A stretch of 64,000 bases of DNA from Octopus vulgaris (lineage: Eukaryota). The position numbers and the translations under genes were made by a program. Shown here piece after piece: positions 1 through 64,000 of this stretch. How positions within the stretch are numbered: the first letter of the stretch is position 1; each line of letters begins with the position of its first letter. The notes beneath the pieces were generated by a model that saw only the letters and a list, made by a program, of their open reading frames with translations, was not told where the DNA came from and did not search any database. The stretch is taken from the NCBI GenBank assembly GCA_951406725.2, contig OX597818.1, forward strand, positions 144,894,001 to 144,958,000, in the 5' to 3' direction.

Positions 1-96
1 AGGGAGGCTTTATGAAAATAGACAAAAGACGAAGGCAGGTGGAAAACAAACAAACAATTGTATTAGTATGGTGCTCAGGAAATATAAATAAAACAA

Positions 97-135
97 GTCT
101 TTAACGTTTCGAGCCTACGCTCTTCAACAGAAAGA
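97..135 (-). ncRNA. Minimal type I hammerhead ribozyme-like motif (core variant CUGUUGA), probably in a Penelope-like terminal repeat
   Basis: The minus strand reads UCUUU-CUGUUGA-A-GAGC(GUAG)GCUC-GAAA-CG-UU-AAAGA. Stem I is UCUUU/AAAGA, stem II is GAGC/GCUC, helix III is the palindrome ACGU, and the cleavage triplet is GUU. A6 is replaced by U. Confidence 0.6.
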
Positions 136-302
136 TACACAGAGAGAAAAAAACACAGAAAGAAGGAGAGAAAAAAATGCGTGCAGTAACTAACGAATCA
201 ACATGGCGATCTGATTTCGGCCAGAAGTCAAAGATCAAACATGAGATGCGAGAGCGAAATAAGGGGAGATAATAGGGTTGATAATAGGGTTGAATGACCA
301 CC

Positions 303-636
303 TATTAGTGCGTAGGAGGGGTCTGGACGTGTGTATGTGTAGGGTTGGTGTATGTATTAGTATGTATAAGGGTGTGTGTGTGTGTGTGTGTGTGTGTATG
401 AGAGAGTATTAGTGTGTAGGATAGGTCTGGACAGGCGTATGTATGGGGTTGGTGTGTGTATTAGTATGTATTAGTACGTATTAGTATGTATAAGTGTGTG
501 TGTGTGTGTATGAGAGAGTATAAGTGCGTATGAGGGGTCTGGACGTGTGTATGTATAGGGTTGGTGTATGTATTAGTATGTATTAGTATGTATTAGTACG
601 TATTAGTATGTATTAGTTGGTGTATGTATTAGTATG
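303..636. repeat. Minisatellite: three ~105-120 bp units with nested TATTAGTATG 10-mers and (TG)n
   Basis: The motif GGTCTGGAC...GGTTGGTGT recurs in units starting at ~303, ~407 and ~520. Tandem TATTAGTATG copies are visible. Confidence 0.8.
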
Positions 637-1110
637 GCACATCATATATGATGTGGCATATATATATATATATATACATATACATTTATATATGTATATA
701 TATTTATAATATATCTAATATATATATCTCTCTCTATATATATATGCATATATATATATATGTATACATACATATATATTTATATATATAAATATGCATA
801 TATGGGTACAGGACATCACCAACTGTGTAAACAACATAAAAGTACACAAACAAATGAGTTAAATATGAAAACAGCGAGAGAAAAAAATGGAAAACAGGAC
901 AAGTAACACAGAGTAACCCTTCATCAGTTGTCGGCTGTCTTTCTATTCCTCATTTCAAGCATTCAACGACAATACGAGTCTTTGAAGACAGTTGCTCTTA
1001 TAAGTTCCAAAACAAAATTTAGGATTTATAGAGGGTCAAAGTCAGGAACAAAAGCAGGATAGTGGAGACGAACATACATACACACACACACACACACACA
1101 TACATACATA

Positions 1111-1665
1111 CATGGTGGCTGCCCCCTCGTTATCGAGTATGGCCATTGCACGAAGCTTAATCAATGTTGTTATCGTGCAATGCCTGTGCAAGAAGATTTT
1201 TTTTAAAGTGAGGAAAGGCTGTGCACTGAGTCAATCCCACTCACTAAGCAACAGCAACCATAATCCGAAAAGAAGAACAAGTCAACATCATCAGTAACCA
1301 CTGAGCCGCAGGTTTTATGTCGGAGTTATCCCAGTTACCTGAGTTACCTTCGCCTAGAAGGATGCCCTAACAAAGGCTAGGAGTCCTTCACTCCCAATGG
1401 TTTAACCGCGCGATCGGGTAATCAGTCCGATTATTTCTATGTCCCCGTGCATGATACAGCCTTAAGACATTTATTGGATGGCCGTTGACTCTCAAGAGTT
1501 CCTCCACCCTTTGACGGTTTTTGTTTTTCATCCCGCAGGGTGTCCAATAAACACCCTCCTCACCAAGCAAACTTGGTGGGGTTGCCGGTTTAGTCGCTGA
1601 CGACCCGACCATGCAACAGGTAGTACTGGGTTACATGTTACCAGTAGCACTCGAAAGTGACCTGA
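1111..1665 (-). mobile_element. Putative RTE-type LINE 5' leader or non-autonomous derivative
   Basis: CpG-rich island bounded by (ATAC)n tracts. The minus strand has TAGGGCATCCTTCTAGGCGAAGGTAACTC, resembling the RTE 5'-UTR motif CTAGGAGAAGGAAAACTC (recalled, not searched). Confidence 0.45.
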
Positions 1666-2036
1666 CATACATACATACATACATACATACATACACATAT
1701 ATATATATATATATATATATGTTTGTGTGTGTGAGTGTGCGTCTGTGTTTGTACTCCCACCATCGCTTGACAACCAATGTTGCTGTGTTTATGTCCTCGT
1801 AAATCCTGGGCTCGATTTCTTTGACTAAAAGCGGTGCTCTAGCATGGCTGCAGTCACATGACCGAAACAAGTAAAACAATAACAGACTATGCCATTTTAA
1901 CCCCGAGCAACACCAGGTATCTCTGCTAGTAACTAATAAAAAATTGAAACCTCCAAATACCTCCTGATGTTGAAAATATAAATATGATACAAGTTCACAG
2001 CATCATCCAAATGAATTTTGTCCTTTTCTCTTTCCT

Positions 2037-2075
<39 letters not shown>

Positions 2076-2216
2076 CAGTAGTGGTGATAGTGGAGTTATT
2101 GGTGAGAATTAATGATATTTTGATTGTAGTGAGTTAATAATTTATGAATAAACTATGCTGGAAGCCTTCCTTACACAGTCACCTAAATCATCAACGTGAT
2201 GCTGGTGAGAAACAAC

Positions 2217-2217
<1 letters not shown>

Positions 2218-2269
<52 letters not shown>
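2218..2269. repeat. (AAT)n microsatellite
   Basis: Direct reading. Confidence 0.95.
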
Positions 2270-2429
2270 GTTATTAATTTTTTTTTTAATGATAATGGCA
2301 AAACAGAAATGGAAGAAAAGAAAAAAACCTAAAACAGCGAAAGTGTGAGACTGATTACACACACAAGCAAACACATAATACATTCTGCTTCTTGAAGTTT
2401 TCTGTATGTGTAGGCCTTGTTCACACCAC

Positions 2430-2479
<50 letters not shown>

Positions 2480-3889
2480 AACATAGTGAGAAAGAGAGAG
2501 AGAGGGAAGGAGGGAGAGAGAGAAATGGGTTGAAAATGTTGAGCAAATAAAGGACAAGATAAAAGTGTGGATAGTTTCATTAAGTAACAGCTCTGCCTGT
2601 CAGCACAATCTAATGACCAAAAACAAATATTAATGACGAGGATGATGATGATGATGACGATAAAAGGAAAAAAAAATAAATAAATGAGAAAATAAAACAA
2701 TGAAACTATGAAGAGAAGAAAGATAAGAGCAACAACAACAACAACAAATTGTATTGACAGAACTATCTATTTAGAATGGAGCAAAGGAAATGATAATGTA
2801 AATTGGAAAACACACACACACACACACACACACACGCATACAAATGTATGTGTAATATAATGTGCTTACACACACACTCACACACATACAGATACATGCA
2901 CACATGGAAGTACACATGCATACAGATGCATGAACATGCATGTTCACTCACATATACAGAGATGCAGAAGTGCAGAAGCTATTTATCATCCCAGCACTTT
3001 TAATAGGTGGAAAGGAAAAAAAAAAGGAAAGAATTGTGTAACAGATCTATACTGAGATGGTCGTCGTAGCAACACAACTTCAGGCATGTTTTTTTCTCCT
3101 TCTCTCTCTCTTTCCCACCCACATAGTTTGATGTAGAAATCATTTCAAATATGAAATGTTCTTTTGTAAACTTGCAACTTACCACCACCGTTGCTGCCGC
3201 CAGCACCATCTACAAACCAGTGAGGGAATTTCTATGTAGTAACTTTGCATGCTCAATATTCACTGAAATCCTCCCTCCACACCACCACACATACAGATGG
3301 AATATTCACAATCTTTAAATCTTTTGATATAAACCTGCCCAAGACATTTTTTAGTCCATTTTAAAATGTTTATATTTAACTGCAAATTTTTTATCAGAAC
3401 CTTTTATTATGTTCTGAACTCCAGCTTAATAATGGAAAATTGACTACTTTCACTAAATTCCTTAACTTCTTGAGTATTCTAAAATTAAAATGAAATATAT
3501 GAACAATCCTTTCTATTAGAATTAATGTCAAAAATAGATTAAAATAACCAAATGTTTTAAACCCAAATATATATGTCTAACGTAGCTACAAGGCCACAAA
3601 TTTTTGGGGAATGCATGGGTTATGATAGAAGATATTTGCAGTGGGACTATACCCTCAATTAAACTACTTCACCACATAGCCATGCCTGTGACTGAAACAT
3701 GTACTTGAAATAATCAATAATAAAAGAACTTAAAAACCACATTTTGATAAAAATGTTTAGAAACTGGAATTTATAAAACTATTTCCAGACAGTCCAACCT
3801 TTAACAATTGTTTTCTTTTAGTAAAAGTTACATAATTCAAACTACTTATTATAGTAGCTGTCTTGTATAGTATAGATTTATAATCTGTG

Positions 3890-3939
3890 TACCAACCAAC
3901 CAACCAACCAACCAACCAACCAACCAACCAACCAACCAA
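3890..3939. repeat. (ACCA)n microsatellite
   Basis: Direct reading. Confidence 0.95.
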
Positions 3940-4297
3940 TCGTCCATCCATCCTAGACAAGTGATGTGTTGTGTTCTTGGGCAAAACATTTCATTTCAAG
4001 CTGCTCTAGTCCACTTAGCTGTAAATGGGTAACCCTGTAAAGGACTGGCATTCCCTCCAGGGGGAACGTTGACTTGCCTGTCTGCCTAGCCAATAAGGTG
4101 GCATCATTTAAAAGCTACAAGCAATAATATGAGGAAGCAGATTGTGGCCAGAGGTGTACAACAACATCTGATAGTATAAGTGTGATATTGATATATATAC
4201 ATAATCTTAACATTGATATTTTGTTTAGGCATTGCGATACTAATAACCTGGTGTTAGAACTCAATATACATATATACTTGAGAAAAAAGTGTTATCA

Positions 4298-4347
<50 letters not shown>

Positions 4348-6439
4348 CATACACACATACATCAGTGATATATACACACACAAACTACTTCTAAAATTTG
4401 TCAAGTGTATAGAATATGCTTTACTAAGTCTAAGACCCCCAAAAATGCTTGTTGCTTAGGTGGCATTAAAGACAAAATCTATTCTTAAATGTACTGTCTT
4501 GATTTTTTTACCAGTATTGTAATTAGTTGAGTTATGTTTCTTTCAAGCTTATAAAATTTAATAACCTTTAAAAGGAGTTTTTGTCTCATAACTGCATAGC
4601 TAATCAAAGTATTTTGATTCATTATATTGAATATGAGATTCTACCATATGTGTGTTTAGCATGTAGAATATAATACTCTCCTGGGGTAATTTCTCAGTTA
4701 TATTGCTGATAAAATATAAAATATTCATCATGTATGTTTAAGATAGTCACAATGATGACAGACTGGTGGATTACTCCTAAACATATTAACTAAGGTTATC
4801 TCTGAATCCATCAATCTGTTGAAACAGAACTCACTAGGCTTAACAACAACAAAGAAACTGAATTCTCTTCTTTTTCTTTCTATCTATTTCATGCATGATC
4901 TACCACCTTAACTTATTGATAGGAGGAACTGCAGTTACAGAAGTTGGCTATAAGGTAATGCTTATTATTACTGAGAAATGGCAGCAGGCTATCGTTTAGA
5001 TAATGAAAGGGTTAACTTATAGATATCTACACAGCATTGTCAGAAGTTGTATACTGTGAAAATGTAAAATCATTGACAAGAATAGTTATGTGCATTAAAC
5101 TATGCAGAATATGTAATAATAATCATTAGACTGGTAGCAGCTGTGAACTACAAGGAAGACTAGTGAAGACTAACACAATAGGATGAGCATGATAACTTTA
5201 ATTAATCAAGGCTATATCAGTGCCAATGAGAGGATGGACATTGTTGAATGATGCTGAAATCAATGAAACAAATGCACCATGCACCAATTAATTAAAAATA
5301 GAAATATGCAATTATGTGAGAGGAAGAATAGTGTGACCATAGGCAGACACACTGACTACACTGGCCATGTTTCTGTCTTATTTGACCACTTCAGTGAAGC
5401 ATATTGAAACACATGTCTGTTAGATAGAGAGTAAAGAACACACATATATGTACAAAGTATATAAACAGGGGTTGGTGTGACAAAGTAACAAAATCCCGAG
5501 AGAAATAATGCAGGTAAAGTAAACGGAATAATAACAAGCAGAATAGTTACAAGTAAGGTTACATTCTAGTTGAACCCACAACACTTTATACCACACTAAT
5601 GGACCAACAAGGAGCCTCAGTATAGATGATTGAGTTGCTAGAAATAGTAATCAAATCTTCGAGAAAATCACATTCTGCCATCTTAAATAAAAGACATATT
5701 TAGGTAATGCAGTTCCAGATCCATCATTAAAAAGAAAGGATGGTCACAGATGGAACGGCTTTGATAATAGATCTGGTTGAGTTGAACAGAGTCTAAACAA
5801 CAACAAGAACAACAGCAACAGCAACAACAACAACAACAACAACAACAACTCACATCCTGGCGTGGCTGTGTGGTTAAGAAGATTGTTTCAGAACTACATG
5901 GTTTCAAGTTCAGTCCCACTGGGATGACAATAAAAATGTCTTCTATTATCATCACATGCTGATCCTCAATGTCTTCTGAGTGGAATTAGTAGACAAAAAC
6001 TGCAACAAGGCATTGTGTGTGAGTGTGTGCGATGCAAACAATGTAGGACTCTTATTTCGTTAGTCACCATTTGAGAAAAGCAGAACTGATACTGACGTTT
6101 CTTGTTGGTTTTACAGTTTTGAAAACTTGTGGAATATAAAATCTCTTATTTGAAAAAAAAAAAGTGAGAGTTGGTGACAATAAGAGCATCATCATCATCC
6201 TCATCATCAACCAGCATCTGGTTGTAAAATCCTGCCTAAAAATCAATTCCCACCCAAGCCTTGTTTGCACTGAAAAATGGACATTAAATGAACAAGAAAA
6301 TGATCTGAATCACAATTAAATTGAAAAGTTTATAAAAGCAAAAAGAAAACAGTTTCCCTGCATTTGATACTTTTGTATTTACAAAGTATTTTCATCGGCA
6401 ATATCTAAAGGAAATGCTCTTATTCTATTTCTTTATTCT

Positions 6440-6664
6440 TTATTGCCCACAGGGAGCTAAACATAGAGGGGACAAACAAGGACAGACAAATGGATTAAGT
6501 TGATTACATCGACCCCAGTGCGTAACTGGTACTTATTTAATCGACCCTGAAAGGATGAAAGGCAAAGTCGACCTCAGCGGAATTTGAACTCATAATGTAA
6601 CAGCAGATGAAATACCTCTAAGCATTTCGCCCAGCATGCTAACGTTTCTGCCAGCTCACCGCCT
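6440..6664 (-). mobile_element. tRNA-derived SINE, family A (GGCGAGCTGGCAGAA head; CCTTTCATCCTTTCGGGGTCGAT core)
   Basis: Reverse complement of the plus-strand copies at 27885 and 49248, with a B-box-like GAGTTCAAATTCC. Confidence 0.85.
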
Positions 6665-7662
6665 TATTCTATTTCTAAGAGGATGAGCATATTTCTATAA
6701 CAGTTTTTCATGTAAGTGAATTAATTTATTATCTAACTGGTTGCTTTCCTAATTAATATATGAGATTAGCCTTCATCCCAAGTAACAGTTCCGCTTTATC
6801 GTCTTCTCTTCGTTCTCAAATTCAAAGCTCGAAATGTTAGACACTCCACTCTTCACATCAAATGAACTTACTGAACTTATTGATTAGTTGTTGCTGACAC
6901 ACAGACAACTTCCTTAGTCTCCAAATTTCACTTCAGTATATGACATGTTGAACAGTGCATGGCTAGCCATGTAGTCACCTCAGCACATGGCATTGAATTG
7001 AGCTGAGCTGTGTATCAATATCAAAAGATTGACAAAATAACAACAGCAAGAGACGCAAAGTCAGCAGTTTTCAGTGAAGCAGGTTAGTAGATACTAGTAC
7101 TTTATTTTATTGGCCCTGAAAGGATGAAAGGTAAAATTGACCTCAGCAGAATTTGAACCAGAATGCAGAGCCAAAATAAATTCCACATGGAATTATTTTT
7201 ATCTCTGTTCTTTATGTTCTGAGTTGAAATTATGACAGAAGTTGTGTGAGAGATGAGGCATAAAGGGCTGAAGACAGATATGTTCCTCTTTGATAAAGCC
7301 CCCATCAACATTCAAGTTTCATTGGAAAAGGAAAATGATAGAAGAGAGGGAACTACTGCCTCCCAGCAAATTTTTTGAAAAGTGGACAAGAATGACAAGC
7401 ATGGTCTGGAGTGAATGGATCTGCTTTGAGCATGGGCCTGTAGACTGGAGAAGGACACCTGGGAAAAGGTTCTGGTCTTAGTGCTCAGAGTGACTATGGT
7501 TTATGTGGGGTTTCTGCAAGTAGTCCTTGCTCCCATTTTGGGCAATTTTCTTTGAAATTTTTCATGTAGTTTGTTATTCCTCTTTTTTACATTTCCTTCC
7601 ACAGTATATCCATTAATCTTTTTGTCAACTCTTTGGTTAATAAAGATAGCCTTATCCTCCTC

Positions 7663-7698
<36 letters not shown>

Positions 7699-8387
7699 AT
7701 TATTATTATTATTATCGTTATTATTGAGTGAGGGAACAGTGCATGCCATCAAAGTAACACTAGGGTAAAATATACAAGGCCTAGTATACCCATCATGATT
7801 ACCCATCCGATAAGGGTACACCAGGCACATGCATCATAATCATATGTGCATGACATGGTGATCTCATATCAAGATAAACAGTGCATGACCTTGCAGGTGG
7901 AGCCCAGTTAGAATTTTCTTCAGGTTGAGTAGCCTATCCCACTCAAAAGGTCCCTGAATAAGAGTCGTTTAAGAATGGTGATTGAAACACCCATGTTTTA
8001 AAAACTGAATTATCCAAACCCCAGAGAATCCCTCTCAACACATGGCTATGATGCACCCCAACTACTCCTGCTTGTGATTAGAGATGCACATATTGTCAGC
8101 TACTAAGGGACATGCTCAAATGGTTAAGGTCAAGCAACTGACAAGCAAATCTGAGGTATTGAGCAGAATATTTGCCGTAGCCCATCTTTTATACCAAGAC
8201 AAAGCAATATGCATGATAGCACTTCCAATCAGTTAAGATCAGAAGTCGTGAGCGCAACCGCATGGTATTGCATCAGGGCAATTATTATTATTATTATTAT
8301 TATTATTGTTATTGTTATTATCATTATCAATATTATTGTTATTATTATTATTATTATTATTATCATCATCATTATCATTCACATTAA

Positions 8388-8600
8388 AGTAGTGAGCTGG
8401 CAGAATCATTAGTATGCTGGGTGAAATGCTTAGAGGTATTTCGTCTGTTGCTATGTTTTGAGTTCAAATTCTGCTGAGGAGGCTTTGCCTTTCATTCTTT
8501 CAGTGTCGATAAATTAAGTACTAGCAAAACACTGGGGGTGATGTAATCAACTATCCCTTTTCCCCAAATTTCAGGCCTTGTGCCCATAGTAGAAAGGATT
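8388..8600 (+). mobile_element. tRNA-derived SINE, family A (CpG-decayed copy)
   Basis: GTGAGCTGGCAGAATCATTAG...GAGTTCAAATTCTGCTGAGG...CCTTTCATTCTTTC, homologous to the other copies in the window. Confidence 0.8.
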
Positions 8601-8620
8601 ATTATTATTATTATTATTAT

Positions 8621-9262
8621 TAGTTAGTTAGTTAATTTTTTGGCTCAAAAAGCAAAAAAGCAAGGCCATGTAGGGGGACATGGAGTTATGTACAGGGTGG
8701 TGTTCATGTAAAGAGTTCAGGCCACTTGAGGTCAAGGGAGACTTTGAACCGAGTGGTTGTCGGCATCTTCACCATCTCGTCCGGCAGCTTATTCCACGGA
8801 TCCGCAACCCGGACGGAGAAAGCCCCTCTCCTTCGATTGAGATGAAATCGTCGCAGATAGAGCTTTTCGGAATGACCCCGCAGCCGATGCTCTGGAGCAG
8901 GAGTGAAGAACAGCTCCTTCGAGAGGTTACACTTTCTGCTTATGATATTGTGAGCAAGAATGAGATCACCACGGCGTCGTCGTTTTTCTAGAGAATAAAG
9001 GTCGAGCGTCTTCAGCCTTTCTTCATAAGACAAATTCCTGAGACCAAGAACCATGCGGGTAGCCAGCTTCTGAACTCTTTCGAGATGCGGTATGTCTTTG
9101 AGGAGATAAGGAGAAGAGGCTTGAATCCCGTACTCCAATATGGGTCTCACCAGCGTGACATAGAGCGGTAGAAATATGGCTGCTGTGAGCATTCCGAATG
9201 ACCGTCGAATCAAGAACAGAACTCCGCGTGCTTTGTTGGCAGCATGGATGCACTGGGCCGAA
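8621..9262 (-). mobile_element. CR1-group LINE, 5'-truncated copy 1 (ORF2 C-terminus, 3' UTR, (TAAC)n tail)
   Basis: ORF 8704-9285 contains LYVTLVRPILEYG and LRGHSEKL...FSVRVADPWNKLP, typical of the CR1/L2 ORF2 C-terminus. It is near-identical to the copies at 26715 and 38058. The tail TAGTTAGTTAGTTAA starts at 8621. Confidence 0.92.
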
Positions 9263-9941
9263 TTATAATTAATTGGTAACCACACTGGAGGAAATGCTTA
9301 GCAATATTTTGTCTGCTGCTATGTTCTGAGTTCATATTCTGACAATGTTGATCATGCTTTTCATCCTTTCTGGGTTAATAAATTAAGTACCAGTTGAACA
9401 CTGGGGTCGATATAATCGACACATCCCTCCCCCAAAATGGCTGCTCTTGCGGGGAAATTTGAAACCATTATTATTGTTGTTGTTGTTGTCGTTATATAAA
9501 TAAAACTTCAAAGAAATAACTTTTGAAACATTTTACTGGAATTAATAGGAGGACATTCAAGCAATCAGTCAGATAAACAAACATTACCAGAATAGTGGTG
9601 TGTAAATTTTAGGTAGTTAAGTGGTACTTGAAATTTAGGTGGTTGAGTGGTACTCAAGATTAGGTAGTTGGATATGGAGAGGAACTGAAGTGGATAATGA
9701 TTATGCTGCAAAACTATCTAGCAGCTACTAAAGAGGATAGCCTACAATTAAGTGAAAGAAGATTTTGTACAATGGCACTAGAATTTCTGCTAAGAATCAT
9801 GTAAGATTGCTTATACACTATGTGCAACAGGAGAGAATAAAAGGTTAATAATGGTGGTTTCTGACTTAGGCATAAGACAACAAATTTGGGGGAAGAGACC
9901 AGTAGATTACATCAACCACTAGTAGGTGATTTGTACTTTAA

Positions 9942-10162
9942 CCCTTTTGTTACTGTATTTATTTTGAGATGCTCTGTGTTTCTTTCAATTATTTTAAATA
10001 TAACAAAGAATTTAGTAAAATAACTTGGTTATCATTCAGCTAGTGTTAAGTACATTAATTGTGACTAAGGTTTTGCAGAAGATTTTAATTCAAAACTTAT
10101 GAAAACAAGACAGTTGTACTACAGAGCAAGAGCTGGTTTCAGCAGGGTTGGTAACAAAAGGG
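9942..10162. mobile_element. piggyBac-type MITE (221 bp) inserted in a family A SINE
   Basis: TTAA|CCCTTTTGTTAC ... GTAACAAAAGGG|TTAA: perfect 12-bp TIRs and a TTAA target duplication. Confidence 0.9.
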
Positions 10163-10961
10163 TTAATCAACTTTGGAAGGATGAAATACAAATCTGGATT
10201 TGAACTCAGAATGAGAAAGGACATAACTAAATACTGCTGGACACTAATTCTGCTACTAATTCAGTAATAACTAAGAATGAAAGGAGTAAAGTCCAGTGAA
10301 ACTTTTTTTTATCTTATTTGTTCCAATTCTCTGCTCAAATCTGGTTGAGGTCAACTCTGCTTTGCATCCTTTTTGGGGTTGATAAATACAGTGCCAGTCA
10401 AGGGCAGCAGATTATCATAATTGCTAGAATATTGTATGAAATAGCATGTGACAGTTCTTCTGGTACTTTGCATTCTGAGATCACATTCTGTGCACATGTT
10501 GATGGTCAGGGCTAATTTGCTTGCTTTGGAAACGCCCAGTCCAACTCACATTTAGTCAGCACAGACAGATAAGCCTATAACGAAACATACTTAAGTTGGC
10601 AGTGGCATGATGATGCTTCATCCAGCATTAGACCAAAAACAGCTAAATGGAAACGGACAAGATTGAGTAAGCTCAAAGTTAAGTTATATGAGTATGTGCA
10701 TCTGTTTGCATGTATGTGTACATGTGTATGTGTGTGTGTGTATTTGTAAATTACTGATGCGTTAACAATGATTTTTCAATGCTGTACTGTACTAAAGGCC
10801 ACAAATATAGATTTTTTTTTAGCTAATACAGTACAGGCTAAATAAAAATCTATAGTTATATTTTGCAGCACAGTGTATATATACATATATATGCATAAAC
10901 ACATACGTCTATTATTACTTTATGTCCACTTTCTATTCTGTGTCTGTACATATACTATATA

Positions 10962-11220
10962 TCATCATCATCACCATTGTAGTTTAATGTCCACTTTCCA
11001 TGTAGGCATGGGTTGGATGGTTTGACTGAGAACTGGCAAGCCAGTAGGCTGCACAAGGCTCCAATCTGATTTGGCAAGATTTCTACAGCTGCATGCCCTT
11101 CCTAATGCCAACCATTCTGAGAGTGTAGTGGGTGCTTTTACGTGTTACCAGCACAGGAGCCAGTCAGGCGGCACTGGCATCGGTCATGCTCGAAAGGTGC
11201 TTTTTACGTGCCACTGGCAC

Positions 11221-11257
<37 letters not shown>

Positions 11258-11660
11258 ATCCGATCGTGGCCGTCCGCCAGCCTCATCTGGCACCTGTGTC
11301 GGTGGCACATAAAAACACCATCCGAGCGTGGCCGTCTGCCAGCCTCGTCTGGCACCTGTGTCGGTGGCACATAAAAACACCATCCGAGCGTGGCCGTCTG
11401 CCAGCCTCGTCTGGCACCTGTGTCGGTGGCACATAAAAACACCATCCGAGCGTGGCCGTTCGCCAGCCTCGTCTGGCACCTGTGTCGGTGGCACATAAAA
11501 TCACCCACTACACTCTCGGAGTGGTTGGCGTTAGGAAGGGCATCCAGCTGTAGAAACACTGCCAGATCTGACTGGCCTGGTGCAGCCTTCGGGCTCCCAG
11601 ACCCCAGTTGAACCGTCCAACCCATGCTAGCATGGAAAACGGACGCTAAATGATGATGAT
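10962..11660. mobile_element. Two inverted copies of an RTE-associated non-autonomous retroelement with (GAT)n tails pointing outward
   Basis: The plus copy ends GGAAGGGCATCCAGCTGTAGAAAC...CCAACCCATGCTAGCATGGAAAACGGACGCTAAATGATGATGAT. Its reverse complement lies at 10962-11222, with (TA)n between the two. The same tail follows the RTE fragment at 20751-21562. Confidence 0.75.
11255..11501 (+). repeat. 62-bp tandem repeat, 4 copies
   Basis: The unit CACCATCCGAGCGTGGCCGTCTGCCAGCCTCGTCTGGCACCTGTGTCGGTGGCACATAAAAA starts at ~11254, 11316, 11378 and 11440. Confidence 0.95.
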
Positions 11661-11769
11661 ATATATATATATCCTAAATGGGTACTAGGAGTGGATGCAT
11701 AGGGCATGAGATGGTTGAGCGGCTTAAGTAATGGGTTACCTTTCCATAAAAGTAATCAATTCCACTTTC

Positions 11770-12270
11770 CATGCAGTTATGTGGTGTCAATGTGTGTTTG
11801 TTGACACACATTCACACATGCAAACAGACATACGTGACCCTGAGGCATGATATAGTTACAAAGACTATTTACAATGCTATCCACAGGAAGGAGTGCCCTG
11901 GCATATACATCAAAGGTATGTCAGAATCAGTAATTAGGTATTCACACCTTTAAAAACAAGAAATACTGATGGAAGAACACTCAATAAAAACATCAATTCT
12001 GTGCAAACATAACCGACCTGATATTGTTCTGTGGGTCAGGGAACTAAAGTCATGCACTGTTGTAGGGGTTAGCTGCCCAGCAGATGTGAATATACAATCA
12101 AAAGTCCAGGAAAAAGTACCTATCATCATAGGTGCATTGAGTTACGTACCAACAAATTTGCACAAAAGCCTAGACAACCTGGTTTCACAAAAAGGGGCAA
12201 AAGGAACTGATGTAGATTTTCCAAATCCAATGTATTAGTGGCACAGTGAAGATTTGTAAGACATTCAAAA
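11770..12270 (+). pseudogene. Decayed R4/Dong-like non-LTR retrotransposon C-terminus (restriction-like endonuclease domain)
   Basis: The fragments YVTLRHDIVTKTIYNAI and KHNRPDIVLW...VGVSCPAD...VPIIIGAL match the RHD / RPD-D/E RLE signature. They are frameshifted and followed by (CA)n. Confidence 0.7.
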
Positions 12271-13240
12271 AATTCTCCATGTGAAACTTTTATGTGAATA
12301 GATGCAAACATTTTGATGTATGCATCGACAGTTCAGCCACATATTTACAAACACTGGGAACTCTCTTAACTCAAAAAGTTTTGCTGTTTTTCTAGTAGCT
12401 AGTTTGGACTCTCTCAAGAACTTAAGCTCAAAGGCACACACACACACACACGCACGCACATACACACAGAGTTATATATGCCATAAGTAAATACTCAGGT
12501 TATGTAGTAATCATAAATGAATATAATGGAAATTACAAAATCTACATAGAGTCTCAGATGGACATTTATTTTAATACCTGTACACATGGATCTCGTTGCT
12601 TCCAGCATATTTCATGTTTAACGGTACATATATTATAGAATAGATATATTCATTATTACTATTTTATACTTACATTAAGCAAATTAGGTTGCTAAAAATT
12701 ACCAAATACAAACGATGCAACTCGTGCACACAGGCTACTGACTTATATGACTAAGCATAAAGTAGCAATCATTCTGTCTTTATGACATAATATTTAATGC
12801 ATGTGGGAAATACACTCATGACTTGTTTAACAGTGACATCTCTTAATATATATGGCTATAGGAAATGTGCTTATCTAAAATCAAAATATTAGTTGTGTGC
12901 TGATTTATGTATTAGATCAACATTTTTATGATAATTGGAACTTAGCTATACTTCATATTTAGTATTATAGTTTGAATTTAGGAATATTTCTACACCCTCC
13001 CCCCCCACACACATTCGTCTTGGAGACTTATCATCCAAAACCTTAACCAGATAAGGAATGTGTATGGGCATATATGTCAGATAAATTCATTCATTTCTTT
13101 CCAATGCTATTTGAATTAGCATGAACAATATCTTCATCGTAGAATTTTATGGTTTTCTGTAGCTCTATTCTTTCTCTACAACTTGTGTTTATCACTGTTG
13201 AAAATCTGAATAAATTTTACCTCTATTCAGACATGTGAAG

Positions 13241-14230
13241 ATGGAGTGCCAAGAAGAAGGAAATTAGCTTTTTCAATGCCTGCTTCTCTTCGCTTTCTGT
13301 CAACTTTTACTAAAGCTGCCAAAGTCACTCAAGATATTTATGATGTGTATAGAGAAGGTGCTGTTACTGAAAGAACTGCTCAGAAATGGTCTTTGCTGTT
13401 CAAGGAAGGGAAATTCAGCCTCCCAGACTTTCTGTGTGCTGGCAGACCTGTTCTACTCATTGAGGATCGACTGAACGAGGCTCCACACCAATCCACTTGG
13501 GAATTGGTCTAGCAAACAAGATTCTCTAATGATACCTCCATTCATCACCTTCACTTGATGGGTAAGGTCCAAAATCTCGATGCATGGATGTCACATGCTC
13601 TGAACAAAAGTCACATTTCAGTGTACCTCTATTACTGTCAGTTTGCTTGCTTGACATCAGGCTACTTGTGAATACAAACAGAAAGTTCTTTATTGATTGT
13701 CACTGGGATGAGATATGTCAATATGAAGCAGAGGAAAGAAGGGCTAAGTCCTGACAAGCAAGCAGCACCTTGAACCACACCAGAGATGTAGCCATACAAA
13801 CCAATGATCTGCATTTGGAGGAACTGGGAAGGGCTAAGCCATTATGAAATGCATGAAAATAAGCACATGGTCAATGCAGAGCTTTATGCTCAGGAAATGC
13901 ACCAGCTCAATGATGCAATCCATCTGAAACAACCTGACTGGTGATACGGTCTGCTTCTTCAACATGACAATGCTTGTCCCACTCCCAATGCTTTTCAAGA
14001 GTTCAACAGGGAAGGTCTGCAGCACCATATTCTCCTGATATAATGATTTAGATTATCACCATTTTTGGTCGCTCTCCAACAGTCTGTGTGGTATTTTGCC
14101 TAACAATGGCATGAAGCTGAAAGTGTGGTTTGATGAATTCTTCATGTCAAGATCTGACAATTTTCATCATCAATGCATTGGTAAGTGGAACATTGACAAG
14201 ACAACAAAGGAGAATATATTATTGATGGAT
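13241..14230 (+). pseudogene. Decayed mariner transposase
   Basis: HTH region GAVTERTAQKWSLLFKEGKFSLPD..AGRP, then IVTGDE-like (13697), LLQHDNA (13952) and PYSPD-like (14025) segments. Many stops and frameshifts. Confidence 0.85.
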
Positions 14231-14948
14231 TTATTAAAGCTGCTCAGTGTCTTCCTCTAGTGGATGCCTAGAATATTTTCTCCATAGTAACTGTGGTGAA
14301 TTTGCCTTTAGAGGTTAAAATATGTCAAAAATACTTTAACCAACTTAAAATTTGTTTATTCCTCGACACTGCCAAATGCTGAAACTATTGTATTTATTCT
14401 GACTAGGTAGTCCATGAGTGCAACCCACTCAATGATATTGACTTTTTCTAAGATAAAGCTTTATAATCTGTCCAGGGTTATCTCTCTTTGGTATCACCTA
14501 CTGAAGAAGGCTAAAGAGCTAGAAAAATATCTAAGAGTGTTAGGGGAAGACACTGAGCAAATGAGATGTTTTTACACCTTTTACCATAAGCAAGAATTTT
14601 TCTGCACTGAATTTGCCCTTATGTTAAAATATGCCGCAAACATATTTTAACAAAACTCAAGTTTGATAAATATATGTATTTAAAAAAACGGGAATTTTTG
14701 ATACTGTTTTAACATTATTAATCAGTTCTGTCTCAATATATTAATTTTCTAAAATGTGTATGTGGATGAATAAAGAAAAGTAAATTTAAAGAACCAATGA
14801 AATGCAACAAGGCTTTAGTATTAATCAAATGGATCCATGTGTTTCTGTGTGTGCACGCATGCAAGTACACACACACACACACTTAAAAAAAACTCAATGT
14901 AGTAAAACAGAAAACAAATAAACATAGATATTTAAAATTGATGATTAC

Positions 14949-15179
14949 ACTTGCAGAGAAATGATGCTCAAATTCCTCCGACATCGACCAGTCATTTTGT
15001 TTTGTGGAAAAGATATCCGTTTTCTAAGTAAGTAAGTAACAACTTTGGTCTCTTTATGTTTATGACTGTGTTATAAGTTAATGTGTAGTCAACAGATGCA
15101 GTGATGATGTAACTGTGGCAGAAACATCTGTCAGGCCACATCTCTCTACAAGAGAATCAGTCGATTAAATTGGTGAGAT
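14949..15179 (-). other. Candidate host-gene exon (5' UTR or first coding exon)
   Basis: Strong minus-strand acceptor ttattttttgtcttcaacttttgcAG|ATC at 15180 and a weak donor GTAATC at 14948. The sequence is non-repetitive and could start MSEEFEHHFSAS. No homology recognised. Confidence 0.3.
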
Positions 15180-15250
15180 CTGCAAAAGTTGAAGACAAAA
15201 AATAACATTATAAAATGAAATAAATCACATACAGATAAAACGAAATATCA

Positions 15251-15315
<65 letters not shown>

Positions 15316-15320
<5 letters not shown>

Positions 15321-15528
15321 TGAAAAGTTCTTGGCTTTAAGAGTGTCGCGAAAGGCCTGGATGGAGGCCCAGCCTTCTAAGTTCTTTTACAAAACTTAGA
15401 AAAACTGAAGGACCGCTGCAATAAGTGTGTTAATCTGAGAAAGGAATATGTTGAATAAAATCATAATTAACTGATCCTCCAGTATTTTCTTTTACCCAAA
15501 ACTATGAACTTTTCCGCATCCCCTTGTA
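15316..15528. mobile_element. mariner-derived MITE
   Basis: Imperfect TIRs TGCTGAAAAGTTCTTGGCTTT ... AAAACTATGAACTTTTCCGCATCCCCTTGTA. The interior resembles a mariner C-terminus, and the element sits in (TG)n. Confidence 0.7.
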
Positions 15529-15568
<40 letters not shown>

Positions 15569-15570
15569 CA

Positions 15571-15805
15571 CAGGGTTGGCTAAAAGTCACCTGACAGTAA
15601 ATCAAAATTCCATAAATATTTAATATTCATTTCTTATTTATTCATTTGGAAAAATGGTGTCGTTCAAGAAGGAATTCACTTTAAACAATTTTCCTGATGT
15701 TTCATATTTAGATGCTTTTATTAAATTCTTTCAGTTGTTAAACATAAATAAATCTTGGAATTAAATGGTTTTGATTTACTGTCAGGTGACTTTTGGACAA
15801 CCCAT
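15571..15805. mobile_element. Tc1/mariner-type MITE
   Basis: ~35-bp TIRs CAGGGTTGGCTAAAAGTCACCTGACAGTAAATCAAAA / TTTTGATTTACTGTCAGGTGACTTTTGGACAACCC in TA-rich flanks. Confidence 0.85.
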
Positions 15806-15834
15806 TATGTGTGCGTATATATATATATATATGA

Positions 15835-15867
<33 letters not shown>

Positions 15868-15870
<3 letters not shown>

Positions 15871-16610
15871 TCATCGTTTAACATCCGTTTTCCATGCTGG
15901 TATGGGTTGGATGGTTCAACTGGGGTCTGGGAAGCCAGGAGGATGCACCAGGCCCCAATCTGATCTGGCAGTGTTTCTACAGCTGGATGCCCTTCCTAAC
16001 ACCAACCACTCTGAGAGTGTAGTGGGTGCTTCTTATGTGCCACCAGCACAGGAGCCAAAGGAGCTGGCATCAACCACAATCGGATGGTGCTTTTTAAGTG
16101 CCAATGTCTGGGGAAAATCTAAGTGAAAAGGAGTTTGCTTTGCAAACCACAATGTTCTGGCACCTTGTGCAAATGTGTTCACAGGTTGGTTAATGATTTG
16201 TGAGTGGCTTTTGCTAGTTAGAAACTCTCTAGAAGACTGGCATACATACATACAAACATACATACATATATATACCCCTGCTCCGCCCCGACTGGCCTCC
16301 GCGCCGGTGGCATGTAAAAAGCATCATCCGACTGTGGCCGTTGCCAGCCTCGTCTGGTCCCCATGCTGGTGGCACATAAAAAGCACCATCCGGTTGTGGT
16401 CGTTTGCCAGCCTCGTCTGGCACCTGTGCCGGTGGCATGTAAAAACCACCCACTACACTCACGGAGTGGTTGGCATTAGGAAGGGCATCGAGCTGTAGAA
16501 ACACTGCCAGATCAGACTGGGCCTGGTGCAGCCTCCTGGCTTCCCAGACCCCAGTTGAACCGTCCAACCCATACTAGCATGGAAAACGGACGTTAAACGA
16601 TGATGATGAT
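15868..16610. mobile_element. Second inverted pair of the RTE-associated non-autonomous element
   Basis: Minus copy at 15868-~16095 and plus copy at ~16278-16610. Both have (GAT)n tails outward and the same tail sequence as 11500-11660. Confidence 0.75.
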
Positions 16611-16997
16611 ATATCATTATCGTCATCATTTAATGTCCATGTTCCACACTAGCATGGGTTGGACAGAGTTTAATGAGGCAGATTTTCTACATTCGGATGT
16701 ACTTCATGTCACCAACCCTCAACTGTTTCCCCATAGTCAGACACGTTTCACAGAATATTGGAAATGAACGAAACTGCTTGTGTGACAGTGATACTCATTT
16801 ACAACTGTTACACACTGCCAAGACAAGGACACACACACACACACACACCACACACATGTATTATCTATAACATTCTCTTCATATAAAAAACTACAAATCT
16901 GGCAACTATTTGAGCAAAATAGTGTCATATTTAATAAAAGGTTTGACTCTCAACTGTGTGTGTATATGTGTGCATATATATATTTTCACACACACTG

Positions 16998-17031
<34 letters not shown>

Positions 17032-17896
17032 ATATATATATATATTTATTTATATATGTATATATATACATACACACACACTTATACCTAAACATAACCA
17101 TATAAATATATATACATATATATACATATGTACAGATATACATAAATATATATAAATATACACACATATATTCTTACACATACATATACATACACACACA
17201 CACACACACACACACTCGCACACATACACATGCATGTATATTTTACTATTATTTAATGTGTGAAAATGATATTAATGACTATGAAGCTGTGAAAAGAGTT
17301 CTGATATATATTCGTCATATATTATTAATGCTGTATCTCACCAGATTAATTATTACTGGCCTCTGAAAGCCTTTTGTTTGACATCTGGAAGACTGTCCTT
17401 TAGTTGACGTGAGTGAAACGTGTGAATAATTAATAGAAAGAAGGTGACAGAGGGGAGACAGAAGATATGAAATCACACTCATACAGGTCCTGATTAAGAG
17501 AAGGTTACATCTAAATGTTAGACATCACACATAGATAAAAGGAAGCAAAGCAATAAAACTGTGTTTTTGTAAAGAATATCACCATAATGTTAGAAATGGA
17601 GAAATTTGTATTAACCATTATGTGTGTGTGTGTGTGTGTGTGCGCATACATACAAACATATAACAAATGAGAGGAAGAGAAAATGGAGTTCACGAAATTG
17701 TTTATTAATCATTCCAATCGTTTTAATCCATCTTGCATTGGTACCTTGCGGGTGAGATTCTGACCAACCGGTTGTGGCGCCTCATTCGGTGCAGATGTGT
17801 CTCATTGAGTGGCTTTTCAAAAAGTGCCTTGCTTATTAAACTTGGTTTTGCTTAGTTATACCCAAGTTTAAAATAATTACAAACATATATAAGTAC

Positions 17897-19130
17897 AGGA
17901 GTGGCTGTGTGGTAAGGAGCTTGCTTCCCAATCACATGATTGCAGGTTCAGTCCCACTGAACGTCACCTTGTACAAGCATCTTCTACTATAACCTCTGGA
18001 CGACCAAAGCCTTGTGAGTGGATTTGGTAGACGGAAACTGAAAGAAGCCTGTCGTATATATACATTCTATATTTTTAATTTTGTGCATCTCATTGTTTGC
18101 TTTTGATTTTGTAGATTACACAGTATAGTAGGGTCAGTTGGGCACCCTCTGTGAGAAAAACAGCACCATGACACAATTCACTCTGCCAGAAATTTGAAAA
18201 CAACATGCTGTACTGCTTGGTATTCACACCGGAAGCTCTAATACAAACATTGCAGAGTGTTTGAGTGTCAATCTGATGACATGTACCGAGAGTGATAAAA
18301 ATCAAACATCCAGTCAACATCATGGTGTTTGGAGTAATCACATGTGATGGTGACGTTATGCCTCCATTTATCTTCCCACACAGCCTCGGACTCAACATGG
18401 AAGCCTACATTAAGTGGCTGGAGGAGGTAGTGTTGCCCCGGGTCAAGAGGGTGGCTGCTGGAAGACCTTATGTCTGGCAACAGGACTCTGCACCATGCCA
18501 CACAAACAGGAGAACCCAGTCATAGCTGTCAAACAGATTATGTGACCACATCATCCCAAACATCTGGCCACCTAATTCCCCAGACTGCAACCCCCTTGAT
18601 TATTATGTGTGGGGTGCAGTTGAGCAAGAGACCAACAAAACTGCTTGTAACACCAAAGATGAACTGAAGGCAAGGATTATGGCAGCATTCACCAACGTAA
18701 ACAAAGAAACTGTCCAGAAAAGCTGCAGGAGATTCTGAAGTTGTCTGGAGGCCGTGGTTGCAGCAAATGGCGATTTTATTGAATAAATTTACTCCTTGTA
18801 TTTCAAGATATTTTTATGTAAGTTTGGTAAATATATCTTTTAAAATGAGATGTCAGTGTTATTTTAATTTTTGAATAATTTAGATAGAGTTTATTCACCA
18901 CCTACTGTATATATATATATGTATATATTTGTGTTTGTGTTTGTCCCCCACCATTGCTTAACAACCAATGTTGGTGTGTTTATGTCACTGTAACTTAGTA
19001 GTTTGGCAAAAGAGATCAATAGAATAAGTACCAGGCTTACAAAAGAATAAGACCTGGGGTTGATTTGTTTGACTGAAGGCAGTGCTCCAGCATGGCTGCA
19101 GTTAAATGACTGAAACAAGTAAAAGAAAAG
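17897..19130 (+). mobile_element. tRNA-derived SINE, family B, split at its internal (TA)n by a maT element
   Basis: Head GGAGTGGCTGTGTGGTAAG...GGTTCAGTCCCACTG...GACGGAAACTGAAAGAAGCC at 17897-18060. The 3' half ...CCAGCATGGCTGCAG...GACTGAAACAAGTAAAAG is at 18920-19130. Confidence 0.8.
18064..18907 (+). mobile_element. maT/DD37D Tc1-mariner element, internally deleted, copy 1
   Basis: Translates IMVFGVI...YVWQQDSAPCHT...WPPNSPDCNPLDYYVWG, with 37 residues between the second and third catalytic Asp and one in-frame stop. Confidence 0.88.
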
Positions 19131-19755
19131 AAACACACACAGATTATATAAAAGTGTTACAGTTTGCTTGAAGCAATGTGGAATAAGTAGCAAAGCAGTG
19201 TATTACAGGTGAAAATATTACAGGTAGAACTTTAACTATAACAAATTATAACAAAAGATTGTGAGATGTTACCTTAAAAACATTTAATTATTCCTGATAT
19301 TTGGAGTTAAAAACTCAAAAGCTTCAAAGATTGTGACAAAGGTAAATTGTGTCCATTTTGTTGGTGTCAAATCCTTCTGATCTGACATGTCAAAAAACAA
19401 AACAAAACACACAAACAAAAGTGAATGTGTAATTAATCTCTTCCTCACTTAAATCTATTGAAAAGGAATTTTTAATTCAAAGTATCAAGGCTAATTAAAT
19501 GTTTTTAAGGTAACATTTCAATATTCTTATTGTTAGTGTTTTTTTTTATATCTAATGTTTTACCTGTTTTGTTATCACCTTCTTTAACACACTGATATTA
19601 TATGTATGTGCATGCCTATAGCAAAATTTAAGCACTTTTAAATGCGCAATAGTGAAGATTATTGACCGAATTATGTAGTCAAACATTTATTTTAATGTTA
19701 TTGTCAGCAACTTTGAAGTTTCAACAATCAAGGCTTGTTCATTTATGAGCATGTG

Positions 19756-19800
<45 letters not shown>

Positions 19801-19990
19801 TACGAATATATACACACACACATACGAATATACATATATAAATACTTATGCGTGTGTCAGAGTATGCATGTTAATAAACTAAAATGTGAGTGATTAATAT
19901 TGCATTGGTGGATAATTTCTTTGAAACCAAATGTTTCACATTAACATATTCACAATTATTCAGACCGCAACTTAATAACTAAATGTATAT

Positions 19991-21637
19991 ATGGGGTGTG
20001 ATGGGTAAATTGCTGCCATTTTATATTATCAATTTCGTGCATGCACATTGTTTGCTTTTGATTTTGTTGACTACACAGTATAGTAGGGGCAGTTGGGCAC
20101 CATCTGTGAGAAAAACAACACCATGACACAGTTTGCTCTGTGAAAAATTTGGAAATGATATGTTGTACTGCTTGGTATTTGCGCTGGAAGCTCTAATATG
20201 AACAGGTGGTGAACAATCATTGGCTTGCTGTGTCCCCAAAACATGTACCGAAAGTGATAAAAATCAAACATCCAGTCAACATCATGGTGTTTGGAGTGAT
20301 CACTAGAGATGGCGACGTTATGCCTCCATTTATCTTCCCACACAGCCTCGGACTCAACCAAATGACTAGAAGAGGTAATGCTGCCATAGGTCAAGAGGGT
20401 GGTTGCTGGAAGACCTTGTGTCTGGCAACAAGACTCTGCACCATGCCACACAAGCAGGAGAACCCAGTCATAGTGGTCAAACAATTTCTGTGACCACATC
20501 ACCCCTAACATCTGGCCATCTGACTCCCCAAACTGCAATCCCCTTGATTATTATGTGTGAGACACAGTTGAGTGAGAGACCAATAAAACTCCTTGTAACA
20601 CCAAAGATGAACTGAAGGCAAGGATTATGGCAGCATTCGCCAACCTAAACAAGGAGACTATCCAGAAGAGTTGCAGGAGATTCTGAAATTGTCTGGAGGT
20701 CGTGGTTGAAGCCAATGGCAATTTTATTGAATAAATTTACTCTTTAGTATGTGCAAGAGAGACGACTACGCTAGTATGGTCATGTGCTGTGTGAAGAAGT
20801 GTCACTCCCTAACAATGGAAGGAACCTGTGGAAATGGGAGGCCCAGAAAGACATGGGATGAGGTGATGAAGCATGGGATGAGGTGATGAAGCATGACCTT
20901 CGAATGTTGGGCCTCAATGACGAAAGACAAAGACTGCTGGAGATATGCTGTGATTAAGGAGACCTGGCAAGTAAAGTGAGATACAGCTGTAGCCTATACC
21001 AGTGTCGCATAACCAGCCCATTTAAAAAGTATCTTTGAATCGTCGGGTGACATACCATGCTTTAGGAGACCAACTGAGTCAAGTAAAATCTAAAATCAAA
21101 AATCAAACAATCAAATGGAAATTGTAGTTGTGGCCAATGTCAGTGCTGCCTGACTGGCTTCTTGTGCTGGTGGCATGCAATAAGCACCATTCATGCATGA
21201 TTTGTTGCCAGTGGCGCCTGACTGGCTCCTCGTACTGGTGGCATGTAAAATGCACCATCTGAACATGGTCAATGCCAGCCCCACCCCCACCCTGACTGGC
21301 TCCTGTGCTGGTAGCACATAAAAAGCACCATCCAAACATGTCCAATGCCAGTTCTGCCTGACTTGCTCCTCTACCGGTGGAACGTAAAAAGCACCCACTA
21401 CACTCTCGGAGTGGTTGGTGTTAGGAAGGGCATCGAGCTGTAGAAACATTGCCAGATCAGATTGGAGCCTAGTGAGGTCTCCTGGCTTGTCACTCCCCAG
21501 TCAAACTGTCCAACCCATGCCAGCATGGAAAACAGACATTAAATGATGATGATGATGATGATATCTTTTAAAATGAGATGTCAGTGTTATTTTCCTTTTT
21601 GTGTAATTTAGACAACAATATATTCACCGCATCCTGC
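19991..21637 (+). mobile_element. maT/DD37D element copy 2, interrupted by an RTE insertion (20751-21562)
   Basis: Collinear with copy 1 from ~20020 to 20750. The right end resumes at ~21562 (ATATCTTTTAAAATGAGATGTCAG). Degenerate TIRs GGGGTGTGATGGGTAAATT / ATATTCACCGCATCCTG. Confidence 0.85.
20751..21562 (+). mobile_element. RTE-clade LINE 3' end (ORF C-terminus, repeat-bearing 3' UTR, (GAT)n tail)
   Basis: Translates CVKKCHSLTMEGTCGNGRPRKTWDEV...KHDLRMLGL, the RTE C-terminal GRPRKTW motif. It ends CCAACCCATGCCAGCATGGAAAACAGACATTAAATGATGATGAT. Confidence 0.75.
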
Positions 21638-22911
21638 ACATATAAAGCCATTGGTTTTTTATTAAAAGCACAGTTAACTTTTAAAGTCCATCTTCCATGT
21701 TGGCATGGATTTACAGGATCAGATGGGTTTGAAAACTGCATCATGCTCCAATGTCTGCACAGGTATGGTTTCGAAAGCTGGATGCCCTTCAAAATGCCAA
21801 CACTTTACAGAGTACACTAGGTGTTTTTTTAGTGCTACTAACACTTACGAGGTTGCCAGGCAGTTTGCAAGACTAAGATCTCTTTTGATTAAGTGTGGCC
21901 TTAGTAGAAAGGAAGGCAGCTTTATGCTTGGAGATAAGTTAAAATATGAAAAAAGGAGCCAAAATATTTATTTATTTATTTTTTTGCTGCAAAGATGTTA
22001 CAAGGCTACTCACATTACAGAAGTGCGAGTGGAAATAACTGAGGTGGAGCTGGAAAGAAATGTCTAATAGTATACCATCAAGGCAGAAGATGATGACTAG
22101 GAGTGGATCTGAAGGACAGAGAGTATAGGTGGGCAGAGGTTGCAAGAGCATACAGGGAGAGTGAGCAATGATTAGGGATGGAAAATGAGTGAGAGAGCAA
22201 ATGAATGAAGGACAAAGATTGAGAGAAGGTCCATGATAAATATACATTGGAGGGAAAGCAGGGAAGAGTGGGTGATGAATGTAGTGGGTAGATAGGATTC
22301 AGGGGTAGATATAATGTAAAATTTACAAACAGCATGCAATACTGGAGATTATTTTCATCTGCTGACAGGGAAGGTCACAGAAATCTTGATACTATCCAGC
22401 TGTATTGCTTCCATGTTCAGGTCCTTCAGGCTCACATTGTATTAAGTTTGTCCCACACCTGTTACGCAGCCACCACATCAAACCAAGCCAAGAATGATTG
22501 CAATCGCGTCGTCAACACAACAGTGATTATTTCCTTTTACTTCATTTTGAGGAATTATGTTTTTTCTTCTCACCTTTGGCCTTTCTCTCACCTGTTATGA
22601 TGAAGCATATTCTGCTGCCCTCCTTATTAATTCGGTCATTTATCAACTGTCAATTTTGCCATGCCAGCATGTGTATAGGCAGTGTTATTTGAGGCAGGTG
22701 TTTACAGTGGGATGCTCTTTCTGTCACCAACCTGCATCAGTTTTTTTTTTGTTTTTTTATGTAAGGGGTTATTTTGAAAGTGCAGAGCAACCATTCATGT
22801 CAACATCACAATCTCTTTGCTGAAGATTGACGAGTGTAGAATATAAACATTCACACAAATTTATGCACACACACGCACACACACACAGATGGTAGTTTCT
22901 GTAAACAAAGT

Positions 22912-24195
22912 TATGAATGTGGGCTGAAAAGTTCATAGGCTGACAATGAAGGAGTGATGATAAAGCTGTGAAATCTTGCATGCATTAATTTCATTAATAA
23001 CTGCATTGTTTCTTTCCAGGTAAACTGACATTTGACTCATCAAAGAAGACTTCAAAAGTAACTAGTAGTGACTTCTCTTGAAAATGGAGAGAAATTGGCA
23101 TCATGGTGTTAAAAAGTATCTGCAGAAAAAGGGTTTAGCCCCCAATGACATTCATGCTGACATGGTTGCAAGATTTGGGGATTATACACCAGCTTTATGA
23201 ACAGTGCAAAAGTAGGCAGCTGAATTTAGGAGAGAAAGGGAGAGCCTTGAAGATGATCCAGTAACTGGACATCCTGCAACTAACACCATCAAGGAAAATA
23301 TTGATCATATTCACCACATGGTGATGGATGACAGGTGGTTAGCTATAAATCAGATAGCCAATCCAATTAGCATATCCTGTGAGAAAGTTGGGAATATTCT
23401 GCATAATAAAGGTTTCTGCTTGGTGGGTGCTGCATCTCCTGACACTTGATCACATCGTAGGAAAATCTGACATTGTTTCAGGCAGATCCAGCTGGTTTCT
23501 TTGAATGTTTCCTAACCTAGGATGAGTGTTGGGGTCATCACTTTGGGCCAGAGACAAAGAGACAATCCATGCAGTGAAAAAACCCTCACCAGCTAAAAAA
23601 GAAGGCTAAGGTTATTTCATCTGCAGGGAAGGTGATGGCCTCAGATTTTTCAAATGCAATAGACATTGTGTTTATTGGATATCTTCAAAAGGACCACAAC
23701 ATCAATGGAGTGTACTATGCCAACTTGCTGAGGCAGTTATGAAAGGCTTTGAAGATCAAGTACCCAGGAAAACTGATGGAAGGGTCTTGATTCATCAGAA
23801 CAATGCTTTAGCACACAAGTCCTTGAATTCAATGGCTGCCGTGCTTGACTGGCTTTGAACTGGTTGATCACTCTCCCTATTCTCCAGCTCTGGCCTCATC
23901 TGACTACCATCAGTTCCCAACATAAAAAAAAGTACTTAGCTGAGAACTAGTATTGCAGTGATGACGATATCATATCTGCAGTCGATGTCAGATATCTGCT
24001 GACATCATATCTGCTATTGATGACTTTTTGACCAACAGGATGAAAGCTTCTTCTTCAATGGGATCCAAGAACTGCAATGCCAATGAAAAAGGTGTGTGGA
24101 TTGCAAGGGGGACTATATTGGAAAATAAACTTCATTTGATCCCATTCCATGAGAGTATCTTGGTCAGCCTATGAACTTTTCAGCCAACCCTAGTA
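22912..24195 (+). mobile_element. Full-length decayed mariner (irritans/Himar1-like) with pseudogenised transposase at ~23084-24129
   Basis: TIRs GGCTGAAAAGTTCATAGGCTGA / TCAGCCTATGAACTTTTCAGCC with TA flanks. Motifs WAAEF-like, DECWGHHF..ETKRQSMQ, SAGKVMA, HQNNA, HSPYSPALASSDY and a terminal GDYIGK*. Confidence 0.92.
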
Positions 24196-26279
24196 TTTGG
24201 CAATGGAATGTAGGCCATAAATGCAGAGGAAATGCAGAGGCTTGAAGGAACTGAAGCCAGCATGCTCTGCTTGATGTGCAACATCAATATGCACATATGA
24301 CAAAGAGCAAAGGTATTGAGAGAAAAACTGTATACGAGGCATCAAATATGCAAGAGAAGACAATGTTAGTATGGTCAAATGACATGTGTAGATGAGGATA
24401 GGTGCATAACAAAAGGCTGGTTGTTAAATGTGGACAAAATCTGTGGAAGACTATTGGTGCTGTGTTTAATAAGTAACTTGGTGCAATTAGTTTTTTCTGT
24501 TTTAGAAATTTTGGTTGTCTTTTGCTTTCGATTATTTTGTGTATCTCAAGTGTTTTCATTGATGGATTTGCTGCAATAATGTAATGTTATGATGGATAAT
24601 GTTGCATGTTTCTGTATTTTATGGACAAAATGTTGTGATGTAAGGCAGACTATTTTGTGTGTTGGAATTGTTTTTTGTCCTTTGTAATTCTTGAATGCCT
24701 ATTGCTGTGGCACATTCAATTTTTGTTGGGTATTTTCAAGTAGTGTTTATTTTAGTCCTCTGAGATTTTATTTCAAGTTTCAAAATTTAAAGCAATTGAA
24801 CATAAAATCTGTGCTAGATTAGGTGGGGGTCAATTTTATGAGTTTGGGGTCAAAGGAAGTAAATAGTATTTTTTTTTTGAGTCTGTCAACGTGTAGTGGA
24901 TGATGGCTTCGATGATTGCTTTTTTGATAATTAAAATAACATTGTGGCTAACTACATGGGAGAAGATACTGGAAGAAATTAGACCTACAAAGGCACCACA
25001 AACACTCATAATTGTTAAATACAGTACATGTGTATACATATGTGTACATGCACAGATACAAACACACATCTACCTACACATACACATGAACAAATACATA
25101 CACAAACATGCACATATTATACACACACACACATTAGGTAAACCAACTGTTACTATCTAACAGTTTGTGGAACTTCTCAGTGACATCCAACTTGGTAACA
25201 GATTGCCTTTTTTAATAGTTCTGCTCTTCTGATCACTTCTTCCAACATCTTCAATGCCGATCTTATGCCACTCATCTCCAGAGGGAACAAAATTTCATTT
25301 TTACTCTCTTTGAACATACACACCTTTGGTCTAAATTCACCACCTCACTTTTTCTAACTTGCACCTTATTCCCACCTGCTCTAGAATTACATACCTATTC
25401 CCTTTGATTTCTCCTTCTCTCCTGCAACCTCATATTCACACACACACATACCCTCAACACACTAACGCAGCTTCCATATATGCACACACTCCCTTCAACC
25501 AATCACACTCATTCACATCTTTCACTTACGTCTCCATTTATTTCCCATCTGGTCCCTGATATGCATGCACACACACACACACACACCTACCTCTATTCAC
25601 CCACCACTTTGTTTCTTTGATACACACAGGCACACACATGCCTGCACCCAATTTTGCTTCACACACACACATACTGGCCCTCTCTCTTATACATGCATTT
25701 GCACACATATACACACCCTGCTCTTCACACACACACACATTCTTCATATTTCCGGCACTTCTGTTTTGGTTGACAGCTTTGAATCCCCTACATTTCACAA
25801 CTACCTCTGCTTATTGTTGGTCAACCTGCCAAAACCGCATCCAATACACACACGTGCTACATCTTCCATACTTCTCTCTCCTTACAGTCCACTTAAAAAA
25901 TTGTTCCCCTGTGCCAATTTCTTTTTATATTATGTGTTTCATCTAGCTTTTCCTCTGTTCATTACAGGTATTTCTCCCCCATGGATATTTACCAGCTTCT
26001 TCATCACAGTTACCTCTTCCCCTTCATGTATTTTACCAGTTTCGTACCATCCTCTTTAACACTCTGCCTAACTTTGCAAACCTTTTATAGTCATCAGTTT
26101 TTTCTTCCTTTTCTCACCTCCTCTATACTCTCTTTCATTCTGATAAAAGGACTAATATTCAAAATGTCAAAACACTTTCTCTTTCCACCAAAGCATTAAG
26201 CTAATACCTTACTTGTCAAACTTTATTCCTTCTTTATTGTCATTTTCTTTGTTTTTACATAATAAGCACAAATATATAT

Positions 26280-26440
26280 AGGCACAGGTGTGGCTGTGCG
26301 GTAAGAAGTTTGCTTCCCAACCACATGGTTCAGGGTTCAGTCCCACTGTGCAGGACCTTGGGCAAGTGTCTTCTGCTAAAGCCTTGAGCTGACCAAAGCC
26401 CTTTGAGTGGATTTGGTAGACAGAAATTGAAAGAGGCTCA

Positions 26441-26485
<45 letters not shown>

Positions 26486-26690
26486 TGTGTGTCTGTGTTT
26501 ATCCTCCCACCATCACTGACAACCGATGTTGGTGTATTTACATCACCATAACTTAACAGTTTGGCAAAAGCAACCAATAAAATAAGTACTAGGCTTACAA
26601 AGAATAAGTTCTTGGGTCGATTTGTTCAACAAAAGGCAGTGCTCTAGCATGGCCACAGTCAAATGACTGAAACAAATAAAAGAATATATA
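26280..26690 (+). mobile_element. tRNA-derived SINE, family B, complete with internal (TA)n
   Basis: Head GGTGTGGCTGTGCGGTAAG...GGGTTCAGTCCCACTG, internal (TA)n, tail CAGTCAAATGACTGAAACAAATAAAAG. Confidence 0.85.
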
Positions 26691-26714
26691 TACAAACACA
26701 AAATTATATATATA

Positions 26715-27401
26715 TAAAGGACCTGGGTATCTTGGTGGATTCCTCCTTTTCGCCTTCAGCCCAGTGCGTCCATGCTGCCAACAAAGCACGCGGAATTCTG
26801 TTCTTGATTCGACGGTCATTCGGAATGCTCACAGCAGCCATATTCCTACCACTCTATGTCACGCTGGTGAGACCCATATTGGAGTATGGGATTCAAGCCT
26901 CTTCTCCTTATCTCCTCAAAGACATACAGCATCTCGAAAGAGTCCAGAAGCTGGCTACCCGCATGGTTCATGGTCTCCAAAATTTGTCCTACGAAGAAAG
27001 GCTGAGGACGCTCGACTTTTATTCTCTTGAAAAACGCAGCCGCCGTGGTGATCTCATTCTCGCCCACAACATCATAAGCGGAAAGTGTAACGTCTCGAAA
27101 GAGCTGTTCTTCACTCCTGCTCCAGAGCGTCGGCTGCGGGGTCATTCCGAAAAGTTCTACCTGCGACAATTTCATCTCATTCGAAGGAGAGGAGCTTTCT
27201 CCGTCCGGGTTGCGGATCCGTGGAACAAGCTGCCAGACGAGATGGTGAAGATGCCGACGACCGCTTTGTTCAAAGCCTCCCTGGACCTCAAGTGGCCTGA
27301 ACTCTTTACATGAACACCACCCTGTACTTAACTCCATGTCCCCCTACATGGCCTTGCTATTTGCTTTTGAGCCAAATTAACTAACTAACTAACTAACTAA
27401 C
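26715..27401 (+). mobile_element. CR1-group LINE, 5'-truncated copy 2
   Basis: KDLGILVDSS...LDLKWPELFT* (stop at 27313), 3' UTR and (TAAC)n tail, flanked by (TA)n on both sides. Confidence 0.93.
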
Positions 27402-27432
<31 letters not shown>

Positions 27433-27884
27433 CATAAATCTCTCTCATTCTCTCATAGGTATATACACACATGTACATGTTGGTATGGGTAGGATAGTTT
27501 GATACAATCCAATGTGTTGGTTGAGCATGTCTTCCTCTGTCTCATTCTTTGGCATGGTTTCTATAGCTTGATGTCCTTCCAAACACCAACAACTTTACAA
27601 AGTGTAATGAGTGCACAGCACTACAGAAGTTGCCTTGCCACTAACCAGTAAGACTAAAGGGTCCTCTCAAATCCAGCATTATCACTGTTTGAACTCATTA
27701 TCAAATACTTAGAACTTGATGGAGAGGAACAGGCTTATTGTATGTATTGTAAAGGAATGAATAACAAAGGGAACAATGTTGGAGTGGGAGTAGAGGAGAC
27801 AGAAGAGAGGCAAAAGGGAGAGGAACGTCAGGAATTAGTGTGAAGGGGAGGTGGAGAGGACTTTGTGGTAATGGTAATAAGGAG

Positions 27885-28115
27885 GGTGGTGAGCTGGCAG
27901 AATTGTTAGCACGCTGGGCAAAATTCTCAGCGGTATTTTGTCTGCTGCTATGTTGTGAGTTCAAATTCTGCCGAGGTCGACTTTGCCTTTCATCCTTCCG
28001 GGGTCAATTAAATAAGTACCAGTTACGCACTGGGGTCGATATAATCAACTTAATCCATTTGTCTGTCCTTGTTCGTCCCCTCTGTGTTTAGCCCCTTGTG
28101 GGTAGTAAAGAAATA
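27885..28115 (+). mobile_element. tRNA-derived SINE, family A
   Basis: GGTGGTGAGCTGGCAGAA...GAGTTCAAATTCTGCCGAGGTCGACTTTGCCTTTCATCC...GCCCCTTGTGGG. Confidence 0.88.
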
Positions 28116-28759
28116 GGCAATGGTAATAAGGGTGGGTGAATAGATGATAGAGGAGGGGAAGTAGAACAGTAATTCCAAAGATTAGTTTGAAGCAGAGCAA
28201 GGGTAGGAACAATGTGGTAATCCTAATGAAGTAGCTGGACCCAGTGACCAGATGGATCAGTGAGTCTGCCATGCCAGCATGGGTTGGATGGTTCATTAGG
28301 ATCTAAGAAAGCTGTTATTGGAGTTATACAGGTTTATTGTTGAAGAAGGGCAAGGTCACTGTTAGGCAAGAGGAAAAAGGAGGGAAATGAAAAGAAGTGT
28401 CAGAAGTTTGGTAAGAAAGAGCATTAGAGGAGTGATAAGACATTGGGGAGGGTTGAGTAGGAGGGGTGTAGTGCTATCTCATTTTATAAATGGGTGAGGA
28501 GAAGTGGTGTGGAGAAAGAAAGATGGAAGTAATGGAAGGGAGAGGGAGATGTAAAGTTAGTTTCAAGGGATTAGTGAGCCTGATAAAGGCAGTGAGGAGG
28601 GTGGAGAATGGACTTAGTAGGAAGTGGTGCAGTGCTACCCAACATTACACAAGGGTGTGTAAAGTGGTGCAGAGGAGAGATAGATAAGGTAATGGTGAGG
28701 GGCCGGGATAGATACTCAAGCTAACACGTCCAAGTGTGCATGGTGACAAGTAAAAAGGT

Positions 28760-29005
28760 AAAGTTGCCTTCTCAAGTGATGTCAACTCACAAGGGCCAGT
28801 TTCTCGGTTTCATGGCGAATATAGTTTGCACCTGGATGAGATGGCCGTCTGTTGCAAGACTACTCCTTTTAGCCAGCTGAGTGGACTGGAACAATATGAA
28901 ATGAAGTGTTTTGTTTAAGAACACAATGCATTGCTTGGTCCAGAAATCGAAACCACAATCTTATGATCATGAACCTGATACCCTAACCACTAGGCCACAT
29001 GCCTC
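28760..29005 (-). mobile_element. tRNA-derived SINE, family C
   Basis: The minus strand begins GTGGCCTAGTGGTTAGGG (A box)...GGTTTCGATTTC (B box-like). A related head lies at 55500-55630. Confidence 0.7.
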
Positions 29006-29351
29006 CACTGACAAGTGAGTTAGATAGGGTGAATAAAGGTAGGCAGAATACAGTCCCTTCCCACACAAGTCATGAGTTATAGTTTAGGAGGAAGGAGTGG
29101 TAGGAAGATCTATGTGGTGGAGTAATGGGGAAGGCAGATATTCAATATGCATAAATCCTATATTTTCTTTTCAGTTCTGGGTATCATGGAATGGAGAGAG
29201 ACACATGCACTAAACCTGTGTGGGGGGGAGGGGTCAGCTTATCTGCAGCACCACATATTGCCAGTCGACAGTCATTTCCTTCATCAGATGTAACACTTGG
29301 AGAGTATTTTTCTTTGGTTTCTGTCTCCCACAGCTACCATTCACTTTGAAT

Positions 29352-29528
<177 letters not shown>

Positions 29529-29886
29529 ATGTGTGTAAACAAAAATGAGCTAAGAATGGCCACCGATTTGTTTATGAAAATCAGAGAAATACAAGTATAT
29601 TGAATACCATACAACATAAATTATTGATTTAGAGCATGAGCCACAATTGTCAAATGATAATTTAGAACAGCTCCAGATGAGAAGGGGAAATAATCTCAAG
29701 AATCAAGAATTATCCAAAGTTGACAGACCAGAGGATATGGACAGGCTTATTGTCTGGAGATAAGCGGACAGTTGTCAACATATGTTTCTGCCTCAATAGG
29801 TATCATCAACAAGACAATTATTCTAACTTCCGGCAGCCAAGGGATACATATCTATCTATATACACAGAAATATATATACATATACA

Positions 29887-29920
<34 letters not shown>

Positions 29921-31484
29921 CGTGATTGACCGGGCTATCAGATGCTGCTACACATTGCCGGTCACAATGCGCTTCGCATTGTTTTAGCCTTCAAATGACG
30001 CCACCCCGCTGCACATACATACGCACACACACACATATATGCATACGTACAAGTACCGGCACACACATGCATATCAAGAAATCTAACATCACACACTGAG
30101 AGATACATACGAACAAATGCTTTATCCCACAGGCATAGATTCACATATACAACTATGCATATTAGCTAAAACATGTTCATACACACATGGACACTGATGT
30201 TATAAATTAGCTATGCACCTCTTTATGTCTTGTTATTTTTGTCATTTCATTTTAGTGTTGTTTTATTCACTCACAAATAAAACAGAGTCTATTTCTGTGA
30301 GTGAAAAGAAACAGACACACAAAAATAAAATTATGATGAGGTCTGGTCAACTTATCCAAATTTAGTTTCACACAGACAATTAAATGACATAGTCTCACTG
30401 TGATATCTCTAAACAATTAAACATAAGAATATTAATAAATATCTCACTTTCTCAAGATTGAATTTTAGTATTAATATAGTACTAGCAATGCACCCCAGTG
30501 TTGCCAGAGTGTTATCCCATCTCAGATCCCAAAGATTCAGCTTTATAAGCTAGACTAATTGTCTTGCCCCCAACAAGGTTAAAAAGTCCTTCTAGCTCTG
30601 TATTATCTCTGCTCAAAAACACTTGTGAGTTTCAAAGTGAAAAAGCTTCACCATAGAAAGAAAGATTAGGAAAGTGAGCGACAACTTTAAGTGAGGAATT
30701 GGGAGAAGTTGTAGTTTGATGAGAATGCATTTATTATTAAGAGAGTAAGACAGGAGAAGGAGGTGCCAGAGCATATTCTCAAAGTAACATGAACAAGGTG
30801 AAGAGAGTCTAATGACAGAACACTCATGGTGAGGTAATGGAGGTTACAAAGATATAATCCCTTCTCTCTCTACTTAAGCCCCAGGATACAGAAGGACAAA
30901 GGGGGGAAGAACTGTAGAATATAGGTGGTAGTGGTGATGGGGGTATTGAGAATGTATAGGTCCAATGCTTTCCACTGAATTACAGGGGGTATGGTATGAA
31001 GAGTAGGAGAAGAGGTAATAAAGTGATGGAAGGGAATAAAATAGATAGAGTGGACAGAAGAGATGGTGGAGAGGTATGATGGTATAGAATAGGCAAAAGG
31101 TAGGGGGTGGGAACTGTACATTATCCAATTATTTTAACAGGCATTTTGATAAAACTTCTTTCAGTTTCCTCATGAGACATTGGTTAATCTGGAGCTAAAG
31201 TTGAAAGCACTTGCCTAAGGTGCTGCACAGAAGGACTGAACAAAAAGCCATGTGGTTGCAAACTTCTTAAGCACATAGCCATGCCTGTGCTTATATATTT
31301 CATCATCATCGATGTTTAATATCTGCTTTCCATGCTGGTATGGGTTGGATGACTTGTCATGGAGCTGTCCAGACTTCAATTATCTGTTGTGGCATGGTTC
31401 CTATGGCTGGATACCCTTCCTAATGCCAACTGCTTAACAGAGTGGGCAGGGTGCTTTTTAAATGCCTCCACCAGAGGTGCTTTG

Positions 31485-31577
31485 TGGCATCTTGGGCAAG
31501 TGTCTTCTGCTATAGCCCCGGGCCAACCAATGCCTTGTGAGTGGATTTGGTAGACGGAAACTGAAAGAAGCCTGTCG

Positions 31578-31610
<33 letters not shown>

Positions 31611-31810
31611 ATCTGTGTTTGTCCTCCTAGCATTGTTTGACAACCGATGCTGGTGTGTTTACGTCCCCGTCACTTAGCGGTTCGGCAAAAGAGATCGATA
31701 GAATAAGTACTGGGCTTACAAAGAATAAGTCCCGGGGTCGATTTGCTCGACTAAAGGCGGTGCTCCAGCATGGCTGCAGTCAAATGACTGAAACAAGTAA
31801 AAGAGTAAAA
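31485..31810 (+). mobile_element. SINE family B, 5'-truncated
   Basis: GTGGCATCTTGGGCAAGTGTCTTC...(TA)n...GACTGAAACAAGTAAAAG. Confidence 0.85.
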
Positions 31811-32116
31811 GAGAGTAAAGAGTATATACACACACACACACATACAGCTGAACCATACAGCACATTATTTTATTCTTTTACTTGCTTCAGTCATTTGACT
31901 GTGGCCATTCTGGAGCACTGCCTTTAGTTGAGCAAATCGCCCTCAGGATTTATTCTTTGTAAGCCTAGTACTTATTCTATCAGTCTATTTTGCCGAACCG
32001 CTAAGTTACAGTGACATAAACACACCAGCATTGGTTGTCTAGCAATGTTTGTTGGGGGGGGGGGGGGCACAAACACACACACAAACATATACAAACACAT
32101 ATATGTGTGTGTGTGT

Positions 32117-32159
<43 letters not shown>

Positions 32160-32374
32160 CATTATTAAATCTCTGAACGAGATGTAAACAGTAACGGCTC
32201 GACAATGTAAAGTATAATAGCCATCTCAATATGGCTAACAACAAAGGGGGGGGGTGTTACTGTAGATTTTTAGCCCCAGGAGATCATCGTCTCCAGCTGG
32301 CTTTAGGCACACTATCTGTGCCCTTATGGTATTTGCAAAGGGAGGCCATCCCTTTCTCGTAAGCCTAAGTGATA

Positions 32375-32419
32375 TGCACGGACTGCAGTTTCGAGGTTGT
32401 TGCCTCTTGTCAACGGGCG
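32375..32419 (-). ncRNA. Minimal type I hammerhead ribozyme, U3-A8 core variant (left arm)
   Basis: The minus strand reads CGCCCG-UUGACAA-GAGG(CAACAA)CCUC-GAAA-CUGCAG-UC-CGUGCA. Confidence 0.72.
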
Positions 32420-32451
32420 GTAATCACTGGATTACGATGAAAGGTGATTAC

Positions 32452-32496
32452 CGCCCGTTGACAAGAGGCAACAACCTCGAAACTGCAGTCCGTGCG
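32452..32496 (+). ncRNA. Minimal type I hammerhead ribozyme, U3-A8 core variant (right arm)
   Basis: CGCCCG-UUGACAA(32458-64)-GAGG(CAACAA)CCUC-GAAA(32479-82)-CUGCAG-UC-CGUGCG. The triplet is GUC, helix III is the palindrome ACUGCAGU, and stem I pairs at 5 of 6 positions. Confidence 0.75.
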
Positions 32497-32658
32497 TATC
32501 ACTTAGGCTTACGAGAAAGGGATGGCCTCCCTTTGCAAATACCATAAGGGCGCAGATAGTGTGCCTAAAGCCAGCTGGAGACGATGATCTCCTGGGGCTA
32601 AAAGCTACAGTAACACCCCACCTTTGTGGTTAGCCATATTGAGATGGCTATTATACTT

Positions 32659-32694
<36 letters not shown>

Positions 32695-33101
32695 ACAGGT
32701 TTCTTTCAGCTTTCATCTACCAAATCTACTCACAAGGCCTTGGTTGGCCCAAGGCTATAGACGCCAAGTTGCCACATAGCGGGACTGAACCCGGAACCAT
32801 GTGGTTGGTTAGCAAGTTACTTATCACACAGCCATGTTTATTATTACTTTTGCCCCCAAAATTACTGATGGTAGTGTTATTTTTTTTTCCATTTAAGATG
32901 TTTCAGCAAAGAGACAAGAAAATAATGACCTCCTCCTTTCCCATAAGAAAAGAAATATTAACTTACATAGAAAATGTAATGACAAAAATAAATACAAAAT
33001 TGATATAATTCTAATCAAACTGAATTTTATGTACCGTTTTTTTATTTCCCAGACATGACAGTATTGTGGATCAGTTATCCATCACTTCAAACACCAACAT
33101 A

Positions 33102-33470
33102 CTGGGTTCTCATTCCTAAGGTATTTTTATGACGTTGTTGTAATTATTATTATTATTATTATTCAGGTCACTGCCTGGAATTGAACTCGGAATCTGGGGG
33201 TTAGTAGCCTGTGCTCTAAACCATATGATGTAGTGGTTAAGAGCACGGGCTACTAACCCCAATATTTCGAGTTCGATTCCAGGCAGTGACCTGAATAATA
33301 ATAATAATAATAATAATACCAATACCAACAACAACATCGGAAAAATACCTTAGGAATGAGAACCCTGGTTCAAAATTCCTCATGGACACCTGATGAAGGC
33401 TGGAGAGTACATCAGCCGAAACTTAACAACAGACAAGATGAGGCCAAATGTAAATAATGTAAACAATCCT
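33102..33470 (+). mobile_element. tRNA-headed SINE-like element with hammerhead tail and an inverted 5' duplication
   Basis: tRNA-like head at 33230-33291 (TAGTGGTTAAG, anticodon-like loop CTACTAA, B box GTTCGATTCC), (AAT)n linker, then CTGATGA-AGGCTG..CAGCC-GAAAC at 33390-33422. 33104-33223 is the reverse complement of 33234-33365. Confidence 0.85.
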
Positions 33471-33854
33471 CACCCCACGTTCAGAAATTTTGTTTTCAAT
33501 ACCAATTTCCATATAATCGGAATCTACACCATCCAAAGCGTATTTGCAGAGAATTTCACTAAAAAATAATTATTTTTCCGGAAGTCACGAGGGCAAAAAA
33601 GTCGCTGGGAAGGAACACATGTGGAGATATACCTAAATAAGATTTTTATGTAAATTTTATGTCTTAGAAGTTGGTGTAGGAAAGTAACGGAGAATACTGA
33701 CTCCTCACCTATTTCATTTAACTGGGACACCCAATCCATTTTTGAATTTTCCCAGGTTGTTTTAGTTTCATCAGTTACTTCGTAAGATTTAGGGGCCTAA
33801 AACTAAAGACCACCAACGCCAGCATAAACATATCTTTATATATAGGTCAAACTA

Positions 33855-34660
33855 ATATAAAAATGAAATGCGCGCTCGTGAACGGGGATGGGGGAGATGA
33901 CTCAGAAAGTTCCCATTGTGAATGTTCCGAGACGTCTCACCACAGCCAAAAAAAACTTGCGGATCTTTTTGGTTTGAACGGCAGTTTTTCTAGCAGTGTC
34001 ATATGAAATTGTCACCCATAATTATGACCCTAGTATCGATCTATTGCATTTCAATCTATTTTAGGGTTAGGGTTACGATTAGGGGTGGGGGGAAGGGTAT
34101 CTTTTGATCTTCACAAATGTAAATATACCCAATCTGTTTTTTAAACGAGGGACATATTCATACGGCACAGAATGTTGTTTACCTCAATAGACGTCAGTGA
34201 TTGGTTAAAATTGCAGAAATTGAAGAAAAAACAACAAATATCTTACAAACTATAGAATTTTCTCAATAAAGCCAAGATGTTTTATAAACACATTCTACCA
34301 ATATACGAAGTTTAAATTTTTTAGTTACTTAGAAATTATGTTAAAAACTTCCGTTCAAACCGAAAAGATCCAAACTTGCTGTAAACGAATATGAAAAAAA
34401 AAAAAAAATGCGCCATCGCGGTGGTGCGTGGGAGGGGGAGAGGACTCGGAACATTCACATCCTATCTTTTTTCATATTCGTTTACTGCGAGCGCGCATTT
34501 TTCTTTTCATATTCGTTTACTACATGTTGTTGTACACCTATTACACTATTTTCCTTTTTTTTCTTTTTTGCCTGTGGTGAGACGACTCGGAACATTCACG
34601 ATGGGAACTTTCCGAGTCCTCTCCCCCACTCCACCTTCGCGCATTTTTTTCATATTCGTT
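33855..34660. repeat. Nested inverted-repeat (fold-back) element with GACTCGGAACATTCAC modules
   Basis: 33870-33947 is the imperfect reverse complement of 34571-34642. GTAAACGAATATGAAAAAA (34381) is inverted relative to 34466 and 34504. Confidence 0.65.
33961..34371. mobile_element. Merlin-like MITE with internal TTAGGG repeats, copy 1
   Basis: TIRs GGATCTTTTTGGTTTGAACGGCAGTTTTT / AAAAACTTCCGTTCAAACCGAAAAGATCC and a perfect 8-bp TSD AAACTTGC. GG termini plus an 8-bp TSD fit Merlin. Confidence 0.85.
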
Positions 34661-34899
34661 GTTTTACAACATATTACACTGTTTATTCTTTTTTTGTTTT
34701 TGTTTTGTTCGGATCAAACCCTTTAGTAACACATGTCGCGAAAACAAAGAGCTATGGGTTCGAATCGCATGCGTTCAAGAACCCTACCTTTTTTTTTTTG
34801 GTTAGAGCTTAAATGCTCGAGTATTTGACTATTTCTTTAGTCATTGCAGTGATTGCTTATAAGCTTTAAGTTTATAAAATATCATTGTCATAATTTACA

Positions 34900-34934
<35 letters not shown>

Positions 34935-35301
34935 TAGATAGAGAGAGAGAGAGAGAGAGTGAGAGAGAGGCGTGCGCTTTCGTTGACATAGTGAGAAAAA
35001 TCGAAAAAAGCGGTGCTTTCCGAACGAAGTTCCTTGCATCGATTGTAACATGTATCAATGATGCGATTTTTCTATTTGAATGTGTGTATATAAATAAACA
35101 TACGTCAGTGATATGTGACTGTGTATACATATCTGTCTACTTTTACGAAACAAATGTTCAATAAAAATCAAGAGACGAATCTAATATTTTTACAGTCAGA
35201 AATGAAGAATGCGATCTTAAAATATCACTTGTTGCACCTACATAGGTCCACATTCACACATACATATGTATGTATATATATATATATATATATACATACA
35301 T

Positions 35302-35337
<36 letters not shown>

Positions 35338-35339
35338 CT

Positions 35340-35407
<68 letters not shown>

Positions 35408-35605
35408 TGTATTTTACCTAAGAACGTGTACTGAAACGGAAATAATTATACTTTAGAAGGATTAGTTTAGCCATTTGCAGTAGAATAGTGCCAGAGTTGG
35501 GTTGCAGAAGTGCGACGAAAATTCAAACTCAAGGTAAAAACGAAAAGTTAAAAGTTTTTGTGTTCTTCAATATATAAAATAGTTCTTCCACGACGTAATA
35601 TTATG

Positions 35606-35642
<37 letters not shown>

Positions 35643-35705
35643 TGTATGTATGTATATATTTATATATGTGTGTATATATATATATACACATATATATATA
35701 AATAT

Positions 35706-35796
<91 letters not shown>

Positions 35797-35800
35797 TTTA

Positions 35801-35958
35801 AGGAGTGGCTGTGTGGTAAATAGGTTGCTTACCAACCCACATGGCTCCGGGTTCAGTCCCACTGTGTGGCACCTTGGGCAAGTGTCTTCTGCTATAGCCT
35901 CGGGCCGACCAAAGCCTTGTGAGTGGATTTGATAGACGGAAACTGAAAGAAGCCCATC

Positions 35959-35960
<2 letters not shown>
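35801..35960 (+). mobile_element. SINE family B 5' half embedded in long (TA)n tracts
   Basis: GGAGTGGCTGTGTGGTAAA...GGGTTCAGTCCCACTG...GAAGCCCATCG(TA)n. Confidence 0.85.
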
Positions 35961-36007
<47 letters not shown>

Positions 36008-36008
36008 C

Positions 36009-36096
<88 letters not shown>

Positions 36097-36937
36097 ATGA
36101 TCGTTCAATTCGTTGCTATTCGAAAGTTCTCGCTCGATCGTTCAGGTGATAATCTACTTTAGAACATGTATTGAGTACTCTTTCTAGTTTTTGTCAAACC
36201 AAATATGTGTGTGTGTGTTAAGTGGTGGGTTGGAGTTGTCATAACACCAACAGAGTCGGCTTAGTTCGAATAAGCAAGGCAGAGACGAGAATAGATGGGC
36301 AAATGGAAGTGAAAGAGAAGAGAAAAACTACGAACAAAATATTTGGAATACGTACCAATAAATGTCAATGTTATAAGTTAGCAAAATGACCAATAAACCA
36401 TGTAGGAGAAGGAGAATAGAGTGAGAGGGCATGAAGGGAAATAGTAAGATAGAGAGAGAGGGGTAAATAGATAGATAGATAGAGGTAAGCGGAGAGATGG
36501 GGGAGATAATGAGATGTAGGTAGAGAAATAGATAGAGAGAGAGAGAGAGATGTAGAGTTGAGAGAAAGAGAAATGGGTAGATAGAAGAATAAATACGTGT
36601 GAAGAGAGATTGAGATGTGAGAGAGGGAGAGGCAGAGGAATGGAAAGCGATAGATAGATATGTAGAGGGGGTGAAGTATGAGAGAGAGAGGTAGATAAGC
36701 AGATATATAGAGAGAGGTAGAGAGAAAGGGAGAGAAGTGTTTCGCTGACGGAGATGTTTACATTTGTGACCAAGGAAGTGTGAATACAGAAGAGGTTTGA
36801 CTTGTCTTCCTTCTTTCATTCATTCGATTTCAACGCAAAACCCCGACACCATTTTCGTAGCCCCTTCTTGCAATGTCCCCTCATTTATTGTTTTTGTGGC
36901 AATAAAAAAAGGAAATTATTTGGTGAATGTTAACAAC

Positions 36938-37024
36938 ATGGCCGCGTGCCCCCAGCATGCAACGCGCCGACGACATGGACGCCAGACTCGTTGCCAGCGA
37001 GTGGTAGCGGTGGTAGTAGAAGTA
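36938..37024 (+). other. Candidate first exon or promoter-proximal CpG-rich segment
   Basis: AACAACATGGCCGC (good start context, YY1-like) opens 29 codons ending at a GTAAGT donor (37025). The segment is locally CpG-rich. No recognisable homology. Confidence 0.25.
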
Positions 37025-37965
37025 GTAAGTGATGTAGTAGGAGGAGGGGAGAAGGGGAGTAGCAACATCATTGACAGTCGAAACAACGGAAACCTCTACG
37101 AGGTCTCTCGATATACTAGAAATAGCAGCCAAATTCTTTCAAAACACACCCTAATATTCGCAGAACATTAGGAAAAGGACATGATAGATAATTTGGTACT
37201 GGATCCCATGCACATTGGGAATAGACTGATGGTCAGGGCTATAATGTTTTTGACCGCAGGTCTACTCAATCACGGCTGACTTGGGGTTAAACAACTGCAA
37301 CGGAATGTCTACGTTGTCGCTTGAACAGGTGGAAATAGCAGCTATACTTCTCTCAAATCGCACCTACGAACAATACAATCCCAGATACACCCAGAATGGC
37401 GTGATGGTGATGAATGCTTTTTTTTTAATCATATCTTGTTTTGCTCAGTCAGGACCAGCCTGGGACAGACACACCGCCACCAACACCAACAAACAATAAC
37501 AGCAGCAGCAGTATATAAGGTATCTGTTACAAGAACAGCAATAACAATAGCGACGGTAACCACTTCAACAACTGTAGGAATAACTGCGGAAAATGTTTAC
37601 CATTAGACTCATCTCGTTCTAAATGGGTGGTTTTACCTAATGAAAAAAATGATCTCCGATAGTTGTAATTAGATTCGTTCAAAGTACATAAAAAAACATA
37701 GCAAAAATAAACACATTTCACCTTCAAAGTGAGACGAGTAATAACAACTACAAAAACAATGTCAAAACGGGACGAGCGACAGTGTTTCTAATCAGAATAA
37801 CATTTAGAAGAACTACGGTAAACAGCAGCAAAAGAAGCAGCAGTTGGCGTTTCTATGGCAACTTGTCAACAGAATCGCTTGTAGCGGCCAGTCAGGCGTC
37901 AGAGAAACGAAAATTTTCTTTCCTAACACTCACCAAAAAAGAAAAAAAATTCGCTTCAGCACACG

Positions 37966-38044
<79 letters not shown>

Positions 38045-38057
38045 TAACATATACATA

Positions 38058-39271
38058 CTGGTAATGGAAGAATTGGTGACGCGCATCCTCGATGATAGTG
38101 ATGCTGTTGACATCGTTTTATTGGACTTTGCCAAAGCTTTTGACTCGGTTAACCACCGCCTATTACTTGTCAAGCTTCAAGCATATAGTTTCCATCCGGA
38201 TATTGTACGATGGGTTGGTGCCTTCCTCTCAGATCGCTCCTTCCAAGTCCAAGTTAATGGTTCGCGGTCCGACGTCTCCAGTGCGAGCAGTGGCGTGCCT
38301 CAAGGTTCAGTGCTTGGGCCCTTATTGTTTTTAGTCTTCATAAATGACTTGCCCGACGACCTCACGCAACATACCCTTCTATTTGCCGACGATGTCAAAC
38401 TGGTCGTTCCTCGCGGTGATATAGAGGATCTTCGTCGATGCCTCCACCAAATTTGGAGGTGGTCTAACGAATGGGACCTGTGTCTGAACGTGTCAAAGTG
38501 CTGTCATCTGCCTGTTGGCTCTCCTCCTGCAACTCAACTTGATTTCGAGCCGGGTCGTCTGCTGCTGGAGAGGACCGATCAGGTAAAGGACCTGGGTATC
38601 TTGGTCGATTCCTCCTTTTCGCCTTCGGCCCAGTGCGTCCATGCTGCCAACAAAGCACGCGGAATTCTGTTCTTGATTCGACGGTCATTCGGAATGCTCA
38701 CAGCAGCCATATTCCTACCACTCTATTGCACGCTGGTGAGACCCATATTGGAGTACGGGATTCAAGCCTCTTCTCCTTATCTCCTCAAAGACATACAGCA
38801 TCTCGAAAGAGTCCAGAAGCTGGCTACCCGCATGGTTCATGGTCCCAAAAATTTGTCTTATGAAGAAAGGCTGAGGACGCTCGACCTTTATTCTCTAGAA
38901 AACGCCGCCGCCGTGGTGATCTCATTCTCGCTCACAACATCATAAGCGGAAAGTGTAACCTCTCGAAAGAGCTGTTCTTCACTCCTGCTCCAGAGCGTCG
39001 GCTGCGGGGTCATTCCGAAAAGCTCTACCTGCGACGATTTCATCTCAATCGAAGGAGAGGAGCTTTCTCCGTCCGGGTTGCGGTTCCGTGGAACAAGCTG
39101 CCAGACGAGATGGTGAAGATGCCGACGACCGCTTTGTTCAAAGTCTCCCTGGACCTCAAGTGGCCTGAACTCTTTACATGAACACCACCCTGTACTTAAC
39201 TCCATGTCCCTCTACATGGCCTTGCTATTTGCTTTTGAGCCAAAAATTAACTAACTAACTAACTAACTAAC
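38058..39271 (+). mobile_element. CR1-group LINE, 5'-truncated copy 3 (RT core to C-terminus, one frameshift at ~38900)
   Basis: RT motifs LLDFAKAFDSVNH, GVPQGSVLGPLLF, LFADDVKL and KDLGI. A 1-nt deletion relative to copy 2 lies at LEK/RRR, the stop is at 39179-39181, and there is a (TAAC)n tail. Confidence 0.95.
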
Positions 39272-39355
39272 ATATGAACCAAAATAGAAAGCGTTACCAA
39301 TATTAATGATATTATTTACAATTGACAGTTATTTGTCCTCATCTTGTTTGTTGTT

Positions 39356-39400
39356 AACACAACGTTTCGGCTGATATACCTCCAGCCTTCATCAGGTGTC
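39356..39400 (-). ncRNA. Minimal type I hammerhead ribozyme (left arm)
   Basis: The minus strand reads GACAC-CUGAUGA-A-GGCUG(GAGGUAUAU)CAGCC-GAAA-CG-UU-GUGUU. Confidence 0.8.
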
Positions 39401-39466
39401 TTGGGAATTTTCGAACCTGGGTTCTCATTCCTAAGGTATGAGAACCTAGGTTCGAAATTTTCCCAA

Positions 39467-39512
39467 GACACCTGATGAAGGCTGGAGAGTATATCAGCCG
39501 AAACGTTGTGTT
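39467..39512 (+). ncRNA. Minimal type I hammerhead ribozyme (right arm)
   Basis: GACAC-CUGAUGA(39472-78)-A-GGCUG(GAGAGUAUAU)CAGCC-GAAA(39500-03)-CG-UU-GUGUU. The core is canonical, stem I is GACAC/GUGUU, helix III is the palindrome ACGU, and cleavage is predicted after 39507. Confidence 0.82.
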
Positions 39513-40418
39513 AACAACAAACAAGATGAAGACAAATATAGGTCAATTGTAAATATGTAAATAATGTACATAATTCCTCATCTCTTAAAAATAGAACTGT
39601 AGTATTAATGACATCAAATGTTGAAAGAATGGCCAGTGTGAAAGGACCAATTCTGAGCATAAAGAAATGAAAGAAGGGCTCTTGTCCAGTTGATCAGGCA
39701 CCCGTGGCTTTTGTGGGCTTTTCCACGAGGACCTTTAAAGTACCTCCCCTATTAGGACTTTTACCTTGTTCAATTTTATTTATTTATTTATTGTTTACAC
39801 GATGAAAACCCTTTGTCTCGTCTTGTGTTGTCTTTACGTTGTTTGCATATCCTTTAATGTTGTTTTATGTAAGCCCTTGTGGCTAATAAAATAATGAATT
39901 AGTAATGACATCATTTAAAACGGTGAGCTGACAGAATCGTTAGCATGCCGAGCAAAATGCTTAGCAGCAACTCGTCCGTTTTTACGTTCTGAGTTCAAAT
40001 TCCACCGAGGTCGACTTTGCCTTTCATCCTTTCGGGGTCAATAAATTAAGGACCAGTGAATCACTGGAATCGACTAGTCTCCTCCTCACAAATTCCAGGC
40101 CTTGTGCCTTTAGTAGAAAGGATTATTTATGACATCATTTAAGCCGGCGAGCTGTTAGAATCGTTATCTTGCCGGGCAAAGATGCTTGGCGGTATTTCGA
40201 CCGTCTTTACGTTCTGAGTTCAAATTCCGCCGAGGTCGACTTTGCTTTTCATCCTTTAGAGATCGATAAAATAAGTACCAGTTGAGTACTGAGATCGATG
40301 TAATCGACTATCTCCCTCCACCAAATTTCAGGCCTTGTGTTTATAGTAATCCTATAGGATTATTAATGACATCAAAAATGTGGCGAGCTGGCATTATCGT
40401 AATCACACCTGACAAAAT

Positions 40419-41065
40419 GCTTTTGACCGACAGATTTAGAAAATAATCTTTTGTAACTAAACACTTTCAAACTTCGGACACTGGTAGAATGTGTCATATA
40501 AACCATCTTTTACTCTTAGCATTTTTGAGAAAGCTTATATTTACGAAGTTATTTCACGTTAAAGTAGTCGTATTTCGGTAATTTCAACCAATCAATGACG
40601 TGTATCCAGCTGAATAAAATTACTGCGGTTGTTTGTCAACAAGAACTTCCAGCGGTGTATATTTCGTTTGTCACTGTTATTTATGACAACCCTAACCCTA
40701 ACACCCTAGCCCTAAAACCCTAACCCTAACCCTAAAACCCTAACCTTAAAACCCTCAAGTTAAAACCAGTACAAACGCACGAACGATGTCATAATAGCAA
40801 TTACAAACGAAAAACCCACCGCCGATAGTTTTTGTTGACAAACAACGACAGTAATTTTATGCAGCTGAATACACGTCATCGATTGGTTGAAATTACCGAA
40901 ATACGACTTCTTTAACGTGAAATAACTTCGTAAATATAAGCTTTCTCAAAAATGCTAAGAGTAAAAGATATTTCATATGACACATTCTACCAGTGTCCGA
41001 AGTTTGAAAGTGTTTAGTTACAAAAAATTATTTTTTAAATCTGTCGGTCAAAAGGTAAAGATCCT
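40419..41065. mobile_element. Long-TIR fold-back MITE (Merlin-like) with a central (CCCTAA)n tract
   Basis: The arms 40419-~40690 and ~40785-41054 are reverse complements. The right end is AAAGATCC, it shares CACATTCTACCAGT...GAAGTTT with the 33961 MITE, and the left terminus is clipped. Confidence 0.85.
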
Positions 41066-41375
41066 CGGCATTTCCTCCGGTTCCTTACGTTTCGAATTCA
41101 ATTACTACTGAGGTCCATTTTATCTTTTATCCTTTCAGAATGGGTAGAATAAATACCAGTCAAGTTATTGGGATCAACTAAACCCTCGCCTCAGAATTTC
41201 AGACCTTTGTATTTTGAACAAAATATTATTAACGGGCCATTAAGGTGACAGGTTGGCCGAACAAACGCTTAGCGACATTTCTTCCGACTCTTTATGTTCT
41301 GAGCTCAAATACCGCGGAGATCGGTTTTACCTTTCATCCTTTCGGGAAAGATGAAATAATTACCAGTTGAACAAT

Positions 41376-42764
41376 GGTTTTTTTTTCCTATTGAAGTGGC
41401 AATGTTCTGTTTCTTAAAATTTTGTTCCAGTTGTTTCAAATTTGGTTTACTGATTTAATTGTGTATACTAATTATGAAAATAAAATCTTTTTTTGTCATA
41501 AATTAACAATTAAAAAGGAAGCACGCAGCTCGGATAACGGACAGAGTCAACGACTATTGGAAAAGTTGCAAAAATAACTGAGTAAATGTGTGAAAACTTT
41601 ACCGGTGAGTATGTTAAATAATAAGACACTAAAAGAGAATGACTCTCCCCAGACACAACAAAATATACTTCAACACACGAACTCACATAAAGAATCTTGC
41701 AAACCAAATCCAAAAACAGTTAAAAAGTTAATAGCTTTAAAAGTTTGCAAATTTTGGGTAATTTTACCCGATCGAAAGCCAGACATATTGGTGCCTATTT
41801 CCATAGTAACAAGCAAAGCTGTAGTCTACTTAAACAACCACAGTGTGTACTTTCTTTACCTGTGTTTTTTTCTTTGACGAATGCCTATTTCTGGACCTTT
41901 CTACTCATTTTCTTCATTTTAACCTTTTTCTTTTTTGAGAAACGGATATTTTCAGTTGCTGTTTTATTTTTATAATTTTGAATTGTGTGTTTTCCTGGAC
42001 CTTTTCAACCTAAATACAAGCGTGACAGTAGCCAACTAGTTTAACCTTTCGAGTATGATGGAGAAAATGAAAACCGAGGAGGATGCAATTTCTTACTTTC
42101 AAAAGACAGGTATTATTCCCAAATGAAAAATGCGTAAAGAAAGGCTTACCACCGTGTATATAATTTCTTGGACGAGTAAAATTGTAACTCAAACCCTAAT
42201 CCTAAGCTCTAATCGTGACCATAAACCCTAACCCTAAATCCAAAGCCTAAGCCTAAACCCTAACTCTAATCCTAAACCCTATCCTTAACCTTAAACCCTA
42301 AACTTAACCCTAACCCTAAATCCTAACGTGCAGTCTTTTTTGTTTTTGTAATTTTTCGCAAAATATTTCGTGGAGGATTGTTTCCTATTTAAATTATTCA
42401 CATATATATGTTCGACCCTTTCACATGACTTTATTCATTAAAACTTCAAAACTTCTTACAACTTTCGTCATCGTAATGATTTACTTTCATTTAGTTTAAT
42501 AAAAATTCGTCGTCATAATGTTTTTGTTTTCACTTTGTGATAGACATCTATCACGCAGAAAATGCCAGCTTCCAAATCCTGTTTTCTAATAGGATAAAAA
42601 TAATCAAACTTTAAACCTTTGTTACACTATCATAAAAAATTTCAGGAACATACATATGAGTAACAAAATCGGATTCAGCGTAAAAAATTACATGAATATA
42701 CCAAGTTTGAAAATTTTTACTTACTTTAAAATGTCAAAATCTGTGACAGCAACAGAAAAGATCC
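41376..42764 (+). mobile_element. Merlin-like deletion derivative with transposase N-terminal remnant and CCCTAA array
   Basis: Termini GG...AAAAGATCC inside a SINE with a near-duplication GAACAAT/GAACATT. 42055-42140 encodes MMEKMKTEEDAISYFQKTGIIP(x)EKC, resembling Merlin/ISXO2 N-termini. A degenerate telomere-like array spans 42190-42326. Confidence 0.6.
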
Positions 42765-43264
42765 GAACATTTGGGATCGATATAATCGACCGGCCCCTCT
42801 CCGACAAAATGTCAGGCCCTGTGCCTATAGAAGAAAGGATTATTATTTTTATCTTCGAACCTTACATGTCATTTATGAATCTGTCAAACAGAAGTTGTTC
42901 ATAGGGATTCCTTAATTTCATTTTCGATGTTAGTTTGGATTCCAATATAAATCTGGATTATATTCACAGCCACATAAAGGCATAATGAGGGGTTGCTAGT
43001 CGTTCCCCAGCCTTTGGAATAAAAGTATAGGGATGCAAAGTTCCCTTTGGCTTACCGCGTCTGTCAGTTAAAGTTAGGTCGTCAAAAGTGTCCTTACATC
43101 TCCGAGCTCTAAAAATCATTGTCACGCTCCTAGTGTCACACACTCTAACATACAATAATATGAAACAATTGTGGCTACGGCTTTCAATTTCTCATATTGG
43201 CACAAGGCTGGAAAATGGGTGAGTTAGTCATTAATAACGACCCCAAAACTTGGCTGGTATCTTT

Positions 43265-43540
43265 TATCTTTTACTTGTTTCAGTCATTAGATTGCGGTCA
43301 TGCTGGGGCACCGCCTTGAAGGGTTTTAGTCGAACGAATAGAACCCCAGGACTTATTTTCATAAGCCTGGTACTTATTCTATCAGTCTCTTTTTGTCGAA
43401 CTGCTAATTTATGATGACATAAACAAATCGACGCCGTTCTGTAGCAGTGGTGGGAGACAAACACAAAGACACACACAAACAAAAACACTCGCTCGCGAAG
43501 GGTTCTTTCAGTTTCCGTCTACTAAATCCACTAATAAGAC
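43265..43540 (-). mobile_element. SINE family B 3' portion
   Basis: CTTTTACTTGTTTCAGTC...TTCTTTCAGTTTCCGTCTAC is the reverse complement of family B. Confidence 0.75.
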
Positions 43541-44004
43541 CTTGATCATTAATAGAAATGAAAGCCAGAGTTGATCTCTGGTATTTGAACTCGGGACGTA
43601 AAGAACCGAGACAAATAGCACAAAACATTGTGCCTACACACAAGCGACTTTGTGATCCGATCCTCAAACCATTTTGTCATATTTCTTTGGAAAACATACT
43701 CTGTTATAGCTTTGTTAGGCTCTACGCAAACAAACTAGTGGAGACGAGAAGACGTTTATCAAAGGTTTATTACTTTACGTACCTCAGGGCTTAAGTCGTC
43801 ATTTATTTCCGTTTAGTTCACTCAGAATCGTTTCACACTCACCGTTGACATTCTTTTGTTTTTCTCCTACCGGAAGTCCCTTTGTCTTCTTGCTGACCCA
43901 CTTCCTTGCTAGCCCGCAGCGAAGTTTCTGTCTATAATTAGTCTCACGAATTCTGCCCTACACTCTGAAGAATTTAGTAAAATAACTTTGTCATTATTAA
44001 GGTG

Positions 44005-44438
44005 GGATCTTTTCGGCTTGAACGGCAGTTTTTTCTAGCTGCGTCATATGAAATTGTCACCCATAATTATGATCCTAGTATCGATCTATTGCATTTCAAT
44101 CTGTTTTAGGGTTAGGGTTAGTTAGGATTAGGGTTAGAGTTAGGGTTAGGGGGAATAGTATCTTTTTTTCTTCACAAATGTAAATAAACCCAATCTGTTT
44201 CTTAAACGAGTGACATATTCATATGGCACAGAATGTTTTCACCTCAATAGATGTCATTGATTGGTTGAAATTGCAGAAATTGAAGAAAAAAAACAACAAA
44301 TATCTTACAAACTATAGAATTTTCTCAATAAAGCCAAGGGAAAAAGATGTTTTATAAACACATTCTACCAGTATACGAAGTTTAAAATTTTTTAGTTACT
44401 GCCGTTTTTAGTTACTGCCGTTCAAACCGAAAAGATCC
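44005..44438. mobile_element. Merlin-like MITE with TTAGGG repeats, copy 2
   Basis: Collinear with 33961-34371. TIRs GGATCTTTTCGG...CCGAAAAGATCC, with flanks TAAGGTG/TAAGGCG. Confidence 0.88.
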
Positions 44439-45213
44439 TAAGGCGTTATTTGAAAAAAAAAACCCCAAAAGCTTGAAATATGAGGGAAGATTTTAATTTT
44501 GATGACTTTAAAACAGGAAATTTGTATCATAGAACCAGGAACGGTCTCAGACGGGTTGATATTCACTCCTTCATGCTCCAGACGAACGAACTTAATAAAA
44601 TTACTATCAGTTAATCTCTGCAATTTCAACTACTTCCCACATGAGTAGAGTTGTGGTGATCTTAATCTGTATTGATATCACACGGGGAATGGTTTGTAGC
44701 ACTGACGGAGAAAGGTCATCAACTAACCAAATTAAGTTTGCAAGAACGTAAAAAAGAAACATCATTTGAATAGATTATGAATTTGAGGAGTGAGATGAAA
44801 TAAACCTGATAGTTTTCTCAACAAGGAAGGAATACTGGAACATTGTGAACCCTTACTTTACAAAATCAAAGAATAATTCAGTTTATTGAGAAGGTCGTAC
44901 ATTGGTATTTGGAATGAAGAACATGCAGTATTTGTTCCGGCTCTTTGCGTTTTAAGTTTAAATTCGCTGTGATCTGTTTAGGCAGTAGACTTAATCGGTC
45001 ACTCAGTTTAGCATCGCCACATGGTTCTAAGGTGTTTTTAGTGGAGCCAAATTTGTTGCAAGCATTCAGTCAAGGTTTCCGATTTAGAGAAATCTTCCCC
45101 CTCTCCTTCCTACCCTGAAATGGGTCATGGGCACCACTTTCTCTTTTAAGCGATAAAAAACGAGATGGCGTTTGCACTGATTATGTACACTATATAAAAA
45201 AGATTCATCTGCA

Positions 45214-45310
45214 GATTATTATTATTATTATCATTATTATTATTACTATTATTATTACTATTTATTATTATTATTATTATTATCATTATTATTATTACTA
45301 TTATTATTAC

Positions 45311-45363
<53 letters not shown>

Positions 45364-45390
45364 TATTATTATTATTACTATTATTATTAC

Positions 45391-45476
<86 letters not shown>
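45214..45476. repeat. Long imperfect (ATT)n microsatellite with higher-order duplication
   Basis: Direct reading. The interruption pattern ACTATTATTATTACTATTT recurs three times. Confidence 0.95.
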
Positions 45477-45480
<4 letters not shown>

Positions 45481-46124
45481 ATTGCTAAAGGTGGTGGATT
45501 GACAGAACCGTTAAAGTGCCGGATCTTTACTTTTTGAGTTCAAGTTTCGCTGAGATCATCGTTGTCTTTCATCCTTCGGGAGACGATAAAATAAAATACC
45601 AGTCGAGTACCAAGGTCTATTTAAATGGCTAATATACCCTGTGCCTATATTGGAAAGAACTACGAAAGGTAGCAGACTGGCAAGATCGTTAAGCGCCGGA
45701 CAAAAGTATTTGCATTTTGTGGGCTTTTGCGGTTGGTCGAAATTCAAACCTTGTTAGGGTCGGCTTTGCCTTCCACTTTCTGTCAGTGAGCCTGTGTAAA
45801 AACTTATTATTTATTTGTCTGTTACAAATTGAAAAAATAAAAAGGAGAAAAAGTAGCACCCATGGATACAAAGAAGGAATCAACCTCGGTCTCTATTTCT
45901 GAATTGAATTACGAAGTAAAACGATCCACTCTGAAGAAATATACTCACATAATAAATATGTAATGTTATGTAGCTGGCAAGCTTAATTAAGCTGCAGAGT
46001 CTAAAAATCTTAGTACGCAAGGGTCATCTTAGAAACTACCATTATTTATAGTGTGAAAACAAACTATATTGCAACCTCCCCATTGCCTTCATAACCGGGT
46101 TCCAGTATGTCTTGTCGTGTCCGG

Positions 46125-46184
<60 letters not shown>

Positions 46185-46499
46185 ACTCACACATACACGC
46201 ACGCACATTGGCATACAAAGAGATTTATTACTTATATTCAAGGAAGAGGAGAAGTGTAGAATTGCTGTATATATTCTCTACTGGGAAGAAAAAAAATTAT
46301 TCCTGCTTTTAGTGACGAAATTCTTTTCAATAGAGAAACGGTGCCAACTGGGGAAAGAAAAGCAAACATTTTTTTTATATTATGAACATTTGCCAAAATA
46401 ACATTAATAACTTTTATAATTTCGACCTATCATGAATAATGTCAATAGAGAAATAAGAACGTGAATGTAGACACGTGAAATTTATGGTGACAGTAGCAG

Positions 46500-48100
46500 T
46501 TCTGTCTCGAAAAATAGATTAGAACAACGGTAAGGAACAACGATGGAGAAAACAATGCGCGAACTGTAGTTCATTCAGTTTGTCGTAGTCTTAAGACTGA
46601 TCGACCAACTCTATCTGTCTGTGAGGTATGGAATGGATTTCCAGAATGCATCAGTGCGTACTTTGAAAAATCGTAGTCGGTCATCCAGGTCATATTTAGA
46701 CAGAATATTCATTTGATTAGTTGTCAGGATAGTAAAGATATATTATTGGCTGGATAGCTCAAGTTTGTGATATGTAAAGGTCAACTTAGATAAGACGTGC
46801 AGAAAGGCGTCGGATGTTGGCAGCTGACTGTGTCGTTTCTTCGCACGTAAAGCCTACAAATGCGAAACTGACAAACTGCAATTGACGGGGGTTACTGCAA
46901 CTAATAGATGGTAGGTGAGTTAGATATTAAAAATTCGAGTATAATCGACTAGTTTTAGTAAGAACACAACTAGCGTTGGAAAATATTAGACTAAAGAGGG
47001 AGTTGGTTGGTAGAATGGGAGAGGAATGAAGGAAAATGTCAAAACCCATTTGCTGATGGTGAGATTGGTCTTTGACCATTCATTATTCATGATAAAATGC
47101 ATGCTCCAAGACACGAAGGCACGAAAGCCGTTGATTGATCCTGAGTGGAAATGATTCAACGTGGCAATAAAACTACTTTACGGTGTTTGACAGACCATTG
47201 TAGATTTGTGGTATCCATTTTCTAGCAGGTGCTTGGGGAAGAAGCGAACTGGAAACGGTAATCGTTTGAGTCTTCAAGGATAGTTTATGACAACTGTCTC
47301 AACAGAAAAGTTAAAGCACTGAGAATGAAGCCGTAACAGTATCTGACAAGTCAAACGAACACAATTCGAAAGGATTTGTTTGCTCAAGTTTTAGTTGACG
47401 TGTGCTGTAACGGAAAGTAGATTGGGAAATTTCCCAGCTGTGTGATTCAGAGTATAGTGGTTCCGCCGAAGAACGATGCAGTGACAGAATTTTACTTCAC
47501 AATTTATGCATAAAATTTTGCTCTATGCAAAGATAAAATTTTCAGCTGATATACTACCCAAGTGTTTACAGTTCTTCCTTGATTTGTTGTTGGAGCCATA
47601 CAAACATCCACAATTTACGGGAGATCTTTCCATAAGAAACCCATCATCATTTGACTGGATACATTTAGTTAGTTTTGGTGAAACCCTGATCAATTTAGAG
47701 TTGTTGAACGCGTCTCAAGGGACTGATTATTGCTGTCCTAAAGCGACCAGTTCCATTTTCAGAGATTGAATCACAGTATTTTACAGCAGCATCTGTTTAG
47801 TGATGAGAGTTAATGGCCATATATCGGAATCTTTCGGCATCATCAGCTCGGTTTGTCAAAGTTCGTTTCCCTCTCTCGTCGTTTCTGTCTGTATTAGTTT
47901 TGTGTCCTTATTGACAATAGTGGGCAACTGGCACAAAAGGTTAGTGTCTGCATACGTGGACAACCTCAGAAATTGAACTGATCTGCATCTGAGACTGATG
48001 GGAGGAAGGAAGGTAGCCTCCTGAGTGGTTTCACGATCAAATGAGAACAGATTAGCCACCTATTTTTAATAGAAGATTATACCTTTATAATGAAAGCGGC
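46500..48100 (-). pseudogene. Possible heavily decayed Penelope-like retroelement ORF (RT C-terminus and GIY-YIG)
   Basis: Minus-strand fragments RFRYM (YVDD-like region, ~47830), LLENGYHKS (~47220), AVCQF...EETT (~46850) and CILEIH (~46640) occur in PLE order. All matches are weak and by eye. Confidence 0.35.
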
Positions 48101-49247
48101 AATCAAAGGTACCCAAATGCATTTTTAGTTTTAACAAACATACGAAATCTAAGAGATGACCATCCGCAATTTTCACCTGTCATCTTGAATACATATATAC
48201 ACATACAAGAGATGAACGCAGAACACCATACATTTTGGTATTTGGGAAGAGAGTGGATTTAGTTGTATGAAAAGAGAGAAAAATTAGGATGAAATACAAA
48301 ACGTGTTCAGTTCATACTGAAAAGTGATTCATTTCTATCAGCCAGGTCAGTGTAGTTGAGTTGTCCTCGGCATTTTATACACATTCTATATTGTTAACTA
48401 GATTTTGTTGGAGATGATAAAGATGTATATCAAAGGTAGTGAACTTCTCACTATGCAATCATATACACTGTCTTGAAACGGACGTTGTGAAGGTATAAAT
48501 TTTCAAGATGAAAGAAATCCGACTATTGGCTTATATAGAAAAATAACAAAGGAAAAATATCTAAAGTCAAGAGAAATGAAAAGCTTAACATTTCTTTTAT
48601 GTTAGGCCCTACCTTATACACCAGAACTATTTTCTTTCCACAACAGACCGACTAAGCAAATTGAAATTACTTTCAAAGCAGAAACGGTCGGCTAAGAAAG
48701 TTATTCAGACTCAACCGGATTCTCAAAGTAATTGTAAATCATGAGGCAAAGAAGTTTCATTCCGATCCTCTAAGAATCTAATTATATTAGAGCTAGTGTG
48801 AACATGCTGGACATTTATAATACAAATAACATTGGCAAATAGATGAAAGCAAATATGCAAAAAACTGAAATACGGTACCCTTAATAAACACATAGAAAAT
48901 AGTCTTGGGACCCCCTCCCTCCCCCAGAGAAAAATTGAACAATACTTCAGACGTCACAGCAAATCAATCAGGTACTGATTAGTGACTGATAAATCTAAAT
49001 CCTCTTAAAATCTTATACCATGAAGTTCTTTAAAGTTGCTCAAGGTCAATATTCAAAGAAGAGGTAATAAGAAAGAAGCCGACAATGTGAGGTCAAATTT
49101 GGTTGACTAACAACGTTGTGTCTGCATAATCAATGTCAGTAAGACAAAAACTTGAATATGTCAAGAATAATAAAGCTGATTTATGAATCTATACATATTC
49201 ATATGTGTATGTTTGCGCGCGCACATGAGCGTTGAACTGATATTAAA

Positions 49248-49475
49248 GGCGGCGAGCTGGCAGAATCGTTAGCACGCAGGGCGAAATGCGTAGCCGTATT
49301 TCATCTGCCGTTACGTTCTGAGTTCAAATTCCGCCGGGGTCGACTTTGCCTTTCATCCTTTCTTGGTCGATAAATTAAGTACCGGTTACGCACTGGGGTC
49401 GATGTAATCGACTTAATCCGTTTGTCTGTCCTTGTTTGTCCTCTCTATGTTTAGCCCCTTGTGGGCAATAAAGAA

Positions 49476-49476
<1 letters not shown>
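49248..49476 (+). mobile_element. tRNA-derived SINE, family A (CpG-intact copy)
   Basis: GGCGGCGAGCTGGCAGAATCGTTAGCACG...GAGTTCAAATTCCGCCGGGGTCGACTTTGCCTTTCATCC. Confidence 0.9.
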
Positions 49477-49542
<66 letters not shown>

Positions 49543-49679
49543 ATTCTTTTACTTGTTTCAGTATTTGACTGCGGCCATGCTGGAGCACCGCTTTATAAAA
49601 AATGTTTGTTTTTAAAGAAAGAATGTGGTTCAGAACGCTATCTGTTAACAAACTGATTGGTCAACGTTCATGTATTAAA

Positions 49680-49902
49680 CTCATACGGCACAGAATATTT
49701 TCACCTCTATAGACGTCATTGATTGGTTGAAATTGCAGAAATTGAAGAAAAGAAACAAATATTTTACAAGCTATAGAATTTTCTCAATAAAACCAAGAGA
49801 AAAAGATGTTTTATAAACACATTCTACCAGTATACGAAGTTTAAAAGTGTTTTGTTACGTGGAAATTATTTTAAAAAGCTGCCGGTCAAACCGAAAAGAT
49901 CC
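49680..49902. mobile_element. Merlin-like MITE, right half only (copy 3)
   Basis: Matches 34157-34371 and ends AAACCGAAAAGATCC. Confidence 0.85.
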
Positions 49903-50906
49903 CAAGATAATAAGCATGTCTTATCGGACTAAGTAGTTCAAACAGTTAAATGAATCAGAGCCACCCATCGGCTATCATCATTAAATGTTAAGTGTGATTG
50001 CATTTTTAGATTGATTGATGTGTCAGATCCAGTCGACAATAATCTCGTCAAAAAGAAGTTACTACAAGAATGATCGAAGTACAGAGGTTTGGTAACTGAA
50101 ATGTCATTAAAATAACGAAGTTATTAATAATTGTTATTACCATTCTTCGTTTTTGTTTCACTCTTATGGACTGTGGCTATGCTGGAGCAACACTGTCTAA
50201 ATGTCTGAGACGAGTTATTGCTACAAAAATGAAAATTTTAATCGAGGCTGGAGAGCTTTCTTTATATTTGAAGTCCACATTGAATTTAATTAAATGTCAT
50301 GTAACAAAATATTTCAGAAATAAATTATGGTAAATATTAGAGCACTAAATAACAATATAAAGACGAAAATACTCTATAAATTTCCAAAACATCACACCTC
50401 CATAATTAAGAAGGACTTTCAACAGGTTTGGACAAAGTTGATCATCGAACTCCATGCAAATATAATTATTATCAAACAATATCATCTAATATTTTAATTT
50501 TGTGTTTCGTAAATTAGACGACTGGCTAAAAGCAGATAGATTTTGATGTATGAGAATTTTCAGTCCTGGCTCTGGCCATACATCAAATTAACTACAACAC
50601 CAGGTAAACAACACATTTGTGTATTTTTTAAATGCAAAATCTAGACAGACATTTTCTCGAAGCCTGCATATTTGCCTTAATCCAAGTGATTAGCAAAACG
50701 TTAACGAGGAAGCGTTTATAAGGTTGTCTGATCTGCTAGAAATAGCGCACAGGTCTCTCTGGGGAAAAAAACGAAATGAAAGATCGAAATCGGGTTTTGC
50801 ATACCCTACCTGCTTAAAAACGGTGGAACAATTGTATAATATGGGTCTAGCTGTTTTGTTTTTGTGTTTGTCTTGCAAGGATTTTGATGTGAAATCGTGT
50901 GTTTAA

Positions 50907-53542
50907 CTCTTTCGTGCTGGGTGGTACAAATTAAGTACCTCTTATTTCTATCAGTTTAATTAGTGGCGATACATAATTCGTAACGAAATTTAAAATTCTA
51001 TTCGCTGCATGGTCGGTAGTTCAGAAAATGTACCACTTCACCTCTCAGCCAATCAGAAGCTACTCTTACATCTGGCAACAATTTCTGCGACACAAACAGA
51101 ATATTTTTTTGAGTTGAAGCCATTTTGTACCAAAGGTCAATCGACGAAAAGTACAAATTTTAGTTATAAATTTGTTTATTGAAGTGAAGGTGAGAAGATT
51201 TAAAAAAATATTTTGCTTATTAAATGTTTTCTGCGTAATTATAGGTAAATTATTAAAATTTGAACGTTTATATTTAAATTGGCGGTACATTTTTAGAACT
51301 ACTGAGCAGCCAAATAAACACGTGTTCGTGCAATGAACAGTTGATTTTGCATTGTAAAATGAATATGTATTTTTTAATACTTTTTACATTATAGACATTT
51401 GTATGAAATTGATGTTTGAAAATTTAACTTAGTTAATACGAAATTAGAAGTAATTGAAAAATGTAATTTGATATACCTGTATTTTCATTTGAAGTACCTA
51501 TCTACATAGCAATGTTGTTACTATTTTTCAAGGTGTGAGTCCTGTACCTAGACAATATATATATATTTTAAAGATTTATAAATTCCTTATAACATTGTGA
51601 AGTGACAACTATTAATATTTGCTGATTTTACCCTTACAAAATGTCTCTCCACCGAGATCCATATCTCAAAAACGGAGATTGAGGAAATTTTGTTTGCAGA
51701 TGTTCCTTCAGATAATGAATCAATTTGTGATGCTGATGACTCAGATGATGCTTTGGCAGAACAAAATAATGTTCAGGAGGAAGAAACAGCAAATATAGAG
51801 TTTGAGGATTTATCAGAAACTGATTCAGATGATGTTCCATTAACCTCATTGCTGGTAATAAAAATCCAAAATTGGCTCAGGTATTGCACAACCAACAACT
51901 GTTTTTACTAAACCACGTCGTCTTGCAAAAGATATCCAGCAGATGCAAGAGCCCATACTTTACGTCAGTTGTTCACTGATGACATAATAGAGCATATTGT
52001 TTCTCATACTAATTTGTATGCTGTTCATTCAGGCAAAAATTTGGTTCCTATTACTGCCAAAGAAATAAAAACTTTTTTGGCAATTCATTCAATGTTGGGA
52101 GTACAGCGTTTGCCCAGTTAGAGATTAATGGAGTACAGATCCAAAGCTAAATGATCCTTTTATAAGCAGACTAATTCCATTAAAAAAATTCGATTGGTTA
52201 TCATCACATGTTCATTTAAATGACAATTTTCTTATGCCAGGAAGGGCCTCTCCTAACTTAGTTAAATTGTACAAAGTCAGACCATATCATGAAGTGATCA
52301 TAATTAATTTTAAAAAATGCTATTGTGCAAATGATATAGTTGCAGTGGGTGGATCAATGGTAAAATTTAAGGGTAGGAATAGTCTAAAGCAATATAACCC
52401 CATCAAAACAATAATAGGGGTTACAAAATCTGGGTACTGGCTGATAAGTCAAAGTATTTTATTGATGGTGAAATTTATACAGGTAAAAACACTGGTAAAG
52501 TTACAAGAGACTTTGAAGGGAATGTAGTTAGAAAACTAACAAGTCAACTACAAAGAGGAAACCATAATGTTTTTTGACAACTATTTTACTAGTTATGACC
52601 TAGTTAAATATTTGAAAGGAGGTCAATTATTTGCATGTGGCCCTGTAAATAAGAAAAGGGTGAACTTTTCTCAATCTTATAAGAATGACAAAGACTTGGA
52701 AAGAGGTGAACATGACTGGTTTATTTCTGACGATGGAATCTCGGCTGTGAAATGGAAAGATAAGAGAGTGGTATATGTTACTTCCAATTTTCCTGATCCT
52801 ACTGAAATATGCCAAGTTTTAAGGCGAGGAAAGGATGGAAGCAAGCTCCAAATAAACTGACCACTTATGATAAAGGATTACAACCTCCTACATAGGAATT
52901 CTGTTGGTAAGTTTGACCAGCTAATGAAAACCTATGAAATAGACCGTAAAAGACACAAATGGTGGCACAGAATATTTTAAAAACTTTCTTGATGCAACAA
53001 TTGTAAACGCTTTCGTACTTTAATAAGAAAGTACAGGACAGCAATATGACACTGAAAAAAATTCAGATTGGAAGTTATTAATGGCTTAGCAGCAGAATCT
53101 ATTGTGCTAAAGAAAAAGACTAAAGGGCCTTCAGTAGAAATTAAAAAGCGAAAGCCTCATGTTTCATAAAAAATTAGAAAGAGAGAGTCGGCTCATCAAC
53201 CAATAAGAGGAACTAGAAGAAGGAGTGCTTTGTGCAGTTCAAAAGCTAGACAGATCAGAACAGAGTGGAAATGTTCTATTTGCGAAGTTCCTCTGTCTTG
53301 GTAAAAAGAAGTAATGTTTCCAAGATTATCACAAATAAAGATGTACCTAGTGTTCGGAGGTACTAATTTTAGACCACCTCCACTAAGTCAAAATTATATA
53401 TATTTTTTGTAAATTCCCACTAGAAATGCCTAATTTAGTTGATAATAAAGTACAAATTTATGCGTGGTCAATATAAAGCCAATGAGTAAATTTTTGCCCT
53501 TCTAGAGTTTTTTTTGGCCTATCTATCTCGCCCCTGAAAGAC
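50907..53542 (+). mobile_element. piggyBac transposon, near full length and decayed
   Basis: TTAA|CTCTTTC left end and a degenerate GAAAGAC|TCAA right end, enclosing the transposase pseudogene. Confidence 0.75.
51641..53340 (+). pseudogene. piggyBac (PGBD-like) transposase pseudogene
   Basis: Acidic N-terminus, HTNLYA, KLYKVRP, VAVGGSMVKFKGR (DESM site mutated), FFDNYFTS, KWKDKRVV, KFDQ, KWWHRIF, and a C-terminal Cys-rich domain WKCSICEVPL..CFQDYH. Several frameshifts. Confidence 0.92.
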
Positions 53543-54427
53543 TCAAACAGATGTACCTTAGGGGTGTCATTTTCCAATTAAGATACACGCATTAGTTATT
53601 TCGTTTATTTTCACTATTGGTAGTCAACTAGTCAACTAACTAATCGATTGTTTACCAAGTTATTTAGTGAAGATAATTTCTATCGAAGTGATCCTCATAT
53701 GATTTTATCAGCCTTAGAGTGAGGAAAGAAAAGTAAGTGAGATCCACAATATAGAGAAATGACATTAAGTATAGAAAGACATCTAATTCAGTTATCAACA
53801 AAACGATGGTTTGGCTGTTTTTCTGCACTTAGTGTCATCTCTATATTGTGGGCCCAATTTCAGAGCCATTAATCGGTCCCTTGACCCACTAGAAATAGCA
53901 GCGAAATCCTCGTCAAAATATAGCCAACCATTTTAGAAAATAATACTCATTAAAATAATGTGGCGTAGTTTCATAGTTGTAAGTGCCCAAGGTGAGGAGC
54001 AAAGGCACTTTTTGTAGCGACACGATAATGAATAGGCATGATATAAACAAGAGCACACTTTACACTTACGTGTGCGTTTAGGGAGTCGCTGATTTTATCC
54101 TTCACTCTGATCCTCCTTGCTATGCCTCTAATGTGGTTCTAAATGTATTGTACAAAGCAAAAGAAAGAAAGAAAGAAGTCAAACCGTGCGTTTGTCAAAG
54201 CTAATGCAAAACCCGGTTTTGATTTTTAATTTCTTTTCTTTCCCAGGTTCGGTCAGGTGGTTGTCAGGTGGTTGGCAATTGAAAGAAAGACAATGGACAT
54301 CAGACAATCTCATTCCTCTTCCACATCACCTCACCACACCACTCGGAATCGAATTTCAGGTCTTATATTATTCTTCAGTATGAAATATCGATAACTCAAG
54401 AATTTCTTTACCTTTATCGAATTATGG

Positions 54428-54444
54428 ATCATCATCACCATCAC

Positions 54445-54527
<83 letters not shown>

Positions 54528-54543
54528 TATGCTGCTGCTGCTG

Positions 54544-54602
<59 letters not shown>
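54428..54602. repeat. Compound trinucleotide microsatellite (CAT)n(CAA)n(GCT)n(ACT)n
   Basis: Direct reading. Confidence 0.95.
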
Positions 54603-55789
54603 GAATAAATAAATGAAAGAAAAGGAAACACACGAATTTGTAATAAGAATAATAGGGTCGCTAAATTTGGTAAAATGAGAAAAAAATGTTTGTATACATA
54701 CACATACATACACATGCACAAACACGTGACTATACATACATACACACATACATACATACATACATACATACATACACATGCACAAACACGTGACTATACA
54801 TACATACACACATACATACACACATACATTCTAATGAGATAGCAATTGTTTTATCCTGAGCATTGCTGGAAAACGTTTGACAGCTCAGCGAAGGTAATGG
54901 TAGCGGTGGTTGAGGTAGTTTGGTGATGGATGTGATGGTGGTGGTGGTGGTAATGGTGGATAGTGGTTGTGGTAGTTGTAGATGTGGTGGTAGTGGTGCT
55001 CGGGGGAGTGATTGTGACTGTTGTCATGCTGGTGATGTGCTGTGGTAGTAGTGGTGGTATGTTCTGATGTTGGTGTGTTTGATGGTCGTTGCTTAGCAGT
55101 GGATCAGACCGGATCATGACAATCCTGTCTTTCTAGGAGTATATGTAGCATATTCAAGGATTAGAACCAACGTTGGAGACTCTGGTCGCTCAATCAGTTA
55201 GAAATAGTAATATGAGGACGCATTAGATGACGTAGTCCTAGATGTACTAAGCAAACCATAACCATTACTTGCAAGAGTTAAGGTTATAGTTTGGTTAAAA
55301 AAAACTTACAACATGGTGCATGTTACCAAGTGAGACATGTATCTAACTTGCTAACTATCTCACGCTTTTGCTATTTGCTTAACGTGCCAATGCAATCTCA
55401 AGTAGACATGACACCTTCTCAGCCCTCCCACTCTGAGTTAAGTGGAACACCTTGGATAATAATGGTAAGAAGGTCGCACGATCGTTCGGTTGGTACTCTT
55501 TACGGTTATGTAGACTGAAGCAACGTGAAATGAATGTGTTTTACTTAAGGACAAAATACATCGTCTACTCTATGAATCGAACCCATGGCCTTATGATCGT
55601 GAGTCCAGCATTCTAACTATTAGGCCATCTCAAAAAGAAAGACACCTGGAACGCCTATGATTATAAATGTGCTTGAAATCTATCGAGGTCAAATTTATCT
55701 TTCGTCCTTTAAGGGGTCGATAAAATAAAATACCAGTTAATCCCTTCCCCAAATTTTAGGCCTTGTGCTCATATAAGAAACACTTTTTC

Positions 55790-56010
55790 TTTTATTCTCT
55801 TACTTGTTTCAGTCATTTGGCTGTGATCGTGCTGGAGCACCGCCTTAAAGGGTTTACGTCGAAAAAATCGACTCCAGGACTTATTCTTTGTAAGCCTAGC
55901 ACTTATTCCATCGGTTTCTTTTGCTAAACTGCTAAGTTACGGGGACGTAAGCACATTAGCATCGATTGTGAAGCGATGGTGGTGGAGAGGAGACAAACAC
56001 AGACACACGT
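55790..56010 (-). mobile_element. SINE family B 3' half
   Basis: TACTTGTTTCAGTCATTTG...GCTGGAGCACCGCC...GCTAAGTTACGGGGACGTAA. Confidence 0.8.
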
Positions 56011-56023
56011 AAACACAGACACA

Positions 56024-56085
<62 letters not shown>

Positions 56086-56644
56086 TCAAATCTTACTGAG
56101 GTCAACTTTGTCTTTGTCTGGCACTTTATTTTATCAAACCCCGAAGAGGTTCCATGAAATAAAGTACCAGTCAAATACTGGGGTCAAAAAATATCAGAAT
56201 TGTTGATAACTTGACACTTTTTAATAAGCAACGATTCTCCGGAAATAGCATATCGTTAAAGAAAAGACAGCATTCAAAAAAAATGTTTCTGGAGACAAGA
56301 GTATGGTTGTGAATCCGCAGCTACATTCCTGCAATATTCTTAACATAGTTTCTCCCTTCATTCTTGCAGTAATTATTCATTATCCCAAATATATTGCCTT
56401 CAAATTCCAATGATAAATTTCCATTTCTCGCCTTTTAACATATATTACTGTTTCTTCAGGTAAGTCCTTTGAACTTTCAATTGCATTTCTTCCCGTTTCA
56501 TTATTTCTTAAACATAGGTATACACATATCACACACGAATACGAATATGAATACATAGGCACTTGCTTACATGCACACATACATAAACACATTCATACAC
56601 ACATACACAAAAACATTCATACGCACATACATATACACTTACAG

Positions 56645-56855
56645 ATACATACATACATACATACATACATACATACATACATACATGCATGAGTACATAC
56701 ATACATACATACATACATACATACATACATACATACATACATACATACATACATACATACGTACGTACATACATACATACATACATACATACATACATAC
56801 GTACATACATATATACATACATACATACATACATACATACATACATACATACACA
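56645..56855. repeat. (ATAC)n microsatellite
   Basis: Direct reading. Confidence 0.95.
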
Positions 56856-57179
56856 CAAACAGATGCATATATACATAGACCTGTAGTTCTCAGTGTCCCA
56901 TGTCACATTCCTCCCCACCGCACTTGGTGACCTCAAGTTTCCTAAATTTCTCATTTTAGTAAAAAATCTAGTAATATTTTCACCATTATAATTATAGAGT
57001 TGTAATTATTGAAACAATCCATGAAACTAAATTACTTTATTAATTGCGACCAAATGAAAGCATTTTATTTCAATAGATCATAAAAGTTCTATTTAATTTA
57101 ATGCCCAGAAGACAAAAAAACAGTTTATTGTCATCGAGAGAAAAAAGAGGGTATAGCATGTCAGGAAAGCTACTTTAGT

Positions 57180-57560
57180 TGTCGCGCCATAGCGCACTTG
57201 TGCTATAGAATCAGAGCTGGGCGCGGATGAATACTAGAAGCAGTTCTCTGCCCTTAAAGGGAAGCCCGCGTTTTAATCAGTTAGCGGATAGACGGCAGAC
57301 GAGAAACATGGAGCAGCCTCTTTGTTTTTCACACAAACTGAGCGCCGCTAGCTCTAAAATTTTAGCCGCTCTCAACTTGCTACATCGTAAATAGTCTACT
57401 TCATTTATGCCCTCTTCGCTCCGCCCACTACATCGGCCCTCTACTCTTGTCGTGTTATGAGCAGTATATTTTCGTTTATCCTAGCTCCGTTCCTATTAGC
57501 TCATAATCACTTCCAACTGAATCCACTATAAAGCTTTCTCTGACTCATGCACACATACCC
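57180..57560 (+). promoter_or_regulatory. Candidate promoter or enhancer (CpG-rich, GC box, TATA-like)
   Basis: Non-repetitive CpG-rich stretch with CCGCCC (57421), TATAAAG (~57526) and TGACTCA (57541). Confidence 0.25.
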
Positions 57561-58613
57561 AGGCTACACTCTCATTACTTGTTAGATCTGGAGATAATTT
57601 AATAAATCAAATTATTTGTTTAAAAACTCCCTTCAAAAGCTCACTCACAGGACTTTTTCACGAACACTTTCTAACTATAAATTAGTGATCACACCCACTA
57701 AAAGTGTAATAATCAAATCCTTGCAATACAAAACTTTCATTTGGTTTATTGCTCACTATGGCCTGAATGAATAGAAACTAAATTAGGATATCGAGAAACA
57801 GTTTTGCTCGAAGATCCCCATTCAAACAAAGGCTGAAATGTCTTCGTTTATTTAGACAATATATTCACACCAGTACTAAAGAGATATTTAACTATGTTGT
57901 TGGGAATAACAAAAGAGTCTACCGAGCCTGAATATAATATAACCATGAACACACCTTTCAAACCTAAATAATCGAAAAGTCCCAAAGAATTTTCGTGAGC
58001 TGTTAATTCATAATTTGTATTTCATTTGATATAGACACAGTGTACAAGGTGCATTCTTACCTAGCTTAGAGAGGCCTTTCTTGACTGGCCCAGTTTCCCT
58101 CTCAACTGGCTAAAATTCCTTTCCTTAGATTTGAAATTTCTCCTCTGGGAACTAAGTATATCGCTCCCTTTTGAAAATCGTTGCCTTAGACATGGATAAG
58201 ATTAAGAGTCATTAACAAGGAGCCAAAGGGCACTCGAAATAGACAGTGGCTCTCTCTACTGGAATCGTCAACCAAACCACAAATTACACAAATCACACTT
58301 GTCGTCTTAAAGGTTACGTTGCATAATATAGTCACTGATATACAAAGCAACATTATCTTGTCAGAAAAGAGGCACCTTTCATTAAGAATATTACATCGAC
58401 CCCAGTGCGTAACTGGTACTTATTTTATCGACCCCGAAAGGAGGAGAGGCAAAGTCATCTTCGGCGGAATTTGAACTCAGAACGTATAATAATAACAACA
58501 ACAATAATGATAATCATCCTTTCTACTAAAGACTCAAGGCCTGAAATTTGGGGGGAGGGGACTAGTCGATTACATCGATCCTAATGTTTCACTGTCCTCT
58601 TCCTTTATGTTTG

Positions 58614-58716
<103 letters not shown>

Positions 58717-60099
58717 TAGAGATATTCGGTGCCGAACACCCAGTGAATAATCTCCTGTAGTTTGCCGGGAGACAATCCAGTCTGTCTGGCATTTTGATAA
58801 ATGCGTTGGCCACCATTTCAAGGACAGCCATACATGACTTCCACTCATAACCAATAAATCAATAGGACGTACAATAGCCTTTCTCTTTGATTCTTATTCT
58901 TATATTTTATTCGCACCCCCCCCCTCCAGCTTCTCATCTCTCCAAACAAAAGCGGTATTGACAGAATAAGCTCGCCATCCATGTTGGACCTGTTAGACAT
59001 ACTGGTTTTCTTTTACAACGAACAAAGCAAAACTAGATTTTTCTAGCGTGCCAAGTCTAGTACAGCAATGGAAGCGAAGCAGCGGCAGCAGCTGCACGCC
59101 ACCACCACCACCACTGTCCTCCTCTTCCTTTTCTTCTTCTTCCTCCTCCTCCTTCGCCTCCTCTTCCTCGTCTTCATCTTCATTAACAGTTTTCATTTCA
59201 TGATGATTGAGAAATGATGATTATGATGATCATGACCATCATTAGTTTCTCCATAACTTTTAACCTCCCCTCTTCTCCTCTTCCTTCTTCTCATTATTAT
59301 TATCATCATCAACGCCATCATCATTACCATCATAATCATTATTAATTTATGCCATCAGCACAACCACCTCTGCTCATAGTGCTTCGCCTGTTCCTCCTCT
59401 GACTGCTCCTCCTCCTGCTTCTCCTGCTGTTGCTGCTGCCGCTGCTGCTCCTCCTCCTCCTCATGATAACAATAGAAGAATAGCAATGCCATTTTTTAAA
59501 ACTTCAAGAGATGCATATATTTGGAGCATTAGGTTATAACTGGTCAAATTCAACCGCAATATATTACTGGTATTTAATATGTCGATTCCAGTAGGAGGAA
59601 AAACAAAGTAGATAATAGTGATTTACAGTGATGAAGTACCAGACCAGTGTTGACACCCAGTAACTGACCGGTTGTTGTTATTTGACCCCCAGGTCAGTCC
59701 TCATCGAGTACAGGACCAGATTTAAACCATGGGCTGGGGCAGGACACTTCAAATTCAGTGGCTCCCCTCATGCACAGGAATTAAAATTTTGGAAAATTTA
59801 GCAATTTTATATCTTAAAACCCATCGCATGTAATTGTATTTGATGAGGAAACTGAGAAAGTTTAAATCAACGACTGAAAATGCCACTTTTTAGATACACT
59901 TTTCAAAATTCCAATTCACTTGCAGTGTTTGACTTTTCCCTCATTAGGTAAAGTACAATGAAGGAGAGACAAACATTGAAAAGACAATGATTCTTAAAAC
60001 ATTTGTTTTAAAAAAGCTTCCCTTCGTTATTTTGCAATGCAAAAAAAAAAAAAAAAAAGAAAAAAAAGGGAAAATCCTAACAAAATTTGCGAAATTCCA

Positions 60100-60550
60100 A
60101 CATATAAAGGACAGCTATTCCGAAAGAATTGCGTTTCTTCATCAGGTGACAACATACGGGTTCTGGTCTTCTCGTAGGTCTTCGAAACAGCAAGAACTAG
60201 TTCTGGAATGCCATATGCTTGAAAGATCTTCAATATTTTGTAACGACGGGTGCTGTCAAACCCGTTGCTGAAGTCCATGAATGTTATAATGGCAAGAAGC
60301 AGTCTTCATTTAACTCCTATGATATTCCTCAGGGCTAAGATCGGAGATGTTGTGGCTCTCCTTAGTCTAAATCCATTTTGATTTGGTCTTAGATGGCTAT
60401 CAAGCACCTGTTGAATCCTGTTGAGGATCATTCGGTTCTAGACTTTGAGTGAGATGTTGGACAATGCAATTCCTCTGTAGTTAGTTTCATTGCTAAGGTT
60501 TTCTGACTTTGGGATTGATATCCCGTTAATCTTGGACGACTGATCTAGAC
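60100..60550 (-). pseudogene. RTE/RTE-X LINE reverse transcriptase fragment
   Basis: The minus strand gives TNYRGIALSNISLKV*NRMILNRIQ...LRPNQNGFR and MDFSNGFDSTRRYKILKIFQAYGIP (RT domains 0-3). Confidence 0.85.
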
Positions 60551-62307
60551 TTTTTTGGTTCTGCAAAAAATAACCCGGTCGTTTTAATAAATATTCCAAA
60601 ACTTTGTTTTTCCTGTTTCCAGTAAGGGGTGGTGGGGCACAACATTTACTGCATTTTTGACTTTGAAAAAAATTGTTTTAATGTTCCTATCTAACAAAAG
60701 CTACACCAGCTAAGCAAATGACTTTCTCTAAATGCATTAAAAGCACTTTAACATATTCAGAACACTATTTCAGAAAATTACCTCTGTTCTCTTTGAGCAT
60801 ATAAAAGACAAATTTAGATGGGTCAAAATGAGTAAGAAAAGATAAGATAAATTTACCTCCTCATTTCTTCAGAATTACATTTGAAAAACAAACTTATACA
60901 TGTCAATATCTAGGTTAAATGAAAGGGAATCATGGAAAAATGGCATAATAGGAAATTAACGAAAAAAACTCAACATAAATTATTCTCTATAGCTTCTTCA
61001 CGATCTGCTGGAATGGATCTCTGCATAATTCTGGTTTAAGTACTCTATACTCTCATAACTTCAAAATTTTTGGAATTTTCAAAACACGCGAGGATTCATA
61101 CAACTACGAAAATTTTTTTTTTTTATTTTGAATTTTTTTTTTTTTAACTACTGACAGTCCTAAATTTTGCCTTCCATCCCAGCGTTAGGCCATTAAACGT
61201 GTTTATTGGGGAGAAAGATACTGAAAAGCATCAATGCGTCAGAGTGACAAAGAAACAAAGAGGGTATCAGGTGGTCAGGAGATGTGCTAAAAATAACAGC
61301 TAAATAGCCCTTAAATCGGACACAAAAACATTATTTTTGTTTTTTTCAAAGATGTATGAATTCCCGTGCGCAGAATACACATTCGCAAAATGTTCTGAAT
61401 ATTCCAAAAGCATTTATTCACGACGCATTTAAAGAGAAGAGACTATTGAAATTAATCGTTACTCATTTTGCCCCAGTTTAGACTTCAGTTTTTGAAAATT
61501 GAAAATTATCAAATTAGACATTAGTGTGGGGAAAAATTGACTTGGAAACCAATTTTGGAAAGAATTTGAATTGTCGAACACCCAAAGCTGTCTAGATCTT
61601 TTATTAGCAACCTCAATTGCAACTGGGTTATAAGTTAAGGGAAAATTTCTTGAAAATAAAGTACGTTACTTGACGGTTTCAAACTAGCTGAAGTACAACA
61701 ACAATGGTGGCCAATGTTTACTCCTAACGATGATGCAAGAGTACAAAATGGCGATGCAATACTTGCAATATAATACTTTCAAACAAACAGTCAGAAAATA
61801 ACAAGAAATTGATAGTAACTCATTTTGCCCCACTTCTTTGTAGTTATTTCAAGAATTTGACAAAATGGCAAAAAATAGTGAAGAAAGAAAGAGAGAAAAA
61901 CATCCGGTTTAATGAAAACATGTGAGTATAAAAGCAATAATTCTAAAGCTGAAAAAAAAAATTCATTGAGTTTTTGAGAGATGTAATTTTATATTTAAAG
62001 CTAAATTCAAAATTTAAATTTTGGAACATATTACTTATTTGCTCTTTCGTAAAATAAGACCAGTTTTCAATGCCTCACTGAAGTAATGAAGTTCACAATG
62101 ACAATACATATTTCTGCATATTTGAGTGTGTGTGTGTGTGTGTGTGCGTGTGTCTTTAATGGCCAGTGGTCAATCTAAGGTCACTGTGCTCAGGCATGCA
62201 TTGGGAGGAGGAACCTGAACTAGAGACAATAAACAACTTTCTATCAATCTCTTTTATAGATCTTTATATACATCCATACTCACTCCCTCCCTGTTACACA
62301 CACATAT

Positions 62308-62399
<92 letters not shown>

Positions 62400-63076
62400 T
62401 TTGGAGTGTCTTGCTTTTTGTCGATGTCCCAAAAGGAACTACAATTAATTCCTATGGGAATTGCGGATGCATTGGGAATGGGTGCTTTGAATGAATTGAT
62501 GTCACTAAAAAAACTGGTTATGTATAAAAAAAAAGGCCCATTACATCTTTTACGTTATGTTTGTTTATTGAAAGAGAGCCTCTGTATGCAAGATTGCTGG
62601 GAGGTGGAGGGACTCCCCGTATTGAGTGCTACATAGCAGAAGGGTCTATATCTAGTGCATGCCCGGAGAAATTGCGCTCTTCGACTCCCTATAAATTTGG
62701 CCCTGATCGAGTAGTCCTGTAACCAGGGGCATTTCATATGTGACCTATGCCTTCTTTTGTAGACAGGATGTATATAATGTGTTCGCTATTTTTTAAGACA
62801 ATGGAACGTTAGTTATCAGTTATAAACGGGTAGTAAGATCACTTAGAGCAAGGTTTCTCTACAACTTTTCATCTATGGGCTTCTTAGGTTACTATTATAT
62901 TCTGGTGGACGCCCATAGCAAGATGATGTTTAAAAACTAGTTTTATAGATACTTCTTTCAAAATTCCTAATTTGTTTTTCACACATTGACTTGTGTAGGT
63001 TGAACTATATGTTACCAACACGGATGCTTTTGTGATACAGATATGGAGACTTTATCCATGGCACCAGCACCTAATT

Positions 63077-63370
63077 AGAGCAGGCCAACTGGAGAGCAAT
63101 CCAACAGGAGAGCAGGCCAACTGGAGAGCAAGCCAACTGGAGAGCAGGTCAGCTGGAAAGCGAGCCAGTTGGAGAGCAAGCCAACTGGAGAGCAGGCCAA
63201 CTGGAGAGCAGGCCAGCTGCAGAGCAGGCCAGCCAGAGAGCAGGCCAACTAGAGAGCAGGCCAACTGGAGAGCAGGCCAACTGGAGAGCAAGCCAACTGG
63301 AGAGCAGGTCAACTGGAGAGCAGGTCAGCTGGAGAGCAGGCCAACTGGAGAGCAAGCCAGCTGGAGAGCA
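63077..63370 (+). repeat. 16-bp minisatellite (GGAGAGCAGGCCAACT), about 18 copies
   Basis: Direct reading; the period is 16. Confidence 0.93.
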
Positions 63371-63562
63371 GTCGAGGCATCCAGTCTCTAATTGCCTGTT
63401 TTGTCATAGTATGGCTGGGTGCCCTTCCTAATGCCAACCAATTTATAGAGTGTACTGGGTGACTTCTACATGGCACTGGTATGGGTGCTATGTGGTACCA
63501 GCACGGGTGCTTTTAATGTGATACAGATATGGGTATTTTTTGCATGGTACCAGCACCTAATG

Positions 63563-63678
63563 AGAGCAGGCCAGATGGAGAGCAGGCCAACTGGAGAGCA
63601 GGCCAGCTGGAGAGCAAGTCAAATGGCGTGCAGGCCAACTGGAGAGCAGGCCAAATGGAGAGCAGGCCAAATGGAGAG
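63563..63678 (+). repeat. 16-bp minisatellite, second block, about 7 copies
   Basis: Same unit, preceded by the same lead-in GTGATACAGATATGG...CCAGCACCTAAT as the first block. Confidence 0.9.
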
Positions 63679-64000
63679 TAAACCCGTTTTTTTTAATACA
63701 TACATTTAAAGCAAAGTTTTTCAGGGTCCCTTAAAATACTATTGTAGCTTCTAAACATATTATTTTGTTGCACGGACACCCAATATCTTATATGGACCAT
63801 CAGGGCCCATACGTACCTCGGTTGAGAACCACTGACTCAGAGTTTCCATCTGTGTCTTGGCTGCCAGAGAAATATATAAAATACATTGAGAGGACCAAAT
63901 CAAAGAGTAAATAACGTCCTATTTAGCTCAGTGCTTCTCAATGGCGAATATGATGATGGAATAAAAGGGACACACAAATTGCTGTGCTGAATAAAATCAA

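Follow-up and report, generated by a model that had tools for sequence, protein, structure and literature searches.

The 64,000-nt stretch of Octopus vulgaris DNA analyzed here (the window) raises the question of whether three head-to-head inverted insertions lying within 7.4 kb of each other belong to one system of short ribozyme-bearing retroelements that integrate as fold-backs, as the original prediction held. The inserts (32158-32663, 33104-33473 and 39311-39601) are present as described: they belong to two unrelated families, designated A (33.2 and 39.4 kb) and B (32.4 kb), contain no long ORF (the longest stop-free frame of the B monomer spans 43 aa in sense and 86 aa in antisense), and change direction where claimed, namely in the A box of a tRNA-like head (33.22 kb), about 40 nt before the hammerhead core (39.43 kb) and 14-30 nt upstream of the ribozyme core (32.44 kb). 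They are independent insertions and not one system. The probability of finding two inverted family A copies within 7.4 kb is about 0.002 at mean density; exact core matches are clustered at a chromosome end, 13 of them falling within the initial 1.7 Mb of C1 versus 0.82/Mb overall, and the distance from the window to the end of C5 is 2.6 Mb. An Rfam scan of the whole window returned only false matches to hairpins and microsatellites, and ARAGORN made no tRNA call in the window at its default threshold, the calls obtained at a lowered threshold being discarded as noise.

At 39.4 kb (family A locus 2, L001), the left arm (39311..39433, minus strand) comprises a 3' module without tail and with an intact minimal hammerhead at 39356-39400 (core 39395, minus strand), and the right arm (39427..39601, plus strand) the same module with a tail of about 40 nt and an intact minimal hammerhead at 39467-39512 (core 39472, plus strand; predicted cut after 39507). 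The insert is enclosed by 9-bp target-site duplications at 39301..39309 and 39603..39611 (both plus strand). At 33.2 kb (family A locus 1, L141), the left arm (33104..33223, minus strand) runs from inside the A box of the head through the (AAT)n spacer into the start of the 3' module and ends before the hammerhead. On the plus strand follow the tRNA-like head (33222..33293), with its A box at 33226-33236, carrying two CpG-type changes, and its B box at 33271-33280; an (AAT)n/(AAC)n spacer evident from its sequence (33294..33338); and the 3' module, or pseudo-LTR (pLTR) end (33339..33473). The minimal hammerhead of this arm (33385..33423, plus strand) keeps its core and helix II and has lost 6 nt at the cleavage site, a loss that takes in the cleavage triplet as well as the 3' strand of helix I; the missing letters are present in other copies, as loose ends at 33422 show. 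Outward-pointing hammerhead pairs, announced for all three inserts, therefore exist at 32.4 and 39.4 kb and not at 33.2 kb, where the left arm stops short of the motif and the right motif is broken. The term minimal likewise suits the type I motifs, intact on both arms, at 39.4 kb but not the hammerheads at 32.4 kb, which are of the retrozyme type.

It is very improbable that these palindromes are artefacts of assembly. Such an origin would suit the fact that no public contig, among those of four runs, extends across either palindrome centre, contigs from the unique flank entering the 33.1-kb arm by only about 25 nt; the same contigs do not contradict the centres. Against it, arms lie 2-9% apart (arm-to-arm identity is 97.7%, 93.3% and 94.2% in the three inserts), end unequally in a stereotyped manner and lie between target duplications, such as the 9-bp pair at 39.4 kb. 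The arm differences and the flanking duplications indicate that the palindromes are real.

Judged by its sequence, the 32.4-kb insert (L011) is a 350-nt non-coding, circularly permuted retrozyme of known kind. Its left arm (32158..32443, minus strand), set in (TA)n, contains the last 17 nt of one monomer followed by positions 1-265, which include the 3' end and a 47-nt tail, while its right arm (32444..32663, plus strand) covers monomer positions 1-217 without the tail and ends in (TA)n. The left hammerhead (32369..32427, minus strand; predicted cut after 32381) is of type I, with a U3-A8 core and a palindromic tetraloop on helix III, and was recognized by pattern match and by the match of a sister copy to Rfam Hammerhead_HH9 (E 6.4e-7; its 34.6 bits fall short of the gathering score, 52); the right one (32444..32502, plus strand; core 32458, predicted cut after 32490) was recognized from sequence and pattern match. 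Its U3-A8 core and its helix I, which is extended and bulged, assign the motif to the retrozyme rather than the minimal type. All 30 family B loci have their 3' ends at positions 215-220 (19 loci) or 259-265 (11 loci), 28 continue from position 1 into the end of a preceding unit, and 13 contain a full turn or more; dimers with two hammerheads occur at L019 and at C9:34.74 Mb, and none of the 30 loci has a junction with an ORF. Thirteen loci lie in (TA)n, versus a background of 9%, and target duplications accompany 9 of the 17 outside it. The prediction of a non-autonomous hammerhead element thus holds for family B, which has a non-coding unit and a type I hammerhead. Retrozymes have been reported to share homology with the pLTR of a coding Penelope-like element (PLE; Li et al., 2026); for family B, no match was found in 50 PLE loci of two clades (20 GIY-YIG and 30 RT loci). 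The U3-A8 core and the (TA)n targets point to a Neptune-type enzyme, which would copy family B around a circle or along a tandem. A young Neptune-like element was considered as the source of either family and rejected, having no nucleotide similarity to them (20 loci).

A coding Penelope/Poseidon-type element of the same genome has a pLTR of which both family A inserts, at 33.2 and 39.4 kb, are copies; family A amounts to roughly 45,000 loci. The element is ordered as ORF, stop codon, tRNA-like head, (AAT)n, minimal hammerhead, 3' end, tail and next ORF; in 19 of 30 Poseidon-type RT-fragment loci the head lies 870-935 nt downstream, directly after the ORF, and in a 20th locus further on. A direct pLTR piece precedes the ORF at 31 plus 9 of 51 ORF-start loci, one locus (L200) has the layout pLTR-tail-ORF-pLTR, and partial tandems, inverted 5'-truncated copies, one-arm tails and target duplications were all found among the pLTRs. 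The pLTR of the coding element also carries the hammerhead motif, a ribozyme predicted at motif level. The coding ORF P0001 has RT motifs and a GIY-YIG-like C-terminal end: its RT matches Pfam RVT_1 with an E-value of 2.7e-6, under the curated cut-off, Pfam GIY-YIG gives no score on this decayed copy, and the ORF is 28% identical to the other Penelope-like protein of the genome (BLASTP, E 5e-44). The Zn-finger-like RT-EN linker typical of Neptune and Nematis (PMC8557442) is absent from P0001 and present in the 781-aa protein. Its motifs and the missing linker place the predicted coding parent of family A among the EN+ PLEs of the Penelope/Poseidon clade. Relatives in other assemblies are 55-68% identical, and eight relatives from metagenomes (34-42%) are too distant and incomplete.

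Family A had been proposed as a separate short parasite, a claim that finds no support in the single majority sequence common to short and ORF-linked copies, with divergences of 6.1% and 6.2%; no diagnostic substitution separates 37 coding from 74 short copies. The short form bears no sign of evolution as an independent lineage and may derive, as a by-product, from the 5' repeat of the long RNA. A greater length of the (AAT)n spacer in short copies was dismissed as flank-length bias, and differences in head variants between the copy sets as CpG decay and query selection. The 39.4-kb insert is itself headless, a plain truncated end.

The mirrored shape is an ordinary Penelope insertion footprint. 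It had been taken as the mark of a distinct class, yet coding copies are inverted as often as others (18/29 versus 47/81, P 0.83) and family B is mostly direct, with 8 of 30 loci (27%) inverted. Nor does fold-back hold as a general mechanism, 16 of 40 two-armed loci being staggered; staggered arms and target duplications speak for two priming events rather than a simple fold-back, and head-to-head pairs would be the product of priming at each end of the target, the two priming points being fixed and separated by about 40 nt. Simple fold-back does fit some nested or mirror cases, those at 32.4 and 39.4 kb among them. The Penelope-type mobilisation that had been suggested is borne out by target duplications of at least 8 nt around 21 of 40 two-armed loci, versus 0 of 40 controls, and, for the 40 pairs in which each arm extends to the 3' end, by a tail confined to a single arm in 38. 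Arms of a pair diverge by 8.8%, versus 9.3% for random pairs, and have more variants in common than expected by chance (11.7% versus 4.6 +- 1.4%). At the hammerhead cut site, 35 of 127 arms carry a deletion; deletions reach 17% at columns 88-91 and are mostly under 6% elsewhere. Their sharing between arms is not above chance (both arms in 2, one in 6 and none in 15 of 23 pairs), and enzyme slippage on a 2-nt repeat could also account for them. A pile-up of 5' ends at the cut site was also considered and no claim is made, only 3 of 50 ORF-start copies ending there.

The tRNA-type Pol III promoter sequence announced for family A is indeed present, as an A/B-box cassette between the stop codon and the hammerhead. 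The best tRNA match of the head is a genomic tRNA-Arg (49 of 74-75 nt, z 6-7, against 20 tRNA genes of 6 isotypes), and the Rfam tRNA model gave no match to the one head copy searched. Both boxes fit the consensus, and 5' ends precede the A box by the distance typical of the start of an A/B-box promoter. Two sets of copies assembled without selection for the head contain 33 arms that reach the A box; of these, 29 have their 5' ends at -24 to -1 of it and the remaining 4 enter the ORF; the stop rate per nt is 7.2% before the A box, 0.63% within the head and 0.21% upstream. Since 29 of 33 arms stop 3-24 nt short of the A box, as they would from a Pol III start, family A copies are not random truncations. 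Solo pLTRs starting at the cassette are several-fold commoner than ORF-linked copies. Most solo copies of family A therefore seem likely, from the position of their ends, to derive from a short Pol III RNA started at the cassette and pasted by the element's own enzyme; as part of the same reading, a SINE is probably nested inside its autonomous partner. The short form has a tRNA-related head with A and B boxes and a discrete 5' end before the A box, as SINEs do; the shared end and the footprints are those of a PLE and not the common 3' tail of a LINE, and the short form is, on these predicted features, SINE-like in operation but not LINE-dependent.

A less likely account, though one of some weight, is that family A consists of ordinary truncated Penelope ends with a dead SINE in the 3' UTR, the enzyme stalling or self-priming at a hairpin before the A box. 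The 5' ends are indeed scattered over about 12 nt on a small natural hairpin, where several copies fold back, the (AAT)n behind the head resembles a SINE tail, short and coding copies are alike in majority sequence and age, and for rotifer Penelope both self-priming and palindromic pLTR 5' ends have been described (PMC3846280). However, of six pLTRs preceding an ORF only two stop before the A box (P 0.003-0.01 versus 29/33, on six copies), which disfavours a plain road-block to the enzyme; the hairpin is passed by the other four and by all ORF-linked copies, stronger hairpins (helix II, the anticodon arm) give few stops, and many boundary copies are single or fused to an unrelated inverted piece. 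That copies are mostly truncated ends of coding Penelope elements, an outcome the original prediction had set against itself, is thus supported by pLTR identity and opposed by the sharp pile-up of 5' ends at the promoter, which is why the SINE reading is kept.

More improbable still is a short RNA with the same start made by a Pol II promoter of the pLTR or by an RNase P cut of a long transcript. RNase P needs a paired acceptor stem, and that of the head, as read from its letters, is unpaired. The start distance and both boxes suit a promoter of the A/B-box type, and the majority short unit is without TTTT, which also tells against this account. In its favour, Penelope promoters are located in the pLTR (PMC6765202; PMC3846280).

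Under the preferred reading of a Pol III start, the enzyme would initiate the short RNA at the A/B-box cassette, and the lone minimal hammerhead in it would be unable to cut, self-cleavage requiring a dimer (PMC4209133), so that the RNA would stay linear and keep its start. An RNA with two hammerheads would be cut and perhaps circularised, which would account for copies that pass through the head as well as for the hot spot of deletions at the cut site. The coding element, too, may be driven by Pol III, as is more weakly suggested by a coding strand on which no TTTT terminator is common to the copies over 2,161 columns, whereas base content predicts 3.0 and the codon use of the sister element 4.5 per 1.7 kb. 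TTTT depletion as a significant result was rejected: an own-codon shuffle and Markov models trained on the element gave no significance (P 0.63 for one aged copy, 0.22-0.36 for at most one run), and the signal depends on the null model chosen. It is accordingly a tentative and rather doubtful proposal that the Pol II promoter of the end repeat was replaced by a tRNA-type Pol III promoter, the whole 2.6-kb unit being Pol III-read, cut by its paired hammerheads and circularised, and each solo repeat having turned into a SINE, spread by the same enzyme to about 45,000 loci. If true, this would be a Pol III-driven coding retrotransposon together with a Penelope-dependent SINE born within its own partner.

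Accounts of SINEs present them as parasites of LINEs; an element with a tRNA head, moved by a Penelope enzyme and with the whole SINE in the end repeat of its partner, would be a further way for SINEs to arise and would, if the reading is true, identify the partner behind a very abundant repeat family of the genome. Neither the inverted shape nor the family B retrozyme is out of the ordinary. The mechanism of Penelope is poorly understood, and thousands of dated copies are a record of it: the two fixed priming points, the staggered arms and the deletion hot spot make ideas of twin priming and of cutting and circularisation testable.

Novelty of the class itself has to be given up, non-autonomous Penelope-dependent hammerhead elements and opposite-strand hammerhead pairs being already published; in the literature searched, no paper was found on a tRNA-headed Penelope element, and tRNA goes unmentioned in the account of rotifer Penelope drawn on here (PMC3846280). 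Like the parent of family A, the Adineta Pen2a and other EN+ Penelope/Poseidon PLEs have a single RT-GIY-YIG ORF, pseudo-LTRs and an ORF start in the pLTR or tail, and they share with family A the inverted 5'-truncated copy, a 30-40-bp tail on one arm, 8-12-bp target duplications and a minimal pLTR hammerhead (PMC3846280; PMC8557442). Described PLEs have TATA/Inr-type promoters in the pLTR, whereas that of family A has a tRNA-like A/B-box cassette at its start. As here, the minimal hammerheads of PLEs (Cervera and de la Pena, 2014, PMC4209133) lack loop 3 and have a helix I of 4-5 bp and a long helix II in which a 5' base bulges; the same account reports a U3-A8 variant, opposite-strand pairs 100-700 bp apart and mostly single motifs from truncated PLEs. 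It describes, in the parts consulted, no tRNA head, and the family B motif differs from its motifs by the extended bulged helix I.

Family B resembles animal non-LTR retrozymes (PMC7229834; Li, Clavereau and Pollet 2026, bioRxiv 10.64898/2026.07.22.740005) and the non-autonomous Chlamys/MRC1 (PMC8557442) in its non-coding unit and type I hammerhead, and retrozymes also in its direct repeats of more than one unit and a proposed dependence on PLEs; unlike the retrozymes known from these accounts, its core is of the U3-A8 form, its 3' ends fall at two fixed places, and it has target duplications, 27% inverted loci and, as far as seen, no long arrays. Family A, unlike animal retrozymes, is not a tandem monomer. 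Its succession of Pol III promoter and hammerhead in a short non-coding retroposon recalls the SINE-like Sm-alpha and Sj-alpha repeats of schistosomes, but these are tandem, with an efficient hammerhead that frees monomers, whereas family A is the dispersed end repeat of a coding PLE and bears PLE footprints (PMC6765202). Like tRNA-derived SINEs that carry the 3' end of a partner LINE, family A has a tRNA-related head, a 3' end in common with its partner and a high copy number (PMC3899998, PMC6685494); it differs from them in having a PLE for its partner instead of a LINE, and in that the autonomous element contains the whole SINE, including the head.

Self-comparison of the window, part of a 2.8-Gb genome in 227 contigs, recovered the three inverted inserts of the original prediction as palindromes at 32205-32663 (family B, a 350-nt non-coding hammerhead unit), 33104-33365 and 39313-39555 (both family A, with a tRNA-like head, an (AAT)n spacer and a hammerhead 3' module). 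Minimal hammerheads had been claimed for each, and only the 39.4-kb insert has them: its sequence contains two intact minimal type I motifs. In each, helix I has 5 bp and helix II 6 bp, the first base of helix II is bulged, loop 3 is absent and the predicted cut site is GUU; the insert is flanked by a target duplication of 9 bp, with copies at 39301 and 39603. The two motifs of the 32.4-kb insert have a core of the U3-A8 type and a helix I that is long and bulged; a sister copy matches Rfam HH9 (E 6.4e-7, under the gathering score). The 33.2-kb insert contains no intact ribozyme; its left arm ends ahead of the hammerhead, and 6 nt are missing at the cut site in its right arm. The observation was confirmed in part and its interpretation is supported in part, the inverted shape and family B being of known kinds. 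Nearby, a 5'-truncated LINE RT fragment (38070-39275; Pfam RVT_1, E 9e-23) ends in (TAAC)n about 30 nt ahead of the 39.4-kb insert; L020 has this LINE end too, with a family B copy behind it. The window also holds inverted arms of 262 nt, 92% identical, with a (TAACCC)n core and a MITE-type look (40420-41054), and a very abundant repeat in two opposed copies separated by a (CA)n core (31587-32104), in which no hammerhead motif was found.

Family A is the pseudo-LTR of a coding Penelope/Poseidon-type element. With a decayed RT fragment from the abundance sample as query, 150 genomic matches were scored and the best 30 examined; in 19 of these the head lies 870-935 nt downstream, right behind the ORF, and in one further locus it lies farther downstream. 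The longest open coding copy encodes 569 aa with a Penelope-like element (PLE)-type RT and a GIY-YIG-like end, and lacks the Neptune linker. The order at locus L200 is end repeat, tail, ORF, end repeat, and a direct end-repeat piece precedes the ORF in 40 of 51 ORF-start loci; the assignment follows from these four features together. The hammerhead module lies downstream of the head in 26 of 30 loci found with the head. Short and ORF-linked copies have an identical majority sequence and diverge by 6.1 and 6.2%, respectively, so that they were amplified together and are old, which argues against the separate short parasite first proposed.

The abundance sample, 100 fixed-position 10-kb stretches (1 Mb), contained 17 family A inserts, corresponding to about 48,000 genome-wide (95% range 28,000-76,000); counting two pieces in L246 as a single insert lowers the estimate to about 45,000. 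Exact matches to a 34-nt core pattern number 2,300 in the genome, and such cores are about ninefold denser than average at 0.29-1.68 Mb of contig C1, near a chromosome end. In contig C31 (12 Mb; L214, L215 and 11 RT matches) one coding fragment is present in many near-identical copies, which seem to lie within a duplicated unit of larger size. In four copies (L292, L294, L302 and L290) an internal deletion has brought the start of the head next to the initial 230-260 nt of the coding unit. Two of the junctions are identical, a hint of another non-autonomous form or of template jumps from a short RNA's 5' end.

Of 34 listed tRNA genes, 20 from six isotypes were compared with the head, and its best alignment is with the genome's tRNA-Arg genes (49 of 74-75 nt). 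The head has an unpaired acceptor stem and contains A and B boxes that fit the consensus. Neither the 1-Mb sample nor the set of 29 loci retrieved with the 3' module was selected for the head. Together they have 44 arms that contain part of it: 11 end within it and 33 extend as far as the A box. Of these 33, 29 end 3-24 nt ahead of the box, counts near -19 to -24 being inflated by short fold-backs, and four extend into the ORF. Per nucleotide, 7.2% stop at this boundary, against 0.63% within the head and 0.21% farther upstream. Such ends might also mark a fixed road-block to the enzyme, which is unlikely because only two of six boundary-reaching repeats that precede an ORF stop there (P 0.01, with small n). 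We infer instead that Pol III would start the short RNA just ahead of the A box, from source loci that may be either solo repeats or the 5' repeats of long RNAs. The predicted Pol III promoter sequence is supported by boxes and 5' ends, and it sits in the end repeat of a coding PLE.

Scarcity of TTTT runs is no more than suggestive of Pol III reading the coding element as well. Across 43-44 ORF-linked loci no more than 4 of the 38 copies covering a position share any run, and none appears in the column majority over 2,161 columns, where base content predicts 3.0 (P 0.05) and a sister element's codon use 4.5 per 1,707 nt (P 0.0055); against nulls from the element's own codons or dinucleotides the depletion is not significant. 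Five other PLE ORFs contain 8, 8, 2, 6 and 9 runs. Deletions are concentrated at the predicted cut site. They occur there in 35 of 127 family A arms, with a length of 3 nt in 22, and independently in the two arms of a locus; the deleted share is 17% in columns 88-91, 10 and 7% in adjoining bins and at most 6% elsewhere. The enzyme may have jumped, with a 2-nt overlap, across RNA that was cut or re-joined; slippage also fits.

Head-to-head pairs account for 8 of 17 inserts in the 1-Mb sample, 19 of 33 and 20 of 31 in two query sets, and 18 of 29 coding loci, which do not differ from the other sets; inversion, once taken to mark a distinct group, therefore does not. Duplications of at least 8 nt surround 21 of 40 pairs vs 0 of 40 controls, contrary to the suspicion that the palindromes are assembly artefacts. 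The two arms diverge by 8.8%, random pairs by 9.3%, and the arms have 11.7% of variants in common, vs 4.6 ± 1.4% by chance (maximum 9.3% in 1,000 shuffles). The two-armed inserts are single, real integration events. Among 40 pairs with both arms reaching the 3' end, 38 have the approximately 40-nt tail on one arm only. The layout of inverted pair, one-arm tail and target duplication is the published PLE footprint (PMC8557442; PMC3846280), for which PMC3846280 proposes self-priming. PMC4209133 had already recorded hammerhead pairs on opposite strands. In 16 of 40 pairs the arms are staggered, neither contained in the other; self-copying of one cDNA, as in the predicted fold-back integration, cannot yield these unless later deletions reshaped the pairs, and priming from both target ends could.

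Family B, studied in its 30 best loci (being the best matches, these are young copies), is, on sequence grounds, a putative, previously undescribed member of the animal non-LTR retrozymes, a group proposed as non-autonomous PLE derivatives (2026 preprint, bioRxiv 10.64898/2026.07.22.740005). In 28 of 30 the sequence continues past position 1 into a preceding unit, at its position 345-350; a full turn or more is present in 13 and an inverted arm in 8; 3' ends fall at monomer positions 215-220 in 19 and 259-265 in 11, and none is joined to an ORF. Thirteen lie within (TA)n, against a background of 9%; of the 17 outside it, 9 have target duplications (controls, 0). The exact 33-nt core occurs 30 times, the window's being the sole mirrored pair. 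A young Neptune-like PLE has a 781-aa open frame in 16 of 148 GIY-YIG matches and a U3-A8 hammerhead motif in its 3' UTR, with no nucleotide similarity to family B in 20 loci; in these 16 and at L216:3164-6500, the ORF is intact and the 3' UTR long and repeat-rich. The window retains a decayed Neptune-like ORF remnant at 24497-24726 (-) (tblastn E 3e-5). A third non-coding family (L036:7459-8345, L076:9600-10000), with a unit of about 370 nt, a U3-A8 hammerhead and head-to-head arms, is built like family B and has no blastn match to it. Another minimal hammerhead motif without loop 3 occurs in a different repeat (L056:5108 (-), L177:2624).

In the openly available full-text literature we found no tRNA-headed Penelope end repeat or PLE-dependent SINE; family A may already be named in Dfam, Repbase or a subscription journal. 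Octopus repeat papers, in the text covered, describe SINEs as numerous and largely unclassified, also report Penelope families, and draw no link between them. What merits further work is that a coding Penelope element has a tRNA-type promoter within its end repeat. The nearest known system is schistosome Sm-alpha, which combines a Pol III promoter with a hammerhead, as family A would, and differs in its tandem arrangement (PMC6765202).

What the first reader, a model, noticed from the sequence alone, without database searches (positions are those of the whole stretch)
39313..39555. Back-to-back intact canonical hammerheads in a 243-bp palindrome
Seen: both arms carry full CUGAUGA/GAAA cores, a 5-bp stem I, a 5-bp stem II and an ACGU helix III that is too short to close intramolecularly. 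TATTAATGA at 39301 and 39603 may be a target duplication. The right arm continues ~45 nt beyond the left, the same asymmetry as at 32.2 kb. Inference: activity needs two sense copies in trans, and this is the best-preserved template for testing the family.
Basis: partly seen in the sequence, partly recalled or inferred. Interest (0 to 1): 0.8.

Follow-up and report, generated by a model that had tools for sequence, protein, structure and literature searches.

The report
Penelope stub with tRNA-headed parent element
This mirror-image stretch is a dead, stump-sized insertion of the end repeat of a common protein-coding jumping gene (a Penelope-like element), which is a known pattern; the unusual part is its parent, which starts with a tRNA-derived segment and lacks runs of four T, so it may be transcribed by RNA polymerase III.

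Summary
The palindrome, both hammerhead cores, the 9-bp duplication and the 45-nt overhang are real. It is not a new ribozyme system. It is a head-to-head pair of 5'-truncated end repeats (pLTRs) of a 2.67-kb Penelope/Poseidon-type element with an 838-codon RT/endonuclease frame that begins inside the arm. The family has thousands of copies. All 37 head-to-head insertions examined have one short and one long end, and 18 of 37 have duplications of 9 nt or more. The cores are the known minimal PLE type (extra base after A9), not canonical. The copy is about 5% decayed and not the best-preserved one genome-wide. Dimer cleavage is the published model; the native partner is probably the next tandem pLTR in cis. 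Family-level findings: a tRNA-derived segment heads the pLTR, 36 of 50 arms that reach it stop at its start, and the unit has no TTTT on its sense strand. A recurrent 3-nt deletion spans the predicted cut, a weak hint of cleavage in vivo. No RNA was examined. The scan had already noted this family and its tRNA head on other DNA of this genome.

The parts
39301..39309 (+). Left copy of the 9-bp target-site duplication (TATTAATGA)
   Evidence: family-wide test
39311..39439 (-). Left arm: inverted, 5'-truncated pLTR piece (family arm positions 11-141), short outer end, no tail
   Evidence: 124 matches, 5 mismatches, 2 gaps to the family majority
39356..39400 (-). Minimal type I hammerhead of the left arm; 1-nt deletion in loop II; predicted cut 3' of 39361 on the minus strand
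39427..39439 (.). Head-to-head junction, inside a 13-nt near-palindrome that is native to the family unit
   Evidence: same centre in L003 and L010
39438..39601 (+). Right arm: pLTR piece (arm positions 22-186) starting at the ATG of the parent's reading frame; stop at codon 4 in this copy
   Evidence: 157 matches, 7 mismatches, 1 gap
39467..39512 (+). Minimal type I hammerhead of the right arm: stem I 39467-71/39508-12, core 39472-78, extra A 39479, stem II 39480-84/39495-99, GAAA 39500-03, predicted cut after 39507
   Evidence: cleavage untested
39557..39601 (+). One-sided 'tail' of 45 nt (34 nt in copies whose short end lies at the second register); coding sequence of the parent frame
39603..39611 (+). 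Right copy of the target-site duplication
33102..33467 (.). Second, more decayed head-to-head copy of the same family; keeps the tRNA-derived head in both arms; its hammerhead has lost 6 nt at the cut site

Best explanation
The palindrome is one dead insertion of the end repeat (pLTR) of an endonuclease-bearing Penelope/Poseidon-type retrotransposon, likely laid down when the element's protein nicked both strands of an AT-rich target 9 bp apart, likely started two cDNAs at two neighbouring internal sites of the RNA, and likely joined them head to head at a short self-complementary stretch. Shown: family membership, continuity of the arm with the parent frame on both sides, the short-end/long-end rule, the duplications, the junction inside a native near-palindrome, neutral-like decay. 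Inferred: two priming events (the long arm holds 45 nt that the short arm lacks, so it cannot be a plain fold-back copy of it). Each hammerhead is predicted to cut only as a dimer or with help from the element's protein, on parent RNAs; at this locus one transcript carries one sense core, and a read-through would fold into a long hairpin that is predicted to silence it. The parent's RNA is likely started at the tRNA-derived head by RNA polymerase III (about 50% for short pLTR RNAs, less for the full coding unit).
For: Arm preceded by an RT/endonuclease frame end, head and (AAT)n in most of 30 loci chosen on that frame. Arm runs on in frame into the start of the frame in loci chosen on the frame start. 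Majority unit 2670 nt with one 838-codon frame; RVT_1 over cut-off in two copies; 37% identical over 800 residues to an 836-aa Anolis protein and grouping with it, apart from two PLE frames of another type in this genome (quick tree). 37 of 37 head-to-head insertions have one short and one long end; duplications of 9 nt or more in 18 of 37 against 16 of 1332. Published match: Pen2a_Av has an inverted pLTR, a 31-bp tail, a 9-bp TSD and a pLTR that holds the first codons (PMC3846280, passages); PAc cuts and extends both strands, and its two RT start sites bound the tail (PMC11167929, parts 1-2 of 4); opposite-strand min-HHR pairs 100-700 bp apart are reported (PMC4209133). Core positions differ from the majority at 3.2% against 4.5% for other non-CpG positions, CpG 18% (75 arms not chosen on the hammerhead).
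Against: No empty site was seen: reads and contigs of four runs showed no joint that skips the element (coverage was thin and swamped by other copies). 19 of 37 insertions lack a duplication of 9 nt or more. Whether the two arms come from one RNA or two is unresolved: shared non-majority letters 0.0090 per site against 0.0065 in shuffled pairs, p 0.057; arm differences 0.121 against 0.128, p 0.026 (29 pairs). PMC3846280 explains such junction palindromes by self-priming on an antisense template, not by twin priming. No intact parent copy was found; every sampled frame is broken. No RNA data were examined.
Confidence: 0.85

Rival explanations
1. Same element, but the inversion arises by self-priming (fold-back) on one template followed by extension into the tail, as proposed for rotifer Penelopes, not by two target-primed cDNAs.
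For: Junctions often sit in native palindromes (the 13-mer here; a 12-mer at the head start). Arms of one insertion are slightly more alike than shuffled pairs (p 0.026). PMC3846280 discussion.
Against: The long arm has 34-45 nt absent from the short arm in 37 of 37 cases. Many junctions join unrelated positions of the unit with little homology. The cut-site deletion was in one arm only in 8 of 8 pairs that had it.
Confidence: 0.25
2. The short copies, this one included, derive from a separate SINE-like RNA (tRNA head, AAT run, hammerhead, tail) made by polymerase III and moved in trans by the parent's protein.
For: 36 of 50 arms that reach the head start end there (0.038 per nt against 0.001-0.011 in other bins). 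A 22-mer in the head has 2931 exact copies, a 22-mer about 165 nt upstream 666. Six heads that I read as joined to plain genomic flank start at tRNA positions -2 to +12.
Against: The short unit is not a separate sequence; it is colinear with the parent on both sides. No T4 terminator follows the tail. The strongest local hairpin of the region (-10.6 kcal/mol among 36-nt windows) covers the head start and could stop RT. This copy does not reach the head, so its source RNA cannot be told.
Confidence: 0.3
3. A selected, functional double-ribozyme hairpin: a host-maintained switch that cuts in trans and inhibits itself in cis.
For: Both cores and stems are intact, which holds for only 13 of 70 arms not chosen on the core. 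The read-through hairpin is very stable.
Against: Intactness fits 5% neutral decay among thousands of copies; 5 of 24 head-to-head loci are equally intact. The differences from the family are spread like neutral ones. The structure follows the insertion rule of the whole family.
Confidence: 0.04
4. A MITE or foldback DNA transposon that happens to carry hammerhead-like words.
For: Long inverted arms and a 9-bp duplication.
Against: Ends are asymmetric, centres vary from copy to copy, many copies have one arm only, and the sequence is part of an RT frame.
Confidence: 0.01

Closest known systems
EN+ Penelope/Poseidon elements: Pen2a_Av of Adineta (PMC3846280, passages), PAc of Anolis (PMC11167929, parts 1-2 of 4), overview in PMC8557442 (passages)
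   Same: One RT plus C-terminal endonuclease frame of about 840 codons starting inside the pLTR; hammerhead over the first codons; inverted 5'-truncated copy; one-sided tail; short TSD; AT-rich target.
   Different: The pLTR begins with a 73-nt tRNA-derived segment and an (AAT)n run; the passages read describe TATA/Inr-like or intron-overlapping promoters. The unit has no TTTT on the sense strand.
Minimal hammerheads of metazoan PLEs (Cervera and de la Pena 2014, PMC4209133, parts 1-2 of 4; Lunse et al. only as cited in the review PMC6765202, passages; the paper itself is not held)
   Same: Short stem I, base between 9 and 10.1, G10.1-C11.1 pair, palindromic 15.2/16.2, dimer model, opposite-strand pairs close together.
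   Different: Cut triplet is GUU. Activity of this family is untested.
TRIMp3 elements Cassandra, Helenus, Ajax (Kojima 2024, PMC10886601, passages)
   Same: A small-RNA-derived polymerase III promoter inside a terminal repeat; proposed origin by SINE insertion into the repeat.
   Different: Those are non-coding LTR elements, and the paper expects coding partners to use polymerase II; here the tRNA-derived segment sits in the repeat of the coding element itself. 'Penelope' has 0 occurrences in that text.
Animal non-LTR retrozymes (bioRxiv 10.64898/2026.07.22.740005, part 1 of 5; PMC7229834, search listing only)
   Same: Type I hammerhead, relation to pLTRs.
   Different: Retrozymes are tandem non-coding repeats; this is a truncated piece of a coding element.

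Membership tests
EN+ Penelope-like element (Penelope/Poseidon type) | Single frame with RT and C-terminal GIY-YIG endonuclease | tested here: met
   838-codon majority frame; RVT_1 over cut-off; 37% to Anolis P0088 over residues 34-833, endonuclease region included. Pfam GIY-YIG did not match the one partial endonuclease copy scanned, so that domain rests on the alignment and recalled motifs.
EN+ Penelope-like element (Penelope/Poseidon type) | pLTR in partial tandem, holding the first codons of the frame | tested here: met
EN+ Penelope-like element (Penelope/Poseidon type) | Inverted 5'-truncated copy with a one-sided 30-40-bp tail | tested here: met
   37 of 37; 45 nt in this copy because the short end uses the earlier of two registers
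EN+ Penelope-like element (Penelope/Poseidon type) | Short target-site duplication | tested here: met
   18 of 37 against 16 of 1332; empty site not seen
EN+ Penelope-like element (Penelope/Poseidon type) | RT phylogeny places it in the Penelope/Poseidon clade | tested here: inconclusive
   Quick tree of 15 rows groups it with the Anolis protein and apart from two local PLE frames; no curated reference set; that P0088 is PAc or close to it, and that the two local frames are Neptune-type, is my inference from recall
Minimal type I hammerhead of PLEs | CUGANGA/GAAA core, extra base after A9, G10.1-C11.1, short stem I, palindromic helix III | tested here: met
   against PMC4209133
Minimal type I hammerhead of PLEs | Site-specific self-cleavage as dimer or with protein help | not testable with these tools
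   Dimer fold scores -20.7 kcal/mol against -29.2 for a non-catalytic cofold and -11.2 per monomer; indirect deletion signal
Canonical type I hammerhead | Stem I 6 bp, stem II 4 bp, no insertion after A9 | tested here: not met
tRNA-derived SINE | tRNA-related head with A and B boxes | tested here: met
   In the family, not in this copy: 44 of 73 letters match a tRNA-Arg(TCG) of this genome without gaps; 0 of 500 shuffles reach the score. ARAGORN and Rfam do not call the head a tRNA.
tRNA-derived SINE | Independent non-coding unit distinct from its partner | tested here: not met
   Colinear with the coding element on both sides
tRNA-derived SINE | Transcribed by RNA polymerase III | not testable with these tools
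   Only indirect:
Non-LTR retrozyme | Tandem non-coding monomers each with a hammerhead | tested here: not met
   This copy is a head-to-head pair, and its monomer is the coding unit

The most novel reading that the evidence does not exclude
The parent is a protein-coding Penelope-like retrotransposon whose whole 2.7-kb unit is transcribed by RNA polymerase III from a captured tRNA promoter in its pLTR, is cut in vivo by the hammerhead dimer of two tandem pLTRs, and leaves a record of that cut: RT jumps across the break by 2-nt microhomology and deletes 3 nt in about one copy in ten.
Probability: 0.25. Interest if true: 0.8.

Novelty: new variant of a known kind. Interest (0 to 1): 0.45.

Why it matters
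The palindrome itself is ordinary. The family offers two testable points. First, a coding retroelement read by polymerase III would break the usual split between polymerase II coding elements and polymerase III passengers, and would raise the question of how an uncapped RNA is translated. Second, whether PLE hammerheads cut in vivo is open: PMC11167929 found no reads ending at the cut site, and PMC8557442 calls the function unclear. A genomic scar at the cut site would make it countable from assemblies alone. The strict short/long end rule constrains models of how PLE inversions are made.

Tried and rejected
Rfam on the window: 0 matches; on heads: no tRNA or hammerhead match, only simple-repeat noise. 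The young 781-codon PLE family as partner: shares nothing with the arm (best E 0.085) and has its own U3-A8-type core. Extending the element past the tail with a tail pattern: 30 of 38 hits fetched, flanks unrelated except one duplicated pair. Empty-site search with reads and contigs of four runs: uninformative. Metagenome scan for relatives: one 12-residue match. Search for a second Poseidon-type family as a TTTT control: the 29 of 30 loci that could be scored were all this family, so the controls are PLEs of another type. One-RNA or two-RNA origin of the arms: inconclusive. Linkage of the cut-site deletion to a haplotype: none after allowing for 94 tests (best p 0.003). The careful tree did not finish. 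PMC13343379 has no mention of tRNA, polymerase III or Penelope in its main text. Paper searches for a tRNA-headed PLE listed none by title or abstract start; Repbase, Dfam and subscription papers were not searchable, and no supplements were read, so a prior description cannot be excluded.

Full report
Observation. The inverted repeat at 39313-39555 is real (92% over 245 columns) and folds far better than shuffles. One detail changes the label: an extra A separates A9 from stem II. That, the short stem I and the palindromic helix III are the marks of the minimal hammerheads of metazoan Penelope-like elements (PMC4209133, parts 1-2 of 4 read). That paper also reports pairs on opposite strands 100-700 bp apart.

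Family. The window lies in a 2.8-Gb genome; a protein hit named for Octopus sinensis begins with this arm's reading frame, and earlier notes call the genome an octopus. The right arm drew 2698 first-look candidates, and a 35-nt core stretch has 1598 exact copies. In the first 30 loci the arm is usually preceded by an (AAT)n run and often by a 73-nt head, and many loci carry a second, inverted arm.

Parent element. Locus L073 showed the end of an RT/endonuclease frame running into head, AAT run and arm. Thirty loci chosen on that frame end confirmed the link in most cases. Thirty loci chosen on the frame start showed the arm upstream in most, continuing in frame into the protein's N-terminus. 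The majority unit is 2670 nt with one frame of 838 codons whose ATG corresponds to 39438. RVT_1 passes its cut-off in two copies. The protein is 37% identical to an 836-aa Anolis protein and 57% to an unnamed 847-aa protein, and groups with them apart from two other PLE frames of this genome (quick tree, 15 rows picked from 120 hits plus local frames). So the arm is the pLTR and frame start, as in Pen2a_Av and PAc (PMC3846280 passages; PMC11167929 parts 1-2). All sampled copies are broken.

Insertion signature. From 90 loci chosen on the arm, the tail or the core I dropped 4 duplicates. In the 86 left, 37 head-to-head insertions had both outer ends in the tail region, and all 37 had one short and one long end. 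Duplications of 9 nt or more occurred in 18 of 37 against 16 of 1332 mismatched pairs. A looser first pass over more loci counted 32 such cases among 75 inversions, the rest being internal or truncated. Short ends fall near arm positions 141-144 and 152-153, so the tail is 45 or 34 nt; this copy uses the first. Its centre lies in a 13-nt near-palindrome native to the unit, as in two other loci. PAc cuts and extends both target strands and has two RT start sites that bound the tail. Two cDNAs joined at self-complementary ends would give exactly this layout; that step is inference. Fold-back priming remains a rival, and arm-to-arm comparison did not settle it.

State of this copy. Each arm is 95% identical to the family majority. 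Among 75 arms not chosen on the hammerhead, core positions differ at 3.2%, other non-CpG positions at 4.5% and CpG at 18%, as expected of neutral decay. The one free core position, N7, carries a common T/A variant (16 of 73) linked to a second site; this fits selection on parent RNAs but is also a conservative codon change. Both hammerheads are intact in 5 of 24 distinct head-to-head loci, and 13 of 70 single arms are intact. The copy is a fair test substrate, not a unique one. A single transcript carries one sense core; a read-through forms a hairpin of about 120 bp. The dimer fold is not the predicted minimum, which fits the low in vitro activity and protein dependence in print.

The tRNA head. 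The head aligns without gaps to a tRNA-Arg(TCG) of this genome at 44 of 73 letters, beyond all 500 shuffles (30 tRNA loci, few isotypes, so the source isotype is not fixed). Of 50 arms that reach it, 36 end within 19 nt around its start; ends inside the AAT run cannot be placed. Exact 22-mers drop from 2931 in the head to 666 just upstream. The majority unit has no TTTT on the sense strand, against 2.9-4.8 expected from four kinds of shuffle (p 0.008-0.03); two other PLE frames have 9 in 2346 nt and 8 in 1725 nt, and decayed copies of this family have 0.58 per kb. That four T stop animal polymerase III is established knowledge, recalled. The closest printed analogues are non-coding LTR elements with polymerase III promoters (PMC10886601, passages).

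A possible trace of cleavage. Of 76 5' junctions in arm positions 25-150, none fell in the 7 nt before the predicted cut and 8 in the 5 nt after it (expected 4.2 and 3.0; p about 0.01 each; bins chosen after seeing the data). A 3-nt deletion spanning the cut occurs in 14 of 133 copies, with 5 more placed one base off, against 0.3% at 121 other sites with 2-nt microhomology. It is on both N7 backgrounds and in one arm only in 8 of 8 pairs. An RT jump across the break by GT microhomology would give this deletion. But two sites in the frame reach 9-11% with no ribozyme, so slippage or inheritance is not excluded. It is a hint only.

Earlier notes. The scan reached the PLE reading, the short/long rule and the tRNA head on other DNA of this genome, and tRNA-headed, TTTT-poor LINEs in other genomes. 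They are not independent support. My TTTT test came.

Verdict. The finding is a real but ordinary PLE insertion. The family is a variant worth testing for polymerase III transcription and for cleavage in vivo. Interest 0.45.

Noticed in passing
window 32158-32663: A second palindrome family (arms 94% alike, overhang of about 47 nt on the left) inserted in (TA)n; copies in L224, L071, L065 and others; no CTGANGA core found by my scan; no similarity to this family.
   Followed up: partly
L061-L070, L072: A young PLE family with an intact 781-codon RT/GIY-YIG frame in many copies, an upstream second frame, about 98% identity between copies, and a hammerhead-like motif with the U3-A8 core change.
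   Followed up: partly
P0001: A predicted Octopus sinensis protein isoform of 368 aa starts with 37 residues of this arm's frame, joined to a cysteine-rich, receptor-like body: either exonisation or a gene-prediction artefact.
   Followed up: no
window 37692-39272: 3' part of a LINE-like RT frame with a (TAAC)n tail ends about 30 bp left of the insertion; further copies near 8655-9297 and 26648-27362. Clade not tested.
   Followed up: no
L006, L008, L011, L026, L028: Other sequence, in some cases ending in its own AAT run, lies between the head and the arm, probably later insertions into the family's (AAT)n run.
   Followed up: no
window 52129-52860: Two open stretches that read like pieces of a piggyBac-type transposase, by recall only.
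   Followed up: no
L073, L134, L135: Three near-identical (99%) copies of one insertion with flanks on contig C1, suggesting segmental duplication.
   Followed up: no
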